Source of the DNA: a bacterium
GTDB lineage: Bacteria; Hinthialibacterota; Hinthialibacteria; Hinthialibacterales; Hinthialibacteraceae
NCBI GenBank assembly: GCA_963662285.2
Contig: CAXXMV010000008.1
Coordinates: 1,568,001-1,632,000, forward strand
Direction: 5' to 3'
DNA: 64,000 nucleotides
Shown here: positions 1 to 64,000 of the stretch, piece after piece
Numbering within the stretch: position 1 is the first letter of the stretch
Layout: each line of letters opens with the position of its first letter
The notes under the pieces: model-generated
What the model was told of the DNA's origin: nothing
The model's database searches: none
The model's input: only the letters and a program-made list of their open reading frames with translations
Translations under genes and position numbers: made by a program

Positions 1-480
1 AACATCGCTGATGTCATGACCGGATGGATAGAGCAGGCAGGTGTTCCAGCAAATAACGCCGATTTGAGAGGTTCCATGCGAATCGACGCCTAACGAATTA
101 GCGTTGGCTTGATTGCAAATATAGGTTGTCTCGACCACCATCCGTTTGGCGTTTTTAGGGACCTGGGCGATGAAATGAAAAACATTATGGGGGTCGCGAT
201 GCCATGAGACCGGTTTTCCATCAAGCGTTTTGACGCTTATTTCGGCGAGATTCTGAATGGGGCTGGTGGGGCCGTGTACGCCCTCAAGCCATTGCGGGTA
301 ATAGAAATCAAACTGCCCCTGCGACACGCCGTAGGTGGTGGAGGCTTTGAGCAACCCACGGGGCAGATCGATTGCATCGACCTCAGCCGTGATAACCACA
401 GCATTGGATATTGACGGCAGCAGAAAAATAGTAAGTAATATGGAGATAATCAGATAGCGGTTATTACGAATCAATTTCAT
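1..480 (-). CDS. M61 family (glycyl aminopeptidase-like) peptidase, N-terminal part; runs off window start
   Basis: Manually translated open frame from ATG at 480: signal peptide, then YYPQWLEGVHGPTSPIQNLA...WHRDPHNVFHF, typical of the M61 N-terminal domain. Not in the ORF track because it has no stop in the window. Confidence 0.7.
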   Translation of the reverse strand, partial: MKLIRNNRYLIISILLTIFLLPSISNAVVITAEVDAIDLPRGLLKASTTYGVSQGQFDFYYPQWLEGVHGPTSPIQNLAEISVKTLDGKPVSWHRDPHNVFHFIAQVPKNAKRMVVETTYICNQANANSLGVDSHGTSQIGVICWNTCLLYPSGHDISDV

Positions 481-648
481 GGCTTCAGGTTCCTTGTCAT
501 TTAGATCATGGAGATTGCTATTACCATATGATAGTAACATAATTCAGTTCAGGAGATAATTGATGTGATCATCATATTTTAATTATTGAAACGCAAAAAG
601 AGTTCTCCTTAAGCGAGCCTGTGCTGAATACGCAGGAAGGGATTTAAC

Positions 649-2131
649 ATGAAAACAGGTTATTCTTTATTATTGGCGACTGGATTGATTTTTGTCTTTG
701 CTTTACTCCCATTGGCCGGGGAGGAAATCAATCCAGACTCTCGAATCAATGTGAGCGGCGTGTTTCCCCATTTGGCTATGGTGGCTGATCATACGCCTCG
801 CACTGAAGCGGGAACCGGCGCCATGGTTCCCTGGGCGAACCGATTGTGGATTATTACCTATGTAGCGCACATGAAAGGCACCGGCTCTGGAACCGGGTTA
901 TATGAAATAGACGAAAACCTGAATATGCACAAGCGGCCGGAAAGCGTGGTTGGAACCTACGCCAACCGCATGATTCACACCGAAAGCCAGCAGTTGATTA
1001 TCGGTCCCCATATCATTGATACCGAAGGCAATGTGCACACGATAGACGGAGTGAAAGACCACCGCTTGACCGTGACCATGCGGCATCTGACCGATCCGGC
1101 GCATAAGGTTTATTTTCTGGCTATGGAAGGACAACTGTTTGAGGTCGATGTTCATACCCTGCAAACCACGCTGCTCTTCAATCTGCTGGATGAATTAAAG
1201 GTTCCCAAAGACGCTAAACCCCATTTCAAAGGTGGTTTCACGGCGCATGGGCGCGTATTCGTGGCTAATAATACATACGATGAACGGGATTATAACAAAT
1301 CATGGAGCGCGGGACGTCTGGGCGCGTGGGATGGAAAGACGTGGACTGTGATTGATGATAATCCCTATACCGAAGTTTGGTGCCCCACGATCATTTGGTA
1401 ATGCTGTTTTCGCCACTGGCTGGGATAACGCTTCGGTTATACTCAAAGTGCTTACGCATGGAAAATGGTCTACCTATCGTTTACCCAAAGCCAGCCATAC
1501 CTTCGATCAGACCAGTTGCACAGAATGGATGCGTATCCGCGAAGTGGAAACCGAACGGGCCTTGATGGATTGTCATGGCATGTTTTACGAAGTTCCTTAC
1601 CATGCCTATGATGGGAAAATTTGGGGCATTCGACCTATATCGACGCATCTGCGCGTGATCCCGGATTTCTGCTCGTGGCGCGGCATGTTGGTGTTAGGCG
1701 GAAACCAGTCTACTCCTATGTCATTCGGAACGGATAGAAACTTAGTCGCCGGGCAACCGCAAGCCGGTTTATGGTTTGGCAAGACGGACGACTTATGGAG
1801 TTTTGGTAAACCTTCTGGCAGTGGAGGCGTTTGGCGTGACCTCTTCAGTGAAAAAGGGCGAACATTCCGATCCATTCCTGATGCGGGGATTTGATAAAAA
1901 AGTTGTGCATTTTAAGGCTGACTCAGATCAAGTTCCAGCCTTAGATAGAGCTCCAATTTTTACTATTGAAGTAGACTTTATGGGTAATGGAACCTGGGTT
2001 CCCTAATAAAACTATTCCAGTTTTCGACGGTTATGCTTTTCACGCTTTCCCTGATGGTTTCAGCGCCGAATGGGTGCGCATAACCGCAAGGCAGGATTGC
2101 GTGGCTACCGTCTAATTTCATGTATTCGTAA
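649..2131 (+). CDS. Conserved secreted hypothetical protein (about 490 aa) broken by four +1 frameshifts
   Basis: ORFs 649-1401, 1352-1894 and 1776-2006 join, and continue as YKTIPVFDGYAFHAFPDGFSAEWVRITARQDCVATVYFMYS* if single bases near 1381, 1840, 2005 and 2115 are removed. Signal peptide; SGVFPHLA...GAMVPWANRLWIITY motif. Confidence 0.7.
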
Positions 2132-2220
2132 ACAGGGCTTTGGAATAATAAATACTGAACATACTTTGAAGAACAGTTCTCACCAGTATAATAAGCGAAA
2201 GCAAAGAAAGGGATTTATAC

Positions 2221-3688
2221 ATGAAACGTTTAGCATCTTTCACATTATTAATATTTTTAGTTGTTTTTTTCCGTTATGGATAGCCGCGCTGATATGAGTT
2301 TAGCGTATGTTGATTTATTTGACGGTAAAAGCCTGGATGGTTGGAAAGCCAACGAGAACCCCGGTTCTTTCATTGTACGCGACGGAATGCTGATCTGCGA
2401 AGGCCCCCGCTCCCATCTGTTTTATGATGGGGATGTTGAGGGCGCGGAATTTAAGAATTTTGAGTTGGTTGCTGAAGTGATGGCTACCCCCGGAGCTAAT
2501 TCGGGCATCTATTTTCATACCCGGTACCAGGAAGAAGGATGGCCTACCAAAGGTTATGAAGTGCAGATCAACAACACTCATCGCGGCGAGGGAGAATACC
2601 GCGAACTGAAAAAGACCGGCAGCCTCTATTCGGTGCGCAATGTTTATAAGTCAATCGTAAAAGATAATGAGTGGTTCACGCTGCGCATCAGCGTTATCGG
2701 CGATAAAATTACCATCTTAGTAAATGATGTTATAGTCATGTATTACACTGAACCCAAGGTTCCGGTTCGTTCAAAAGAAAAAACTGAACGAATACTCTCC
2801 AGCGGAACTTTCGCCATCCAATGTCATGATCCAAACAGCAAGGTTTATTTCAAAAGCATCAAAGTGGCGCCCATACCTGATAGCAAAAACAACAAAACAT
2901 ATGATTTCAGTTCCATAATTGTTGATGACCGCTATAAACAAATCCAGCAACTACAGGAAGGCAACTTTCCCCTGGTTGATTTCCACGTTCATCTCAAGGG
3001 TGGTCTTACGATTGAAGACGCCATTTTTAATTCATTTAAAGTCGGCATCAATTACGGCGTTGCGCCGAATTGCGGAGTAGGCTTCCCTATTACTGATGAT
3101 GCCGGGATAGACCAGTTCATCGAAAGCATGAAAGGCAAGCCGGTGTTTTTGGGGATGCAGGCTGAAGGCCGCGAGTGGGTCAATATGTTTTCCAAGGAAG
3201 CCATAGCCAAGTTCGACTACGTCTTCAGCGACTCGCTGACATTCACCGACGATAAGGGACGCCGCATGAGATTATGGATGAAAGATGAAGTCTTTGTTGA
3301 TGACAAACAGGACTTCATGGATATGTACGTGCGGAGCATCGAGTCTGTCATCAGCAATGAGCCAATCGATATTTTCGTTAATCCCACTTTCCTGCCGGAA
3401 TGCATTGCTGAAGAATATGACGAACTGTGGACCGAAGAGCGGATGATGAAAATAATCGATGCGGCGGTCAAACATAACGTGGCCATCGAAATCAACGCCC
3501 GCTATAAAATCCCCAGCGTCAAATTCATAAAACTGGCCAAAAAAGCGGGCTGTAAGTTTGCTATGGGAACCAACAACATGACTCCCGAACTGGGGCGGTT
3601 GGAATACAGCCTGGATATGGTCAAAGAATGCGGTCTGACCTGGGATGATATGTTCATGCCGAAATCAGCAGGGTGGATAGAGAAATAG
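2221..3688 (+). CDS. DUF1080 (3-keto-disaccharide hydrolase-like) domain fused to a PHP-like domain
   Basis: LFDGKSLDGW, ANSGIYFH, GYEVQI, GSLY, IQCHD motifs, then DFHVHLKGG and AIEINARY. True start is likely ATG 2221 (signal peptide) with a +1 shift in the T7 run near 2265. Confidence 0.8.
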
Positions 3689-3795
3689 TATTAGTAAATT
3701 TAGCCCTCACCCTAGCCTTTTATCGCGCGGATAGGGCGCTTTGTTATACGACATTTATGATTAGTAAGAGTACTATAACGAAAAGGAGTATAACC

Positions 3796-4692
3796 ATGAC
3801 AAGAATGATTGCATCAACAATAGTATTTCTCGCATTAGTCATCGCTTTGCCCGTTGCCGGAGTGTGTGAAGATATCATCGCTCCCGGCGCCAAAGTTGAA
3901 AAACTGGCGGGTGATTTCAAATTCACCGAAGGTCCGGCGGTCGACTCGAAGGGTAATGTGTTTTTTACCGACCAACCCAATGACCGGATATTGAAATGGA
4001 GTGTTGATGGTAAACTGACAACCTTTCTACAGCCCTGCGGCCGATCCAATGGCCTCTTTTTTGATAAGCAGGATAACCTGCTTTCCTGCGCTGATAATAA
4101 AAATGAACTTTGGTCGATTGACCCCAGCGGCAAGGAGACTGTCCTGGTCAAAAACTATCAGGGTAAACTGTTAAACGGCCCCAACGATTTATGGATCAGG
4201 CCTGACGGCGGCATCTATTTCACCGACCCATTCTACAAACGCCCCTATTGGGATCGTGGTCCAGTCGAGCAAGACGGCCAATGCGTCTATTTCTATAAAC
4301 CATGCTGTAAGAAATTTATCCGCGTTATAGATGATTTTGAGACGCCTAATGGAATTATCGGGACGCCGGATGGCAAGACGCTTTATGTCTCCGATATCAG
4401 AGGCAAGAAAACCTACTCTTACAGCATCACAATGGATGGAACGCTGACTGACAAAAAGTTATTCTGCGAACTGGGATCAGACGGCATGACCATAGATAAT
4501 GAGGGCAATGTCTATCTAACCGGCAAAGGCGTCACCGTTTTCAACAAAGCAGGCCAACAAATATCTCATATCGATGTTGCAGAAAATTGGACCGCCAATG
4601 TGTGCTTCGGCGGGAAAGATATGAAAACGCTGTTCATCACCGCCAGCACAGGTTTCTATAGCATTAAGATGCGGGTTAATGGAGTTCGATAA
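3796..4692 (+). CDS. SMP-30/gluconolactonase family protein
   Basis: FTEGP, SNGL, NGPNDL, PNGI, SDGMTID, NVCFGG motifs; AAGGAG RBS before ATG 3796; signal peptide. Confidence 0.9.
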   Translation: MTRMIASTIVFLALVIALPVAGVCEDIIAPGAKVEKLAGDFKFTEGPAVDSKGNVFFTDQPNDRILKWSVDGKLTTFLQPCGRSNGLFFDKQDNLLSCADNKNELWSIDPSGKETVLVKNYQGKLLNGPNDLWIRPDGGIYFTDPFYKRPYWDRGPVEQDGQCVYFYKPCCKKFIRVIDDFETPNGIIGTPDGKTLYVSDIRGKKTYSYSITMDGTLTDKKLFCELGSDGMTIDNEGNVYLTGKGVTVFNKAGQQISHIDVAENWTANVCFGGKDMKTLFITASTGFYSIKMRVNGVR

Positions 4693-4725
4693 TTAGTTAA
4701 AAGTAGGGTGGATTAAAAGTATTCG

Positions 4726-4764
4726 GTAGGGTGGGCTAAAAGCCGCGAAGCGGCGTAGCCCACC
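4726..4764. repeat. GTAG-type REP palindrome, family A (GTAGGGTGGGCTAAAAGC..CGTAGCCCACC)
   Basis: Related copies at 5017-5044, 43843-43876, 56162-56194 and 56624-56656. Confidence 0.8.
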
Positions 4765-4774
4765 ATGATATATG

Positions 4775-5108
4775 ATAAACCTTAAAAAAAGTGAGGATTA
4801 TTACCATGAATCGTCGAGAATTCTCAGCTATGGGTGCCAAGGGCAGTGTTCTTTCTGCCCTTGACGAACAACTATAGAGAAAGGGAATAGTCCTTATGAT
4901 TCTGTCTCCTGCGTGTAAAGTTAATAAAAATATAGAAATTTATAAAGTGAACTCAATCAAGGGCAGAAAATACACTGCCCTTGGCGCCCGATATTATCCT
5001 ATCCTAAGTTAAAAAAGGTGGGTTAAAAGCGAAGCGTAGCCACCATGATTAAAAATAAACCTTAAAAAAAGTGAGGATTATTACCATGAATCGTCGAGAA
5101 TTCTCAGC
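4775..5108 (+). repeat. 54-bp identical direct repeat (4775-4828 and 5055-5108) containing the RBS and first codons of the NIPSNAP gene
   Basis: ataaaccttaaaaaaagtgaggattattaccatgaatcgtcgagaattctcagc occurs twice, flanking a MITE. Confidence 0.9.
4832..4989. mobile_element. MITE/REPIN family B, 158 bp
   Basis: Terminal inverted repeats GGGTGCCAAGGGCAGTGTTCTTTCTGCCCTTGA / TCAAGGGCAGAAAATACACTGCCCTTGGCGCCC; interior alignable to the copy at 23557-23780. Confidence 0.8.
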
Positions 5109-5871
5109 CGCAGCAGCTGCAGCAACGGTCGTCGGCATATCTTCTGCAAATGCCTCCACCAATAAAACTGATCAACAGTACATAGAGTTACGGCATTATC
5201 AAAGCCTGTATGGATCAAAAAAGGGATTGCTGGATCAATTCCTGCAAGAGGCCGCTATCCCTGCTTTGAAAAGATTGGGAATTGGGCCGATCGGCGTTTT
5301 TTCGGTTAAATATGGAACATCCAGCCCGTCCGTATATGTGTTGATGCCCCATGATTCATGCGAATCGGCGCTGAACGTTAACCGTAAACTGTTGGATGAC
5401 AAGCAGTTTCTTAAAGATGGAGCGAATTTCCTCAACGCTTCGTTATCTGATCCTTCTTACATGAGGATGGAAAGCAGGCTGATGAAAGCCTTCAGCCACA
5501 TGCCTAAAGTAGAGGTTCCAGAAGCAGTTAAAGGGAAAAGTTCCCGCATTTTTGAAATGCGCACCTACGAAAGCCATAGCGAAATAATGTCCAAGAAAAA
5601 GATTGAAATGTTCAATGAGGGCGGCGAAATCGCAGTATTCCGCAAGACTGGTTTACACCCGGTCTTCTTCGGAGAATCGCTATTCGGTCCGCAATTACCC
5701 AATCTGACTTATATGCTGAGTTTTGAAGATATGGAGACCCGCGATAAGAATTGGAAGCAGTTCGTCAGTTCACCGGAATGGAAAGAACTAAGCGGAAAGC
5801 CGGAATATAAAGATACTGTATCGAATATATCGGATATTATCCTGCAACCTAAAGGTTATTCTCAGATATAG
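5086..5871 (+). CDS. NIPSNAP family protein with Tat signal
   Basis: MNRREF twin-arginine leader; IFEMRTYESHSE, PVFFGE, PNLTYMLSF motifs. Confidence 0.85.
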   Translation: MNRREFSAAAAAATVVGISSANASTNKTDQQYIELRHYQSLYGSKKGLLDQFLQEAAIPALKRLGIGPIGVFSVKYGTSSPSVYVLMPHDSCESALNVNRKLLDDKQFLKDGANFLNASLSDPSYMRMESRLMKAFSHMPKVEVPEAVKGKSSRIFEMRTYESHSEIMSKKKIEMFNEGGEIAVFRKTGLHPVFFGESLFGPQLPNLTYMLSFEDMETRDKNWKQFVSSPEWKELSGKPEYKDTVSNISDIILQPKGYSQI

Positions 5872-5926
5872 TGGTTTTGATGGGTCGATAAAGCCGACCT
5901 ATCCTACGCATAAGATAAGGCGGACT

Positions 5927-5965
5927 GGGTGACAAGGGCAAGAGCGCATTGCGCTCAGCCCTTGA
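5927..5965. repeat. Family B REP variant (solo), within a 15-bp direct repeat (5909-5923 and 6040-6054)
   Basis: GGGTGACAAGGGC...GCCCTTGA hairpin; cataagataaggcgg on both sides. Confidence 0.7.
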
Positions 5966-6047
5966 TCAAACCACTAACGATAGGGTGAAAATTCCTTAAC
6001 TTAATGACATTACCTTTCATAGGCGCCCTGCCGGGCGCACATAAGAT

Positions 6048-6079
6048 AAGGCGGTGGATCAAACGATCCACCGCCTTTT
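6048..6079. terminator. Intrinsic terminator between convergent genes
   Basis: aaggcggtggatc-aaac-gatccaccgcctttt. Confidence 0.75.
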
Positions 6080-6122
6080 AATTACTGAATAATAAATAAT
6101 CACTGAGGATTATTATTATAAT

Positions 6123-7448
6123 TTATCGAAGCAGTTCCCATGAAGCTGCGGATGAAGCCGGGCCATGGAATACTTCAAAATCATCTGAGAATACAACATT
6201 GCCAGCTGCATCAGAGATAACGACGTTATCAATAGCAACAATCTCACCAGCGCGAGTTGAAGGAGTGATGCCTGCAAAACCATCAGCGCGGTTCTGTGGA
6301 TCCGGGAAATCCCAAGCAGTCATGGCGAAATCATCAATTGAACCAGTAACAGTAGTTCCATCAGAAGCCATGCTGAATGCATATTGAGTTCCAACTGCCC
6401 ATTCAAACTCTTCCTTTACGGCGCCCCAAGCGCGATTGTCGTTCAAAAATTCAACGCGATTAAGTTCTTGATGAAGAAGAAGGCAAATACCGCGATCATT
6501 AGCGCCATCAGGAGCAGTTCCATCAGGCTGAATGTGCAATGCCAGGCCGGCGCGGCTATGATCATGAGTAGGATCGCTCCAGCTCAACATAGTAACGTCA
6601 GCAGAGATGCTTCCACCGCCAACCAATGCTTCGCCATACCACATATGTTTAGGATCGGCGCCATTAGTAGCGATTCCATATAGTTGACCATCATTAACTA
6701 CATAATAACCGGCGTTGCCGGCAACCCAGTCGCTGCTTGTGCCCAATGCGGCGGGAGCTTCGCCTGTACCTTCAAAGTCGTCGGAGAATACAACTGTTCC
6801 GCCAACGGAAACTTCAAAATTATCGAAGTATACAACTTCTCCCAGATTAGTACTGGCCGTAACGCCTGCGAATCCAGTCGTACGTTCTTCAGGATTAACA
6901 AAAGCCCATTCGGCTACATCGATCATATCGGCTGCATTATCTCTGTTTGTGACTGAACCGGTAATAGTATCGCCGCTAAAAGTGATTACAAATGTATACC
7001 AGGTACGGGTTGTCCATGCAAAAGGCGTCGCCGGACCCCAACCACGCAAGTCGTTCAAAAACTCAACGTTGTCATACATCGCGTTTTCATCGTGAAATAA
7101 CAGATTGACGCCGCGATCATGAGCGCCATCAACAGCTGTTCCATTTGGCTGAAGGCGTCCAACGATGCCAGCGCGGCTTGGATCGCCGCCCTTCCATGTC
7201 AACATGTTGACGTCGCATTTAACGGTGTAATCGCTTCCAAAATCCTGGTCGACCCAGGCATGTTTGGGATCGCCGCCGCTGATTGATGCTCCGCACATAA
7301 CGCGGTTGCCATCATCTTCAACGATGATATATTGTCCATATTCACCAACTTGCCAATCATTTCCCAACTTGTAATGAATTCCAGCGAAAGCGGCGCTTGA
7401 GAAAGCAACGCAAATCACCAAAGTCATTAATGCTAAACGTTTACTCAT
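6123..7448 (-). CDS. Secreted protein with two tandem homologous beta-sandwich (DUF1080/ConA-like) domains and a C-terminal SWELLR tail
   Basis: Signal peptide; DPKH..SRAG..QPxGTA.DGAxDRG..VEFLND.R.WG..GFAG.T..VFSDDFE occurs twice. Confidence 0.7.
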   Translation of the reverse strand: MSKRLALMTLVICVAFSSAAFAGIHYKLGNDWQVGEYGQYIIVEDDGNRVMCGASISGGDPKHAWVDQDFGSDYTVKCDVNMLTWKGGDPSRAGIVGRLQPNGTAVDGAHDRGVNLLFHDENAMYDNVEFLNDLRGWGPATPFAWTTRTWYTFVITFSGDTITGSVTNRDNAADMIDVAEWAFVNPEERTTGFAGVTASTNLGEVVYFDNFEVSVGGTVVFSDDFEGTGEAPAALGTSSDWVAGNAGYYVVNDGQLYGIATNGADPKHMWYGEALVGGGSISADVTMLSWSDPTHDHSRAGLALHIQPDGTAPDGANDRGICLLLHQELNRVEFLNDNRAWGAVKEEFEWAVGTQYAFSMASDGTTVTGSIDDFAMTAWDFPDPQNRADGFAGITPSTRAGEIVAIDNVVISDAAGNVVFSDDFEVFHGPASSAASWELLR

Positions 7449-8095
7449 GTGAAAATACTCCTTTCAAAATAAAAAAACATAGTTATGGGAAATATAATTT
7501 CCCTTTAATCCCCAAAAAAAACAGATAGAGCATCTACTACTGAATACAACTACGTAATATAAGGTAAACGATTTATGAAAGGAAATGTAGGATTATATGC
7601 AAGCAGAGACATGCGCCGCCCTAAAATCACTTTATATGATTTTATCGTAAGCATATCTCCAAAGCATTCTCATTCCCAAACATGCTTCCCTTTTCATAAT
7701 AATCAAGGTAAACATCTTAAAACGCAAAAACCTCCCAGGTTTTCTCGTTTTCAATAGATTTATAAGTAAAAGCAAATAATACCCGTATAAATTCAAGATA
7801 TCAAATATTAACAGTTTAATACAATAAATCATAATTGGGGTAAATGTCAAGTGAAAATACCCTATTTTATCGGTCATAGGATTGATGGAAAAACGGATAA
7901 ATTTGACTCGAAACGTTATTTAAATAAAAATTTTTAACGAATGCCTTACATTAACGTTCCCGTAAGTATTAAAAAATACGTACTACGTACTTTTTTTCTA
8001 ATAACTCTCTAGTTCGCTATATGAAAAAAAAGCAAAAAATTAGCATTTTCGATGACCAAACGTGATAATAAAAGAATGTTTGTTTGATAATCGAC

Positions 8096-8641
8096 CTATA
8101 CGCTAGAGCGATTAATCTTGCCGTCGTATACGATATCGCCCTTACTGGTTAAACCGTTAGAGGATTGATAATAAAAGGGGGGATCAATCCCGTTAACAGC
8201 GCGGTCGGGTCCGAAACTTTGCAGCCAATAGCGGCTAACCTGCTGAACCATCTTATTCTTGCGGCTTACCATAATGACTTCACCCCAATAGACGAACGAT
8301 TCATCATAATAATTCTCGGGAGGCCGAATCCCTTTTTGAAAGGGGTCTTTAATAGAACTTGAAATATACGATGTAGGAGTGGTGAGGGGACGATACGCCG
8401 CAATACACGATATGCCCGATTCATATAGAGGGATGGGTGGATAGGCATTATGATCAAGACGATACAAGGTAATTGCAGTAGATATAGTCCGGAAATCCGC
8501 GCTGACGCGTGCGATTTTGGCTCGCACTTGCGCATGAAGGAAATTGGGCAAGGCAATTGCAGCGAGGATGCTTATAATCGCTACCACTACCAGTAGTTCA
8601 ATTAGAGTAAATGCTTTTTGGTTAATTCTCAGAGATATCAT
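8096..8641 (-). CDS. Prepilin-type N-terminal cleavage/methylation protein (GspG-like)
   Basis: KAFTLIELLVVVAIISILAAIALPNF; C-terminal SFGPD...SNGLTSKGDI. Confidence 0.85.
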   Translation of the reverse strand: MISLRINQKAFTLIELLVVVAIISILAAIALPNFLHAQVRAKIARVSADFRTISTAITLYRLDHNAYPPIPLYESGISCIAAYRPLTTPTSYISSSIKDPFQKGIRPPENYYDESFVYWGEVIMVSRKNKMVQQVSRYWLQSFGPDRAVNGIDPPFYYQSSNGLTSKGDIVYDGKINRSSV

Positions 8642-9120
8642 TACTCCACTCCTACTTCATAAACTAATGAATCAAGGGATATTTTCAAATAATGGCGCTT
8701 TGAATAAATCCTGTTCTTTCAAAAAGTTATAAATGTAAGGATGCATCTTGATATGCTGGGGAGAATATAACAATAAAATTTTTTCGTCCATCAGGTGAAT
8801 AGATATAAATCTGCTCTGCTCCATATGTTTTCAGCTAGCGCTTACGATTGAATTAATTTTGTATTTTCCGCCCAATATGTAATCGTAAGTATTAAAAATG
8901 AATATTTCTGTAATCCAAATCATAAATAAAGTTTAAAAAACAATAATACTATTCGATTTCAATAATTATTGCATTTGTTTATTTAAAAAAAATGCTATTT
9001 CCACACAAAAATAAGTAACTAAATATTAAGTACTTACCTATGATTCAACCATTATAAAATATTCTTTCATAAATACTAAACATCTTAGATACCCCCCCCC
9101 AAAAATGCCCCAACGAATAA

Positions 9121-9136
9121 TGGCATTTTAATTGCG
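9121..9136 (+). promoter_or_regulatory. sigma54 (-24/-12) promoter
   Basis: TGGCATTTTAATTGCG, exact GG-N10-GC spacing, about 90 bp before the ATG at 9227. Confidence 0.65.
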
Positions 9137-9226
9137 AAATCAGGGATTGAATAAAATATCTGCTATAGTGATTTATAAACAAATCATTATAAATAATAAA
9201 AGAAAGAAAAAGGGGATCAGAGATCT

Positions 9227-10030
9227 ATGTTTATTCGAAAAAACCTTAATCAATTGATTATCAAAGGATTTTTAGTCCTAAGCGCAGCCTTGTTGTTCAC
9301 CATTCCTACGCATGCAGTAGATATAGGCGGTGAAACAATCGGTATAACGGCTGATTTTACTTACGGCTCCAAATATATGTGGCATGGTTATGATATTTTA
9401 GATGACCATGCGGCTTTTCAACCAAGCCTTACATTTGATTACAAGGGATTTTTCGCTGGCGTATGGGGCTCGTGGGCTGAGTCATCCGGTTATGAAGATT
9501 TAACTGAAGTCGATCTGTTCGCCGGTTATGGAAGAAGTTTGTTTGCAGATGACTGGTATGCGCTGGACGCTGTATTTTCCTATACCTATTTCATTTATCC
9601 TAATATCAACAATGATGCAGATGCCCAGGAAGTGCTGCTGGGATTTTCCATGCCCAACCTGCTGCCTATCGGTGAATCGGCTCTGATTCCAAGTTACTCA
9701 ATTTATTATGATTGGGCTGGCGTGCAGAGCAGCGACAAGATCGACAATGGATGGTTTCAAGTTTGGGGATTAAGTTATAGCCTGCCGGTTCCCGCCCTGA
9801 TTCCAAGCCAGGAAGAACAAGCAATAGATCTATCTTGGGATATTACCTATAACGATGGCGTATTTGGTTCTGATTCCTGTTGGAGCCACTCAACTATTGG
9901 CGTATCAACCACTTTCGAATGGCGTAATCTTTATTTTACTCCAGCGGTAAACTACCAGTTTTCGTTTGATGACAGCGTCAACGACGAAGATGAATTGTAT
10001 GCGCTTCTAAGCGTAGGCATTGCTTTTTGA
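9227..10030 (+). CDS. TorF/Gcw_chp-like outer membrane beta-barrel
   Basis: Signal peptide; SKYMWHG, AFQPSL, GVWGSW, EVDLFAGY motifs; terminal Phe. Confidence 0.7.
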   Translation: MFIRKNLNQLIIKGFLVLSAALLFTIPTHAVDIGGETIGITADFTYGSKYMWHGYDILDDHAAFQPSLTFDYKGFFAGVWGSWAESSGYEDLTEVDLFAGYGRSLFADDWYALDAVFSYTYFIYPNINNDADAQEVLLGFSMPNLLPIGESALIPSYSIYYDWAGVQSSDKIDNGWFQVWGLSYSLPVPALIPSQEEQAIDLSWDITYNDGVFGSDSCWSHSTIGVSTTFEWRNLYFTPAVNYQFSFDDSVNDEDELYALLSVGIAF

Positions 10031-10129
10031 TATAACTGATAAGTCGGCAAAAAGTGGTTAATCAAATTTTGATTCACTAAAACATAAGACATTAAATAGA
10101 AACGAAATAAAGATAACTGGAGATTTACT

Positions 10130-12199
10130 ATGAAGATTAAATCCATTCAGGTCAAAATCGCGTTTTGGGGTGGAATTTGCATTTTGAGTTCGATTGCTCT
10201 CGTAGCCATTTTTTCAATCATTACATTCCGGTCAGCTTCGATTACAGGAGCGCAGGAGCAAGCGACGGTTATCGCCAAAGTGGAAGCCTCCTCAATTCAG
10301 GCGGAAATTGAAAGCGCTCTAAATTCGGCGCGAACTCTGGCGACATCGTTAACCGTCCAAAAAATCAGTGAGCAGAATCCACTAACCCGTGAAACGGTTG
10401 ACGGAATGCTGCGTCTGGTAGCCGAGCAAAATCCCAGTTTTCTGGGAGTCTACACCCTGTGGGAACCCAATGCATTCGATGGAAAAGATAGCGAGTTCAT
10501 AGATAAACCCGGCCATGATAGTACCGGACGTTATATTCCCTACTGGTGCCGTGACGAAAAAGGAAACATTGGCGTCGATCCACTGGCCGACTACGAAGTA
10601 TCCGGTGCGGGAGACTATTATCAAATTCCCAAGAAATCGAAAAAAGCAGCTTTGCTTAATCCCTATCTGTATAATGTTCAAGGCAAAGACACTCTGCTGA
10701 CATCTCTGGTTGTTCCGATAATTCATGAGGGAGTTTTTTACGGCATCGCCGGAGTGGATATTGGATTAACTTTTCTACAATCACGCGCTGATCAATTGGA
10801 TATCTATAACAAAACCGGAAGATTGACGTTGATCGCCAATGACGGGACGCTGGCCGGCATCACCGGAAAACCGGAACTGGTCGGTAAAACCATGAAAGAT
10901 GTTGGCGATGGATTTGAGCAGAATCTCTCCAAAGTGCAACAAGGCGAAACAAGCGTTGAATTTGTAAATGGAAACCTGGAAGTTTTCATGCCTTTGAGAG
11001 TAGGCAAAACAACAACCCCCTGGTCGGTTGTGGTTCATATCCCAGAGGATATTATTACCGCCCAAGCCACAGCCATGATGTGGAAACAATTGGGTTTATG
11101 CATTGTCTTTCTTGGCGGTTCCTTGATTTTATTGTGGTTTATCGCGAAAAACATTGCAACACCAATAAAGAAAGCCGCACATTTTGCCCAGGTTGTCGCC
11201 AATGGAGATTTGACTCAACAGATTCACATTGATCAAGAAGACGAAGTGGGTCAGTTAGCAAAAGCATTGAATACGATGAGCCAGAATTTGAGCCATATCA
11301 TGTCGGGTATTCAATTGGCGGCCGAACAAGTCGCCGCCAGTTCAGAACAACTATCGGCTTCGTCGCAAAGTCTGTCGCAAGCGGCCACTGAACAAGCCAG
11401 CAACCTGGAAGAGACCTCAGCTTCCATTGAGGAACTGACCGCCTCGGTCGAACAGAATGCCAGCAATGCCGCTCAAGCAGATGGCGTGACGCGAACAGCA
11501 GCCAAAGAGGCCAATGAAGGTGGAAATGCTGTAACTGAAACAGTCGAAGCGATGAAGCAAATCGCTACTCAAATTTCAATCATCGACGATATCTCCGATC
11601 AAACCAACCTACTGGCATTAAACGCTGCCATTGAAGCGGCGCGCGCTGGTGAAATGGGTAAAGGCTTTGCCGTAGTGGCCGTTGAAGTTCGTAAATTAGC
11701 GGAACGAAGCCAGGAAGCTTCCAAAGAGATCAGTGAACTGGCTAAAAATAGCGTGATTCAGGCCGAAAACGCTGGTAAATTGATTCAAAAAGTTGTTCCT
11801 GCCATTCAAAACGCATCGGAATTGGTTCAGGAAATCTCATCCAGTTCCACCGAACAGTCGCATGGCGCCGAACAAATCCGTGCAGCTATTACCCAACTTG
11901 ATCAGGTTACCCAGCAAAACTCCGCCACCAGTGAAGAATCCGCTTCAGCCAGTGAAGAACTATCTGCTCAAGCGCAATCCCTGCAGGAAATGGTTAGCCA
12001 GTTCAAAATTAACTCATCAAATTCATCAAAACCTTCTATTAGAGGAATCAGAAAACCTACGCCAAAACCACGGGTTGCCCTACAACAACCACAACGGTCA
12101 CAACAATGGGAAAACCGCTTGCTGCCTGGTTATCAGTCGCAAAGAAATGATATTCATGCAGAATTCGATGATGATCATGAAAAATTTCGAGATTTCTAA
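10130..12199 (+). CDS. Methyl-accepting chemotaxis protein (dCache-HAMP-MA)
   Basis: Two TM segments, WEPNAFDG dCache region, [37 protein letters not shown]. Confidence 0.95.
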
Positions 12200-12236
12200 A
12201 GCGATTCACAATAAAATCTCTGCTTAGAATCATATC

Positions 12237-12282
12237 TAGCCTTCAAAAAGCCTATCTATACAGGCTTTTGAAGGCTATTTTT
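12237..12282 (+). terminator. Intrinsic terminator
   Basis: tagccttcaaaaagcct...aggcttttgaaggcta followed by a T run. Confidence 0.7.
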
Positions 12283-12376
12283 GTAAGATAATCTTTCTCA
12301 TACAAGTTCATGCATATTGAAAGCGCTATAATGAGGAATAAACTGATAGACAAGTATACCTAAGGAGCCTAGCGCA

Positions 12377-13366
12377 ATGAATTCAACAGACAATATCCTC
12401 ATCATCGGAGGAGCAGGTTACATCGGCAGCGTCGCGGTTGAGACACTTATTAATAGTGGATACCAGGTCATAGTATTTGATAATCTAGAAAAAGGTCACC
12501 GCGATGCGGTGCACCCATCAGCCCGGTTTATTGAAGGCGACCTGCGGGATGCAGCGGTGGTTGAATCAGTTTTTAGTTCTAACCAAATTCAAGCGGTAAT
12601 GCATTTCGGCGCCTACAGTCTAGTGGGCGAATCGATGATTGATCCGGACAAATATTTTTCAAATAACGTGGTTGGCGGCCATATTCTACTGAATGCAATG
12701 CGCGATCATGAAGTGGGACGTATTGTATTCTCCTCTACCGCCGCCACTTATGGCCAACCCAAAGAGTCTCCCATTAAAGAAGAGAGCCGCACCGAACCGA
12801 TCAATCCTTATGGACGCTCTAAACTGGCTTTTGAATTTATGCTTAAGAGTTATGAAGAAGCCTATGGCATCAAACACGCCGTGCTGCGTTATTTCAACGC
12901 CGCCGGGGCCAGTGAAGCGTTTGGCGAAGATCATGATCCCGAAACCCATATCATCCCTCTGACTCTGCAAGTGGCTTTAGGCCAAAGAGAGCATATCGGC
13001 ATCTTCGGGACGGATTTTGACACCCCCGACGGTTCCTGCGTACGCGACTATATTCATATCCGCGACCTGGCCGAAGCTCACCGCCTGGCTTTGGAATATA
13101 TCAGAGATCAATCCATAACCTGCAATCTGGGCAACGGGCTGGGCTTCTCGGTTCGTGAAGTTATAGAAACCTGCCGCGAAGTCTCCGGCCATCCCATTCC
13201 CGCCGTAGAGACGGATAGACGACCCGGCGATCCGGCGCATTTGACCGCATCAGCGGATAGAGCGCGAAAGAATCTTAAATGGGAACCTCAGATTCCTGAA
13301 TTGAAAGATATCGTTGAATCAGCATGGCAGTGGCATAAAAAGCATCCTAATGGATATAAAGCTTAA
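12377..13366 (+). CDS. galE: UDP-glucose 4-epimerase
   Basis: GGAGYIGS, FSSTAA, YGRSK, LRYFNAAGA, RDYIHI motifs. Confidence 0.95.
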   Translation: MNSTDNILIIGGAGYIGSVAVETLINSGYQVIVFDNLEKGHRDAVHPSARFIEGDLRDAAVVESVFSSNQIQAVMHFGAYSLVGESMIDPDKYFSNNVVGGHILLNAMRDHEVGRIVFSSTAATYGQPKESPIKEESRTEPINPYGRSKLAFEFMLKSYEEAYGIKHAVLRYFNAAGASEAFGEDHDPETHIIPLTLQVALGQREHIGIFGTDFDTPDGSCVRDYIHIRDLAEAHRLALEYIRDQSITCNLGNGLGFSVREVIETCREVSGHPIPAVETDRRPGDPAHLTASADRARKNLKWEPQIPELKDIVESAWQWHKKHPNGYKA

Positions 13367-13412
13367 GTAAAACTATTCCTTAAAAGAATACACGCAATCA
13401 AAAGTGATATCA

Positions 13413-13451
13413 TCAAGGGCTGACCGCATTGCGGTCTTGCCCTTGGCACCC
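13413..13451. repeat. Family B REP variant (solo)
   Basis: TCAAGGGCTGACCGCATTGCGGTCTTGCCCTTGGCACCC. Confidence 0.7.
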
Positions 13452-13490
13452 ATATCCTGATGGATATAAGGCGTAAGGCGAACTGACATA

Positions 13491-14543
13491 ATGACCAACT
13501 TTCAATCCAGTGAGCATCCACACCGTAGATGGAATCCATTATTAGAAGAATGGGTATTGGTTTCACCTCATCGCGCCAAGCGCCCCTGGTCGGGCAAAGT
13601 TGAAGCAGTCCAGTCTCAAAACTTGCCGGAATTTGATGAAGAGTGCTATCTTTGTCCGGGCAACACCCGTGCAGGCGGTAAACAGAATCCTGATTACCAA
13701 TCGACCTTTGTGTTTGATAATGATTTCGCCGCTCTGCTGCCCGATTCTCCAGCGGCGCCGGAAATAACCAATTGCAACGGGATTATCCGCCAACAACCGG
13801 AAACCGGATTATGCCGGGTGATTTGCTTTTCTCCCAAACATAACCTGACTATGGCGCAGATGAGTCTGGCCGAAATTATCGGAGTGATTGATGTCTGGAG
13901 CAAACAGTTCACCGAAATTGGCGCTCGTGAAGATATCTCAAGCGTGACCATTTTTGAGAATCGCGGCGATATTATGGGGTGCAGCAATCCTCATCCCCAC
14001 GGCCAAATCTGGGCCAACCGATCGATACCCAATATTCAGTTACAAGAATTAAATACCCAGCAATCATATTTTATGCAACATAATTCACCCATGTTAATAG
14101 ATTATGTGGAATGGGAAATTGAGCAAAAGGTTCGCATTGTTATTGAGAACGATCATTTTGTCGCCCTGGTTCCACACTGGGCGGTGTGGCCCTTCGAGAC
14201 CATGATTTTACCGCGCCGCGCCATGCAGTCGATTACTGAATTAACCAATGAGGAAAAGAACTCATGGGCTGATATCATAAAACAATTATTGATCCGTTAC
14301 GATAACTTATTCGAGATATCGTTTCCCTATTCGATGGGAATGCACCAGAAACCGACTGATGGACAGGATCATCCAGGGCTGGTTTTTCATCAACACTTTT
14401 TCCCTCCCCTATTGCGCTCGGCGACCATCAAGAAATTCCAGGTGGGCTACGAAATGTCCGGCGAGCCGCAACGCGACATCACAGCCGAACAGGCAGCGGA
14501 ACGGCTGCGAGAATTACCTTCAGTGCATTACAAAAATCGATAG
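13491..14543 (+). CDS. galT: Galactose-1-phosphate uridylyltransferase
   Basis: HRRWNPL, CYLCPGN, GCSNPHPHGQIW motifs. Confidence 0.95.
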   Translation: MTNFQSSEHPHRRWNPLLEEWVLVSPHRAKRPWSGKVEAVQSQNLPEFDEECYLCPGNTRAGGKQNPDYQSTFVFDNDFAALLPDSPAAPEITNCNGIIRQQPETGLCRVICFSPKHNLTMAQMSLAEIIGVIDVWSKQFTEIGAREDISSVTIFENRGDIMGCSNPHPHGQIWANRSIPNIQLQELNTQQSYFMQHNSPMLIDYVEWEIEQKVRIVIENDHFVALVPHWAVWPFETMILPRRAMQSITELTNEEKNSWADIIKQLLIRYDNLFEISFPYSMGMHQKPTDGQDHPGLVFHQHFFPPLLRSATIKKFQVGYEMSGEPQRDITAEQAAERLRELPSVHYKNR

Positions 14544-14594
14544 ATGAGGATGTCCAACTTCGAGTCGATGCGTCCGGCAAAGTTTACGAAAATA

Positions 14595-14628
14595 AAGAGG
14601 GTGCAGCAAGATTATACTGCACCCTCTT
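14595..14628. terminator. Terminator between galT and glnK
   Basis: aagagggtgcag...ctgcaccctctt inverted repeat. Confidence 0.7.
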
Positions 14629-14659
14629 AGTACGAAAGCATCCATTACTGGAGAATGGT

Positions 14660-15028
<369 letters not shown>

Positions 15029-15073
15029 CTATCGCCATATTTACTGACTGACAGAGGTTAAGTCGCTCAATGC

Positions 15074-16462
15074 TTATCGAGCCATGACGGTGAAGTCGGA
15101 GTAAGCCGACGCGGCGTGTTCGCCAAAGTCCAAGCCTTCCATCTCTTCCTGTTCGGTGACTCTTAAACCAATTGTTTTGTCGATTACTTTGAAGAGTATG
15201 TAGCATGTACCGAATGTCCAGACGAAGCATGCGCCGATTCCGATCAACTGAGCGAATACTTGAGTTAGTCCACCGCCAAAGAATAGACCGTTGACGCCGC
15301 CGAATGATTCTTGCGCGAACAGTCCGGCCGCCAATGTTCCCCAGGCGCCGCAGACGCCATGTACTGAAACCGCGCCCACTGGATCGTCTACGCCTATGTT
15401 TTCCCAGGCGATGACGGAGATAACAACGATGATGCCGGCGAGAAATCCAATGATGATTGATGAAATAGGACTAACGTTTGCGCAACCAGCCGTGATAGCA
15501 ACCAATCCGGCCAAAGCGCCGTTTAGCGTCATGCCTGCGTCAGGCTTCCCGAATTTGATCCAGGCGGTAAGTAATGCGCCGATCGCGCCTGCTGCTGCTG
15601 CCAGGTTTGTAGTGACTGCAATAATCGCCAGGTCGCCGCCAACAGTTGTTGTACTGCCCGGATTAAATCCAAACCAACCCAACCAAAGGATGAAAACGCC
15701 CAATGCTGCGATGGGGATGTTGTGTCCGGGAATAACTTGCGGCTTACCGCTGGATGAATACTTACCAAGACGTGGACCAAGAACAATGGCGCCAGCCAAA
15801 CCAGCCCAGCCGCCAACTGAGTGAACTACTGTCGAACCGGCGAAATCGATGAATCCAACATCCAGCACGCCTTCCAACCAACCTTCGCCAGCGAACAGGC
15901 TGCCCCATGCCCAGGAACCGAATATGGGATAGATCAATGCTGAAATCACCACTGAGTAGACCAGATAGGCGTGGAATTTTGTTCTTTCCGCAACCGCGCC
16001 GGATACGATGGTCGCCGCTGTAGCGGCGAACACAACCTGGAATATCCAAAAGGCGTAGGTCCAATAGTTATGTGAACCGTCTGCATTGAACATATATCCT
16101 GACAGGAAGAAACCATCAGTCCCGAACCACCCGGTAGTAGTGGTTCCAAACATGATGCCAAATCCAACCATAAAGAAGATTATTGATCCTATGCAGACAT
16201 CAAGAAGATTCTTCATGATAATATTTACTGCATTCTTGGCTCGTGTAAAACCGCATTCCACCATGGCGAAACCAGCCTGCATGAAGAAGACCAGAAATGC
16301 CGCAATACAAGTCCAGAGAATATTACCGTCATCCTGCGTGACGTATGTTGGGCCTTCCTGGGCGTCTTGAGCGAACGCCGTTACATCTAATCCGGCTGCT
16401 AAAATTAATACTGCTAATATCAGAATACTTATGCCCTTGCGGCTTTTAATAAAGGAATACAT
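15074..16462 (-). CDS. amtB: Ammonium transporter
   Basis: FMQAGFAM, IVSGAVAER, DFAGSTVVH, WFGFNPGS, DDPVGAVSVHG motifs. Confidence 0.97.
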   Translation of the reverse strand: MYSFIKSRKGISILILAVLILAAGLDVTAFAQDAQEGPTYVTQDDGNILWTCIAAFLVFFMQAGFAMVECGFTRAKNAVNIIMKNLLDVCIGSIIFFMVGFGIMFGTTTTGWFGTDGFFLSGYMFNADGSHNYWTYAFWIFQVVFAATAATIVSGAVAERTKFHAYLVYSVVISALIYPIFGSWAWGSLFAGEGWLEGVLDVGFIDFAGSTVVHSVGGWAGLAGAIVLGPRLGKYSSSGKPQVIPGHNIPIAALGVFILWLGWFGFNPGSTTTVGGDLAIIAVTTNLAAAAGAIGALLTAWIKFGKPDAGMTLNGALAGLVAITAGCANVSPISSIIIGFLAGIIVVISVIAWENIGVDDPVGAVSVHGVCGAWGTLAAGLFAQESFGGVNGLFFGGGLTQVFAQLIGIGACFVWTFGTCYILFKVIDKTIGLRVTEQEEMEGLDFGEHAASAYSDFTVMAR

Positions 16463-16606
16463 AGGTGAAACTCCTTTCGCAACTTCGGCGGAAAAATCGG
16501 TTACGGTTACTTATGCGATTGCTGGATCAAACAAGAGTGCTCTTCTAACTCCCGGGAAAGCTTAGTAGAGAGCCTTGAATTGATTTCTAACTTTGTTTTC
16601 TTTAAG

Positions 16607-16623
16607 TGCAATCGCTATGCCAA
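16607..16623 (-). promoter_or_regulatory. sigma54 promoter of amtB-glnK
   Basis: TTGGCATAGCGATTGCA on the minus strand, near-consensus. Confidence 0.8.
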
Positions 16624-16821
16624 AAGGGATTGCACGCACAAAAACAATGCGTAACTGCAAGGAGTTTAATAGTTTGCGAATATTGATAGGTACTGGAATT
16701 ATGCAGTGTTTGAAAAATGAACTTTGTTGACTGTCTGAATAATCAGTCAAACTGTTCAGATCGAGGCAGGAAATATTGCTGTACAATTTTCGATATAAGC
16801 TATGTTGGAATTTAACAATTA

Positions 16822-17055
16822 CTACTCCCGATCACCAGTTTCATCATTGATATATTGGAATACCTCTTCAATGGAAACATTGAATATCCTGGAGATTTTG
16901 AAAGCCAGCGTAAGCGACGGCGAATAACGATCCGCTTCGATGGCGATGATGGTTTGCCGCGTAACTCCCGCCCTCTCAGCCAGCTGCTGCTGAGTCATCT
17001 CACCATTCTCAAAACGCAGCCGCCTGACCTGGTTCTGCAAGTTGTTACGCGACAT
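16822..17055 (-). CDS. XRE-family HTH regulator
   Basis: MTQQQLAERAGVTRQTIIAIEADRYSPSLTLAFKIS. Confidence 0.9.
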   Translation of the reverse strand: MSRNNLQNQVRRLRFENGEMTQQQLAERAGVTRQTIIAIEADRYSPSLTLAFKISRIFNVSIEEVFQYINDETGDRE

Positions 17056-17545
17056 GTGCTCCACCCATTCTCTCTTGAATCAAACAACTGATAACATGAA
17101 CCAACTGAAATAACACCACCCACCCGACGAATATCAACGGTATAACATTGACTGAAACCGAACCGTTCGACCCCACCATTCTCCATGCCACAAACCAAGC
17201 CGCCAGAAAATAAAACCAGCATACGCTGTGAGCCATAAAAATGGCGTTCTTGAATATAACCAGATCACGTTCATCCATCTGCACTGGCACATTCTTAAAT
17301 CTCTTCTTAAAAACAATAGGCGCAAACCACTGAAAAAAAGGAATCGACCACATAATACTGGTAGCGGCCAGCCATACCACAATCGAAAACAAAGTCTTCT
17401 CACACAATCCATCCCAATAAACCGCCGAAGCCACAACCGAACCTAAAACCAGTGCGCTGAGAATAACAATCATAGCTCCAATATAACTCTCATATTCCTT
17501 CTTCATGATTGATGCCTCCAATACTGAATTTACTATCATTTCCAA
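17045..17545 (-). CDS. Membrane protein, DUF2178-like (MDERD motif)
   Basis: Four hydrophobic segments; overlaps the XRE gene, a common pairing; start uncertain. Confidence 0.6.
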   Translation of the reverse strand: MEMIVNSVLEASIMKKEYESYIGAMIVILSALVLGSVVASAVYWDGLCEKTLFSIVVWLAATSIMWSIPFFQWFAPIVFKKRFKNVPVQMDERDLVIFKNAIFMAHSVCWFYFLAAWFVAWRMVGSNGSVSVNVIPLIFVGWVVLFQLVHVISCLIQERMGGAHVA

Positions 17546-17560
17546 TTCAAAATATATAGT

Positions 17561-17597
17561 AATGTATATTTTACATAATGTCTAGTATTTTTTACAT
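17561..17597. promoter_or_regulatory. Probable XRE operator (tandem TGTA..TACA-type palindromes)
   Basis: aatgtatattttacat-aatgtctagtatttttacatt just upstream of the operon. Confidence 0.45.
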
Positions 17598-17836
17598 TTT
17601 ATTTTGGGGGAATTGTATGAGGGATTTGGTGGTAGATTTGAAAAAAATCATGAATTTGAATGTAATTATGAGTAGGGATTAGTTTGATTGGATAAACAAA
17701 TGATAAATTCATATTTTCTGGATTTTTATTATTACTTTGCTTTTTATGTCGGATTGACGCTAAGTAAATCGCTCCACACTTCATCGAAAAGAAACTGGAT
17801 CAAGACGGATTTTTCATTTATCGGTATTGCTGCAAT

Positions 17837-18466
17837 TTATTCATAACTAATTTTACACATCTTTTGAATATCATCTTTAATATTATCCATGTACATAAAA
17901 GGTAAAGAATAATATCCCAATATTCGCTTCTTACTTGAAGATGTCTTCCGTTTAAACATATGCTCATCAAACAAAAACTTATCTGTATAAGGCTCGCATA
18001 CAGATAAGTCTAATATTTCAGCACTTCTTTTCATTTTTTGATCATAAGAATGCAACTCATGAGCCCCAATATCCAAAGCAGTAGCTATATGAATTGCGTC
18101 GGCAGGTTTTAGTGTTGGGATTTCTTTGTTTTTTAATGTTTTTCTTAATACATCTCTTGCTTTAATGGTAATAAATTGGTGAACATCAACTAACTTTATC
18201 GGGCTTGATAACGGATTCCAGAGACTATTGATTTTATCTAAACTTTCATCGGTTAATTTTACTTTGTCGACACTCAAGTATGCGACCTCGGTCATACTAA
18301 AGACTGAAGTATAAATCTCTATGCGTCCGTTTTCTGCCTCCTCTAATAATGTGGCAATTATTGGTGCTCTTTCAGAATAACATTCTTCTTCATCATCAAG
18401 TAAAGAGACAAATACATTTGAATCCCAATAAAATCGAGGAATATTATTATTGCTTTTTTTAGGCAT
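17837..18466 (-). CDS. PIN-domain (VapC-like) ribonuclease
   Basis: YWDSNVFV, E, ADAIHIATA, HSYD acidic motifs; AT-rich. Confidence 0.85.
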   Translation of the reverse strand: MPKKSNNNIPRFYWDSNVFVSLLDDEEECYSERAPIIATLLEEAENGRIEIYTSVFSMTEVAYLSVDKVKLTDESLDKINSLWNPLSSPIKLVDVHQFITIKARDVLRKTLKNKEIPTLKPADAIHIATALDIGAHELHSYDQKMKRSAEILDLSVCEPYTDKFLFDEHMFKRKTSSSKKRILGYYSLPFMYMDNIKDDIQKMCKISYE

Positions 18467-19229
18467 CTCTTATTTTTCTAATGGCCCCCTCTGGAGATTT
18501 TCCTTCCAACAAGCCAGAAGCACATCCAATAGCATCCCTCCAATTACCGGCATCTTTAATTATTTCAATTTTTTTCACGTCTTTAATACTTGTAGGCAAT
18601 CCACTTTCAGAGTCTCTTGTAACAAGTCCCTGCACAATAGCAATCTCTCCCCAAGAATCTCTCATTACATCCTTAAAAGAAGAATTCAAAAAACAATTAA
18701 CTACGTTGTTTCTCAACAATTCAAGCATGGTAATTTTATAATTTGGGTATCTGAATATATTTTGCACACGGCCTTGTATTGCACCAAAAGATTCCAGAGG
18801 GATAACTTTATTTTGTTGAGATTTGAGTATATCAAAATAATTCTTATCCAAAGAATGGGTTGTTTTTTCTGTACTAAAATTGATAGATTTAATACTCCCA
18901 TTAATCAAACCGGTGATACCAACGACAGGTTTTCGCAGGTCTTCCTCAATATCGTTTATTTTCCCAGTCTGCGCATTTTCCCCTATTTTTTCAAATTCAT
19001 TTACAATCTGATTTATGATAAAAATATCATCTTCTGTAGAAGGTTCACCCTCAATTGTCGCAAGTGCACTACCGGCTTTTAATTCTCTTATAATCCAATT
19101 GATAGGAGTGGCGCTTACGTATTTTTTATTCAGAGAGTGAATTAATTTTTTAAATTCCTGCATTGCTATAGAGAAATCATCAAGGCTGACCTCTCCATTC
19201 AATTCTATGGTTAATTTATTATTACTCAT
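18459..19229 (-). CDS. Hypothetical partner of the PIN toxin (possible C-terminal OB fold)
   Basis: Overlaps the PIN start; GSA motif, GAIQGRV..IVQGLVTRD; likely start MSNNK at 19229. Confidence 0.6.
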   Translation of the reverse strand: MSNNKLTIELNGEVSLDDFSIAMQEFKKLIHSLNKKYVSATPINWIIRELKAGSALATIEGEPSTEDDIFIINQIVNEFEKIGENAQTGKINDIEEDLRKPVVGITGLINGSIKSINFSTEKTTHSLDKNYFDILKSQQNKVIPLESFGAIQGRVQNIFRYPNYKITMLELLRNNVVNCFLNSSFKDVMRDSWGEIAIVQGLVTRDSESGLPTSIKDVKKIEIIKDAGNWRDAIGCASGLLEGKSPEGAIRKIRDA

Positions 19230-19752
19230 TTTTCCTATTTCGTGTGGCATTTCTTTACTCTTTTGCCTTCTAAACACTTAATGGCAAATTAGGTTCGTTT
19301 AAAATCTTCTACTTTGCAAGTAATGTATTTTAAAAGTAAAAAATGCATAATATATTTACATATATCCTGTAGAAACACGCAGAAATATATCGTTAAAATC
19401 AAGTTTCTCAAATCCAACAGTGTTCATCTGCGAATCGCACCTGATATGATCTTTTCTACCATGATTTACAACATCATGTCTAGAGAATTCCCATACAATT
19501 TCCAAATAAACACTAAATTAATCTATTATAATTATAGCGTTTTTCCTAACTCAATTCCACATTATCTACTCAAGATTCTTCCATACTACGTTTAACACAG
19601 ATGTATATAATGAACAGATTTGTCAAGTATTTAATTATTTTTTAAAAAATTCACTCACAGAAATAGTTCAACTTTGCTCTATGCTTCTATGCTATATATA
19701 CATATTATTGTTAGTATATAATAATTCAAAATAATGATGTGGGGAGATTAAA

Positions 19753-20910
19753 ATGAGAATCAGGGGTTTATTTAGAACGTTGGTTGTTTTTTCAATATGC
19801 TTATTCGCATTCAGCGCTTGGGCGCAACATGAAGCATCGCGCTTTGCGTCTTTTCATGCCGACTGGCCGGAGACGCTGGAACTTGATATTAATATCATCG
19901 TATCGGGTGAAGCGGGCGCCTTTACCGTGTCTGAGACTCCTCCAGTTGGATGGGAGGTCAGTAGGATTCTTTCCAGCGGTGATTATGTGGATGGCGTTAT
20001 CAGCTGGGAATCTTCTATTCGCAGAGCGGGTTTGAATAAAACACTGACATACACATTAACTCTACCCAGTCTTGATGCAGCAGTAGGCGTCTTTGAGGGA
20101 TATGTCAACGATGTGAAAATCGGCGGCTTTCAAATCTTTACGCCGGGCAAAGTGAATCCCGACATTCAAACGCCGATTAAATCAGGTTTGAATTATAACT
20201 ATTTGGTCTACTTGCCCCCATCCTATGAAATACAGGATGAGCCTATGCCGCTGATGTTCTTTCTACATGGCGCCGGGGAACGCGGATCGAATATGGAGTT
20301 AGTGAAAGTTCATGGTCCTCCCAAAATAGTGGAAAATCCATCAATGAAAAAATCACTTTTCGGCGACGCCGAGTTTCCCTTTATCCTGGTTTCTCCTCAA
20401 TGTCCAGCAGGAGGATGGTGGGAGAACGAACCTCTGCTTAAAGTGGTTAATGAAGTTCTGGAAAACTATGCCGTAGACCTATCAAAAATTTATATCACTG
20501 GCGTAAGCATGGGTGGATTCGGCAGTTGGAGTTTTGCCAGCGAACATCCTGAACTGATTGCAGCGGCGCTTCCAATTGCTGGAGGTGGAGATGTATTTAA
20601 TTGGTCAATTAAATCATACGCATCAAATGTGGATAATCTCAAAGCCGCCGACGCCAATAATCTGGTTGATATTCCGGTCTGGGCTTTTCATGGCGATAGC
20701 GACACAGTCGTTCCGATTGAACTTGATCAGGAAATTGTCGATCAAATTACAGAATTGGGCGGCGACGTTCAGTTTAAAGTCTATCCCGGAGCGGGTCATG
20801 TTGACTCATGGACGCAAACTTATAATAATCCTGACATCTATCCCTGGTTATTATCAAAGCAAAAAGGATCGACCGATTCTTATATAAATAATTGGTCAAT
20901 GTTTAAGTAA
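19753..20910 (+). CDS. Secreted alpha/beta-hydrolase (carboxylesterase/peptidase-like) with a C-terminal NWSMFK tail
   Basis: FLHGAGERG, GVSMGG, FHGDSD, GH catalytic motifs; signal peptide. Confidence 0.85.
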   Translation: MRIRGLFRTLVVFSICLFAFSAWAQHEASRFASFHADWPETLELDINIIVSGEAGAFTVSETPPVGWEVSRILSSGDYVDGVISWESSIRRAGLNKTLTYTLTLPSLDAAVGVFEGYVNDVKIGGFQIFTPGKVNPDIQTPIKSGLNYNYLVYLPPSYEIQDEPMPLMFFLHGAGERGSNMELVKVHGPPKIVENPSMKKSLFGDAEFPFILVSPQCPAGGWWENEPLLKVVNEVLENYAVDLSKIYITGVSMGGFGSWSFASEHPELIAAALPIAGGGDVFNWSIKSYASNVDNLKAADANNLVDIPVWAFHGDSDTVVPIELDQEIVDQITELGGDVQFKVYPGAGHVDSWTQTYNNPDIYPWLLSKQKGSTDSYINNWSMFK

Positions 20911-20999
20911 ACGGGCTTTATGCAAGTACATTACGCGGTGGGCTTGATTAGAAATTCAGCCCACCGTTTTATTTCTAATTCTATCGGAGGAACATCAAG

Positions 21000-23479
21000 T
21001 GAAACGCTATTATATTTTATTGTTAGTTATTTTCTCGTTAGTCTGCGCTTACCAGAGCGGCGCCGCGCAATCTCAACCAATCGGCGGTCAAGCTTTGGAT
21101 TTGAATGATTCCAGTAATACGGTTGAATGGAACGCCCGATGGATTCAACACCCCATGTTCCGTAATATTCCCTTCCGCTATCAATACCGCAAGGATAAGG
21201 AAGCGGATGTATCGGGATATGAAGAGAAAGACCCCAGGAACATTCATACTCTGTTCCGTAAGGTTTTTGAATTAGGCGACCAAAAGATCAAAAGCGCTAA
21301 ATTGTTTATTACCGCTGATGATGTTTATAAACTCTATCTCAATGAGGAGTTCATCGGTCTGGGTCCGGCGCCCGGTTATCTGTTCGCCTATCCCTATAAC
21401 GCCTGGGATGTAACTGAGGCGTTGCAATCCGGTAAACTCAATTGCCTCGCAGTTCATGTTTATTATCAGGGGCTGGTCAACCGCGTATGGGGCAGCGGCG
21501 ATAACCTGCAAGGCTTGTTGGCGCAACTGGAAATCACTTATCAGAACGGGGAAACCGAAACCATCATTTCAGATGGGTCATGGAAATATCATCAAACCAA
21601 CGCTTATGATTCAGACCGGACTCTGGGTTACAAAACCCAATTCGCGGAAGATATTGACCTGCATCAGATAATGCCTGATTGGAAAACGGTTTCCTTTGAT
21701 GATGGGGATTGGGAAAAACCATTCGTGCGCGGCAATCCCACTCCGGGGCAGTATACCCTGGCCCCGCAGATCACTCCGCCATTGGCTTATGAAAAAGTTT
21801 GGCCCGAAAAAATTATTAAAACTGGTGAAGGCAGATACTTCATCGATTTTGGAACCGAATTGACCGGAACCACCTGTTTCCTCGTTTCAGGATCAGACGG
21901 GCATAAAGTGGAAATCCGCCACGGTGAAGAACTCATCAAAGAAAATGAAGTGCGCTTTGAAATGCGCGCTAGCTGCAAATATCAGGAGTTCATAACGCTG
22001 GCTGGACGTCAAAATGACCTGATCGAGTTTTTTGATTATAAAGGCTTCCGTTACGTCGAAGTGTTGAACTGGCCGGAAGAACTGAATAAAGATAACGTAT
22101 GGGTGCTCAACCGTCATTATCCCTTCCCCCAAGAGGCTTGCTCGTTCACCTCGTCCAACGATCTATTAAACCGCATCTGGCAGCTATGTGAAAATGGCGC
22201 CAAGCAGGGCGCGCAGGATACTTACCTCGATTGCCCTACGAGAGAAAAAGGCGGCTACCTGGGCGACGCTTACGTTACAGGTCAATCGCACCTCTATCTA
22301 ACCGGGGACGCGCTGGTTCTCAAAAAGACCTTGCAAGATTTCGCCTATTCGGCCCGCCTCTGTCCCGGTTTGATGGCTGTGGCGCCGGGTAATTTCATGC
22401 AGGAAATCGCCGACTATTCCCTGCTCTGGCCTATTATCGTTGAGCGCTATTATCTGTGGAGCGGCGATGAGCAATTCGTGCAATCAATGATCCCCATTTT
22501 GGACGGCCTGCTTGAGTGGTTTGCGCAATATGAGAATGAAACTGGTCTACTGGAAGCCGTCCCGGAAAAATGGAACCTGGTTGATTGGCCCAGCAACCTA
22601 CGCGACAACTATGATTTCGATGATAAAAAGATCGAGGGCGTTAACACGGTACTTAATCATTTCTACTATGGATGCTTACGGAGTTCCACCTGGTTATACC
22701 AATACACCGAAAAATCAACGAAAGCGCTCTCTACTAATAACAAAGCAACCCGACTAAAACAATCCATGCAGGATCAATTGATGAATCCAGCCACGGGCTT
22801 ATTCGTCGACTCGGCGGGGTCATCTCATTCGGCGTTGCATTCCAACGCCCTGTCTCCCATGTTCGGCGTTGCGCCAAAAGACGGGACTGATAAGCTGCTT
22901 GCGTTCCTGAGAAAGAAACGCATGGTCTGCGGAGTATATTTCGCCTCGTTCCTGCTCGAAGGTTTATACAATGCCGCTGAGGTTGATCTGGCTTATGATT
23001 TAATCACCTGTAAGGATATACATTCCTGGAACACCATGCTTGAGGCGGGCGCCACGACCTGCATGGAAGCCTGGGGACCCGAACAGAAATGGAACACCAG
23101 TTGGTGCCACCCCTGGAGCAGCTGCCCCATCTTCATCGTGGCGGGCGAACTAATGGGATTAAAACCGGGTAAACCAGGATGGGCGGAAATCGATTTTTCT
23201 CCCAAGCCACCCAAAGACCTGGAATCAGCTGAGTTGACTATCACAACTCCCAAGGGCGCGATAACAACCTCGTTCACGCAAACGGATAATGAGATCGTAT
23301 ATAAACTACTGGTTCCCGAAGGCAGCGCAGCCAATGTTACCTTCATAAATGCCAAGAGCATCATGCTTGATGGCAATCCAGTTAAGGCCAAGCAGCGTAT
23401 AGCCTCCGCTTCAGTCATATATAGTAAACTACCCATGCGCCTTCAGCCCGGCGAACATACCCTGAAGGTTTATCGTTAG
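21000..23479 (+). CDS. GH78 alpha-L-rhamnosidase family protein
   Basis: DFGTE, GFRYVEV, DCPTREK, GATTCMEAW, SWCHPWS motifs; GTG start read at 21000 (track lists 20999). Confidence 0.9.
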
Positions 23480-23556
23480 AGCTAACATGACAGTTCAGTT
23501 ATATGAAGACTATGCTTTATACAAAGTGATTATTAGAATTTTTATAAGGATTTGTC

Positions 23557-23780
23557 GGGTGGCAAGGGCAGTGTATTTTCTGCCCTTGATTCAATTCACC
23601 TATTTCATTTCAATAATTTTTATCAATGTTTCACTAAGAACACAGAATCATAATTAATAGTATCGATATTGTGATTCAAGCGTCTACAATTCACTATAAA
23701 AGGATAAATAATCATAAGAATTATTCCTTTAATACACAGTATTTAAGTCAAGGGCAGAAAGGACACTGCCCTTGGCACCC
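23557..23780. mobile_element. MITE/REPIN family B, 224 bp
   Basis: Same terminal inverted repeats and homologous interior as 4832-4989, opposite orientation, with an extra segment between repeated aatcataa. Confidence 0.8.
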
Positions 23781-23926
23781 ACATAGTCTTTAATCAAAAC
23801 AAAACTTGTGGGTAAAGATCAGAGGCTTGGGGGAGGGATAACGCACTTCAATTGTCTGACCTATTATGATCGAACATGGTAATATACATTACGTGAAGCA
23901 ATCAAATAGATTAAGGATACATTACT

Positions 23927-25699
23927 ATGACCAGCATCAGACTTGCATTATTAACAACCATCGCGCTTGTCACGGTGAGTCATACAGGAGTTGCGCAAGA
24001 AGCCAAGCAGCTTAATAAAGTGTGGGATACCTTCAGCGACTGCTGGACGGCGACGGATAGTCTTGGGCGGCCTGTCGCCGATCACGCCATCACTGGCGAC
24101 GTGCGACCAGAAAAAACCGTGGCTCTTTTCTATTACATCTGGCATGGTCAACATACCACCCGGCTTTATGATATAGCCAAGATTCTTAAGCAAAATCCAG
24201 AGGAGCCAGTTTGGGGCCCGGTTCACGCCTTTCATCATTGGTCAGAGCCGCTCTATGGATATTACCGGGCCGATGATGAATACGTAGTGCGGAAGAATGC
24301 GCAGATGCTGGCCGACGCTGGCGTCGACGCTATCTTTTTCGACGTCACCAACGCGCTTCCCTACACCGAGATTTACATGAACCTGTGCCGCATCTATGCG
24401 GATATCAGAAAACAAGGCGGGCGCACGCCGCAGATCGCCTTCCTTACCAATACCAGTTCGGGCAAGACGGTTCAATCGATCTATGAAGACCTATACGCCA
24501 AGGGGCTGTACCGTGACCTATGGTTTTATTGGAAGGGTAAACCGATAATCCTGGCTAAATCCGAAGAGATGACCGAAGAACAGCGGGAATTTTTCACCAT
24601 CCGCCGTTCTTGGGCCTGGCAACCGGGACAGGATCAATGGCCCTGGCTGGAACATTATCCCCAAAAAGGCGGTTGGAGCGAGAGTCCTGATAAAATAGAA
24701 CAAATGGTTGTCGAAACCGCCCAGCATCCCCTCAACCACAATGATGGTCTGGGGCTGGGCAAAAGTTTTCACAATGGCGTTCAACCGGCGCCGGGCAACT
24801 ATCAAAGCGAAAAGGGTTATTGCTTCGCGGAACAATGGAAACGCGCCCTTGAGGTTGACCCTGAGTTGATCTTCATCACCCAATGGAACGAATGGATCGC
24901 CATGCGCTTTCTGGCCGATAAGCCCATGATGCTGGCCGGCAAGCAATTGCAGTCGGGCGATTCGTATTTCGTCGATTTATTCAGCATGGAATTCAACCGC
25001 GATATCGAACCGATGAAGGGCGGCTATCAGGATAACTATTATTACCAGATGGTTGACGGCATCCGAAGGTTTAAGGGAACGCGCAAGCAAGCGCCGCCAT
25101 CCGCAGCCAAGACCATCGACTTGAAAGATTTTTCAACGTGGAGCAACGTGCAACCCGAATACCGCGATGATATGGGCGACACCTATCACCGTGATCATCC
25201 CGGCTATGGCGAGCTGCATTACACCAATACTACGGGACGCAATGATTTCAAGATAGCCAAAGCCGCCCGCGACAATGACAACATCTATTTTTATATAGAA
25301 ACGGTTGAGCCTATTTCTCCAAAAACGGGAACCAATTGGATGACGCTCTTGGTTCAATTGGACGATTTGACCAAACCATCCTGGGAGGGATGGCATTACC
25401 TGGTTCAACCATCTAGCGACGCCAGCGATTCTCCATTAGCGCTTTATAAATCAAAGGGTGGATGGAATTGGGAAAAGGTTGGCGACATTACCTATCATCT
25501 AAATAAAGAACGCATGTCGCTAAGCATTCCACGTAGTATGTTAAGTATTCATAATGATATCAACATCCGATTCAAGTGGTCGGATAACATGCAGGAACAT
25601 GATCCACTGGATTGGATACTGAACGGCGATACAGCGCCCAATGGACGGTTTCAATACCGGTATGCAACAACAGCTACTATAAAGAAAGCCCAAAATTAA
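23927..25699 (+). CDS. Secreted GH99/GH71-like glycoside hydrolase
   Basis: VALFYYIWH, HHWSEPLYGYY, AGVDAIFFD, ITQWNEW motifs. Confidence 0.65.
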   Translation: MTSIRLALLTTIALVTVSHTGVAQEAKQLNKVWDTFSDCWTATDSLGRPVADHAITGDVRPEKTVALFYYIWHGQHTTRLYDIAKILKQNPEEPVWGPVHAFHHWSEPLYGYYRADDEYVVRKNAQMLADAGVDAIFFDVTNALPYTEIYMNLCRIYADIRKQGGRTPQIAFLTNTSSGKTVQSIYEDLYAKGLYRDLWFYWKGKPIILAKSEEMTEEQREFFTIRRSWAWQPGQDQWPWLEHYPQKGGWSESPDKIEQMVVETAQHPLNHNDGLGLGKSFHNGVQPAPGNYQSEKGYCFAEQWKRALEVDPELIFITQWNEWIAMRFLADKPMMLAGKQLQSGDSYFVDLFSMEFNRDIEPMKGGYQDNYYYQMVDGIRRFKGTRKQAPPSAAKTIDLKDFSTWSNVQPEYRDDMGDTYHRDHPGYGELHYTNTTGRNDFKIAKAARDNDNIYFYIETVEPISPKTGTNWMTLLVQLDDLTKPSWEGWHYLVQPSSDASDSPLALYKSKGGWNWEKVGDITYHLNKERMSLSIPRSMLSIHNDINIRFKWSDNMQEHDPLDWILNGDTAPNGRFQYRYATTATIKKAQN

Positions 25700-25730
25700 T
25701 TTATAGATATCAATAGATTCGGAGAAAATC

Positions 25731-28700
25731 ATGAATAAAACATCCTTCGCGAAACATCTTTGTTTAAGCATCTCTCTCTTGTTTATCCTATCATATCAGA
25801 GCCATGCGCAATCATCCGTCAGCGATTTGTCCATCGATTCACTGCAATGTGAATACCTGACCAATCCATGCGGTATTGATGAGACGGCGCCCCGGCTTAG
25901 TTGGATAGTGAAATCTGAAACCAGGGGGCAGAAGCAGACCGCTTATCAAATTCTGGTCGCATCAAATCCCGACATACTGGCATCAGATAAGGGAGACTTG
26001 TGGGACAGCCGCAAGATAGAGAGCAGCGAAACCGTGAATATTGTTTATTGCGGTAAAAATCTGCTTTCGCGTAAGGTCTGCTATTGGAAAGTGCGCGCCT
26101 GGGATAAGGATAGCCGCGCCTCTTCGTGGAGCAAGCCAGCGCAATGGTCTATGGGTCTCCTTCAGCCAAACGATTGGAAAGCGGAGTGGATCAGTTTCAA
26201 AGACGATGCGCCCATCCAAGCGACTCCACAGAATATGGAACTTCCCCCCGCCCGCTATTACCGCAAATCCTTTTCACTCAATAAAACAATACAACGCGCC
26301 ACTATCTATTCAACGGCGCTTGGAATTTACGAACTGCAAATCAATGGTGAACGCATCACCCGGCAAATGTTCACTCCCGGATGGTCTGATTATAACCAAC
26401 GGGTTTACTACAACACGTTTGACGTAACCGGGATGATCAAAAGAGGAAAGAACGCACTGGGCGCCATCGTGGCGGATGGCTGGTACAGTGGATACCTGGG
26501 CTACGCCCTGCTGGTTGGCTATGGCCCCGACAAATGCGGACGTTACATCTATGGCAAGACGCCCAGTTTGATGACCCAGTTGGAAATTGAATATCAGGAT
26601 GGCTCAAAGTCTATCATCAAAACCGATAAAACCTGGAAAGTAAGCACTGGCCCCATTGTTCATTCCGACATGCTGATGGGTGAAACCTATGACGCGCGTC
26701 TGGAACAAAAAGGTTGGAGCACATCAGAATACAGCGATATTACCTGGGATAACGCTATCAGGGCGGAGGAAAACGGCAGTCTCAAAAAGACATTCTACGA
26801 TCAAGGCGGGGCGCGTGAAATTGACTTGGGTTTCAGCACTCCAAAAAAAATCCAAGCCTATCCTTCCGTTCCAATACAACCTACTGAATTAATTAATCCG
26901 GTTGAAATCACCGAACAGGCGCCCGGCGTTTATATTTTCAACCTGGGTCAAAACTTTTCCGGCGTCGTACGAATTAAAGTCCACGGCGAGGAAGGTTCTA
27001 AAATCCAAATCCGTCATGGTGAAATGCTGCATCCCGATGGCCGCCTGATGACCGAAAACCTGCGCAAAGCCAAAGCGACTGACGAATATATTCTGCGGGG
27101 CGATGAAGGCTATGAAACCTGGATGCCGCGCTTCACCTATCATGGATTCCAATTCGTCGAGTTGACCGGACTGACTGAAAAACCAACCCTCGAAACTGTC
27201 ACCGGCATCGTCATCCATTCCGACACGCCGATGGTCAGTTCGTTTGAATGTTCCGACCCCATGGTAAATAAACTTTTCAAAAACATCACCTGGACCCAAC
27301 GCGCTAATTTCTTCGAGATTCCCACCGACTGCCCGCAACGCGATGAGCGGTTCGGCTGGACTGGCGATGCTCAGATCTACGTACGCGCCGCCTGCTATAA
27401 CGCCGACGCCGCCGCCTTCTACACCAAGTGGCTCGACGACCTGGAAGAAGCGCAGTTGCCCAATGGCGCCTATCCCGATTACGCGCCTTATCCCATGATG
27501 CATGGCAAACCGCAGCGGGGATTCGCCACGGCCTGGATGGACGCGGGAATCATCTGCCCCTACACCGTTTATAAAGTCTACAACGACCTGCGCGTCATCG
27601 AACGGCATTACGACTCAATGCAACGCTTTATGCAATTCCGTCAGACCAACAGCCCCGACTACCTGGGCGTCAATATCGGTAATGGCTGGGGCGACTGGCT
27701 GTCGCTGGATCAGAACACGCCCATTGAATATATCGACACGGTATATTTCGCCAACAGCGCCAAATTGATGTCTGAAATGGCCGCCGCTATTGGTAAAACA
27801 GATGACGCCGAAACTTACCAAAAGTTATTCCAAAACATCAAAAACGCTTTCCAGGAAAAATATATCGATGCGGAAGGCAAACTGACCATCGACAACCAAA
27901 CCACCTACGCCATCGCGCTTGACGTGGACCTGATTCCCGACAAATTCCGCCAATCAGCGGCGGATCGGCTGGTTGAACTGATCGAGCAAAACGAAACCCG
28001 CATGAGCACCGGATTCCTGGGAACCCGTCCGCTATTGCCCGTGCTTACAGATACAGGTCATAACGACCTGGCCGTACAACTGCTGCAAAGCCGCCGCTTC
28101 CCATCATGGGGCTATGAAGTAGCCAACGGCGCGACGTCGATCTGGGAACGTTGGAATAGTTATACCAAAGACAAGGGGTTCTTCAGCGTCTCCATGAATT
28201 CATTCAGCCACTATTCATTCGGCGCGGTATGCGAGTGGATGTTCCGCGACCTGGCCGGGATCGACGCGCAAGAGGGCGGGTTTAAAAATATCATCATCAA
28301 ACCTAATCCCCCCACGCCGGGATCAAATCCAGAGCACAAAGCGATCAACTGGGTCAAAGCGCAATACAAATCAAACCGGGGTCTGATCAAAACCCAATGG
28401 AAACTAGAAGCCGACCAGTTTCAACTGGACGTTGCGATTCCCGCCAACACTCAGGCGACGGTCTATTTACCTGCTGTTGCGCTAAACAAAGTTATGGTCA
28501 ACGATAAAAACGTAGATAAAGCCGATGGAGTAAGCGTGACAGGTATGGAGGAGGATCGGACCATACTGACCATCGAATCTGGACAGTACCGCTTCGAATC
28601 AACCATGAATGTTAGTGCTCCAAAGAAAACAACATCACTGTTCCAAGGCAAGCCGTATAAAGGCGGAGATACTTTCGCCGATACATGGGTCGCCACCGAC

Positions 28701-30359
28701 GACCTGGGTAGAAAAGCGCCCGACGCAGCCCAATGCGGCCCCGTAAAAAAAGATAAATGGGTGGGAATCTTCTATTGGACATGGCACACGCCAGGACGCG
28801 GCGGCCCCTACGATAACACCAAGATACTGGCGACCGCCAAGGATGGCGCAGTAGAATGGCCGCCCACACAAGGCTCGCATCACTGGGGCGAACCGGAACT
28901 GGGTTACTACCTGATGACCGATCCCTTTGTCATCCGCAAACACGCCAGCATGTTAGTCGACGCCGGGGTTGATGTTGTATTATTCGACACCACCAATCCA
29001 CCCTTCACCTGGAAGGATCAATACGAAGCCTTGTGCCGCGAGTATACCGCCATGCGTCAAGAAGGCGCCCGGACGCCTCAGATCGGTTTCATCGGCCCCT
29101 TTGGCAATCCATGTCCAGTAACCGATATCCTGTGGAAGGATTTGTATAAACCGGGCAAATGGAAAGACCTGTGGTTCGAGTGGGATGGTAAGCCATTTAT
29201 ATTAGCGAACAAAGAATATATCAAAGATAAAGAGATGTTGGATTTCTTCACCTTCCGCCGCCCCATGCCTGATTACTGGATCGGACCCAGCGGGCCGGAT
29301 CAATGGAGTTGGCTGGAAGTGCATCCTCAGCACGTTTTCAAAAACAGCCAGGGCGAAACGGAGCAAATGAGCGTCGGCGTCGCCCAAAACGCCATACCTA
29401 ACACCCCCGGCCCTGCCCCCATGAGCCACAAAATCGGCGCCATGGGACGCAGCTGGAGCAACGGCAAAAAAGATCCGCGCCAGGATGCGGTAAACCTGGG
29501 ACTCAATTTCGACGAACAATGGAACCGCGTCATGGAAGTAAACCCAAAGTTCGTCTTCGTAACGGGATGGAACGAATGGATCGCAGGCCGTTATTATAAA
29601 TGGTCCAAATACACCGATGGTGATTGCTACTATCCCGGCGGCATGTTCGTTGATCAATACAATCATGAATACAGCCGCGATTGCGAACCAATGCGCAGCG
29701 GACATACCGACAACTACTACTATCAACTGGCCAGCTGGATTCGGCGCTACAAAGGCGTCAGAGAACAACCTACAGCCCAAGGTTCGAGCGAAATAACCAT
29801 CGATGGTTGCTTTAATGACTGGAGCAAGGTTACTCCAGAGTTCCACGACGCAATCGGCGATACCAGCCACCGCGACCATCCGGGATACGGAGAACTGGTT
29901 TACCAGAATGATACCGGCCGCAACGATTTTGTAATTAGCAAGGCGGCCTATGATGAGAACAACATGTATTTCTTCGCGCAGACTTTGGAAAACATCACGC
30001 CCCATACAGACCCGTTCTGGATGCTGCTACTGCTTGACGCGGATCAAGACGCCAGCACTGGCTGGTTAGGCTATGATTTCATCATCAATCTCGAAACGCT
30101 GAGTTCAACCAAAACCACCATAAAAAAATGGAGCAATGGAAACTGGCAAAATGCTGGGGAAACCTCATATAATGTCAATGGCAACGGTTTGGAATTATCC
30201 ATCCCCCGATCCATGATCGGCATGACTGGAGTAACACCGTCACTAGATTTTCATTGGGCGGATAACATCCAGAGTTTCGCTGATGTATCAGAACTGGGCG
30301 TCAATGGAGACAGCGCCCCCAACCGGAGATGGAACTACCGCTATCAAACAGCGCAATAA
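25731..30359 (+). CDS. GH78 alpha-L-rhamnosidase fused to a C-terminal GH99-like module
   Basis: PRLSW, PRFTYHGFQF, TDCPQRDERFGWTGD, GATSIWERW, SFSHY; last about 570 aa paralogous to 23927-25699. Confidence 0.9.
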   Translation: MNKTSFAKHLCLSISLLFILSYQSHAQSSVSDLSIDSLQCEYLTNPCGIDETAPRLSWIVKSETRGQKQTAYQILVASNPDILASDKGDLWDSRKIESSETVNIVYCGKNLLSRKVCYWKVRAWDKDSRASSWSKPAQWSMGLLQPNDWKAEWISFKDDAPIQATPQNMELPPARYYRKSFSLNKTIQRATIYSTALGIYELQINGERITRQMFTPGWSDYNQRVYYNTFDVTGMIKRGKNALGAIVADGWYSGYLGYALLVGYGPDKCGRYIYGKTPSLMTQLEIEYQDGSKSIIKTDKTWKVSTGPIVHSDMLMGETYDARLEQKGWSTSEYSDITWDNAIRAEENGSLKKTFYDQGGAREIDLGFSTPKKIQAYPSVPIQPTELINPVEITEQAPGVYIFNLGQNFSGVVRIKVHGEEGSKIQIRHGEMLHPDGRLMTENLRKAKATDEYILRGDEGYETWMPRFTYHGFQFVELTGLTEKPTLETVTGIVIHSDTPMVSSFECSDPMVNKLFKNITWTQRANFFEIPTDCPQRDERFGWTGDAQIYVRAACYNADAAAFYTKWLDDLEEAQLPNGAYPDYAPYPMMHGKPQRGFATAWMDAGIICPYTVYKVYNDLRVIERHYDSMQRFMQFRQTNSPDYLGVNIGNGWGDWLSLDQNTPIEYIDTVYFANSAKLMSEMAAAIGKTDDAETYQKLFQNIKNAFQEKYIDAEGKLTIDNQTTYAIALDVDLIPDKFRQSAADRLVELIEQNETRMSTGFLGTRPLLPVLTDTGHNDLAVQLLQSRRFPSWGYEVANGATSIWERWNSYTKDKGFFSVSMNSFSHYSFGAVCEWMFRDLAGIDAQEGGFKNIIIKPNPPTPGSNPEHKAINWVKAQYKSNRGLIKTQWKLEADQFQLDVAIPANTQATVYLPAVALNKVMVNDKNVDKADGVSVTGMEEDRTILTIESGQYRFESTMNVSAPKKTTSLFQGKPYKGGDTFADTWVATDDLGRKAPDAAQCGPVKKDKWVGIFYWTWHTPGRGGPYDNTKILATAKDGAVEWPPTQGSHHWGEPELGYYLMTDPFVIRKHASMLVDAGVDVVLFDTTNPPFTWKDQYEALCREYTAMRQEGARTPQIGFIGPFGNPCPVTDILWKDLYKPGKWKDLWFEWDGKPFILANKEYIKDKEMLDFFTFRRPMPDYWIGPSGPDQWSWLEVHPQHVFKNSQGETEQMSVGVAQNAIPNTPGPAPMSHKIGAMGRSWSNGKKDPRQDAVNLGLNFDEQWNRVMEVNPKFVFVTGWNEWIAGRYYKWSKYTDGDCYYPGGMFVDQYNHEYSRDCEPMRSGHTDNYYYQLASWIRRYKGVREQPTAQGSSEITIDGCFNDWSKVTPEFHDAIGDTSHRDHPGYGELVYQNDTGRNDFVISKAAYDENNMYFFAQTLENITPHTDPFWMLLLLDADQDASTGWLGYDFIINLETLSSTKTTIKKWSNGNWQNAGETSYNVNGNGLELSIPRSMIGMTGVTPSLDFHWADNIQSFADVSELGVNGDSAPNRRWNYRYQTAQ

Positions 30360-30363
30360 TAAC

Positions 30364-30448
30364 GTAGGGCGCGCCCCTTGTGGGCGCCCGGAATACGCAT
30401 CAACCACGGGTGAAAGCATAATCGGGTAACCACAAGGGTTACCCCTAC
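30364..30448. repeat. GTAG REP doublet, family E
   Basis: GTAGGGCGCGCCCCTTGTGGGCGCCCGG ... GGGTAACCACAAGGGTTACCCCTAC; first unit is the exact reverse complement of 43893-43920. Confidence 0.8.
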
Positions 30449-30481
30449 ATTTGATGATCATTCCTGGTAGTTAGACACGAT

Positions 30482-30514
30482 GGGTGCCAAGGGCAGTGTA
30501 TTTTCTGCCCTTGA
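30482..30514. repeat. Family B REP (solo end)
   Basis: GGGTGCCAAGGGCAGTGTATTTTCTGCCCTTGA. Confidence 0.8.
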
Positions 30515-30628
30515 TCAAGCCACCCAATATAAGGTGAACTGAAAACGTTTTCAACAATTTTATTTTATGTCGGGTATTTAACATTGTTTTTAACATATCA
30601 AGCAATCTAAACTATACGGAGTCTTTCC

Positions 30629-33600
30629 ATGAAATTTCCTTTCGAGCAGGTTGAGTCGCGTCTTAAAGAATTTTCGCAACGTCAATACTACTATTCACGC
30701 ATCGAGCGCTGCCAGAATATCCGAATCGCTAATGACGACATCGGCGATCCATTCGACTTTGCCGTAAAAAACGGCCAATGGAAAAAGTTCAGCGCCGGTC
30801 AAAAATGGCCTGATATAGATTCATATTACTGGCTGCAAGCGCAGGTCTGCACGCCTGACGATTTCCCCAAGGCGCCGCTGCTATTATTGATGCGGCTTTC
30901 AAAAGACCTGACCCTGCATACTCCTGAGGGCATGGTATACGTCGATGGAAAGATGCGTCATGGCATCGACCGTATGCATGACGTGGTGCGGCTCAGCGAG
31001 TCAGCTGTCGCAAACCAGAAATATCAGATAGCCGTGCGGGTCTATTCCGGCTCGCCCATGATTGACCTGCGGCCCGCATCCGTCCAGCCCGCCCAATTGG
31101 AGGAATGCGCTGTGGCTTCGTTGAATCAGGCGGCCTATGATTTTTATCATCAAGCCCGAACCATGCATCAAGCCATTGCCACCATGCCCGATGATTCCTA
31201 CATTCGCGGTCAGCTGCTGGGTTTATTGGTCGAAGCCTTCAACCGAATTGATTATTGCTACCCCCGCTCAGACGAGTTCTATGCATCAATCACCAAATCC
31301 TTGCGCTTGCTGAAAAGTGAACTAAAAAAGATCGACGTCCCGCCTTTACCCGAAACCGTAACCGGGGTGGGACATTCCCATATCGACGTAGCCTGGTTAT
31401 GGCCGCTAAGCCGCACCCGCGAAAAATCAGCCCATACTTTCTCCACCGTACTCGACTTAATGGAACGCTATCCCGACTATAAATTCGTGCAAAGCCAGGC
31501 TCAGCTCTATGAATACATCAAACAGGATGAGCCGGGGCTTTATAAAAAGATCAAGCAAAAAATCAAAAACGGCCAATGGGAAGCCGAAGGCGGCATGTGG
31601 GTTGAAGCCGACTGCAACCTCACCTCCGGCGAATCGCTGGTCCGGCAGTTCTTGTATGGCCAGCGATTCTTTGAAGATGAACTGGGCGTCAAATGCAAGA
31701 CCCTGTGGCTGCCGGATGTTTTCGGCTACAGCTGGGCGCTGCCCCAGATTCTCAAAGGCGCCGAAATCGAAAACTTCGTCACCTCAAAAATTTCCTGGAA
31801 CCAATACAACCAGATGCCCTTCGATCTGTTCCGCTGGCGCGGCATGGATGGCAGCGAAGTGCTGACCAGTTTCCTGACCGCGCCCTGCCACCAATGGTTC
31901 TACACTTACAACGGCTTGATGGAACCCGGTGAAATCAAGGGAACCTGGCAGAATTTCAAACCAAAATCGCTGCACAACGAAGTGCTGCTATCCTATGGAT
32001 ACGGCGACGGCGGCGGCGGCCCGACCGAAGAGATGCTGCAAACCGCCCGATGCCTCAAAGACATGCCCGCCTTCCCCAAGACCCGGTTGGGCCGGGTTGA
32101 TGAATACCTGGAGAGGCTCGAACCAACCCGCAGCCAGGCCCCGGTTTGGAATGGCGAACTGTATCTCGAATACCACCGCGGCACCTATACCTCGCAGGCG
32201 CAGAACAAACGCTTCAACCGTCAATCGGAATTACTAATGCAGCAGACCGAACTGATCGCCAGTCTGGCGGCGCTGGCCGGAACCAAATACCCCCGTCAAC
32301 GCATACGTAAAGTATGGGAAAAGATTCTGCTCAACCAGTTCCACGACATAATTCCCGGATCATCGATCCACGAAGTATATGAGGAGAGCACAGAGGATTA
32401 TCAGTGGATACGCGAAGAGGCTGAGTCCATTATCGCTGAGTCATGCGCTAAACTCACTAAACCAACCGGTAAGCAGAAATGCTATTCCATCTTTAACACG
32501 CTGGGCTGGATGCGCTTTGAGCCGCTGCTTCTTGCAGGAATCGAAGCCGATTCCATCCTTGACTCGGATGGCGATGTAATTGAAACGCAAACTATTGAGA
32601 GGGTGGATGGCGAAAAGCAGTTGCTGGCTGATTGGGATTTTGAACCATTCAGCGCCGTCACCATTCAAGAAAACAAAACAACATCCGAGTCCGGGACGGA
32701 TGAGTGCGAATCCAGTTTCCGCATCACCAAAAAACTGATCGAAAACGAAGTGCTGCGCGTCAATCTCAATGCTTACGGCGAGATAACCTCAATCTACGAC
32801 AAAGAAGCCCATCGCGAAGTTCTGGCTGACGGCGAAAAAGGCAATGTCTTCCAAGCCTTCGAAGACAAGCCGCTGCAACACGACGCCTGGGATATCGACC
32901 TGTTCTATCAGGATAAAATGATATCAACCGGCGAAAAAGCCGAGATAGAAATCATCGATAACGGTCCACTGCGCGCCACGCTTAAAATTCGCAAGACCAT
33001 ACTCAATAGCGCGATCGAACAGAACATCTCGCTCTACCGCGACTCTAACCGGATTGATTTTGATACCAAAGTTGATTGGTTCAATAAAGACACTCTGCTC
33101 AAAGCAGCCTTCCCGGTTGCGATTAACGCCAGCGCGGCGACCTATGATATCCAGTTCGGCAACGTGCAACGCCCCACCCATTTCAACACCAGCTGGGATT
33201 GGGCCAGATTCGAGACCTGCGCCCACAAATGGGTCGACCTATCCGAGGGGTATTACGGCGTCAGCCTGATCAACGACTGCAAGTATGGCCACGACATCCA
33301 CGACCACACCATCAGGTTGACTTTAATCAAATGCGCTGGTTTCCCCGACCCGCTGGCTGATGTGGGAACTCACCGCTTCGCCTACAGCCTCGTTCCTCAT
33401 ATGGGTGACTGGCGCGACGCCTGCATCCCCCAGATGGCCTATGAATTCAACTCGGCGCCCCTGGTGCTTGAGGGATCATGGAATCACCCGCTGTTGCCCG
33501 AAGATCAACCATTCATCGAAGTGAACAGCGCTAACATCATTGTCGAGTCGGTGAAATTCGCCGAGAAGGAAGACGCGCTTATCGTTCGCCTTTTCGAATG

Positions 33601-33766
33601 CTATAACAAACGCGGTCCGGCAACCCTGACATTCAACCAACCACTGACCAAAGCCTCACGCTGCAACCTGCTGGAACGCCAGGAACAGGAGATTGATAGA
33701 GAAGGCTATTCGGTTATGCTGAATATCAAGCCTTATGAGATAGTAACCCTGAAGATCGAGTTCTAA
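30629..33766 (+). CDS. GH38 alpha-mannosidase
   Basis: HSHIDVAWLW, WLPDVFGY, GYGDGGGGP, NQFHDIIPGS motifs. Confidence 0.95.
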   Translation: MKFPFEQVESRLKEFSQRQYYYSRIERCQNIRIANDDIGDPFDFAVKNGQWKKFSAGQKWPDIDSYYWLQAQVCTPDDFPKAPLLLLMRLSKDLTLHTPEGMVYVDGKMRHGIDRMHDVVRLSESAVANQKYQIAVRVYSGSPMIDLRPASVQPAQLEECAVASLNQAAYDFYHQARTMHQAIATMPDDSYIRGQLLGLLVEAFNRIDYCYPRSDEFYASITKSLRLLKSELKKIDVPPLPETVTGVGHSHIDVAWLWPLSRTREKSAHTFSTVLDLMERYPDYKFVQSQAQLYEYIKQDEPGLYKKIKQKIKNGQWEAEGGMWVEADCNLTSGESLVRQFLYGQRFFEDELGVKCKTLWLPDVFGYSWALPQILKGAEIENFVTSKISWNQYNQMPFDLFRWRGMDGSEVLTSFLTAPCHQWFYTYNGLMEPGEIKGTWQNFKPKSLHNEVLLSYGYGDGGGGPTEEMLQTARCLKDMPAFPKTRLGRVDEYLERLEPTRSQAPVWNGELYLEYHRGTYTSQAQNKRFNRQSELLMQQTELIASLAALAGTKYPRQRIRKVWEKILLNQFHDIIPGSSIHEVYEESTEDYQWIREEAESIIAESCAKLTKPTGKQKCYSIFNTLGWMRFEPLLLAGIEADSILDSDGDVIETQTIERVDGEKQLLADWDFEPFSAVTIQENKTTSESGTDECESSFRITKKLIENEVLRVNLNAYGEITSIYDKEAHREVLADGEKGNVFQAFEDKPLQHDAWDIDLFYQDKMISTGEKAEIEIIDNGPLRATLKIRKTILNSAIEQNISLYRDSNRIDFDTKVDWFNKDTLLKAAFPVAINASAATYDIQFGNVQRPTHFNTSWDWARFETCAHKWVDLSEGYYGVSLINDCKYGHDIHDHTIRLTLIKCAGFPDPLADVGTHRFAYSLVPHMGDWRDACIPQMAYEFNSAPLVLEGSWNHPLLPEDQPFIEVNSANIIVESVKFAEKEDALIVRLFECYNKRGPATLTFNQPLTKASRCNLLERQEQEIDREGYSVMLNIKPYEIVTLKIEF

Positions 33767-33772
33767 CCGTAA

Positions 33773-34540
33773 TTACGCAGCTAATTCATCATGAGCGGTT
33801 TCCCGTTCTGACCACAGAACGGGGACTGCGTCATAGTTCCTAAATGCTTCAATTACATTTGAAGAAACTTCCGTATTAGCATCATTGAGGAAAGAGTACA
33901 GTTTTGATTCTGGAGACCGGGTTTCCCTGGTATCAATCCATTTATAAAGCAGCGCTTCTACAGAATCTTTTCTGGGATTGTTTATGGTTTGCAAAATACG
34001 CTCAGGTTGTTGACGTGATTTAGGAATCACAAAATCAAACATATAATCAAAACCACTTTTACCTGAAAATTTAACTTTTGGCGTATAACGGATCTCCGTC
34101 AAATCCAGCCAATGCATCACATCTTCAAAAAACAGGCTGGTGATAACCGGCGATGCTGTATAGAATAGGTCATTAACCGATAGCATGGCTTGAATTATAT
34201 TATGCTTACGCAAAGGAAAATTATCCTTCGTAGCATGGATAACAAGTTGTTCTTGATCCACCTTTACGCCAAATCCAGCCAATGTCGTATCCAGTAGTTC
34301 CTTACGTCTTGGAGAATTCAGTTGACAACCTGAACTAATAAGATCATTAATAATATATCCGTCATCAGTCAATAAATAGCCGCCATTCTCTTTACGCGCA
34401 TAGATTTGCAGGCAATCGTTATGCCGATCAAGATAAGGCGTAGTGATTTCACACCATTGATCATTGACTTGTTCGATAACAGTCTTATCTTTAAGCCAAT
34501 CAATGTGCTTGTTTATAAGTATTTGAATCTCATCTTTCAT
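33773..34540 (-). CDS. DUF1828/DUF1829 domain protein
   Basis: EITTPYLDRHND, LTDDGY, GKSGFDYMFDF, FLND motifs. Confidence 0.8.
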   Translation of the reverse strand: MKDEIQILINKHIDWLKDKTVIEQVNDQWCEITTPYLDRHNDCLQIYARKENGGYLLTDDGYIINDLISSGCQLNSPRRKELLDTTLAGFGVKVDQEQLVIHATKDNFPLRKHNIIQAMLSVNDLFYTASPVITSLFFEDVMHWLDLTEIRYTPKVKFSGKSGFDYMFDFVIPKSRQQPERILQTINNPRKDSVEALLYKWIDTRETRSPESKLYSFLNDANTEVSSNVIEAFRNYDAVPVLWSERETAHDELAA

Positions 34541-34629
34541 GTCAACAAATCCGGTTGAATATCTGGTTTATCAATTATATTGCAATACTTCATAAAAGAC
34601 TGAAACGAATCATTCTGTATCTTAACCAT
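34537..34629 (-). pseudogene. C-terminal remnant of the usual upstream partner of DUF1828/1829 (DUF6978-like)
   Basis: MVKIQNDSFQSFMKYCNIIDKPDIQPDLLT* with ATGA overlap onto the DUF1829 start; FMxYCNI is recalled as the partner C-terminus. Confidence 0.5.
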
Positions 34630-34649
34630 GCAATTATTTTTTATTTTTC

Positions 34650-35354
34650 TTATCTCTCAAGAAGAAAGTTCTTGTATATTTGATAATGCTCAGTCTCTTG
34701 ATACTCAATGACGCTTACTGGACTATGATCGAAACTGTATATCTGAGCATCTTCGTAAGCCAACAAAATGGGGGAATGCGTCGCTATTATAAACTGCGCG
34801 TGTCCTCCTTTGACGTTTTCATGAATAATATCCAGCAACTCAAGTTGACTTTTGGGAGATAGCGCTGTCTCTGGTTCATCCAGAAAGTAGATACCCCTTA
34901 TCTTGTAGCGGGAACGAAAATAAGACATCATTGATTGGCCATGCGATTGCGTGACTAGAGACTTTCCTCCATAATATTTCAATTGCCCAGGATCGGAGGC
35001 CGCCCAACTATCGACTATACCCCTGAAATCGTTAAACAGTTCTGAACCGAAGTACGATCCAGGCGCCATTCCATTGGCCCACTCTAAGGAGATACATTTG
35101 TATAATTGTCTTTCATACGGGTTAAACTGGTAACGTTCATCTTCAGACTTGCGCCAAATATGAATATTGCCCGCAAGGGCTAACGCCTCCAATAAAGTGG
35201 ACTTTCCCGTACCATTCTCTCCCACGAAAAGAGTTACCGGAAATTCAAATCGCAATTGCTTAGTTTGATTGAAAACCGGCAAAGAGAAGGGGTAATGAAA
35301 ATTCGATGGGTACTTTTCATGGTTCAATGTGACGCTAATTATGTGATTGCTCAT
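34650..35354 (-). CDS. Predicted ATPase (COG3910, ABC-like)
   Basis: GENGTGKST, SHGQS, FLDEPETALSP, IATHSP motifs. Confidence 0.9.
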   Translation of the reverse strand: MSNHIISVTLNHEKYPSNFHYPFSLPVFNQTKQLRFEFPVTLFVGENGTGKSTLLEALALAGNIHIWRKSEDERYQFNPYERQLYKCISLEWANGMAPGSYFGSELFNDFRGIVDSWAASDPGQLKYYGGKSLVTQSHGQSMMSYFRSRYKIRGIYFLDEPETALSPKSQLELLDIIHENVKGGHAQFIIATHSPILLAYEDAQIYSFDHSPVSVIEYQETEHYQIYKNFLLER

Positions 35355-35496
35355 GGTGTATTTCTATTTCCTTCAAGCAGATTGAACCCTTATTATATTT
35401 CTTTATAAACATCTAACAAGATAATCACCCGCGCCACGGGATAAAAACCAGAGCCGCAATGCAGGAGATACACCCGAAAAAACTGTAGTTCAACAA

Positions 35497-35589
35497 TGAT
35501 TTTTTCTTCTGCGTTGATCGTTGATAAGAATTATTGAAATTGAAGAGGTGATAGCGCCAAGGGCAGAAAATACACTGCCTTTGGCGCCC
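35497..35589. repeat. Truncated family B MITE (one end plus interior)
   Basis: Aligns to 4897-4989 including the interior. Confidence 0.65.
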
Positions 35590-35600
35590 GCAACTCCTAT

Positions 35601-36878
35601 CTACCAATCAGTAACCGAACCATCATCGGCGTCATAGGTTTCGGGATTGCGCCAGTCGTGATCTATCTTGTCCGCCATTAGTTCTTCATCCAGTTCGATG
35701 CCTAAACCGGGAGCGGTGGGCAGCGGGATATATCCATCAATCACCTGGAAAGGCTCTGTTATGTAGCCGTCTCCCAGGGATGATTGTTCCTGACAGAGGA
35801 AATTGGGAATCGAAGCGGCCAATTGCAGCCCCGCAGCCAGAGAGATCGGTCCCAGTGGATTATGGGGCGCGATTCCGGCGTAATAGGCTTCAGCCATTCC
35901 CGCAATCAGGCGCACTTCGGTGATGCCTCCCGCATGGCACATATCGGGCTGCAGAATGCTGGCGGCGCGCTTCTCCAGAATTTCGCGGAAGCCCCATTTG
36001 GTGAAGATGCGCTCTCCAGTGGCAATGGGGATATGGGTGCTCTTGGCCAAATCAGCCATGATATCAACATTCTGACATTGCACCGGCTCCTCAATGAAAT
36101 AGGGCTGATACGGTTCGAGAGCATGTATAAGCACCTTGGCGGTCTGCGGGGGAACCTCGCCGTGAAAATCTATGGCGATGTCGCATTCCTTGCCGCCCGC
36201 TTCACGTAGAGAAGCGAACCGCTCCGTAGCGTATTCAATGAAGCCGGGATTCTCGATAATTCGGGTGGCGCGTTTTCGGGCGACTCCGGTTTTGAATGCC
36301 CGAAATCCTTGTTTCATACCGCGTTCGATATCTTCCGGCCTGCCAGCGCGTCCATAGACTTTGATCTTACTGCGGGTGGGGCCGCCCAAAAGTTCATAAA
36401 CTGGAACGCCCAGTGCTTTGCCTTTGATATCCCAAAGCGCCTGATCGATACCGGAAAGAGCGCTGGTGAGAATCGGGCCTCCGCGATAAAATGCCTGACG
36501 GTAAATGGCTTGCCAATGATGAACCACCCGGCGTGGATCTTTGCCGACCAGGTATGGCGCAATCTCCTGCACCGCTGTAGCGCAGGTTTTAGCGCGTCCT
36601 TCGAGGATCGGTTCTCCCAGTCCGGTAATTCCGGCGTTAGTATGTATTTTGAGAAACAACCAACGCGGCTTAACCAGGAAGGTTTCCAGTTTGGTTATCT
36701 TGAGAGCGCCTTTAGGATCAATAAGCGCCGCGCCGGATTTGGCGCCGCTTTTATCTGCGTAAGGATCGTTCTGGGCATTAAGAGACTGAGGTATTGCAGC
36801 GAGCGCTCCGGCGCCAAACATGTTCCGTAACATTGACCGCCGTGATAGGGCGTTGCCTAAGCTGGTTTTTCGCGTCAT
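35601..36878 (-). CDS. dgoD: Galactonate dehydratase-like enolase-superfamily enzyme with Tat signal
   Basis: SRRSML leader; PRWLFLKIHT, SGIDQALWDIKGK, DFHG, IEEP, ATGER, APHNPLGP motifs. Confidence 0.8.
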   Translation of the reverse strand: MTRKTSLGNALSRRSMLRNMFGAGALAAIPQSLNAQNDPYADKSGAKSGAALIDPKGALKITKLETFLVKPRWLFLKIHTNAGITGLGEPILEGRAKTCATAVQEIAPYLVGKDPRRVVHHWQAIYRQAFYRGGPILTSALSGIDQALWDIKGKALGVPVYELLGGPTRSKIKVYGRAGRPEDIERGMKQGFRAFKTGVARKRATRIIENPGFIEYATERFASLREAGGKECDIAIDFHGEVPPQTAKVLIHALEPYQPYFIEEPVQCQNVDIMADLAKSTHIPIATGERIFTKWGFREILEKRAASILQPDMCHAGGITEVRLIAGMAEAYYAGIAPHNPLGPISLAAGLQLAASIPNFLCQEQSSLGDGYITEPFQVIDGYIPLPTAPGLGIELDEELMADKIDHDWRNPETYDADDGSVTDW

Positions 36879-37094
36879 TTTGATGATCCTTCCTGATAGA
36901 AACTTGTATAATAAGTTCTGATTCGCGTTTACAAATCCTGTAAAAATAGTCTCTTATAAGACCAAACGCGACTATAATAGAACATGTTTTTGAGTAATGC
37001 TCTAATATTAAAAAAAAACTGGCGCCCAGTATAGAGACAATACTTATTTATATGATAATATGATATTTATACCAATGGAGAGGTTGCAAAGTTC

Positions 37095-37679
37095 ATGACA
37101 AACAAATGCTATAACCGCGGTTTCACCTTGATCGAATTGCTAATAGTTGTAGCCATCATCGGCATTCTGGCGGCTATCGCCGTACCAAATTTCCTGAATG
37201 CGCAGCTCCGCGCCAGAGTAGCCCAGGCCTATGGAGATCAGCGCGCTTTAGCCATCGGATTTGATATGTATGCGGTGGATAATAACAACAGGTATCCATA
37301 TAGAGGCGGCAATCTGTGGGAATCATACATAATCTATCCTATGCTGACCACGCCGGTAGCCTATATGAACAGCATACCGCATGATCAATTTACTATCAAA
37401 GACTCTCCACAGCGCGTAGCTCACGGTCATTATTATCCCGCCTGGAACGTTCATGCGGTGGTTATCGCTAATAGTTGGAATCCGGGCTGGGGCGGTTATC
37501 CCGTGCTCAATGCAGTAAAGAGCGGCTCTCGAATATTGATGGTCAGTTCCGGGCCGGATAAACACGAAGATATAGGCTCCCAGGGCGGCGGCCTTCTGGC
37601 CTATCACATGAGCAATGGATTGATCTCTGAAGGCGATATCTACCGATTCACGCCTGGAAATAAAGGCGATTCATTCTAG
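37095..37679 (+). CDS. Prepilin-type N-terminal cleavage/methylation protein (GspG-like)
   Basis: GFTLIELLIVVAIIGILAAIAVPNF; SSGPD...SNGLISEGDI. Confidence 0.88.
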   Translation: MTNKCYNRGFTLIELLIVVAIIGILAAIAVPNFLNAQLRARVAQAYGDQRALAIGFDMYAVDNNNRYPYRGGNLWESYIIYPMLTTPVAYMNSIPHDQFTIKDSPQRVAHGHYYPAWNVHAVVIANSWNPGWGGYPVLNAVKSGSRILMVSSGPDKHEDIGSQGGGLLAYHMSNGLISEGDIYRFTPGNKGDSF

Positions 37680-37867
37680 ATATCTCTATAGTTATAAGTC
37701 TGTTTAATATCTAAAAATCACAGCATTATACTAATAATAAATGTCGGATAATCCTCTTTCTATGCTACTTTATAATCAGAAATGTTGGACGTACATACTT
37801 TCTAATTCGCGTGATTATAAATGAGCATATTTCAAGAACCGCTCCAGCAGAGCAAAAATCATAACTA

Positions 37868-38395
37868 TTGATGAACACGAACGAATTTGAACAGTTGGCT
37901 CAGGAGCATCTCAGGCCGCTATACAGTTATTGTTTAAGCCTGATGTGCGACGCGCACTGCGCTGAAGAATTGGCGCAGGAAGTATTGGTGCGCGCCTTTC
38001 AGGCTTGGCCTACCTTAAGAGACCACAGCCGGTTCGCGCCCTGGCTGCGCGGCATCGCCCGCAGATGCTCGTGGAACCTATGGCGCAGCGCCAAACGGAA
38101 TCCACTGGATCGCAGAGAAAACGCCGATGACAGCGAATTGCTCGATACGATTGTCGATGAACAGGGTACGCCTGCCGACCAAATGCAAAAAAATGAACTG
38201 AAGCAATCATTATTGAAAGCATTGAAGAAGTTATCTCAGCGTAACCGCGAGGTGGTTATTCTGCGCTATTTCGAAGAACTATCCTATGCGGAAATCGCCC
38301 TACGCCTGGGTATTACCATAGACGTAGTCGACCAGCGCCTGACCCGTTCAAAATTGAAGTTGCGCGGGATGCTGCAATCGGTGGAGATATATTAA
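37868..38395 (+). CDS. ECF sigma factor
   Basis: AEELAQEV, FAPWLRGIA, LRYFEELSYAEIA motifs. Confidence 0.9.
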   Translation: MMNTNEFEQLAQEHLRPLYSYCLSLMCDAHCAEELAQEVLVRAFQAWPTLRDHSRFAPWLRGIARRCSWNLWRSAKRNPLDRRENADDSELLDTIVDEQGTPADQMQKNELKQSLLKALKKLSQRNREVVILRYFEELSYAEIALRLGITIDVVDQRLTRSKLKLRGMLQSVEIY

Positions 38396-38396
38396 A

Positions 38397-39887
38397 ATGA
38401 CCATGAAACCAATAAAAAAACTACATGGATATCTTTCCCGGTACGTCGATGACTGTCTCTCGCATGATGAGAAAGCATTCGTAGACGCCCATCTGCAATC
38501 AAATAGCAAGTTGCGCGAGGTAGTCGATTCGCTGCGCTCCATATCACATATTCTAAATAAGGCTTTCAGGGAGATTGAACCAATGAACGCCGTGGAACTC
38601 CGCTTACAACAATTCGTAAATAACATACCCCATAGGGCTGCGCATTATCCAAAAAGAAAATGGTTCTCAGACTGGAGCGGTTTTTTCGCCAATCACAGAA
38701 AACTGCAATACGCCGGTATTGGCGCGTCAATCTTGATCCTGACCATGTTAATCGTTCCCGGATTGATTGAACCCCATTTAAATTCATTGAACAAATTACC
38801 ATCCATACAAACAGAAAAAGACCTTGCTTTAGGTAATTACGTAATACAAGAAAATCGCGACAAAAAAGGCGGCGCCATGCGCGGTGTAACGGCCGGAGTA
38901 AGCCTCGGCGAACCGCTCCGCCGCAGCAAAGGAATTGAGAAATACGATTCTAATGAACGGTTTGGCAAAGGATACAGCCTGGGAAGACCTTTATCGCCTA
39001 ATACTAAAGGCGGCGCCTTCGGAGGATTAGGCAATGAAACTAATGCATTAGTATATGATTCCAGGGGTATGGATAATGACGGTGATGGAATAAGAGAAAA
39101 ATATATCACAGATCAACCATCACCAGGCAATCAAATTGCCCAAGCTGACGCTAAATCCGATAAACCGCCCAAGGGAGAAAAAGGCGAACAGGCCATAATC
39201 GATGTCCGCAAAATCACCCGCAACGCCGATATGCAGGTCGAAGTTGCAGATATAAAAGAAGCGCAGAAGAAGGTTGAACAGATCGTAACAGAATCGGGAG
39301 GCGCCGTCGCCCATCTATCAACCCGCGAAGACGAAGACCGGCCTAGTGCGCAATACACTCTCTGGATACCATCCGCCAAACTGGATGCAGTGATTGAATC
39401 ATGCAAACAATTAGGTAAAGTGCAAAATCTGGAAATACAGATCCAAGACATCACCGAATCATATTTCGATCAGCAAACCCGCATCAAAAACCTGCAACGC
39501 CAGGAAGAGCGCTTATTGAAACTCTATGAACGCGACACGGTGAAGATGGAGGAACTGCTCAAGGTTGAACAAGAGATAGCGCGGGTTCGCATCGAGGTCG
39601 AGAACTTGCAGGGACGGCAACGGCTCTGGGATCGGCAGATTCAATTCTCCACCCTATCCCTAAGTTTGCTTCAAAAACCAAAAGAGAAGCCCATCGTCGA
39701 ATCTGAAGCGCAAGACGTATTCACCCCCATCCGCCGCGCATTCCAAGACGCCATCGCGGTTATCATGTATTCCTGTTCGCTGCTGGCAACCCTGGCGGCC
39801 TGGATATTCTCCTTCGCATTATTCATCGTACCCTGGCTAATATTGGTCGCAATCATCTGGTATATTATAAAACGCCGCATGAAGTAG
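38397..39887 (+). CDS. Anti-sigma-like protein with DUF4349 domain
   Basis: N-terminal LSRYVDDCL..VDAHL (degenerate zf-HC2), TM segment, then KITRNA..DITESYFD..STLSL and a C-terminal TM. Confidence 0.75.
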   Translation: MTMKPIKKLHGYLSRYVDDCLSHDEKAFVDAHLQSNSKLREVVDSLRSISHILNKAFREIEPMNAVELRLQQFVNNIPHRAAHYPKRKWFSDWSGFFANHRKLQYAGIGASILILTMLIVPGLIEPHLNSLNKLPSIQTEKDLALGNYVIQENRDKKGGAMRGVTAGVSLGEPLRRSKGIEKYDSNERFGKGYSLGRPLSPNTKGGAFGGLGNETNALVYDSRGMDNDGDGIREKYITDQPSPGNQIAQADAKSDKPPKGEKGEQAIIDVRKITRNADMQVEVADIKEAQKKVEQIVTESGGAVAHLSTREDEDRPSAQYTLWIPSAKLDAVIESCKQLGKVQNLEIQIQDITESYFDQQTRIKNLQRQEERLLKLYERDTVKMEELLKVEQEIARVRIEVENLQGRQRLWDRQIQFSTLSLSLLQKPKEKPIVESEAQDVFTPIRRAFQDAIAVIMYSCSLLATLAAWIFSFALFIVPWLILVAIIWYIIKRRMK

Positions 39888-39915
39888 ACGGGTAAAACGA
39901 GAAACATTATAGAGT

Positions 39916-39988
39916 GGGTAGCATCGGCTTCTAGCCGGTACGCCAATCCCTTCCTATTTGGCGCACCGGCTAGAAGCCGGTGCTACCC
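39916..39988. repeat. Long inverted repeat (about 30-bp arms), REP doublet or bidirectional terminator
   Basis: gggtagcatcggcttctagccggtacgccaa / ttggcgcaccggctagaagccggtgctaccc between convergent genes. Confidence 0.8.
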
Positions 39989-40025
39989 TTTTTGATGCTA
40001 CCTGTATATAGAATCTTTTGTGTAT

Positions 40026-41375
40026 CTAAACAATATCCTGCTTCTCAGCATCCCAGCGCACTTCCCGTCTTTCCATGTAGGATTTAACCGACATAACGCA
40101 GGTTGCGGTTTCGATGAAGGCTTCATCTTCGTTGCATTTGGCTTTTTTGCGGCTGCGCACGCTATTGAAGAAGTCCTGCATGTGGCTGGGTAGTTCAGGA
40201 GTCTTTTTAGGATCAAATTTCATCATCGGTTTGTTGGAATTCAATTTACCCGTTTCGAGTTGCGAGGCGTATTTAGCCGATGAACCGTCTGGATAGACGT
40301 CAAAGGTGCTGACAGATTGGGCGATGGAATCAAAGCGCAGCATGCCTTCTTTACCCCGGAACTCAGGCGGCTGAACGAAGGCGCTATTCATGCTGCAATC
40401 AAACGAGACATTACAGCCCTTCTTTTCGTACTTATAAATTGTGCTCCAAGTATCAGGCACTTCACGCCCGTCATCAAGCAGGATGTTTTGTCCGCTGCAC
40501 ATGCATGCTTCCGGGATGCCCAGGCGCAGCACGGAATGCACGAAATCAATTTCATGCGACAACAGATCGCCCGCAATGCCAGTTCCATAAGGCCAGTAGC
40601 AGCGCCAATGCCAGAAATGCTCCATATTAAAGGGAATCTTGGGACATTTTCCCAGCCAGCGCTGCCAATCAACATCCTTTATAACCTCTTTAGGATCAGG
40701 ACGCTCAAAACGGTCATACCACCCATACCAACGCCAGATGTTTTGTCCCATAGGCCGGTTTTCAAAACGTCCGATTTTAACCAAGGTTACCGGACCGATA
40801 ACGCCTTCTTTAATCAACTCTGCGGCTTGTACTCCAGAGGTCATGGAACGGGCCTGATGCCCCAGCTGCATGATTGTGTTGTTCTTCTTAATGGCGGCCA
40901 GCATCTCTTTGGCTTCGGCGATAGAACGGGTCCAGCCTTTTTCGATGTAGATATCTTTGCCTGCATTGGCGGCGTCGACCAGGATTTGTTTATGCCAATG
41001 GTCTGGCGTAGCGACCACTACGACATCGACCTTTGGATCAGCCAGCAGGTCTTTGTAGTCGATATAGGTCTTCACCTCAGGATTCATGCTTCGATCAACG
41101 CCTTTATCCCGGTGTCCTTTATAAACATCGCAAACCGCTACCACCTTGGTTCCTTTGATACCTCCACCTTGCTGCCTTCCCGCCACTTGAGTCAGAAGCG
41201 TGCCGCCCCGAACTCCGATGCCGATATGTCCTACGCCTATTACATCGTTAGCGGATTTAGCGGCCAGAACCGCAGGAGCGCTTGTGGATAAAATAGTCAG
41301 AGCGGTTGCTCCGGTTCCAGTAGTTCCAAGAAAATTTCTTCGCGATAGTTTTTGATTCATAATATAATTCGCCAT
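40026..41375 (-). CDS. Gfo/Idh/MocA oxidoreductase with Tat signal
   Basis: SRRNFL leader, IGIGVRG, ATPDHWH, YIEK motifs. Confidence 0.92.
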   Translation of the reverse strand: MANYIMNQKLSRRNFLGTTGTGATALTILSTSAPAVLAAKSANDVIGVGHIGIGVRGGTLLTQVAGRQQGGGIKGTKVVAVCDVYKGHRDKGVDRSMNPEVKTYIDYKDLLADPKVDVVVVATPDHWHKQILVDAANAGKDIYIEKGWTRSIAEAKEMLAAIKKNNTIMQLGHQARSMTSGVQAAELIKEGVIGPVTLVKIGRFENRPMGQNIWRWYGWYDRFERPDPKEVIKDVDWQRWLGKCPKIPFNMEHFWHWRCYWPYGTGIAGDLLSHEIDFVHSVLRLGIPEACMCSGQNILLDDGREVPDTWSTIYKYEKKGCNVSFDCSMNSAFVQPPEFRGKEGMLRFDSIAQSVSTFDVYPDGSSAKYASQLETGKLNSNKPMMKFDPKKTPELPSHMQDFFNSVRSRKKAKCNEDEAFIETATCVMSVKSYMERREVRWDAEKQDIV

Positions 41376-41478
41376 TTCGACATATATATTATCAAAAATT
41401 CAGGAAACCGTGATATTAATAATACTAATCCTTGTTGATTCTGTAATCATAGTCAAGTTGCGTATTGAACGCACTACT

Positions 41479-42738
41479 TTATTGTTCTTCATTAAAGTAG
41501 TACAGGAACACTTCAAGCAGTTGTTGACCGAATAATTCCCAATCCTCGCCGAAAGGTTCCTTTTTTAATCCTGCTATCCAGTTGCAATTAAGTTCCTGGA
41601 TTATGGCGTTGATGCCGAAGCGCTCCAGGAAGCCTTCGCCCAAAGAGCCTGGATTATGAAAATTGCCGCCGGTAGCGCCTTCGGTAAACCAGGTCTTGGC
41701 ATATAAAAGTTTCTCGAAGCGCTTCATATCGGCCAGATATTTATCCAGCGAAATATTGGGACGGCTGATATGCAAGTTGCCGCCTTCGTCATTATGAAAA
41801 TCGATTGCCAGGTCAGGTCGCTTGCCTTTATCTATCATTGATCTGATCCAGGATTCCAGAGCATGATTTTCGGGCGAGAGTTTGACATCCGCCGGTTTAT
41901 CCCATTTACGGTTCAAGTCCATACCCAGGCTGTTGAAGCGGGTCCAACCACGGGCCACGCCATCCTTGTTCGACATCGGCATAATATATACGCAGAATTT
42001 TTCACGATAACGGCGTGATGCTTCGTCATCTTGCAGAAATTTATTGATTAAACCTTGCGCCACCCAGTTGCCTCCAGGTTCCCAGGGATGCGCCCTAGCG
42101 CGAAGCAAGACGCTGTGAGGCGCATTAGGGTCGCCTACCCGTATAATCTCCAGTTCGCGGCCTTCGACCGTATGGCCGATTGTCTCGATTCCAACCAATG
42201 GATTATCTTTAATCTTGCGTTTAAGTCTCTCCAGATCGCTTATTCTATAAGGTTCAAGCCGTGCGGCGTACATGTTTTCCTGCTTCATGTGAACTGTGAA
42301 TTTTATCAGGCTTTTATCAACGAATTTTGCTGGAATCACTTCCCAATCCTTCCCATCAGGTGATAGAAAGCAGATTGATTTTTCCGATACAGGAATCCCA
42401 CGCTTGCCATTCCAGACATTATGAAAATTATGCAGTATGAATGTAAGATCAGAATCTTGGCGCCCCTGTATCTGGAAATGCCAGTGACCATTAGCACGGT
42501 TAGTCGAGTTGCGCTCTAAATCGTATTTTAGATAGACATGGATATTCAAGTCTGCATCAACCTCCCAATGTAGAGGAGAAGCGTTCTCGAAACTGGTGTT
42601 AATGTAATAAAAGTCGGGATGCAATACAGGATCAACGGTTGGTTGAGGCTGGGCGGATGCAATAGTGCTAATTGTGAAGAAGTATAAGATTGAAGCGATG
42701 CAAAAGAGTGTTCTTTTTATCATGGTAATGTTCTCCAA
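41479..42738 (-). CDS. M14 zinc carboxypeptidase family protein
   Basis: RAHPWE, NKDGV, DLNR, IDFH motifs; signal peptide. Confidence 0.85.
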   Translation of the reverse strand: MENITMIKRTLFCIASILYFFTISTIASAQPQPTVDPVLHPDFYYINTSFENASPLHWEVDADLNIHVYLKYDLERNSTNRANGHWHFQIQGRQDSDLTFILHNFHNVWNGKRGIPVSEKSICFLSPDGKDWEVIPAKFVDKSLIKFTVHMKQENMYAARLEPYRISDLERLKRKIKDNPLVGIETIGHTVEGRELEIIRVGDPNAPHSVLLRARAHPWEPGGNWVAQGLINKFLQDDEASRRYREKFCVYIMPMSNKDGVARGWTRFNSLGMDLNRKWDKPADVKLSPENHALESWIRSMIDKGKRPDLAIDFHNDEGGNLHISRPNISLDKYLADMKRFEKLLYAKTWFTEGATGGNFHNPGSLGEGFLERFGINAIIQELNCNWIAGLKKEPFGEDWELFGQQLLEVFLYYFNEEQ

Positions 42739-42831
42739 AATTTTATGTGATTACTCATTATCCAAATATTTAATACTAAAAACGGCAGTTAGATAATGAT
42801 ATTAAAGTCAATTGGAAAATCTATAGTTTTA

Positions 42832-42979
42832 GCAAACAACCCCCTCTTGAATTCTCCCCCAATTTGGGGGAGAGGGATTATGGTATATAAACATATAGAT
42901 CGTTTAGACTTAGCTATTCAAAAACCTTGGTAACACATCCCTCTCCCAAGATTGGGAGAGGTTAGGTGAGGGTTGATAA
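42832..42979. mobile_element. MITE/REPIN family C
   Basis: CCCCTCTTGAATTCTCCCCCAA..GGGGGAGAGGGA ... CCTCTCCCAAGATTGGGAGAGGTTAGG; full-length homolog at 57378-57526. Confidence 0.75.
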
Positions 42980-43056
42980 CAATCACCTTAGCAAACAAAT
43001 TACCACTATAGTTATTGCACCTTCAGGGTGAAGAGGTAAGTAATTTTCTCGATTTT

Positions 43057-43102
43057 TTTTGTCTGAATCTGGATAGCCATGATGGAAGGATGATCAGGAT
43101 TT
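43057..43102. repeat. Repeat family D (TTTTGTCTGAATCTGGAT..ATCAGGATTT)
   Basis: Homolog at 55506-55552. Confidence 0.65.
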
Positions 43103-43126
43103 TTTTTATATAGGGTCTTGACCTAA

Positions 43127-43819
43127 TCAATAACGCCCGCCGAAGATGGCCGTACCGATGCGAACTATGGTTGAACCTTCTTCGATGGCTACCTGAAAAT
43201 CATTGGTCATTCCCATTGATAATTCCAGTGGATTGTTTTGACCGACGATATCATCGTGGTACTGCTGCCCCAGCTCACGCAGATTCCTGAAATATTGCCT
43301 GACCTCTTCGGGATCATCCACAAATGGTGGAATGGTCATCAAGCCCTTGCATGATAAATGCGGCGCATCCTGAAGGGCGCCCAGCAGCTTTTCCAGTTCA
43401 CTGATATCCGCGCCGAATTTACTTTCTTCGCCGGAAAGGTTTAATTGCAGCAGAATAGATATAGAGGTATCTCGTTTGGCAGCTTCATCTTCCAATGCCT
43501 GAATCAACTTCGGGCTGTCCACTGAGTGGATTAATGTAAAAAGTGGAACAACCTTCTTCACTTTGTTGGTTTGCAAATGACCGATCAGATGCCAATCAGC
43601 TTGCAGATCATCCAGTTCTGCGATTTTACCTTCTGCTTCCTGGATGCGGTTCTCACCAAACACCCGCATCCCCGCCGCGTAGGCCTCACGCACCGCTTCA
43701 GCCGGCTTGGTTTTACTCACGGCAACAATAGTAACCTGGTCAGCGCGGCGCCCTGATCGAATGGCGGCGTCATTAACTTGCTGCTGAATCTTTTGAATTG
43801 ATAATGCTATGTTAGTCAT
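43127..43819 (-). CDS. yggS: PLP homeostasis protein
   Basis: VAVSKT, FGENRIQE, HLIGHLQTNK, LSMGMT, VRIGTAIFG; start reassigned to MTNIA because the annotated extension runs through REPs. Confidence 0.95.
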   Translation of the reverse strand: MTNIALSIQKIQQQVNDAAIRSGRRADQVTIVAVSKTKPAEAVREAYAAGMRVFGENRIQEAEGKIAELDDLQADWHLIGHLQTNKVKKVVPLFTLIHSVDSPKLIQALEDEAAKRDTSISILLQLNLSGEESKFGADISELEKLLGALQDAPHLSCKGLMTIPPFVDDPEEVRQYFRNLRELGQQYHDDIVGQNNPLELSMGMTNDFQVAIEEGSTIVRIGTAIFGGRY

Positions 43820-43842
43820 GATGTTTCTCTCATTAGTTATTT

Positions 43843-43972
43843 GGTTAGCTACGCTATCGCTTGTAGCCCACCTTACGAGGTTCTGTGTTATACCGGGCGC
43901 CCACAAGGGGCGCGCCCTACATAAGCTTTTTGTATATCCCCCTCACCCTAGCCCTCTCCTGTGGGGAGAGGG
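43843..43972. repeat. Cluster of REP families A, E and C
   Basis: 43843-43876 (A), 43893-43920 (E), about 43939-43972 (ccctcaccctagccctctcc..ggagaggg). Confidence 0.7.
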
Positions 43973-43996
43973 GACTTCATATTTAGCATAGTCCCT

Positions 43997-44035
43997 AAAA
44001 AGAACCGGGGGAACGCCTTTCGACGTTCCCCCGGA
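43997..44035 (-). terminator. Intrinsic terminator after the cohesin protein
   Basis: ccgggggaacg..cgttcccccgg stem with T run on the minus strand. Confidence 0.7.
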
Positions 44036-44056
44036 ATTAATCGGTATGTTAATCGT

Positions 44057-46405
44057 TTAACGCTTTACCGGCCAAGCCAACTCAACATCTTTGTTAACGT
44101 CAATGTTAAATGTGTATGGCGGGCTGACAGGATAGGCAATTGTGTCTTGGCCATCAATTACATAAGAACCATCGTAATCAAGACCAGCCGGTATTAATGC
44201 AGGTGCAAATCGCGTAGAAGCTCCGCCTACATGTACTCCGCCGAATCCGTCAAACATAAAGATTCCAACTCTACGACCAGTCTTGGCGACTGTTGCGCCG
44301 CTTTCATCCAAACCATAAATGGTGGATTCACTGATCTCGATTTCGAAGTCGCGGGCGATATTAATCGGGAAGCCTTCTGGAAGATTGCCAAATGGCAGCA
44401 GACCTTGCAGATGTGCAGGCGTTCCGGCTGGCTGATCAGCGAATGGAGCGAATTCAATCATTCCGTCGCCCATCAGGATGCCAAGGCCGATCCACTCCGT
44501 ACCTTCTGCGTTAGGAATGAACTCGATATCCTGCATAACTCCGCTTCCGGCAAACATCGGAACCACAGGCAGGTTTTCGGTTTGCAGCGCAGGAGCGTCT
44601 CCCACAATGTGAATAGCTCCAGCAGAATCAAGAATGTAAGCGCCGGTTCCAATCAAGTCGCTGCTGTATTGGCTATTGCTTACGTCAATATCTTTGCCGC
44701 GCCAGATCTTAAGACCGACAGCAGTAGAGCCTGGTGAAAGTGTATTTACTGTATCGAGCGCTTCAAGAGCCGCGCCTTCAGCGTAGATTTTACCTTTTTT
44801 GGTCAAAACGTAGAATCCACCGTTTCCTGCTGGTTCTACATCAACTAGTGATGTTAGGAACTCGCCGTTAGGATTCTTTTCGGTTGACATGAAGAGCACC
44901 GGAACGATATCGGACTTAAAGGTTCCAAAGTTAATCGTTTCACCGTTATTATCGATATCAATACCACCGTTGTTTGGACCGCCAGTTGCGCCAAGACGTC
45001 CATTGACTGGCGGAACATTGCCAATACTGCCGCCCATCAGGAAGTAGACGCCCTCAGAGCCGTTGCCGTTTGCTTTAATCTCGCCAGTAAATTCAAGGTC
45101 TTTGGCGATCGGGAAAGGCTGTCCTTTGATGAAGAGGAATGGTCCAAGAGCATCAGGATCAATCTGACCATCAAATTCTCCCGGTTTAACCAGTTGTCCA
45201 ATTCTATTGGAGATTCCAATATCAAAGTTATGAACCGCGTTACCGCGAGGATAGGTTCCTCCCAGTTCGTCTAAGGAGACGAGACCGAGATCAGGATTAA
45301 CCTCGATAACGGTTGGCGTCGCTGTTGGTTCGCCCACGATAGGAGTTGCTGTCGGCTCTGGAACTTTTGTAGGAGTCGGAGTTGGTTCGACAACGCCAGT
45401 CTCTGTTGGAGTAGGCTCAACAACGCCTGTCTCTGTTGGAGTAGGTTCTGTAACTTCCGTTGGAGTTGGTTCAGGAACCTCCGTTGGAGTTGGTTCAGGA
45501 ACACCCGTCTCAGTCGGAGTCGGAACTGCTGTTTCGCTGACAACAATTACTGTCGTCATTACATCAGCGCCTATCAAGTCGTCGAGGATGTTACCCAGTG
45601 ATAGTGAAACTTCACCAGCTGCCTGGGCTGTATACTGGATATTAAGCAGTAGGCCATCTCCATTTACTGAAGAAGCGCCGCCTGCTGCAGCGATGCGAAC
45701 AGCACCGACAGGATTATCTAGCGTATTACCAAGGACAAATGCGAAATCGCTGGTTAACGTTCCATCATTTTGAACAACTGCAGAACCAAGAATTGCATTT
45801 GATTGCAGTATATCAAATCCGAATGCGTCAACATTTACAGCATTCTTGATTTCAATAGAAACGTTGACTGAATCGCCTGTATTGACCGCCTCAGGAGCAC
45901 TGAGAATCAATTCAATGTTCTCTGGAACAGGCGTTGCCGTTGGTTCAGGAACAGATGTCTCAGTCGGAGTCGGTTCAACAACAGCTGATTCTGTTGGAGT
46001 AGGTTCAACCACTGCCGATTCTGTAGGAGTCGGTTCCACAACAGGGGTTTCTGTTGGCGTCGGCTCCACAACAGCAGATTCTGTTGGAGTAGGTTCTACT
46101 GGAACAGGAGTGTTCGTCGGAATTTCGACAGGAGTTTCAGTAGGCGTCTCTACTGGAGTCTCTGCCGCGGTTGTTGGAGTTGGCGTTGGAAGCACGGGTA
46201 TAGGCGTAGATGTAGGCACTATAACCGGTGTTTCCGTTGGAGTTTCAATCGGGGTCTCCACTGGCGTCTCAATTTCCTGCGCCATTAGAATGCCCGGACT
46301 AAATCCAATAACACATCCCAACAATAAAAAAGCGATTACTATTTTCAATCGATTAGTGTACATCAATGTTGCCTCCATTACTCGCGCCCTCGTTTGTGAA
46401 GACAA
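44057..46405 (-). CDS. Secreted protein: Pro/Thr linker, cohesin-like domain, Pro/Thr linker, beta-propeller-like C-terminal region
   Basis: EPTPTE repeats; GDSVNVSIEIKNAVNVDAFGFDI..GDGLLLNIQY cohesin pattern; repeated LDxxGxxH-like blades; start uncertain. Confidence 0.7.
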   Translation of the reverse strand: MSSQTRARVMEATLMYTNRLKIVIAFLLLGCVIGFSPGILMAQEIETPVETPIETPTETPVIVPTSTPIPVLPTPTPTTAAETPVETPTETPVEIPTNTPVPVEPTPTESAVVEPTPTETPVVEPTPTESAVVEPTPTESAVVEPTPTETSVPEPTATPVPENIELILSAPEAVNTGDSVNVSIEIKNAVNVDAFGFDILQSNAILGSAVVQNDGTLTSDFAFVLGNTLDNPVGAVRIAAAGGASSVNGDGLLLNIQYTAQAAGEVSLSLGNILDDLIGADVMTTVIVVSETAVPTPTETGVPEPTPTEVPEPTPTEVTEPTPTETGVVEPTPTETGVVEPTPTPTKVPEPTATPIVGEPTATPTVIEVNPDLGLVSLDELGGTYPRGNAVHNFDIGISNRIGQLVKPGEFDGQIDPDALGPFLFIKGQPFPIAKDLEFTGEIKANGNGSEGVYFLMGGSIGNVPPVNGRLGATGGPNNGGIDIDNNGETINFGTFKSDIVPVLFMSTEKNPNGEFLTSLVDVEPAGNGGFYVLTKKGKIYAEGAALEALDTVNTLSPGSTAVGLKIWRGKDIDVSNSQYSSDLIGTGAYILDSAGAIHIVGDAPALQTENLPVVPMFAGSGVMQDIEFIPNAEGTEWIGLGILMGDGMIEFAPFADQPAGTPAHLQGLLPFGNLPEGFPINIARDFEIEISESTIYGLDESGATVAKTGRRVGIFMFDGFGGVHVGGASTRFAPALIPAGLDYDGSYVIDGQDTIAYPVSPPYTFNIDVNKDVELAWPVKR

Positions 46406-46498
46406 AAATAGTCTCTAACATGCTAACAATACTAACAATAGACGCAAACGTCTACCCTTATTTTAAAAAAACATATAAAAAAAACTCCCCAAGGGTGA

Positions 46499-47338
46499 TT
46501 AAGGGAGGATAATCACTGCATTTATTGATTTTGGAACGCTACTATTAATAATTTCAGTTTGGGTAATTTCAGTTTTCTCATCAATAACTATGGCATCATC
46601 GAATGATATCGTGGTCTCGCCGCTGGCGCCGGAAGCCACTTCAAAAACAATATCCACTATCCGTGCATCACCATCAAATCCAAAACCGGTTGGTGTTGGA
46701 TGGATGCGGGAAAGAAGAAAAGTAATGATGTCGTCAATTTTACCGTTTTGATTGCTAACTTCTGGCGATTCAAATATTTCCCCGCTTTCACGAATAACGC
46801 TTAGATCAGAATTGGGGTTGCATGTCCAGAAAAGAGTTGCTTGATTAATGTTTCCTGAAGCAACCTCAATATCTTTGTCATCAATCTTATTCGCGCTATC
46901 GCCTTCGCTGTTGAGGTCGAAGTAAGACATACCATCGCTGGTAGTAGACTGCCCAAAGCGTTCCGCCAAAGTAAGGATATCGGCAATATTTTCGCGCCCA
47001 TCGAAATTAAGATCGCCTTTTGATTCACTTATATCAACTATTTTCAGTTTTGTGTTATCAAATGTTAAATCGCAACTAACGCCCATCAGATTAGTAGCGC
47101 TTTTCAATACCAAGGTTGCAGTAAAGCGGGTACGCGTCTCTCCATCGACAACTACTTCTGTAAATTCAGGAGTGGAATCGATAGTAGACGCAAATTGGGA
47201 ATCTTCGCCTGTAATCTTAAAATCTAAAATTAGCGAAGCTTCATCATTATCGCCGGCATATACATTGGTTGAGAATAACATCAAGGTTAGAAGTGCGAAT
47301 GAAATATAAAGCGGTTTATTGCGGATATGGCGTCTCAC
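46499..47338 (-). CDS. Secreted cohesin-like protein with an embedded dockerin/EF-hand pair
   Basis: NLMGVSCDLTFDNTKLKI...GDLNFDGRENIADI...DLNSEGDSANKIDDKDI...DGDARIVDIVFEV. Confidence 0.65.
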   Translation of the reverse strand: MRRHIRNKPLYISFALLTLMLFSTNVYAGDNDEASLILDFKITGEDSQFASTIDSTPEFTEVVVDGETRTRFTATLVLKSATNLMGVSCDLTFDNTKLKIVDISESKGDLNFDGRENIADILTLAERFGQSTTSDGMSYFDLNSEGDSANKIDDKDIEVASGNINQATLFWTCNPNSDLSVIRESGEIFESPEVSNQNGKIDDIITFLLSRIHPTPTGFGFDGDARIVDIVFEVASGASGETTISFDDAIVIDEKTEITQTEIINSSVPKSINAVIILP

Positions 47339-47403
47339 GAATTACAGACCTCCGGACGTTTCGTTGTTGGGACTTTATTATAAAATAAACTCCCTGGGGG
47401 AAA

Positions 47404-47481
47404 TGGCGGGGCCGACGAGACTCGAACTCGCGACCTCCTGATCGACAGTCAGGCATTCTAACCAAACTGAACTACGGCCCC
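47404..47481 (-). tRNA. tRNA-Asp(GTC)
   Basis: GGGGCCG/CGGCCCC acceptor stem, CCTGA-CTGTCGA-TCAGG anticodon arm, TTCGAG T loop, encoded CCA. Confidence 0.95.
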
Positions 47482-47517
47482 GTTTAATGACCATTTCCGC
47501 CGGGGAGTTTAACGCTA

Positions 47518-47592
47518 TGGGCAAGACTGGAGTCGAACCAGCGACATCCTGCTTGTAAGGCAGGCGCTCTAACCAAACTGAGCTACTCGCCC
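47518..47592 (-). tRNA. tRNA-Val(TAC)
   Basis: GGGCGAG/CTTGCCC acceptor stem, CCTGC-CTTACAA-GCAGG anticodon arm; CCA not encoded. Confidence 0.95.
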
Positions 47593-47611
47593 TGGTTAAT
47601 CTACTTAAGTC

Positions 47612-47641
47612 AATATAGCGATAATCCCATTGAAATGTCAA
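47612..47641 (-). promoter_or_regulatory. sigma70 promoter of the tRNA-Val/Asp operon
   Basis: TTGACA-N18-TATATT about 20 bp upstream of tRNA-Val. Confidence 0.7.
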
Positions 47642-47854
47642 GAACAATTCAGCTCAAAAGCATACTTTATTTTGCTGAAGCATTCCACCGCACAACTCTT
47701 GATACCTCAATATCCTACTAACTGCTTTAATCATATCGAAAGCATGTTATGATAGGGTTGGCGGTTATTGCCTGTAACAGTGACGTAGTATAGGCGGATT
47801 TTTGTTTTCGTCACCCCTTCAAAACTTATTTTTTAACTTTTTTTTAAGAAAATT

Positions 47855-48184
47855 ATGAAAAATATACGCCGACAAGAAAAAAAACACCGTATTAATACGA
47901 AAGATCGATTTATTAGCGTCTTAAAAGGTGATTCTCCCTCAAAAGAGTACTCTCCTTCATGGTTCCAGCGGCGCGAACTTTTTTTCCCTTTAATCATTAT
48001 TTTTGTCTTTTTTATGATCGCATTCGTTGTAAAAATTCTTGTTACCGTTCAAAATCTTCCTGATGAATCTTCTATACCAAAACCTGAAATAAATCAAATA
48101 AATGCTTCTCCTACGCCTGATTCATCCGATTCCGAAGAAGAAATGGATTATGAAGAAGCCAAGAAGATTTTTGGAAATTCATAA
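47855..48184 (+). CDS. Small single-pass membrane protein
   Basis: One hydrophobic segment and an acidic tail; upstream of recJ. Confidence 0.55.
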   Translation: MKNIRRQEKKHRINTKDRFISVLKGDSPSKEYSPSWFQRRELFFPLIIIFVFFMIAFVVKILVTVQNLPDESSIPKPEINQINASPTPDSSDSEEEMDYEEAKKIFGNS

Positions 48185-48237
48185 TATTATCAAGAGAAAA
48201 CGCCGTATTCTTCTTAGAAAGCTAATTTTAAAACTTT

Positions 48238-50262
48238 ATGAAACGTCTTTGGAAATTTCAAAAAGTTGCTGATCAAGCAATTCAGCAACTAAGCGCTCAA
48301 GGAGACATCTCCCCATTACTGGCGCAACTGCTTGCTATTCGAGGCATAGATACTGCCAGCGCCGCCCGTACATATCTCTTACCTAATGAATATGATATTC
48401 CAAGCCCTTTTCTTTTTAATGAGATGCAGCCAGCAGTAGAACGCATCCTGCAAGCCATAAAAAACAATCAACGCGTTCTGATTCATGGCGATTATGATGC
48501 TGACGGCATTACAGCATCGTGCATTATGCTGCAAACCCTGAGCGCTTTGGGGCTGGAAGCGGAGTATTTTTTACCTGACCGTACGAAAGATGGCTATGGT
48601 TTGCAGACTCAAACCATATTAGATAATGCCTCTTCATTTGATTTGTTGATTACGGTCGATTGTGGAACCTCTTCGGTTGAAGCGGTTAAAGCGGCCAACC
48701 ATGCCGGTCTGGACGTCATTATTACCGATCACCACAGCCCCGGTGATGAACGTCCCCCTGCTCTAGCATTAATCAATCCCATCCAACATGGGGAGCAGTA
48801 TCCCAGCAAAAACCTGGCTGGCGCCGGAGTAGCCTGGAAACTGGCTGCGGCATTGTTCGAAGCCCATTCCCGTTCAGGCGAAGAAGACTCGTTGCTTGAT
48901 CTGGTGGCTTTAGGCACTGTGGCGGACGTAGTATCCATTGTCGGAGAAAACCGCACACTGTTAACCCACGCCTTTGAAAGATTCAAGTCTATTAATCGTC
49001 CTGGTTTAACGGCATTGATGGACCTGGCCAAAGTTATCCCCTCCCGCATTGGAACACAGGAACTCGGCTTCCGTATCGGACCAAGGATCAATGCCGCCGG
49101 GCGGATGGAGCATCCCCGGCTGGCTCTGGAACTGTTGTTGACCAACGACGAAATACATGCCAAAGAATTAGCGCAGTATCTAAGCCAACTGAATACCAAG
49201 CGCCAAAGCGTTGAAACTAAAATACTTAATGAGGCGGTTGCTTTTATTGAAAGCAAAGGTTTACAGGATCGATCCGGGCGCGTTCTGGTAGTGGCCGGAG
49301 AGGGATGGCATCTTGGCGTACTTGGCATAGTCGCCGCCCGTTTGGTGCAAAAATATCAAAGACCAACCTTTCTGCTCAGCCGGATCGAAGACAAATACGT
49401 CGGTTCCGCCCGTAGCGTGGATGGCGTAAGTTTAATCCCTTTACTTGATGCGGCGCGTCCTCACTCCATATCCTGCGGGGGGCATGCCGGAGCGGCGGGA
49501 ATGAAGGTAACTCCTGAGAATCTCGATGCTTTTATTAATTCAATTTATGACGCTGTTGATGATTTAGATTTTCACTCTGGGCCTTCCCCACTGTTATTGG
49601 ATGCTAAATTACCCCTGGAACAGATTGACGCCCCATTCATGAACGAAATGCAGCGCATGGAGCCATTTGGAGAAGGCAACCAAGAGCCGGTCTTCTATTC
49701 TCAAGCCAAAATCGGCGGCATGGGCGCCAGAATTGTCGGAAATAATCATTTAAGGCTTAGCCTTCAGCACCAAAGAGGTACAATTACCGCAATTGGTTTC
49801 GGGCTGGGCGACAAACTGGAAACCCTGCAAAGAGGAGATGTGGAACTGGCTTTCTGCTGCCGTTGGAACGAATATAACGGGCGGCGCGATATAGATTTAC
49901 ATCTCAAAGATGTTCGACCGGCCTCCAGCGCATCCGGCGGATCGCCTGCCAATATACCAGGCGGCGCATCTCCGGAAATGAGCATTAAAGAGCAAGTCTG
50001 GAACCGTGAACTGCTGGGCAAAATTTACAAATTATTAGAAAAGTCATGCAACGATCAAAGAATCATCATCCGTCAGAATACAGATGTGTTGGCTCAGATG
50101 GTTAAAATATCGCATGCCGATTTTGATAAAGCATTGACAATATTCGCAGAAATAGATTTGCTGACCATAAATGACGGAAACATAATCATTCATGAAGCGC
50201 AGACGAAAAGCCGTCAACTAACCGATTCTAAAACATACCGTTTATTAACAGAGAAAAAATAG
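48238..50262 (+). CDS. recJ: Single-stranded DNA exonuclease
   Basis: GDYDADG, TVDCG, TDHH, GTVADV, PRINAAGR, GGHAGAAG motifs. Confidence 0.96.
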   Translation: MKRLWKFQKVADQAIQQLSAQGDISPLLAQLLAIRGIDTASAARTYLLPNEYDIPSPFLFNEMQPAVERILQAIKNNQRVLIHGDYDADGITASCIMLQTLSALGLEAEYFLPDRTKDGYGLQTQTILDNASSFDLLITVDCGTSSVEAVKAANHAGLDVIITDHHSPGDERPPALALINPIQHGEQYPSKNLAGAGVAWKLAAALFEAHSRSGEEDSLLDLVALGTVADVVSIVGENRTLLTHAFERFKSINRPGLTALMDLAKVIPSRIGTQELGFRIGPRINAAGRMEHPRLALELLLTNDEIHAKELAQYLSQLNTKRQSVETKILNEAVAFIESKGLQDRSGRVLVVAGEGWHLGVLGIVAARLVQKYQRPTFLLSRIEDKYVGSARSVDGVSLIPLLDAARPHSISCGGHAGAAGMKVTPENLDAFINSIYDAVDDLDFHSGPSPLLLDAKLPLEQIDAPFMNEMQRMEPFGEGNQEPVFYSQAKIGGMGARIVGNNHLRLSLQHQRGTITAIGFGLGDKLETLQRGDVELAFCCRWNEYNGRRDIDLHLKDVRPASSASGGSPANIPGGASPEMSIKEQVWNRELLGKIYKLLEKSCNDQRIIIRQNTDVLAQMVKISHADFDKALTIFAEIDLLTINDGNIIIHEAQTKSRQLTDSKTYRLLTEKK

Positions 50263-51035
50263 TGATTTTTGTACTTTTACCCGCTTATAACGAAGCCGAT
50301 AATATTTTCCCATTGCTCAAAACGATATCCGATGAGGCATCAAAGAAGTTCGGTGATAAATATGAGAACTGTTTTCCCGTTCATGCTGTTGTGGTTAATG
50401 ATGGCAGCGATGACGATACGGGAAATGAGGCGCGGCGCTTCTCCGGACCGATACAGACCACTGTATTGGAGCATAGCCATAACCGGGGACTGGCGGCCGC
50501 TTTACGCACCGGCATAGATTTTATCCTCGATAAAGGCGGCGCAGATGACTGGATAGTCACTTTAGACGCCGATCAAACCCACCACCCGCGATATATCTTT
50601 TCGCTGGTGGATAAACTTGAAGAAGGCTGCCAGATTGTAGTGGCTTCACGGTACGCTCCAGGAGGCAAGGAATACGGCGTGAGCCTATGGAGAAAGTTCC
50701 TAAGCCACGGCGCCAGAAGAACTTATCACCTTTTCTTCCCCGGTATTCCACTGCGTGACTTTTCATGCGGTTTTCGCGGATTCTCTTACACATCCCTGAA
50801 ATCGGTCAGCGATATGTGGGGAGAACGCCTGATGGAAAGCCCCGGATTCGCCTGCACCGGCGAGTTGATGCTCAAATGCCTGGCCCATGTTGATCCAGAC
50901 AAAATCGCCGAAATCCCCTTTGAACTGCACTACGAACAAAAAGGCGGCGCCAGCAAAATGCCAACCTTCAAAACCATCCTCGGAACGTTGCGCTTAATCT
51001 TCAAAGCTAATAAATGGCTGAATAGAACTGAATAG
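50262..51035 (+). CDS. GT2 glycosyltransferase (Dol-P-Man synthase-like)
   Basis: LPAYNEA, NDGSDD, TLDAD, ASRY, DFSCGFR motifs. Confidence 0.9.
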   Translation: MIFVLLPAYNEADNIFPLLKTISDEASKKFGDKYENCFPVHAVVVNDGSDDDTGNEARRFSGPIQTTVLEHSHNRGLAAALRTGIDFILDKGGADDWIVTLDADQTHHPRYIFSLVDKLEEGCQIVVASRYAPGGKEYGVSLWRKFLSHGARRTYHLFFPGIPLRDFSCGFRGFSYTSLKSVSDMWGERLMESPGFACTGELMLKCLAHVDPDKIAEIPFELHYEQKGGASKMPTFKTILGTLRLIFKANKWLNRTE

Positions 51036-51176
51036 ACATTAAGGCGTATTACCACTTTTTTAAATCAGTCAGAGAGGAATACAGCGTAGATACCTCTATT
51101 ATAATCAAATACTATTCTTTATAATATTCACGTATAATAAACTACTTGTTGCGCAAAAAACCAGGAAAGTTACATA

Positions 51177-51365
51177 ATGAAAACCATATTAACTACTGAC
51201 ATTTTATGCCAGGAAGCAAAGTTGTTTTCTAAAAAAGAGTCCATTCACGACGATAAGTTTTTATATGGAATAACCGATGGTAAAGCAGTCGGCACATATC
51301 TTGAGCATAAATTCCAGAAACATCTACATAAAAAATATGCATGTATCGACAGTTCCTATTCATGA
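51177..51365 (+). pseudogene. N-terminal fragment of a putative type II restriction endonuclease
   Basis: LYGITDGKAVGTYLEHKF motif recalled from REase-annotated proteins; cut off by the convergent S9 gene. Confidence 0.55.
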
Positions 51366-53248
51366 AGATACTTATCGACAAAATTGAGATAGGCTTCGGC
51401 GGCGGTGATTTGGTTGACTTTCTTCATGAATCCATGACCTTCGTCATCGAATACTAAATACTCGACTGGAATATTGTTTTTCCTCGCAGCCACAACAATC
51501 TCGTCGCTTTCCACCTGCAGCACTCGAGGATCGTTCTTTCCTTGAGCTACTAACAAGGGTTTCTTTATATTGGCAGCATGGAAAAGAGGCGAGATGTTGC
51601 GTAGGCGCTCTTCCTCTTTGCTTGGATCTCCCAATTCCGCATACATGGACTCGCGATAGGCTGCCCACCAGGTAGGAATGCTGTTCAGTGTCCTTACCAA
51701 GTTTGTAATACCGCAGACATTGATCCCCAGATCGAAAGCGTCAGGTTCGAAAGTTAGCGCTGCGGAGACCATATACCCTCCATAGCTCTCTCCCATGATT
51801 CCGATATGCTTTGAATCAATCCAATCAAGAGATTCCAAATAGCGCCGACCGAATATGCAATCTTTCAGGTCTACATCGCCGTGTTTTTTATCGTCCAAGT
51901 GAAAAAAGGTCTTTCCATATCCTGAACTTCCACGATTATTGACTGCTAACACTGCGTAACCGTGGTTTATTAAAAACTGTAACAGGGCATTGTACCCTTT
52001 TCGACTTTGTCCCCCCGGCCCACCGTGAACATACACTAATGCTGGCACTTTGTTTTCCTGTGATGACTGCTTTGGCTTGTATAAGATGGCTGGAATCTTC
52101 AGATCGTCGAAACTTGGATAACGGACTACTTTCGATAAAACCAGGTCGTCTTGGTTGATTTTGTCGCTCAACGAAGTTGTCAATCGACGGTAGGGCGCGT
52201 TATTCTGTAAATATAGAATATATAGGTTGGATGGAGATGTATCGCTATCAACATAAAATGCCATGTATTTGCCACTTCGTGAAATGGATATACCATGAAT
52301 ATCCCCTTCCGGGATATCAGGAAGTGGAACATTTTTTTTAGTTTTAGTGTCAAAAATGGTGACTTGTGTTTGTGCGTCAGCGTTTACTGCAGTAACCTGG
52401 TAGCGTCCGTTTCGAGAAAAATAACAATTCAAAATATCCCATTGCTCTTGTAATATCAACGTTTTTTTTCCACTGTTCAGATCGTATGCCCATAAGCGAT
52501 CAAATTCACTTCCTTCATTACTGGTGTAATAGAATTCCTTGCAGTCTGGAGTAAATGTCTGGATACCATGGCTGATATCACCTTTGTGCGGAGAGATGTA
52601 TTTTGGTTCACTATTGGGTGACTGCACGTCGAATAGGTAGATATCGTTGTCTGCGTTGTTATGGATTTTTAGTAAAGCTATCCATCTTCCATCTAGACTG
52701 ATGGCTTCGGGACTATAACCATCATTGTTCTCAAAGATCATTTTTCGTTCAAATGTATCGATGCAGTATTCGTACAAGTCAAAGAATTTTGAATCACGTT
52801 CGTTGTTTGTGATCCAAAAGCGTTGATCGTCGCCCGCCCACCCCTCGAACATCGCCTTATTGTTTTCTCCAGGAGTCAAATCTATGGATGTTCCATCCAG
52901 CAGTTGAACGTAAATATGATTGAGTTCGTTTCCTCCCTTATCGGAAGTATATAGAAACCTGTCGTCGTTTGGAAACCATGCATGTCCCCATTTATAGTCT
53001 TTATCGGATTGAGTTAATTGTACTGGTGGTCCACCGGCAATGGGTTGACTGTAGACGTTTATGACGCCACTTTTGTCAGTATTGATCAATAGGCGGGTTT
53101 CATCCGAGGAAAACGACGCCTCAAAAATGGAAATAGTGTTGAAGAAAGTATCAGCATCGTATTGTTTAACTTCAAGTGAATTCGCATTTAATATGAGAAT
53201 GACGGAACAGAAAGTGAAAATTGGAATGCGCATATTTCTCTTCTCCAT
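51356..53248 (-). CDS. S9 family peptidase (propeller plus alpha/beta-hydrolase)
   Basis: HGGPG, NNRGSSGYG, GESYGG, NDPRV, DEGHGF motifs. Confidence 0.95.
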   Translation of the reverse strand: MEKRNMRIPIFTFCSVILILNANSLEVKQYDADTFFNTISIFEASFSSDETRLLINTDKSGVINVYSQPIAGGPPVQLTQSDKDYKWGHAWFPNDDRFLYTSDKGGNELNHIYVQLLDGTSIDLTPGENNKAMFEGWAGDDQRFWITNNERDSKFFDLYEYCIDTFERKMIFENNDGYSPEAISLDGRWIALLKIHNNADNDIYLFDVQSPNSEPKYISPHKGDISHGIQTFTPDCKEFYYTSNEGSEFDRLWAYDLNSGKKTLILQEQWDILNCYFSRNGRYQVTAVNADAQTQVTIFDTKTKKNVPLPDIPEGDIHGISISRSGKYMAFYVDSDTSPSNLYILYLQNNAPYRRLTTSLSDKINQDDLVLSKVVRYPSFDDLKIPAILYKPKQSSQENKVPALVYVHGGPGGQSRKGYNALLQFLINHGYAVLAVNNRGSSGYGKTFFHLDDKKHGDVDLKDCIFGRRYLESLDWIDSKHIGIMGESYGGYMVSAALTFEPDAFDLGINVCGITNLVRTLNSIPTWWAAYRESMYAELGDPSKEEERLRNISPLFHAANIKKPLLVAQGKNDPRVLQVESDEIVVAARKNNIPVEYLVFDDEGHGFMKKVNQITAAEAYLNFVDKYLHE

Positions 53249-55016
53249 TTATGATGAATCGGCAAAAAGTAGATGAAAGACGAAACTCATTCTACATCTT
53301 GTATATAATTCTTATGAAAATACACTAAGTATTGTGGTCATGAAAATCAATTTAACTTTTTACCGTTTCGTCATCAATATTTAGGGTGTCAATATCAGCC
53401 GACGTTTAATTTTGATTTGACTTATGTATTAGAACTTATTGAATATTACAAACACTAAAAACTAAAATATAAGTAAATAATCTTATTTTAGCGATTTAGT
53501 GGTCTTATCGATATATAAAAGTTTTGTGGAAATTCAATTTGTTGATTTCTTGATAAACGCTAAGTGAATAACTTTGCGTCCATCAACTTTTGTTTTAGGA
53601 TTGTAAGTCAACAAAATATTTTTCAATTCAGATATATTTTTATATGCAAATTCATTTGTTGAAAACGTAATCTTAAGTTTTGAATGATCATATCCCATCA
53701 TTTCAGATAATTCATGTAATCTTTGCCTGTAACTTTCAACAAAATCTTTACTATCGGTGCTTGTAATTGGTTTAGAAGCAGTAATCAGTTCGATAGGAAT
53801 TAAATAAGTTAAATGGGTTGCATCAGAATTATAAAAGGATTCATTGATGCTTACAATCATTCGAGCAAAACATAAATTAAGCCATCCTCCAGCGAGAATG
53901 ATTTTTTTAGTAAATTCTCTTTTGTTCGAGAAGTGGAACATCCCGCCGGTAGCAATATGAATATCTGAATTGCCTAGAGAATCTAATATAATACCTTTAA
54001 TGGGATTCCAAAATAGTGATTTTTCATCCACTGGTGCGTGTTCAATCAGATTAAGAGGATAGCCGGGAGCTTCAAAAAAAATGTGCTTATTTAGTTTCTC
54101 TTCATTCAAGAAAGGTATAAATGATTTACCTAATTCCTCATTCATGTACAAGTTATGAGGATGCACTAAAAGGAAATAGGGATATTTATCATTAAGTGGA
54201 AATTTCTTTGATGGTAGTGGAAAAAAACTGAGTTCAATACTATGACTATCGCAAATGCTTATTTCCATAATTGCATTATCTTTTGATTTCAAATTGTCCT
54301 TTTGATTGATTATTTTCGCTTTCTGTTTCACTGCATAAGAATAATAAAACCAAGGATGTGGTTGTAACTGTTTTATTGCTTGCTCAGCAGAAGGAAGAAC
54401 AATGTTTAACACTATATCGAAATCATCTATCTGAAAACTAGTAGACAAATTTTCATCCAATGACCAAATATCAAAGTATAACTTATCATTTTCAGTCCTA
54501 ATTCTACTAATGCCCAAATTATTGATATTCTCTGCATACAGAGAGTCTATCTTTTTAATCTCTTGGTCAGTTAAAGAGAAGATATGAGAATTAAAAAATA
54601 TGTTTAATGTAGTGAAAATGGAGAGAATTAATATTCTATTGATTCTCATAATATTGTCTTTTCCTTTTTTCTACCTGAGATTTCTCACATAAGATGAGAT
54701 TCGAAACTTTTTTCAGATGAATTGGTCGATTTTCCCATAATGTCCGGTTCTTGTCAACAATTATTTGATCAATGTTGATTAAATTCAAAACACGAATGTA
54801 GGGATTATTACTGCCAACAACTAATTTTCGAATCTATCTGAGAAATCCGGTTATTCACCAACAACAAGCCTAAACAGTTATCATTATTCAATAACTAAAA
54901 CTGATATTTATGACGAAACGGAAAAAAATAAAAAAACAGATTCCATGACAACAGTACTTAGTGGATATTTATAAGAGTTTCATCTTTCATCCACTTTTTA
55001 CCGACTCATCATCAAT
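53247..55016. repeat. Imperfect inverted repeat pair, 53247-53384 and 54901-55016
   Basis: Colinear blocks atgacgaaacgg, catgac.aca.tacttagtg, ataag and gagtttc.tctttcatc.acttttt.ccga.tcatcat in opposite orientations. Confidence 0.8.
53534..54649 (-). CDS. AT-rich hypothetical secreted protein
   Basis: 371-aa ORF with signal-peptide-like N-terminus; no family recognised. Confidence 0.65.
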   Translation of the reverse strand: MRINRILILSIFTTLNIFFNSHIFSLTDQEIKKIDSLYAENINNLGISRIRTENDKLYFDIWSLDENLSTSFQIDDFDIVLNIVLPSAEQAIKQLQPHPWFYYSYAVKQKAKIINQKDNLKSKDNAIMEISICDSHSIELSFFPLPSKKFPLNDKYPYFLLVHPHNLYMNEELGKSFIPFLNEEKLNKHIFFEAPGYPLNLIEHAPVDEKSLFWNPIKGIILDSLGNSDIHIATGGMFHFSNKREFTKKIILAGGWLNLCFARMIVSINESFYNSDATHLTYLIPIELITASKPITSTDSKDFVESYRQRLHELSEMMGYDHSKLKITFSTNEFAYKNISELKNILLTYNPKTKVDGRKVIHLAFIKKSTN

Positions 55017-55045
55017 CAATATATTTATGCCAATCGCTCAAGCAA

Positions 55046-55411
55046 TTATTTTTTAATAAGTAATCCGCTTTGCAAATCTTGCGGGCGGATCGGATGTTGA
55101 TATTCCTTGCCCGTCTTCTTTGGTGGAGTGAACGATAAGACGGATTCAATATCTGGTTTAGCGACGGGTTTAGAACTGACTATTTTTTTGAGGTTTTCAA
55201 TTTTTGCGATAGTTTTGTCTCCCTGTTTTGAAATGCTTTTGATGAATGTCATGCGGGTTTTTATGGAAGAGCAAAAGAATTTAAACAGTGTAATTGATGC
55301 GTGACTGTTGATATCAAAGGTTTTAGAGAGAACATCCGCGATTTTGGCAATGCAGTGTTCCAACGTTGAAAGAACTTTCCGGTCTAATTGGTTTGTTATT
55401 GCAGCGTCCAT
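55046..55411 (-). CDS. Hypothetical protein
   Basis: AAAGGAG RBS and upstream sigma54 motif. Confidence 0.6.
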   Translation of the reverse strand: MDAAITNQLDRKVLSTLEHCIAKIADVLSKTFDINSHASITLFKFFCSSIKTRMTFIKSISKQGDKTIAKIENLKKIVSSKPVAKPDIESVLSFTPPKKTGKEYQHPIRPQDLQSGLLIKK

Positions 55412-55458
55412 GATTTTTCTCCTTTTCCGAATTGGATATGCAGATACATACGTAATAT

Positions 55459-55475
55459 GGCAAGAATCATGCCAA
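55459..55475 (-). promoter_or_regulatory. sigma54 promoter
   Basis: TTGGCATGATTCTTGCC, GG-N10-GC spacing. Confidence 0.65.
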
Positions 55476-55505
55476 AAGATGAACGCCTGTTCAGTTTGGG
55501 GTGAA

Positions 55506-55620
55506 TTTTGTCTGAATCTGGATTTGCAGGATATTTCGGATTATCAGGATTTAATATTATTCGTTGGCAACATGGATCAACAATCCACTATTTATAATCC
55601 TGATAATTCTTGGTTTTAGA
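55506..55620. repeat. Repeat family D doublet
   Basis: ttttgtctgaatctggat..attatcaggatt with inverted partner aatcctgataat. Confidence 0.6.
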
Positions 55621-55677
55621 TTGGCTGGTAAGCAGGTCTTCAAAATTCCAGAGAGATAATTTTCCTCTTTTATCTAG

Positions 55678-55725
55678 AATCATCATCTCTTCTTCGGCTT
55701 CAGGGTGAAAGCGAATTGGTTTCAT
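55678..55725 (-). pseudogene. Stub of a ParE/RelE toxin
   Basis: MKPIRFHPEAEEEM coupled to the antitoxin stop (TAATG), then diverges. Confidence 0.6.
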
Positions 55726-55952
55726 TATAATGACTTGGAGGCCTTGCTAAAAACTGCTTCCGCATCCCGGAGTTGGGTCAATCCTTGATCAATTTCCTCG
55801 CAACGTTTGCGAATCGTGGCTTTCCACTCGGGTGATAATGATTTTGAGGGTTCGACATCAAGGCTCTCGATCAGTTTTTCAGCGATAAAGGCGCGCATGG
55901 CGGGAGGTAACTCGAGCGCATCCAAAACGATCTTTTCGGCATCTGCGTTCAT
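55725..55952 (-). CDS. Addiction module antitoxin (TIGR02574-like)
   Basis: ALELPPAMRAFIAEKLIESLD..W...IRKR. Confidence 0.85.
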   Translation of the reverse strand: MNADAEKIVLDALELPPAMRAFIAEKLIESLDVEPSKSLSPEWKATIRKRCEEIDQGLTQLRDAEAVFSKASKSL

Positions 55953-56053
55953 TGGATTGATTCATCTCCTTGTCGTTTGAGAGTTGATTTTTCTGGTTCA
56001 TATTATAGCATATAGCGGTTAACAAAAATATATGCGTATTGAAAACTCTGTAT

Positions 56054-56089
56054 TTGTTAAAAGTCCCATCTTTTGGGGACTTTTAACAA
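56054..56089. terminator. Hairpin terminator
   Basis: ttgttaaaagtccc..gggacttttaacaa. Confidence 0.55.
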
Positions 56090-56161
56090 CCGCATCAACG
56101 CACGTTATTCTGAGAATCGCTCTAGAATAAGCATCTTATTTCCTTAACCAAAAGTGGCTTT

Positions 56162-56656
56162 GGTGGGCTACGCTTCGCTTTTAGCCCACCCTACCCGGTG
56201 CATCATCAAGCCTGCTTTGCTTCATCTTTATTGGTGTAAATGAAATAGAGGTTGCGGAAGTAGATCAGGCAATTGAAGAGGTAACCGAAGATGAAGACCG
56301 GGTCGGCGCGGTGGATGGCGTAGGCCAGGGTCAGCAGGCATCCAATGATACTGAGATACCAGAAGGCGATGGGGATTATGCTTTTCTTGGCAATCTCGCT
56401 GGCGATCCATTGCACAATAAAGCGGGATGCAAAGACCGCTTGCCCCAGAAAACCTATCGCCATCCAAATGGTGAAGCCCTGTGATAATATCTCGTTCCAT
56501 TTGTCCGCCATGATTTATATCAACCTTTATATACGTTTTTGTCTATATTAGAATCGTCTTCAACCTATGATGGCTTTGCAAGATAATGGATCAAGGGTTT
56601 TAGGATAGACGTTGATGAATCTTGGTGGGCTACGCTTCGCTTTTAGCCCACCCTAC
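56162..56656. repeat. Two identical 33-bp family A REPs (56162-56194 and 56624-56656) in direct orientation
   Basis: ggtgggctacgcttcgcttttagcccaccctac occurs twice. Confidence 0.85.
56206..56511 (-). CDS. Lipid A biosynthesis N-terminal domain (LAB_N) membrane protein
   Basis: GFLGQAVFASRFIVQWIASE..SIIPIAFWYLS..DPVFI..YFRNL. Confidence 0.9.
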   Translation of the reverse strand: MADKWNEILSQGFTIWMAIGFLGQAVFASRFIVQWIASEIAKKSIIPIAFWYLSIIGCLLTLAYAIHRADPVFIFGYLFNCLIYFRNLYFIYTNKDEAKQA

Positions 56657-56679
56657 GCACTACATTCTGGAGATTAATT

Positions 56680-57351
56680 ATGGAAGAGAAGAATTTCTTC
56701 TCAACGTTAAATGATCGCACCCTTAAAATTCTAAATAAACGCCCGGTTTTATGCCATACTCTTTTAGTTCCTGCTTGCCTGCTATTCTTCGTAACCCTGG
56801 TTGCTTATGATGCGCCTCCCCTCGGATATCCTGTCTTCACCTCTTTTATCTATATGGGAAATTCTCTGCCAGAATCTTTATTGAGAGAATTTTTTAGGTT
56901 TCTTCAATTATTCACCGCACGGTTCATTCCACCATCAGGAATGGCGTCGTATCAATTTATTTGTCATGGCGTTCCAAATTTATTCATGTTTTTGTCAATT
57001 TTGATTCCTCAATTGTTGCTTTGGGCGTATCGTACAAGAAGAAAAATACTTGCGCTCTTTATTCTTGCCATAGTTGTACTCGATATTACGGTCATATACG
57101 CCAATGGTTATTATTCAGTAGTGTGTTTTAATTGCGTCATGAAATTGGCAGGAAACCAAACTATATCTGAAGAGGAACTATACCTGCAATGCGGCCGTCC
57201 TTTATACACCACGCAAGTTATATTGAATAATGAGGAAAGAACTAAAGAGGTATGGGGATACTATACCAATGGCTTTTCGGCGAAGCATGTTGTGTATAAA
57301 GATGACGGGATGGTCTTTGTAATTGGTCCAACATATCTATGGTTGGATTGA
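56680..57351 (+). CDS. Hypothetical membrane protein
   Basis: GGAG RBS, three hydrophobic segments. Confidence 0.6.
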   Translation: MEEKNFFSTLNDRTLKILNKRPVLCHTLLVPACLLFFVTLVAYDAPPLGYPVFTSFIYMGNSLPESLLREFFRFLQLFTARFIPPSGMASYQFICHGVPNLFMFLSILIPQLLLWAYRTRRKILALFILAIVVLDITVIYANGYYSVVCFNCVMKLAGNQTISEEELYLQCGRPLYTTQVILNNEERTKEVWGYYTNGFSAKHVVYKDDGMVFVIGPTYLWLD

Positions 57352-57377
57352 TGGATTTTGATTGGTTAAGGTTTTTT

Positions 57378-57526
57378 GCAAACAACCCCCTCTTGAATTC
57401 TCCCCCAAGCTTGGGGGAGAGGGATTTTGAGATATAACCAGTTATATTGTTTTGGCTTAGTATACAAAATACTGTGTTCAAACATTCCTCTCCCAGGATT
57501 GGGAGAGGTTAGGAGAGGGTTGATAA
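57378..57526. mobile_element. MITE/REPIN family C, second copy
   Basis: Homologous end to end with 42832-42979. Confidence 0.75.
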
Positions 57527-57582
57527 TAACAACCCTCGCAGAGGAATCACTGGCGATATTAGAGTCACCTCTAGGGTGAAAA

Positions 57583-59100
57583 TTAATACAACATATAATC
57601 CCGGATGGCTGTCACCACTGGATCGGATGTTACAATGTAAACGGCGGTGGGATTATCATCACTCTCGCTGGCCAGAATCAGAATTTCTTCATCGCCGTCT
57701 TGATTCAAATCACCTAGCACATCTATTGAAGCAGCGAACATGTTTCCACTCTGACGTCCATAAAAGATGGGTGAGGCTATCTGGGTGATATCATCCACAA
57801 CGGCTGGAATATTAATCTGATCATTGGCGAGCAAATGCAGCGCTCCGGTTGCCGCTCCATCATTGAACGGCGCAATGGCGAATGGCGCTCCAAGCAATAA
57901 TCCATGCCTGGAACATGCCATGGTCTGACCTAATTCGCTATTATCGAAAGCTGAAGTTATCAGGGTGGTCAGTTCCAGGTTATCGGGCGTGATCTCTATT
58001 TGTTTGGAACCGCCTTCCGGCATTGAGATAACCGCCACGGTTCCGGTAGCCGATCTAACCGATGGAAGCGATCCCCGTGGAAAACCGCAGATTAACTCTG
58101 CAAATCCATCGCCATTAACATCGCAACCAACCATTGAACTTATTTTATGCATACTGGCGTTATCAAACAAACGCAGCGTCAGGTCAATTGTTTCACTGGA
58201 CATTTGATCCGCTAGCTGGATGCCGGGCATAAATGCGGCGCCGGGAATTATAGAGATCGAAACGCTGGCCGGATCAGTGTCAATCCGGGTTATCAGAGCA
58301 ATATCGTCCACTCCATTTTTGGTGAAATCTCCAATCGATTCAAATGCTGTTGCATATCCGGCGAAAGTATTAGTCTGTTCAGGATTGATGTTGTTAAATA
58401 TTGTCGCTGAATACGCCATATCAAGATTAAGAGTGCTGATAATGCGTTCCGGGTATTCGATCCTTCCAAAGATAACATAAGCTGCGCCTAATAAAAGATT
58501 ATCTTCCAGGTCTAAACGCGCAAAGAGCGGGCTGGGGATAAGTATATCGGCTGATGCATCTGAGTTGATGTAGCCGCCATTACCTAAATAAGCGCCCAGG
58601 TTTTCTCCCGGAGTTCCTTCGATAATCAATAAAAACTGGCTTTCGAGACTTGTGGATACTGATTGGATGCCGAAACCGCCTTTTAAGACATATATCCGGC
58701 CTCCACTGCCATCGAATGGCGCTCCAATCACCAGATCGGCCTTGCCATCACGGTTAATGTCTCCCGGAGCGGCGATGGACGTCCCGAAGCCCGATCCATG
58801 ATTGCCTTGAATGACAAAACCGTATGGTAATGTTGAAGATAGATTTACTACCTTGGGGTAGGTGCGTTTTCCGTAAATAACATAAACTTTATCGGCGACC
58901 GGAGCGGTAATGGCGAAATCAGGCAGTCCGTCTCCGTTGATATCTCCAATGGTTTTCACTTCGCTGCCCAGCGCGCCATTTATCGAATCGCCGGTAATGC
59001 GTATGGTTCCTTCTGGAAGATTATTCATATCCACCAGCTGGGCGGATGCAAATGTGCAGCCAATTCCTGTCAATAAAAGCAGTTGCAAAAATCTTTTCAT
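57583..59100 (-). CDS. FG-GAP/integrin-alpha-like beta-propeller protein with a C-terminal DYMLY tail
   Basis: GDINGDGLPDFAITAP, GDINRDGKADLVIGAP and further repeats; start at MKRFLQ (signal peptide). Confidence 0.88.
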   Translation of the reverse strand: MKRFLQLLLLTGIGCTFASAQLVDMNNLPEGTIRITGDSINGALGSEVKTIGDINGDGLPDFAITAPVADKVYVIYGKRTYPKVVNLSSTLPYGFVIQGNHGSGFGTSIAAPGDINRDGKADLVIGAPFDGSGGRIYVLKGGFGIQSVSTSLESQFLLIIEGTPGENLGAYLGNGGYINSDASADILIPSPLFARLDLEDNLLLGAAYVIFGRIEYPERIISTLNLDMAYSATIFNNINPEQTNTFAGYATAFESIGDFTKNGVDDIALITRIDTDPASVSISIIPGAAFMPGIQLADQMSSETIDLTLRLFDNASMHKISSMVGCDVNGDGFAELICGFPRGSLPSVRSATGTVAVISMPEGGSKQIEITPDNLELTTLITSAFDNSELGQTMACSRHGLLLGAPFAIAPFNDGAATGALHLLANDQINIPAVVDDITQIASPIFYGRQSGNMFAASIDVLGDLNQDGDEEILILASESDDNPTAVYIVTSDPVVTAIRDYMLY

Positions 59101-59217
59101 TACTGTTTCCTTTCGAGCCTGCAATAAAACGGTATCATAATAGTTAGAAGATGTCCTATAAGTATTTATAATCGTACAAAACAGCCGCAATCGGTAATTC
59201 TACCTATTTTTAGGAAA

Positions 59218-59925
59218 ATGATGCAGTACCTTGAAAACAAAACCATATTAATCGCATCCGGGCCGACTTTCGCCCCCATAGATGCGGTGCGTTCTTTGAC
59301 CAATCGTTCCACCGGGCGTTTGGGCAGCGTCATCGCTTATACCTTGATGAAACGCGGCGCCAAGGTCCGATTTCTTGCAGGAGAAACCAGCCTGACCCCC
59401 GCCTTGCTCTATCCCGGAGAGAATATGTCCCGTATTGAGCAAGAGAGCTTCACCACCGTTCCACAATTAAAAGAGTGCATTCAGCGCAATTTATCCCGGT
59501 ATCCAATCGATGCGGTATTGATGGCGGCGGCGGTTTTGGATTATATCCCGGTCGATGTGCAACAAGGTAAGCAACGGTCTGATCGGGATGAATGGACTAT
59601 CCGTCTGCAACGCGGCGAGAAAATCATCGAAAGCATCCGCCAATGGTCGCCCGGCGTTTTTCTGGTGGGATTCAAACTGGAAGCGCAAATCTCTTTGGAT
59701 GATCTGACCGGGCGGGCGGCTGATCTGATGCAGCGCTCCAAAGCCGGATTGGTGGTAGCCAACCGGGTGGAAGATATCGGGGGCGAACAGCACGTCGCTT
59801 ATCTTATCGACCAAGATCAAGCAAGTGGAAATTACCGCGCTTCATCACCATTATTGACCCGTGAAGCCATTGCTGAGGGATTGGCTGATAAATTAGAGCA
59901 TTATTTCGCATCTCAACCAAAATAA
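59218..59925 (+). CDS. coaB: Phosphopantothenate-cysteine ligase (standalone)
   Basis: SGPTFAPIDAVRSLTNRSTGRLG, AAAVLDY, VGFKLE, VVAN motifs. Confidence 0.85.
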   Translation: MMQYLENKTILIASGPTFAPIDAVRSLTNRSTGRLGSVIAYTLMKRGAKVRFLAGETSLTPALLYPGENMSRIEQESFTTVPQLKECIQRNLSRYPIDAVLMAAAVLDYIPVDVQQGKQRSDRDEWTIRLQRGEKIIESIRQWSPGVFLVGFKLEAQISLDDLTGRAADLMQRSKAGLVVANRVEDIGGEQHVAYLIDQDQASGNYRASSPLLTREAIAEGLADKLEHYFASQPK

Positions 59926-59940
59926 TTGCGGAGGAAAATC

Positions 59941-60489
59941 ATGGCGCTGAAAGATAAAAAGATACTGCTTGGAGTAACCGGAGGCATCGCAGCCTATAAA
60001 GCAGCCTACCTGATCCGCTTGCTTAAAAAAGAACAGGCCGATGTCCACGTAATCATGACGAAAAGCGCACAAAATTTCATCACTCCCCTGACTCTGGGAA
60101 TCCTCTCTGAAAATCCCGTGGCGACCGAAATGTTCGACGCTGCCTCACGCAATGAAGTGCGTCATATATCATGGGCGGATTGGGCTGAATTGGCGCTGAT
60201 TGCTCCAGCCACCGCCAATATCATCGGTAAATCGGCTAATGGAATCGCTGACGATATGCTATCCAGCATCATCCTGGCTCTGCAATGCCCGGTAGTTTTC
60301 GCGCCAGCCATGCATCATCAGATGTGGACGCATCCAGCCGTCCAGCGCAACATCGAAACGCTCAAAGGCTTCGGTTATAAAATCATTGAACCGGACGCGG
60401 GAGAACTCGCTTCAGGAGACATTGGCGTAGGCCGCATGCAGGAACCGGAAACTATCGTTGAATTTATCAAGCAATTATATAGCAGTTAG
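59941..60489 (+). CDS. coaC: Phosphopantothenoylcysteine decarboxylase (standalone flavoprotein)
   Basis: GVTGGIAAYK, HI, APATANIIGK, APAMH, GELASGDIGVGRM motifs. Confidence 0.88.
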   Translation: MALKDKKILLGVTGGIAAYKAAYLIRLLKKEQADVHVIMTKSAQNFITPLTLGILSENPVATEMFDAASRNEVRHISWADWAELALIAPATANIIGKSANGIADDMLSSIILALQCPVVFAPAMHHQMWTHPAVQRNIETLKGFGYKIIEPDAGELASGDIGVGRMQEPETIVEFIKQLYSS

Positions 60490-60639
60490 CGAGTAGTTAT
60501 TAATCCAAATCATCTCTCTTGCCGATGAACTTCGGCGGGAGGCAAGAAAAAGGCTAAGCCAGTTATATTCCATGCAACTTGACCCCGCATTATCCTTCAC
60601 ATATACTTGAGTAATCAAATACATGTGAAGGATAATAAC

Positions 60640-61071
60640 ATGCACCAACTCACGCTCCAAGCAAGATTTTGTATGAATTACACAGCAGTTCACACAAAAA
60701 TATCAAAAATGATAGATATTCAATTAAGCCTCCATGGAATCAGTTTTACAGAATTCATGATCCTTTTTCATTTAGATCAAGCCATAGAAAAAAAAATGAG
60801 GCGGATTGATTTAGCTGAAAAAATTGGACTCTCAGCATCCGGCATCACTCGATTGGTGGCGCCCATGGAAAAAATCGGGCTGGTTCATAAAGAAAGTAAT
60901 AAACGTGATGCAAGGGTGAGTTTAGTCAAACTATCCTCTGCCGGAAAAAGAATTATTCAAGAATCAACTGTCAGTTTTAATACAACTGCACAGGATATTC
61001 TTGCCGATTTAGAAGAAAGCAGCATCAGTGATATGTTAAATTCACTCAAGATTCTTGGTGGGAATATTTAA
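60640..61071 (+). CDS. MarR family regulator
   Basis: MRRIDLAEKIGLSASGITRLVAPMEKIGLV..RDAR. Confidence 0.88.
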   Translation: MHQLTLQARFCMNYTAVHTKISKMIDIQLSLHGISFTEFMILFHLDQAIEKKMRRIDLAEKIGLSASGITRLVAPMEKIGLVHKESNKRDARVSLVKLSSAGKRIIQESTVSFNTTAQDILADLEESSISDMLNSLKILGGNI

Positions 61072-61091
61072 TAGCGCATAGGGTGGATGGA

Positions 61092-61445
61092 TCAATTTTT
61101 AACGAGTTGGCTCTGGCGTGGGTGTATGCAACAGGAAATTTCCGCATGTTCTTTTTGTTTAGGATGAACCGAAATCTCCACATCCTGGTCGAGAGCGGTT
61201 AGGAATTCCATCAAGCGGCCTAGCGAAAAGTTGCCTGAACGGTTTCTCATCAGGGCGGAAACGTGAGGCTGTTTAATTCCAAGAACCTTGCCTGCTTCAA
61301 TTTGCGTAAGGCTGCGTTCTTTTATGATGTTATGAATTTGCAGCGTCAAATTTGCTTTAATCAACTCCTGCTCTGGATTAGCAAAACCCAAGTCAGCAAA
61401 GATATTACCGTTGCTTTCTTCAATTTGTACTGCTTCTTTCGTCAT
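61092..61445 (-). CDS. XRE/HigA-like antitoxin (HTH_37)
   Basis: SNGNIFADLG, LTQIEAGKVLGIKQPHVSAL, FSLGRLMEFL motifs. Confidence 0.88.
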   Translation of the reverse strand: MTKEAVQIEESNGNIFADLGFANPEQELIKANLTLQIHNIIKERSLTQIEAGKVLGIKQPHVSALMRNRSGNFSLGRLMEFLTALDQDVEISVHPKQKEHAEISCCIHPRQSQLVKN

Positions 61446-61644
61446 TTCAATTCTGCCTTCTTTTTGTAGTCTTCTTTGGCTTCGGACTTTTCTTCATTAA
61501 AGGGACTCGGCCTACTGAACATTTCTTTTACTGCCGGGAGGATTTTCGGTGGAGCGTCTAAGGCATCACAAAACTCTTCCCATTTTTCTGGTGATAAGAC
61601 AAACTTGGTTTGTCGATTTCCTTGGAATTATCCATATTAGACAT
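61442..61644 (-). pseudogene. Frameshifted DUF1778/TacA-like antitoxin C-terminal fragment
   Basis: Manual translation FVLSPEKWEEFCDALDAPPKILPAVKEMFSRPSPF; joins ATG 61644 if one base is restored; stop overlaps the HigA ATG. Confidence 0.55.
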
Positions 61645-61786
61645 GATGTTACATCCTCTGATTCATTTTTCTTTATTAGTATACCAAGATATGATCCCAT
61701 TGAGCTATCTGTAATCGCTTGCTCACCAGATCGATGCCTTCTCAATAAACAGTTTATAATATAAGTCCAAGAAATTCAAAAATTTC

Positions 61787-62641
61787 TTGACTGTTAAGAA
61801 AATACTTTATAAACTTTGGAAATCAGTGGATGATTTATTCGGATACAAAGAGTTGATAACGGGTGGGGATATGACAGATATATTCAATAGTTGGAGAAAA
61901 AGGATAGAGGGTGATGGCCCAATTGAAAAACATATATTACTTTTAAAATTGAAAGATATTTTAGAAAACTCACCTGATTTTGGTGTAAGATCAAATTTCG
62001 ATTCTTCTTCACCTCAAAGGCAATGGTTATCACAAGTTAAGGCTCTTTTATCTCGTTTAGGATTCGAAAACAAAATGAAATTTGAATCATCTTTTAATTC
62101 TCTTCCACATTCATGGAAATATGCGATTATTCGAATACAAGGGCAAGTCTTAGATGCTATTGAAGAAATTAAACTTGATTTGGAGTTAGATGATCGTAGC
62201 GAAATCGGTAGTGCTTATGCTCCAGGTGATGTCTATAGGTTTTATGCTGATCTCAAAGAAATTATTAATTCTGCTAAAAGCCAGATCATGATAGTTGACC
62301 CATATTTCGATGGGGTTGCTTTTAAAGATTATCTTTCAACTATCAATTGTGATATTAATATTCAAATTCTTGCTAATAGATATTCAAAGGATATTAATTC
62401 TTATGTAAGCAAGCATCAGGATCAATATAGTACAGACATATATATTAGAAAAAGCAAAGAACTACATGATCGTATTATATTTATTGATGATGATATTGCA
62501 TGGATAATTGGCGGCTCAATCAAAGATGCAGGTAAAAAAGCCACATACCTTATCCCTTTGCAGCCATCATTATCTGTTAAGAAAAAAGAAATATATGCTG
62601 AAATTTGGCAGAGAGCACAACCTGTTGAAGCAGATGCCTAA
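61787..62641 (+). CDS. Hypothetical protein with C-terminal PLD-like (HDR variant) nuclease domain
   Basis: IMIVDPYF...LHDRIIFIDD..WIIGGSIKDAGKK; AT-rich; start may be ATG 61871. Confidence 0.65.
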   Translation: MTVKKILYKLWKSVDDLFGYKELITGGDMTDIFNSWRKRIEGDGPIEKHILLLKLKDILENSPDFGVRSNFDSSSPQRQWLSQVKALLSRLGFENKMKFESSFNSLPHSWKYAIIRIQGQVLDAIEEIKLDLELDDRSEIGSAYAPGDVYRFYADLKEIINSAKSQIMIVDPYFDGVAFKDYLSTINCDINIQILANRYSKDINSYVSKHQDQYSTDIYIRKSKELHDRIIFIDDDIAWIIGGSIKDAGKKATYLIPLQPSLSVKKKEIYAEIWQRAQPVEADA

Positions 62642-62775
62642 TAAAACAATAATTATGATAAGCGGATCGAGTGCAAGGCGAAGCCAGCCCTTGAAGAATG
62701 CATAAAATAGAAAGTTATAATATCATAGTCTGACCGTTTGTTGGTCTTGCCCTTGATGACCATGCGCCTATTGGA

Positions 62776-63150
62776 GTGAGTAAAGTGGATACCTTTAAGC
62801 AATTTCTTTTAAAACAAGAAAAAATTGAGAAAATTCTTCTTTACGAGCATGAAATTTATAAAAGTATTCCAGGAACTAAAAAATCCTATAGACAAGATTC
62901 TGAAAACACCAATACCATGATCCAAAAACATTCACATATCTATGCAAAACCTAAAGGAGGCGGAAAAGAATTGTACGCAGTAAATATTGATGGTAGTGGT
63001 CATGATGGTTCTAGTGGTATAGAAATCCCTTTTGTACAAGCTGATTATTTGAGATCAATTGGTTACGACATCAACTCCAGCAATATTCTAGAAAGTATGA
63101 TTTTAGATAGTCTTAACAAAGAGCAGTTTTCACTCGTTATTTTTGTATAA
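62776..63150 (+). CDS. Small hypothetical protein, DUF6367-like or toxin-like (HxH..NxDGSGHD)
   Basis: QKHSHIY..YAVNIDGSGHDG motif; family assignment from memory only. Confidence 0.5.
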   Translation: MSKVDTFKQFLLKQEKIEKILLYEHEIYKSIPGTKKSYRQDSENTNTMIQKHSHIYAKPKGGGKELYAVNIDGSGHDGSSGIEIPFVQADYLRSIGYDINSSNILESMILDSLNKEQFSLVIFV

Positions 63151-63266
63151 TAAGAGAACACTATTACGTCGGGTATTAGGATAAACTGTTGAGTTGTGAA
63201 AGTGTTTTTTCGGAAGTTTAATCCAAGGAAATAATGAAAAGCAGAGATAAATAAAGACGGTGATTT

Positions 63267-63382
63267 TGCCCGAGGCGGGACTCGAACCCGTACAGACTTA
63301 GTCTACTAGTTTCCTAAATACTCCTTATCATGAAAGAAATATTTAGGAAAACTAGCGTGTCTACCAATTCCACCACTCGGGC
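63267..63382 (-). tRNA. tRNA-Leu-like RNA with a 33-nt insertion extending the anticodon arm
   Basis: GCCCGAG/CTCGGGC-A acceptor stem, GTGGAATTGGTAGACAC D arm, CTAGT/ACTAG stem enclosing 40 nt, AGAC-TAA-GTCT variable arm, GGGTTCGAGTCCC T arm. Confidence 0.85.
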
Positions 63383-63630
63383 TAATTTTCCGAATAATAT
63401 TATATAAGGCAATATCCATACCAAAACATAATGCGCTGATTTTTTGTGGTTTGCGATTCTATTTACTATCACCTAAGGATTTTTTGGCACACAAACAAGG
63501 AAAGGATTGTGCCAAAATGGATATCATTAAAAGACGTATAAAAAAGTGTGGGTGACAATGCATCCTACGCAACATAGGACAATATTAAGATGAGCGTTCT
63601 GAATCGCCTTGATACCGAACTCCGCCACAA

Positions 63631-64000
63631 TCAGTATCCCATATTCAAATGTTGCGCTTGTTCAGCCAGTTGATCGAGGGCTTTTCTGCGTTCCGCCTGG
63701 TTTTGTTCTTTATATTGCTGCACATCCTTGAACAGAATCCGTCGGTGGGTTCCAACTTTGCGGAAAGGGATTGCTCCTTCATCCAACAGCCCGACCAGGA
63801 AAGGCCGGGATACATTCAGTAACTCCGCCGCCTGTTGGGTCGTAAGTTCCGTCTGCGTGGGGATCATTGTTACTGTGTTGCCCTTCGCCATTTCTTTAAG
63901 AACATTTACTAAAAGATGTATGGCCGAGGCGGGTAGAATAATATCTTCGCTTGTTGCGCCATCTTCTCTAATCTGGATGGGTAAGTCTTTGCTTGTTTCC
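63631..64000 (-). CDS. Excisionase-family HTH (HTH_17) antitoxin-type protein; 5' end beyond window
   Basis: ELTTQQAAELLNVSRPFLVGLLDEGAIPFRKVGTHRRI; frame is open upstream to the window edge. Confidence 0.85.
   Translation of the reverse strand, partial: ETSKDLPIQIREDGATSEDIILPASAIHLLVNVLKEMAKGNTVTMIPTQTELTTQQAAELLNVSRPFLVGLLDEGAIPFRKVGTHRRILFKDVQQYKEQNQAERRKALDQLAEQAQHLNMGY

Follow-up and report, generated by a model that had tools for sequence, protein, structure and literature searches.

The tRNA-like domain of tmRNA is an anticodon-less tRNA mimic that is charged by a synthetase which ignores the anticodon. Another bacterial mimic, the Y-RNA-like YrlA, combines a tRNA-shaped module with a long helix, and both ends of the RNA lie within that helix while the "acceptor" is closed by a loop. 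In archaeal and eukaryotic pre-tRNAs the anticodon helix is lengthened by base pairing between the intron and the anticodon; bacteria are not known to possess the splicing endonuclease. Group I introns in tRNA genes are ribozymes whose length exceeds about 200 nt. The intervening sequences of 23S rRNA are long, lineage-specific hairpins which stand in place of a terminal loop; they occur sporadically and are removed by RNase III with no re-ligation.

Group I introns are reported to interrupt the anticodon loops of bacterial tRNA genes, including those of tRNA-Leu (bioRxiv 10.1101/2020.01.27.920355). Irregular bacterial tRNAs have also been described. Two reports present the tRNA-Other of B. 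cereus and inactive allo-tRNAs as tRNA-shaped molecules which are thought to be non-translational, and place some irregular bacterial tRNAs next to toxin-antitoxin or transposon genes (PMC5389517, PMC7609411).

Here we describe a Leu-type tRNA-like gene of 116 nt, running on the minus strand from its 5' end at 63382 to 63267 in the window, by which we mean the whole 64,000-nt stretch of DNA analysed. It retains a tRNA-Leu body, with a long hairpin where the anticodon loop would be, and we tentatively favour the view that it is an acquired, probably chargeable, non-decoding tRNA mimic.

The Cloverleaf Body

The body is that of a class II tRNA-Leu. The Rfam tRNA family RF00005 matches the gene over model positions 1-71 with 40.1 bits (cut-off 29, E 1.7e-6) and its alignment places a 36-nt insertion inside the anticodon loop. 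This is the weakest of the 44 RF00005 matches genome-wide, and ARAGORN, which had been proposed as a check in a preliminary description of the locus, makes no tRNA call at the site. The parts of the body are as follows.

63267..63382, minus strand: whole gene, matched by Rfam tRNA
63376..63382, minus strand: 5' strand of the acceptor stem, pairing 7/7 with 63268-63274 (RNA positions 1-7/109-115)
63357..63373, minus strand: D arm of Leu type with G18 G19 (RNA positions 10-26)
63351..63355, minus strand: 5' strand of the anticodon stem, CUAGU, pairing with ACUAG at 63306-63310 (RNA positions 28-32/73-77)
63292..63305, minus strand: long variable arm with a 4-bp stem and a 3-nt loop (RNA positions 78-91)
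63275..63291, minus strand: T arm with an A-C mismatch in the first pair (RNA positions 92-108)
63267, minus strand: discriminator A73 (A116 in RNA numbering)

The Rfam alignment and RNAfold together confirm the Leu-type arms, the A73, the T-stem mismatch and the 40-nt enclosed segment, all of which had been noted in the preliminary description. The D arm is identical to those of the genome's own Leu-CAG and of the relatives' Leu tRNAs, and the first four pairs of the anticodon stem match both Leu-CAG and Leu-UAG of the same genome. When 35 normal Leu tRNAs of the family are aligned, 32 of the 34 invariant columns are retained in the gene; the A-C mismatch reflects a G-to-A change at a column that is otherwise invariant in the Leu tRNAs compared. 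The identity elements of tRNA-Leu are A73, the class II variable arm, and the Leu-type D loop and elbow, and each of these is present. Judged by sequence, the features known to be read by LeuRS, RNase P, RNase Z and the CCA-adding enzyme are all intact; these comprise the acceptor stem and A73, the elbow with its D and T loops, and the long variable arm. What is absent is the arrangement expected of a decoder, a 5-bp anticodon stem carrying a 7-nt loop with an exposed anticodon.

The Insert and the Anticodon

The anticodon stem encloses the following elements.

63311..63350, minus strand: insert of 40 nt (RNA positions 33-72), defined by folding and as an inverted repeat
63350, minus strand: bulged U
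63334..63349, minus strand: 5' arm of the hairpin
63327..63333, minus strand: 7-nt loop
63311..63326, minus strand: 3' arm of the hairpin
63311..63318, minus strand: UUUAGGA, the Leu(UAG)-type loop sequence now masked, followed by one A; every nucleotide pairs with the first part of the 5' arm

RNAfold extends the helix through one bulged U and 16 pairs, two of them G-U, to the 7-nt loop, exactly as had been deduced earlier from the letters alone, and an inverted-repeat search independently recovers the same arms. The minimum free energy of the RNA is -49.9 kcal/mol compared with -28.5 +/- 3.4 kcal/mol for 200 shuffled sequences, none of which is as stable (0/200; z -6.27). The final 8 nt of the insert are UUUAGGAA, the first 7 of which constitute a Leu(UAG)-type loop; for comparison, the loops of the genome's own tRNAs are CUUAGGA in Leu-UAG and UUCAGGA in Leu-CAG. 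Since this loop sequence survives but is fully paired, the anticodon is masked by pairing rather than deleted, and the predicted fold renders it inaccessible, so that the RNA would be unable to read codons. The two non-Watson-Crick pairs of the hairpin are both G-U when read on the tRNA strand, which was earlier taken to hint at selection on the RNA; the observation stands, although for this gene alone the hint is weak (2/2, chance 0.25).

The retention of a perfect Leu(UAG)-type loop, complete with U33 and G37, could be explained if the segment lying 5' of it were a mini-intron of an unknown kind, excision of which would yield a tRNA-Leu(UAG) whose anticodon stem has 6 bp or whose loop has 8 nt. 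Removal of 31 nt would leave a 6-bp stem and the loop UUUAGGA set between complementary strands, and the pairing with the anticodon resembles that seen in eukaryal and archaeal pre-tRNA introns. However, the anticodon would be wrongly positioned by a stem of 6 bp joined through standard connectors, and the eight possible 33-nt excisions generate only the anticodons AGG, UGG, UCG and UCC. The preliminary description, which had listed a mini-intron among its options, was thus correct in stating that no 33-nt excision restores a Leu anticodon, and also in finding no bulge-helix-bulge, a motif in which two 3-nt bulges flank a 4-bp helix and whose excision leaves a 7-nt loop with the cognate anticodon; here the helix is continuous except for a single 1-nt bulge. 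Moreover, the segment lies 5' of the anticodon and not at 37/38, only tRNA and no intron family of Rfam is matched between 62000 and 64000 (E up to 1), and the genome already encodes a Leu-UAG tRNA. Among the look-alikes considered below, the loop remnant of L031 lacks U33, and L040 and L065 have no restorable Leu anticodon. These results weaken the intron option to the point where we consider it highly improbable.

Relatives and Resident tRNAs

Pattern searches yielded the gene itself as the single match among 35 genomes of the phylum (1/35), the gene together with one false match spanning two tRNAs among 20 genomes of the family (2/20), and 0 matches in metagenome contigs. A DNA search of 41 relatives produced 5'-half matches only, and the 19 loci behind them are normal tRNAs (16 Leu-CAG, 2 Leu-UAG and 1 Leu-CAA). 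The collection of homologues proposed in the preliminary description provided no homologue in the family, the phylum or the metagenome contigs. It had also been envisaged that relatives might carry a normal tRNA-Leu at this position; in 18 relatives the syntenic site is without a tRNA-Leu.

The 3' half of the gene scores 11-21 of 44 against the four Leu tRNAs of its own genome and at most 26 against those of relatives; with scores this low, a recent duplication of a resident gene is not its source. tRNA-Leu(CAA) is conserved in 18/19 family relatives and none is present in this assembly, which is 92.5% complete. Identification of the gene with the missing Leu-CAA was rejected, as it is no closer to the CAA than to the CAG type, and the flanks of the relatives' CAA genes map to scattered positions in the genome.

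Genomic Neighbourhood and Promoter

The gene lies in a low-GC islet, with GC contents of 0.32-0.39 at 61.2-63.6 kb as against 0.45-0.50 in the adjoining DNA and 0.44 genome-wide. An orf233-MazG-reductase synteny, which is kept in 16/19 relative loci, stops exactly at this islet. On the basis of predicted protein families, the gene is situated there among toxin-antitoxin and defence genes, listed here with the promoter-like element.

61092..61445, minus strand: HigA-like HTH_37 antitoxin-type gene (Pfam PF13744, 1.5e-23)
61787..62641, plus strand: PLD-like protein, candidate single-gene defence system (PADLOC PDC-S05, 5.1e-21; Pfam PLDc_2, weak)
62776..63150, plus strand: orf124, convergent with the tRNA-like gene and possibly DUF6367-like (Atlas lead, score 0.96)
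63399..63404, minus strand: TATAAT, -10-like, at -22 to -17 relative to the mature 5' end
63602..63646, minus strand: possible C-terminal remnant of a PIN toxin (weak tblastn match)
63631..64000, minus strand: HTH_17/excisionase-family antitoxin-like gene of 153 aa, extending past the window to 64092

The PLD-like protein has no relative among viral contigs, and orf124 has no confident Pfam match, its best candidate, ATPgrasp_YheCD (E 0.0024, 17.6 bits), falling under the cut-off of 26.8. The HTH_17 antitoxin-like gene stands alone, and its protein (Pfam PF12728, 2.6e-12; TIGR01764) shows 44% identity to the antitoxin of its only metagenome relative, L424, which carries an intact antitoxin-toxin pair with a PIN of the RSP_2648 type and in which no tRNA-like RNA was detected (E up to 1). 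The PIN remnant was found with the PIN protein of L424 as the tblastn query and is a weak match of 15 aa with 47% identity (E 0.25, 3-kb target); if it is real, the islet would be decaying.

The TATAAT was already recognised just upstream of the gene in the preliminary description, and this motif is enriched upstream of the tRNA genes of the genome (9/43). No -35 element occurs at a spacing of 16-18 nt from it and no full promoter was found on the strand of the gene; the CTTGACA -35 box that is enriched at the genome's tRNA genes is absent upstream.

Such a setting invites an explanation at the level of DNA, with the hairpin as a REP/MITE-like palindrome, an artefact of assembly or the scar of recombination at a tRNA attachment site. 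tRNA genes serve as integration sites, this one borders an acquired islet, and GC-rich palindromes are found inside other Leu tRNA genes of some metagenome-assembled genomes (MAGs). Against this, the insert is single-copy in the 7.3-Mb genome, with no other blastn-short match exceeding 16 nt, and the pair formed by its terminal 8-10-mers occurs together with inner sequence at this gene only, the one other match to the 8-mer pair being 190 nt of unrelated sequence. The islet shows no flanking direct repeat of a tRNA 3' end, and no integrase-sized ORF was seen by eye among the ORFs listed for 46.5-64 kb and the 12 kb beyond. The source run also yields an independent 8505-nt Logan contig which, though built from the same reads, matches the gene with 0 differences; the dispersed repeat or artefact that the preliminary description had named among its refuting conditions has not materialised. 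Two runs of one sample in a single study, probably the source, are the only runs listed with this sequence; neither is of RNA, and they bear on its presence and not on expression. Finally, folding of the hairpin favours the tRNA strand over the opposite strand by 7.9 kcal/mol. We regard any of these DNA-level origins as very unlikely.

Look-Alikes in Other Lineages

A scan of species genomes for Leu genes of this kind detected at least 116 loci, at least 64 of them with a paired acceptor stem and at least 45 both distinct and clean; the canonical anticodon arm is absent in 31 of these 45 among the matches listed. Simple-hairpin forms like the present gene occur in at least five other lineages, all in accessory or defence contexts. 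Among the matches listed, these are L031/L117 in Dehalococcoidia, L040 in an alphaproteobacterium, L065 in Ignavibacteriaceae, and L072 with its homologue G086, and L140, in Chlorobiaceae; L140 was assigned by eye and the grouping is partly by eye. As a provisional rule, we include genes with an intact Leu body and A73 in which the anticodon stem is extended by at least 10 further pairs. The present gene has 16 further pairs, and the rule, applied automatically, also picks L031, L117, L040, L065 and L072.

Look-alike neighbours include PDC-S32/AbiJ-like and GajB-like genes, DUF4411 together with M78, NYN-LOTUS, HsdR and leuS; the DUF4411 gene lies next to L065 and the NYN gene next to G086. 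An all-against-all BLAST of the neighbours of 29 look-alike loci revealed no protein family in more than three loci. The look-alikes are mostly singletons (1/121, 1/121, 1/122, 1/201 and 2/81), and the hairpins of different lineages have no common sequence, a lack of shared neighbours and shared hairpins that speaks against the mimic reading. In our gene, L072/G086 and L031/L117 alike, the 3' stem strand is immediately preceded by TAG and then G/C-A-A, and L040 and L065 have an unusual acceptor stem in common. The bodies of our gene and L031 are near-identical, as those of ordinary Leu tRNAs also are.

Constraint at the RNA level is indicated by the pairing defects. Across six lineages the hairpin extensions contain 11 G-U and 0 A-C pairs on the tRNA strand (p 0.0005), to which our gene contributes 2 G-U and 0 A-C; the antisense fold has 3 G-U pairs (p 0.03). 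The sense fold is always the more stable in the six, by 4.5 to 7.9 kcal/mol. G041 and G086 share 86% identity over the RNA, and both the acceptor stem and the anticodon stem show double compensatory changes; their flanks do not align. The two copies in G042 are identical at 113/114 positions and encode CCA, and the neighbouring ORF has diverged. Conservation of this kind was observed for these two pairs only.

In a control scan of viral contigs with a class I pattern, 109/120 of the listed matches have a paired acceptor stem, and they are insert-bearing genes with non-Leu bodies. The notion that the phenomenon is Leu-specific was dropped, insert-bearing tRNA-like genes being present also on class I bodies in viruses, and because such non-Leu genes are abundant there, the indifference of LeuRS to the anticodon is not a specific argument.

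Possible Origin and Function

A serious possibility, although on balance a doubtful one, is that the gene is a decaying pseudogene, in which a Leu(UAG/CAG)-type gene, borne by the islet or an old paralogue, was killed by the insertion of 31-33 nt, by chance complementary to the loop, and now persists as a neutral relic. At each taxonomic level covered (family, phylum and metagenome) the gene is a singleton, as most look-alikes are, a pattern that rare mutational accidents would fit as well as a mimic. The A-C mismatch in the T stem, where this pair is otherwise invariant, the missing -35 element and the possible decay of the islet, where the adjacent toxin gene looks degraded from its weak match, likewise tell against a mimic and for a relic, in a genome already supplied with a Leu-UAG tRNA. 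Other palindromes do insert into Leu tRNA genes (L033, L038, L134 and L135, GC-rich in some MAGs), and hairpin forms must be very rare among Leu tRNA genes because they are singletons among species representatives. On the other hand, the body is nearly intact although the gene is no recent copy of a resident Leu tRNA. Both hairpin defects are G-U on the sense strand, in line with the 11 to 0 bias over six lineages, homologous pairs elsewhere carry compensatory changes and are better conserved than their flanks, and the insert has neither another copy nor a terminal-repeat family in the genome. As for the palindrome-disrupted pseudogene put forward in the preliminary description, the singleton status speaks for it, and the lack of other copies of the palindrome and the well-preserved body speak against it.

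We prefer, with reservation, the non-decoding mimic. The gene would have been acquired horizontally and would descend from a CUN-reading tRNA-Leu of the UAG/CAG type. A segment of 31-33 nt, now just 5' of the anticodon loop, would pair with that loop, so that the anticodon arm becomes a single helix of about 21 bp ending in an unrelated loop of 7 nt. The RNA would be transcribed from its own -10 element, processed at its ends, provided with CCA and probably leucylated. Productive entry into the ribosomal A site seems improbable for such a molecule, and it may therefore act off the ribosome. The sporadic occurrence of look-alikes in defence islands of unrelated bacteria suggests an RNA with an off-ribosome role rather than plain junk. 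The preliminary description had included a non-decoding RNA among its options, and this gains indirectly from the RNA-level constraint seen in look-alikes of other phyla; the gene itself contributes neither a homologue nor covariation.

As to what a non-decoding mimic might do, we can offer only the rather improbable suggestion that it competes for, or decoys, the tRNA-binding nucleases encoded by toxin-antitoxin and defence systems, for example PIN-like anticodon-loop cutters, to which it would present a tRNA body with no cleavable loop. A broader proposal, also unlikely though slightly less so, is that the look-alikes represent an undescribed class of mobile tRNA-Leu mimics of defence islands, in which the anticodon is held in a long helix and which, once processed and leucylated, would take part in phage-host conflict, either by decoying anticodon-loop nucleases (PIN-like, HEPN) that cannot cleave them, by serving as RNA antitoxins to these enzymes or by sensing them.

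Comparison with Known Systems

The literature surveyed offers no description of a bacterial tRNA in which a long hairpin takes the place of the anticodon loop or masks it. If the RNA is made and charged, it would exemplify full-cloverleaf tRNA mimics that have been moved off the ribosome by anticodon masking. Given that look-alikes have PIN-like, NYN, AbiJ-like and further defence genes as neighbours, the idea that bacteria, or the mobile elements they carry, employ such RNAs to bait or blunt tRNA-cutting nucleases is directly testable. Standard tRNA finders skip these genes, and tRNA censuses and pseudogene counts consequently miss the group. Should the gene be dead, it would still record an unusual killing of a tRNA, by an insertion that pairs with the anticodon loop.

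The gene resembles canonical CUN tRNA-Leu in its acceptor stem, A73, D arm with G18 G19, long variable arm and T arm, but has no 7-nt anticodon loop, the loop sequence being paired with the inserted strand in the arm of about 21 bp. The tRNA-Other and the allo-tRNAs keep a 7-nt anticodon loop, unlike this gene, and the allo-tRNA branch is 8/4 or 9/3 as compared with 7/5 here (7-bp acceptor stem and 5-position T stem). The tmRNA differs in that our gene forms a full cloverleaf with a D arm and has no tag reading frame or pseudoknots; the real tmRNA of the genome is located at C1:499970-500323 (ARAGORN). YrlA also differs, since our gene has normal tRNA topology, and no Rfam family other than tRNA is matched (E up to 1). 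In contrast to archaeal and eukaryotic introns, the segment forms no bulge-helix-bulge, lies on the 5' side of the anticodon and yields no canonical product. Group I introns, with their P3-P9 catalytic core, are distinguished by the 40-nt size of the insert here and the lack of an Rfam intron match at 62000-64000. With the intervening sequences of 23S rRNA the gene shares a long hairpin in place of a terminal loop, the host being rRNA in the one case and a tRNA-like RNA in the other.

The tRNA-like gene and its masked anticodon

The gene considered here is encoded near the end of the window:

63382 to 63267, minus strand: complete class II tRNA body of 116 nt, Leu-type, with a hairpin in place of the anticodon loop (X)

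X aligns end to end with the Rfam tRNA model at 40.1 bits (cut-off 29), with 36 inserted nt placed in the anticodon loop, and is absent from the ARAGORN output both for the window and for the whole genome. Throughout the assembly (7.29 Mb, 8 contigs, 92.5% complete) RF00005 yields 44 matches, namely 43 ordinary tRNAs that are also called by ARAGORN and X, which has the lowest score. A further ARAGORN call, the "tRNA-???" at G000:C6:52554-52639 (G000 being this assembly), has a 2-base anticodon, is not matched by the Rfam tRNA model and is probably false.

The fold proposed in the preliminary description, with a 5-bp anticodon stem (CUAGU/ACUAG), one bulged U, 16 further pairs including two G-U and a 7-nt loop, was recovered, and its minimum free energy of -49.9 kcal/mol compares with -28.5 +/- 3.4 for shuffled sequences (n=200; z -6.27), none of the 200 being as good. 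The final eight bases of the 40-nt segment are UUUAGGAA, the first seven of which constitute a Leu(UAG)-type anticodon loop; the corresponding loops in the same genome are CUUAGGA for Leu-UAG and UUCAGGA for Leu-CAG. Since this loop is retained, and anticodon-stem pairs 1-4 are identical to those of the genome's Leu-UAG and Leu-CAG tRNAs, the anticodon has not been deleted but is masked, through pairing with the inserted 5' strand. A mini-intron would have to be cut non-canonically, 5' of the anticodon, and would need a 6-bp stem, and we consider it very improbable.

Sequences upstream of the genome's tRNA genes are enriched in CTTGAC(A) (10/43) and TATAAT (9/43). The TATAAT noted earlier just upstream of X is a perfect one at -22 (17-22 nt upstream), and no matching -35 was found upstream of X; the A-C mismatch also reported for the T stem lies at the start of that stem. 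Both the mismatch and the missing -35 box favour the main rival explanation, that X is a pseudogene which has not yet eroded, as does its being a singleton; this is a possible, if doubtful, account of the gene.

Reality of the insert

A search of the genome for further copies of the insert, as advised in the preliminary description, produced none, the other blastn-short matches being at most 16 nt with chance E-values. Moreover, within the genome the terminal 8-10-mers of the insert form an inverted pair at X alone, and it is therefore not a dispersed repeat. An 8505-nt Logan contig, independently assembled from the sequencing run that contains this DNA, is identical to the window over 62700-63900 (0 differences). 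No RNA run with this stretch was found, a result that carries no information on expression. Since its reads are probably from the source sample, the earlier concern about an artefact is settled for the assembler and still stands for the library. That X is purely a DNA-level element or an artefact is hardly credible given this contig, the unique insert and the strand asymmetry of the hairpin described below.

Relatives and origin of the tRNA body

The phylum is represented in the collection by 35 species genomes, X's genus by this genome alone. A DNA search of 41 genomes gave matches confined to the 5' half of X, and the 19 loci retrieved were normal tRNAs (16 Leu-CAG, 2 Leu-UAG and 1 Leu-CAA). 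When the family and phylum were searched for a Leu D arm separated from a T arm by 53-83 nt, X was the sole true match, one other match in the family being false and spanning two tRNAs; scanning metagenomes for the insert between its flanking stem strands gave no match. The upstream gene order orf233-MazG-reductase is kept in 16/19 relative loci, the remaining three ending at contig ends. The earlier possibility that relatives carry a normal tRNA-Leu here was not borne out: among 18 loci scanned none has an adjoining tRNA-Leu, and one has a tRNA-Phe beside orf233-MazG-reductase. X is thus not an ancestral tRNA of this site, and the genes on its other side do not occur at any of these loci.

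Of the 34 positions that do not vary among 35 normal Leu tRNAs from the family and from this genome, X keeps 32, and one of the two departures is the G-to-A change that causes the T-stem mismatch. Its 5' half has a score of 27/32 against the resident Leu-CAG, and its 3' half one of 11-21/44 against the genome's own four Leu tRNAs and of no more than 26 against those of any relative. These poor 3'-half scores led us to reject the idea that X was recently copied from a resident gene. The tRNA-Leu(CAA) is missing from the assembly and present in 18/19 family relatives, where it is conserved (88-100% identical) and its flanks show no synteny among genera; descent of X from this gene was also rejected, the CAA type being no closer to X than the CAG type. 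Neither tRNA-Ser(GGA) nor tRNA-Arg(ACG) was found among the assembly's 43 tRNAs, and all three absences may be gaps in an assembly that is 92.5% complete.

The low-GC islet

X lies in an islet extending over about 60.6-63.6 kb with a GC content of 0.32-0.39, compared with 0.45-0.50 just before it and 0.44 genome-wide. Besides X, it contains:

In the islet: HigA-like HTH_37 gene
61787-62641, in the islet: PLD-like protein, PADLOC candidate single-gene defence system PDC-S05 (5e-21)
In the islet: orf124, with an Atlas lead to DUF6367
On X's strand and upstream of it, running to 64092, beyond the window (seen in locus L021): HTH_17/excisionase-family protein, 153 aa

The sole metagenome relative of the HTH_17 protein (44% identity) is followed immediately by an RSP_2648-type PIN toxin gene. 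The corresponding space in the window, from 63602, holds just a weak 15-residue match to the C-terminal part of the PIN toxin (E 0.25), and the genome has no RSP_2648-type PIN homologue elsewhere. On this weak remnant, 63602-64000 looks like a toxin-antitoxin pair in which the toxin has been mostly deleted and the antitoxin-like gene orphaned, and such apparent decay beside X also counts in favour of a pseudogene. By-eye inspection of the ORFs listed nearby revealed none of integrase size, and the 3' end of the tRNA does not recur as a direct repeat around the islet. Outside it, a 44-nt direct repeat, 91% identical, at 56160-56203 and 56622-56665, contains its own short hairpin and flanks a 101-aa minus-strand ORF.

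Look-alikes in other bacteria

The same pair of arms, a Leu D arm and a T arm separated by 53-83 nt, was sought in a single genome of each species and gave at least 116 loci, and 64 of the matches listed have 6 or 7 acceptor pairs. Once 5 sequences containing N and 13 that carry internal duplications, and are probably misassembled, had been left out, 45 distinct ones were kept; among these listed matches, 14/45 combine a canonical anticodon arm with an over-long variable arm, and in 31/45 the canonical anticodon arm is absent. Among the 31, the X-like architecture was defined as an intact Leu body with A73 and a 5-bp stem continuing into one long hairpin.

Look-alikes with X-like architecture, and their occurrence
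L031 and L117: Dehalococcoidia, two copies in one genome; automatic rule; L031 in 1/121 genomes searched
L040: alphaproteobacterium; automatic rule; 1/201 genomes searched
L065: Ignavibacteriaceae; automatic rule; 1/121 genomes searched
L072: Chlorobaculum; automatic rule; 2/81 genomes searched
L140: Chlorobiaceae; assigned by eye; 1/122 genomes searched

Each look-alike is sporadic, as is X, and in none of them does the 7-nt remainder, read by eye, restore a Leu anticodon. In X, L072 and L031/L117 alike, the bases directly 5' of the 3' stem strand are TAG and then G/C-A-A, and this common motif points to a Leu(UAG) origin for them.

Accessory or defence genes surround the look-alikes. Upstream of both Dehalococcoidia copies lie genes for a PDC-S32/AbiJ_NTD4 protein and a GajB-like helicase, a DUF4411 (PIN-like) gene with an M78-peptidase partner ends 13 nt from L065, an NYN-LOTUS gene is located 206 nt upstream of the L072 homologue in a Chlorobiaceae genome (G086), and HsdR adjoins L140. 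A bona fide leuS (L040:135-3149, 989 bits) is divergent from the L040 look-alike, 129 nt apart. A PIN-like-superfamily gene touches 3/7 loci, a count that includes the apparently decayed PIN module of X and carries no background rate, and no single protein family is common to the neighbours of the look-alike loci.

The scan also yielded other irregular forms. Very similar GC-rich palindromes occur within Leu tRNA genes of MAGs from different phyla (L033, L038, L134, L135), at the T arm, D arm or anticodon stem, and reflect a REP-like element or else a technical artefact. Seven gammaproteobacterial class II tRNAs of 98-101 nt (L039, L054, L073, L107, L113, L114, L118) combine a Leu-type D arm and a very long variable arm with non-Leu anticodon loops (GGA, GGC, CGC, GCC) and may be related to allo-tRNA-like irregular tRNAs. 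In a Saccharibacteria MAG, a Leu-type tRNA-like sequence (L042:1886-1993) falls within the span of a 23S rRNA match (560-3532).

Indications of selection on the RNA

Between the Chlorobaculum genome and G086 the RNA is 86% identical while the flanks are unalignable, and among the substitutions are double ones, from C:G to U:A, in the acceptor stem as well as in the anticodon stem; one position in the G086 hairpin is an A-C mismatch. The two Dehalococcoidia copies are identical at 113/114 positions, with CCA encoded, and about 45 nt upstream are also conserved; an ORF starting 19 nt downstream carries many substitutions, the region being 86% identical overall. The RNA, much better conserved than this ORF, forms with it (140 aa, no known family) a duplicated two-gene unit at L031:115-676 and L117:136-691. 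Gene conversion could also explain the identity of the copies.

For six independent hairpin extensions, excluding the outer five pairs, the tRNA strand shows 11 G-U pairs and 0 1x1 A-C mismatches (binomial p 0.0005) and the antisense fold 3 G-U (p 0.03), and the sense fold is the more stable in 6/6, by 4.5-7.9 kcal/mol. No such bias is expected of a DNA palindrome under neutral decay. In X by itself the count, 2 G-U to 0 A-C, is not significant.

Viral tRNA-like genes

The Leu pattern occurs at no fewer than 115 loci in IMG/VR; among the matches listed, the acceptor stem is paired in 106/116 instances and the canonical anticodon arm is absent from 81/89 distinct sequences. In most of these viral forms the middle is complex, not a simple hairpin, and the acceptor stem is a shared one. 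In the large phage-borne set L189-L303 (e.g. L189, L190, L214, L231) many carry one acceptor stem and A73 and have, in place of the anticodon arm, complex middles of 45-75 nt, and Rfam calls tRNA only; a subgroup (L084, L197, L206) shows covarying long-range pairing by eye. Other phage class II tRNAs (L209, L216, L232, L236, L256, L259, L283) have a Leu-type D arm, a 10-bp variable arm and a GUU anticodon in a canonical loop.

A class I control pattern gave at least 120 loci, with the acceptor stem paired in 109 among the matches listed. These include tRNA-Tyr genes of giant viruses, whose introns lie at the canonical position, as well as several families of conserved inserts and some hairpins that are long and plain. 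In mobile DNA, genes shaped like tRNAs but with non-standard anticodon arms are therefore common and not restricted to Leu bodies, which makes it less likely that the design serves charging by a synthetase blind to the anticodon.

Proposed function and comparison with known systems

The most likely reading, which we put forward tentatively, is that X is an acquired Leu-type tRNA mimic with a masked anticodon, one case of a sporadic, island-borne design. X would then undergo processing, and probably charging, as a tRNA does, and would act off the ribosome. The mechanism that we prefer, drawing on gene context and general knowledge of VapC-type PIN toxins, is that X may serve as a decoy or antitoxin towards anticodon-loop nucleases. 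A full-text literature search found no description of such RNAs. The nearest precedents among the published accounts consulted (PMC7609411, PMC5389517, PMC10690425) are the inactive allo-tRNAs located near toxin-antitoxin genes and tRNA-Other, which is non-decoding.
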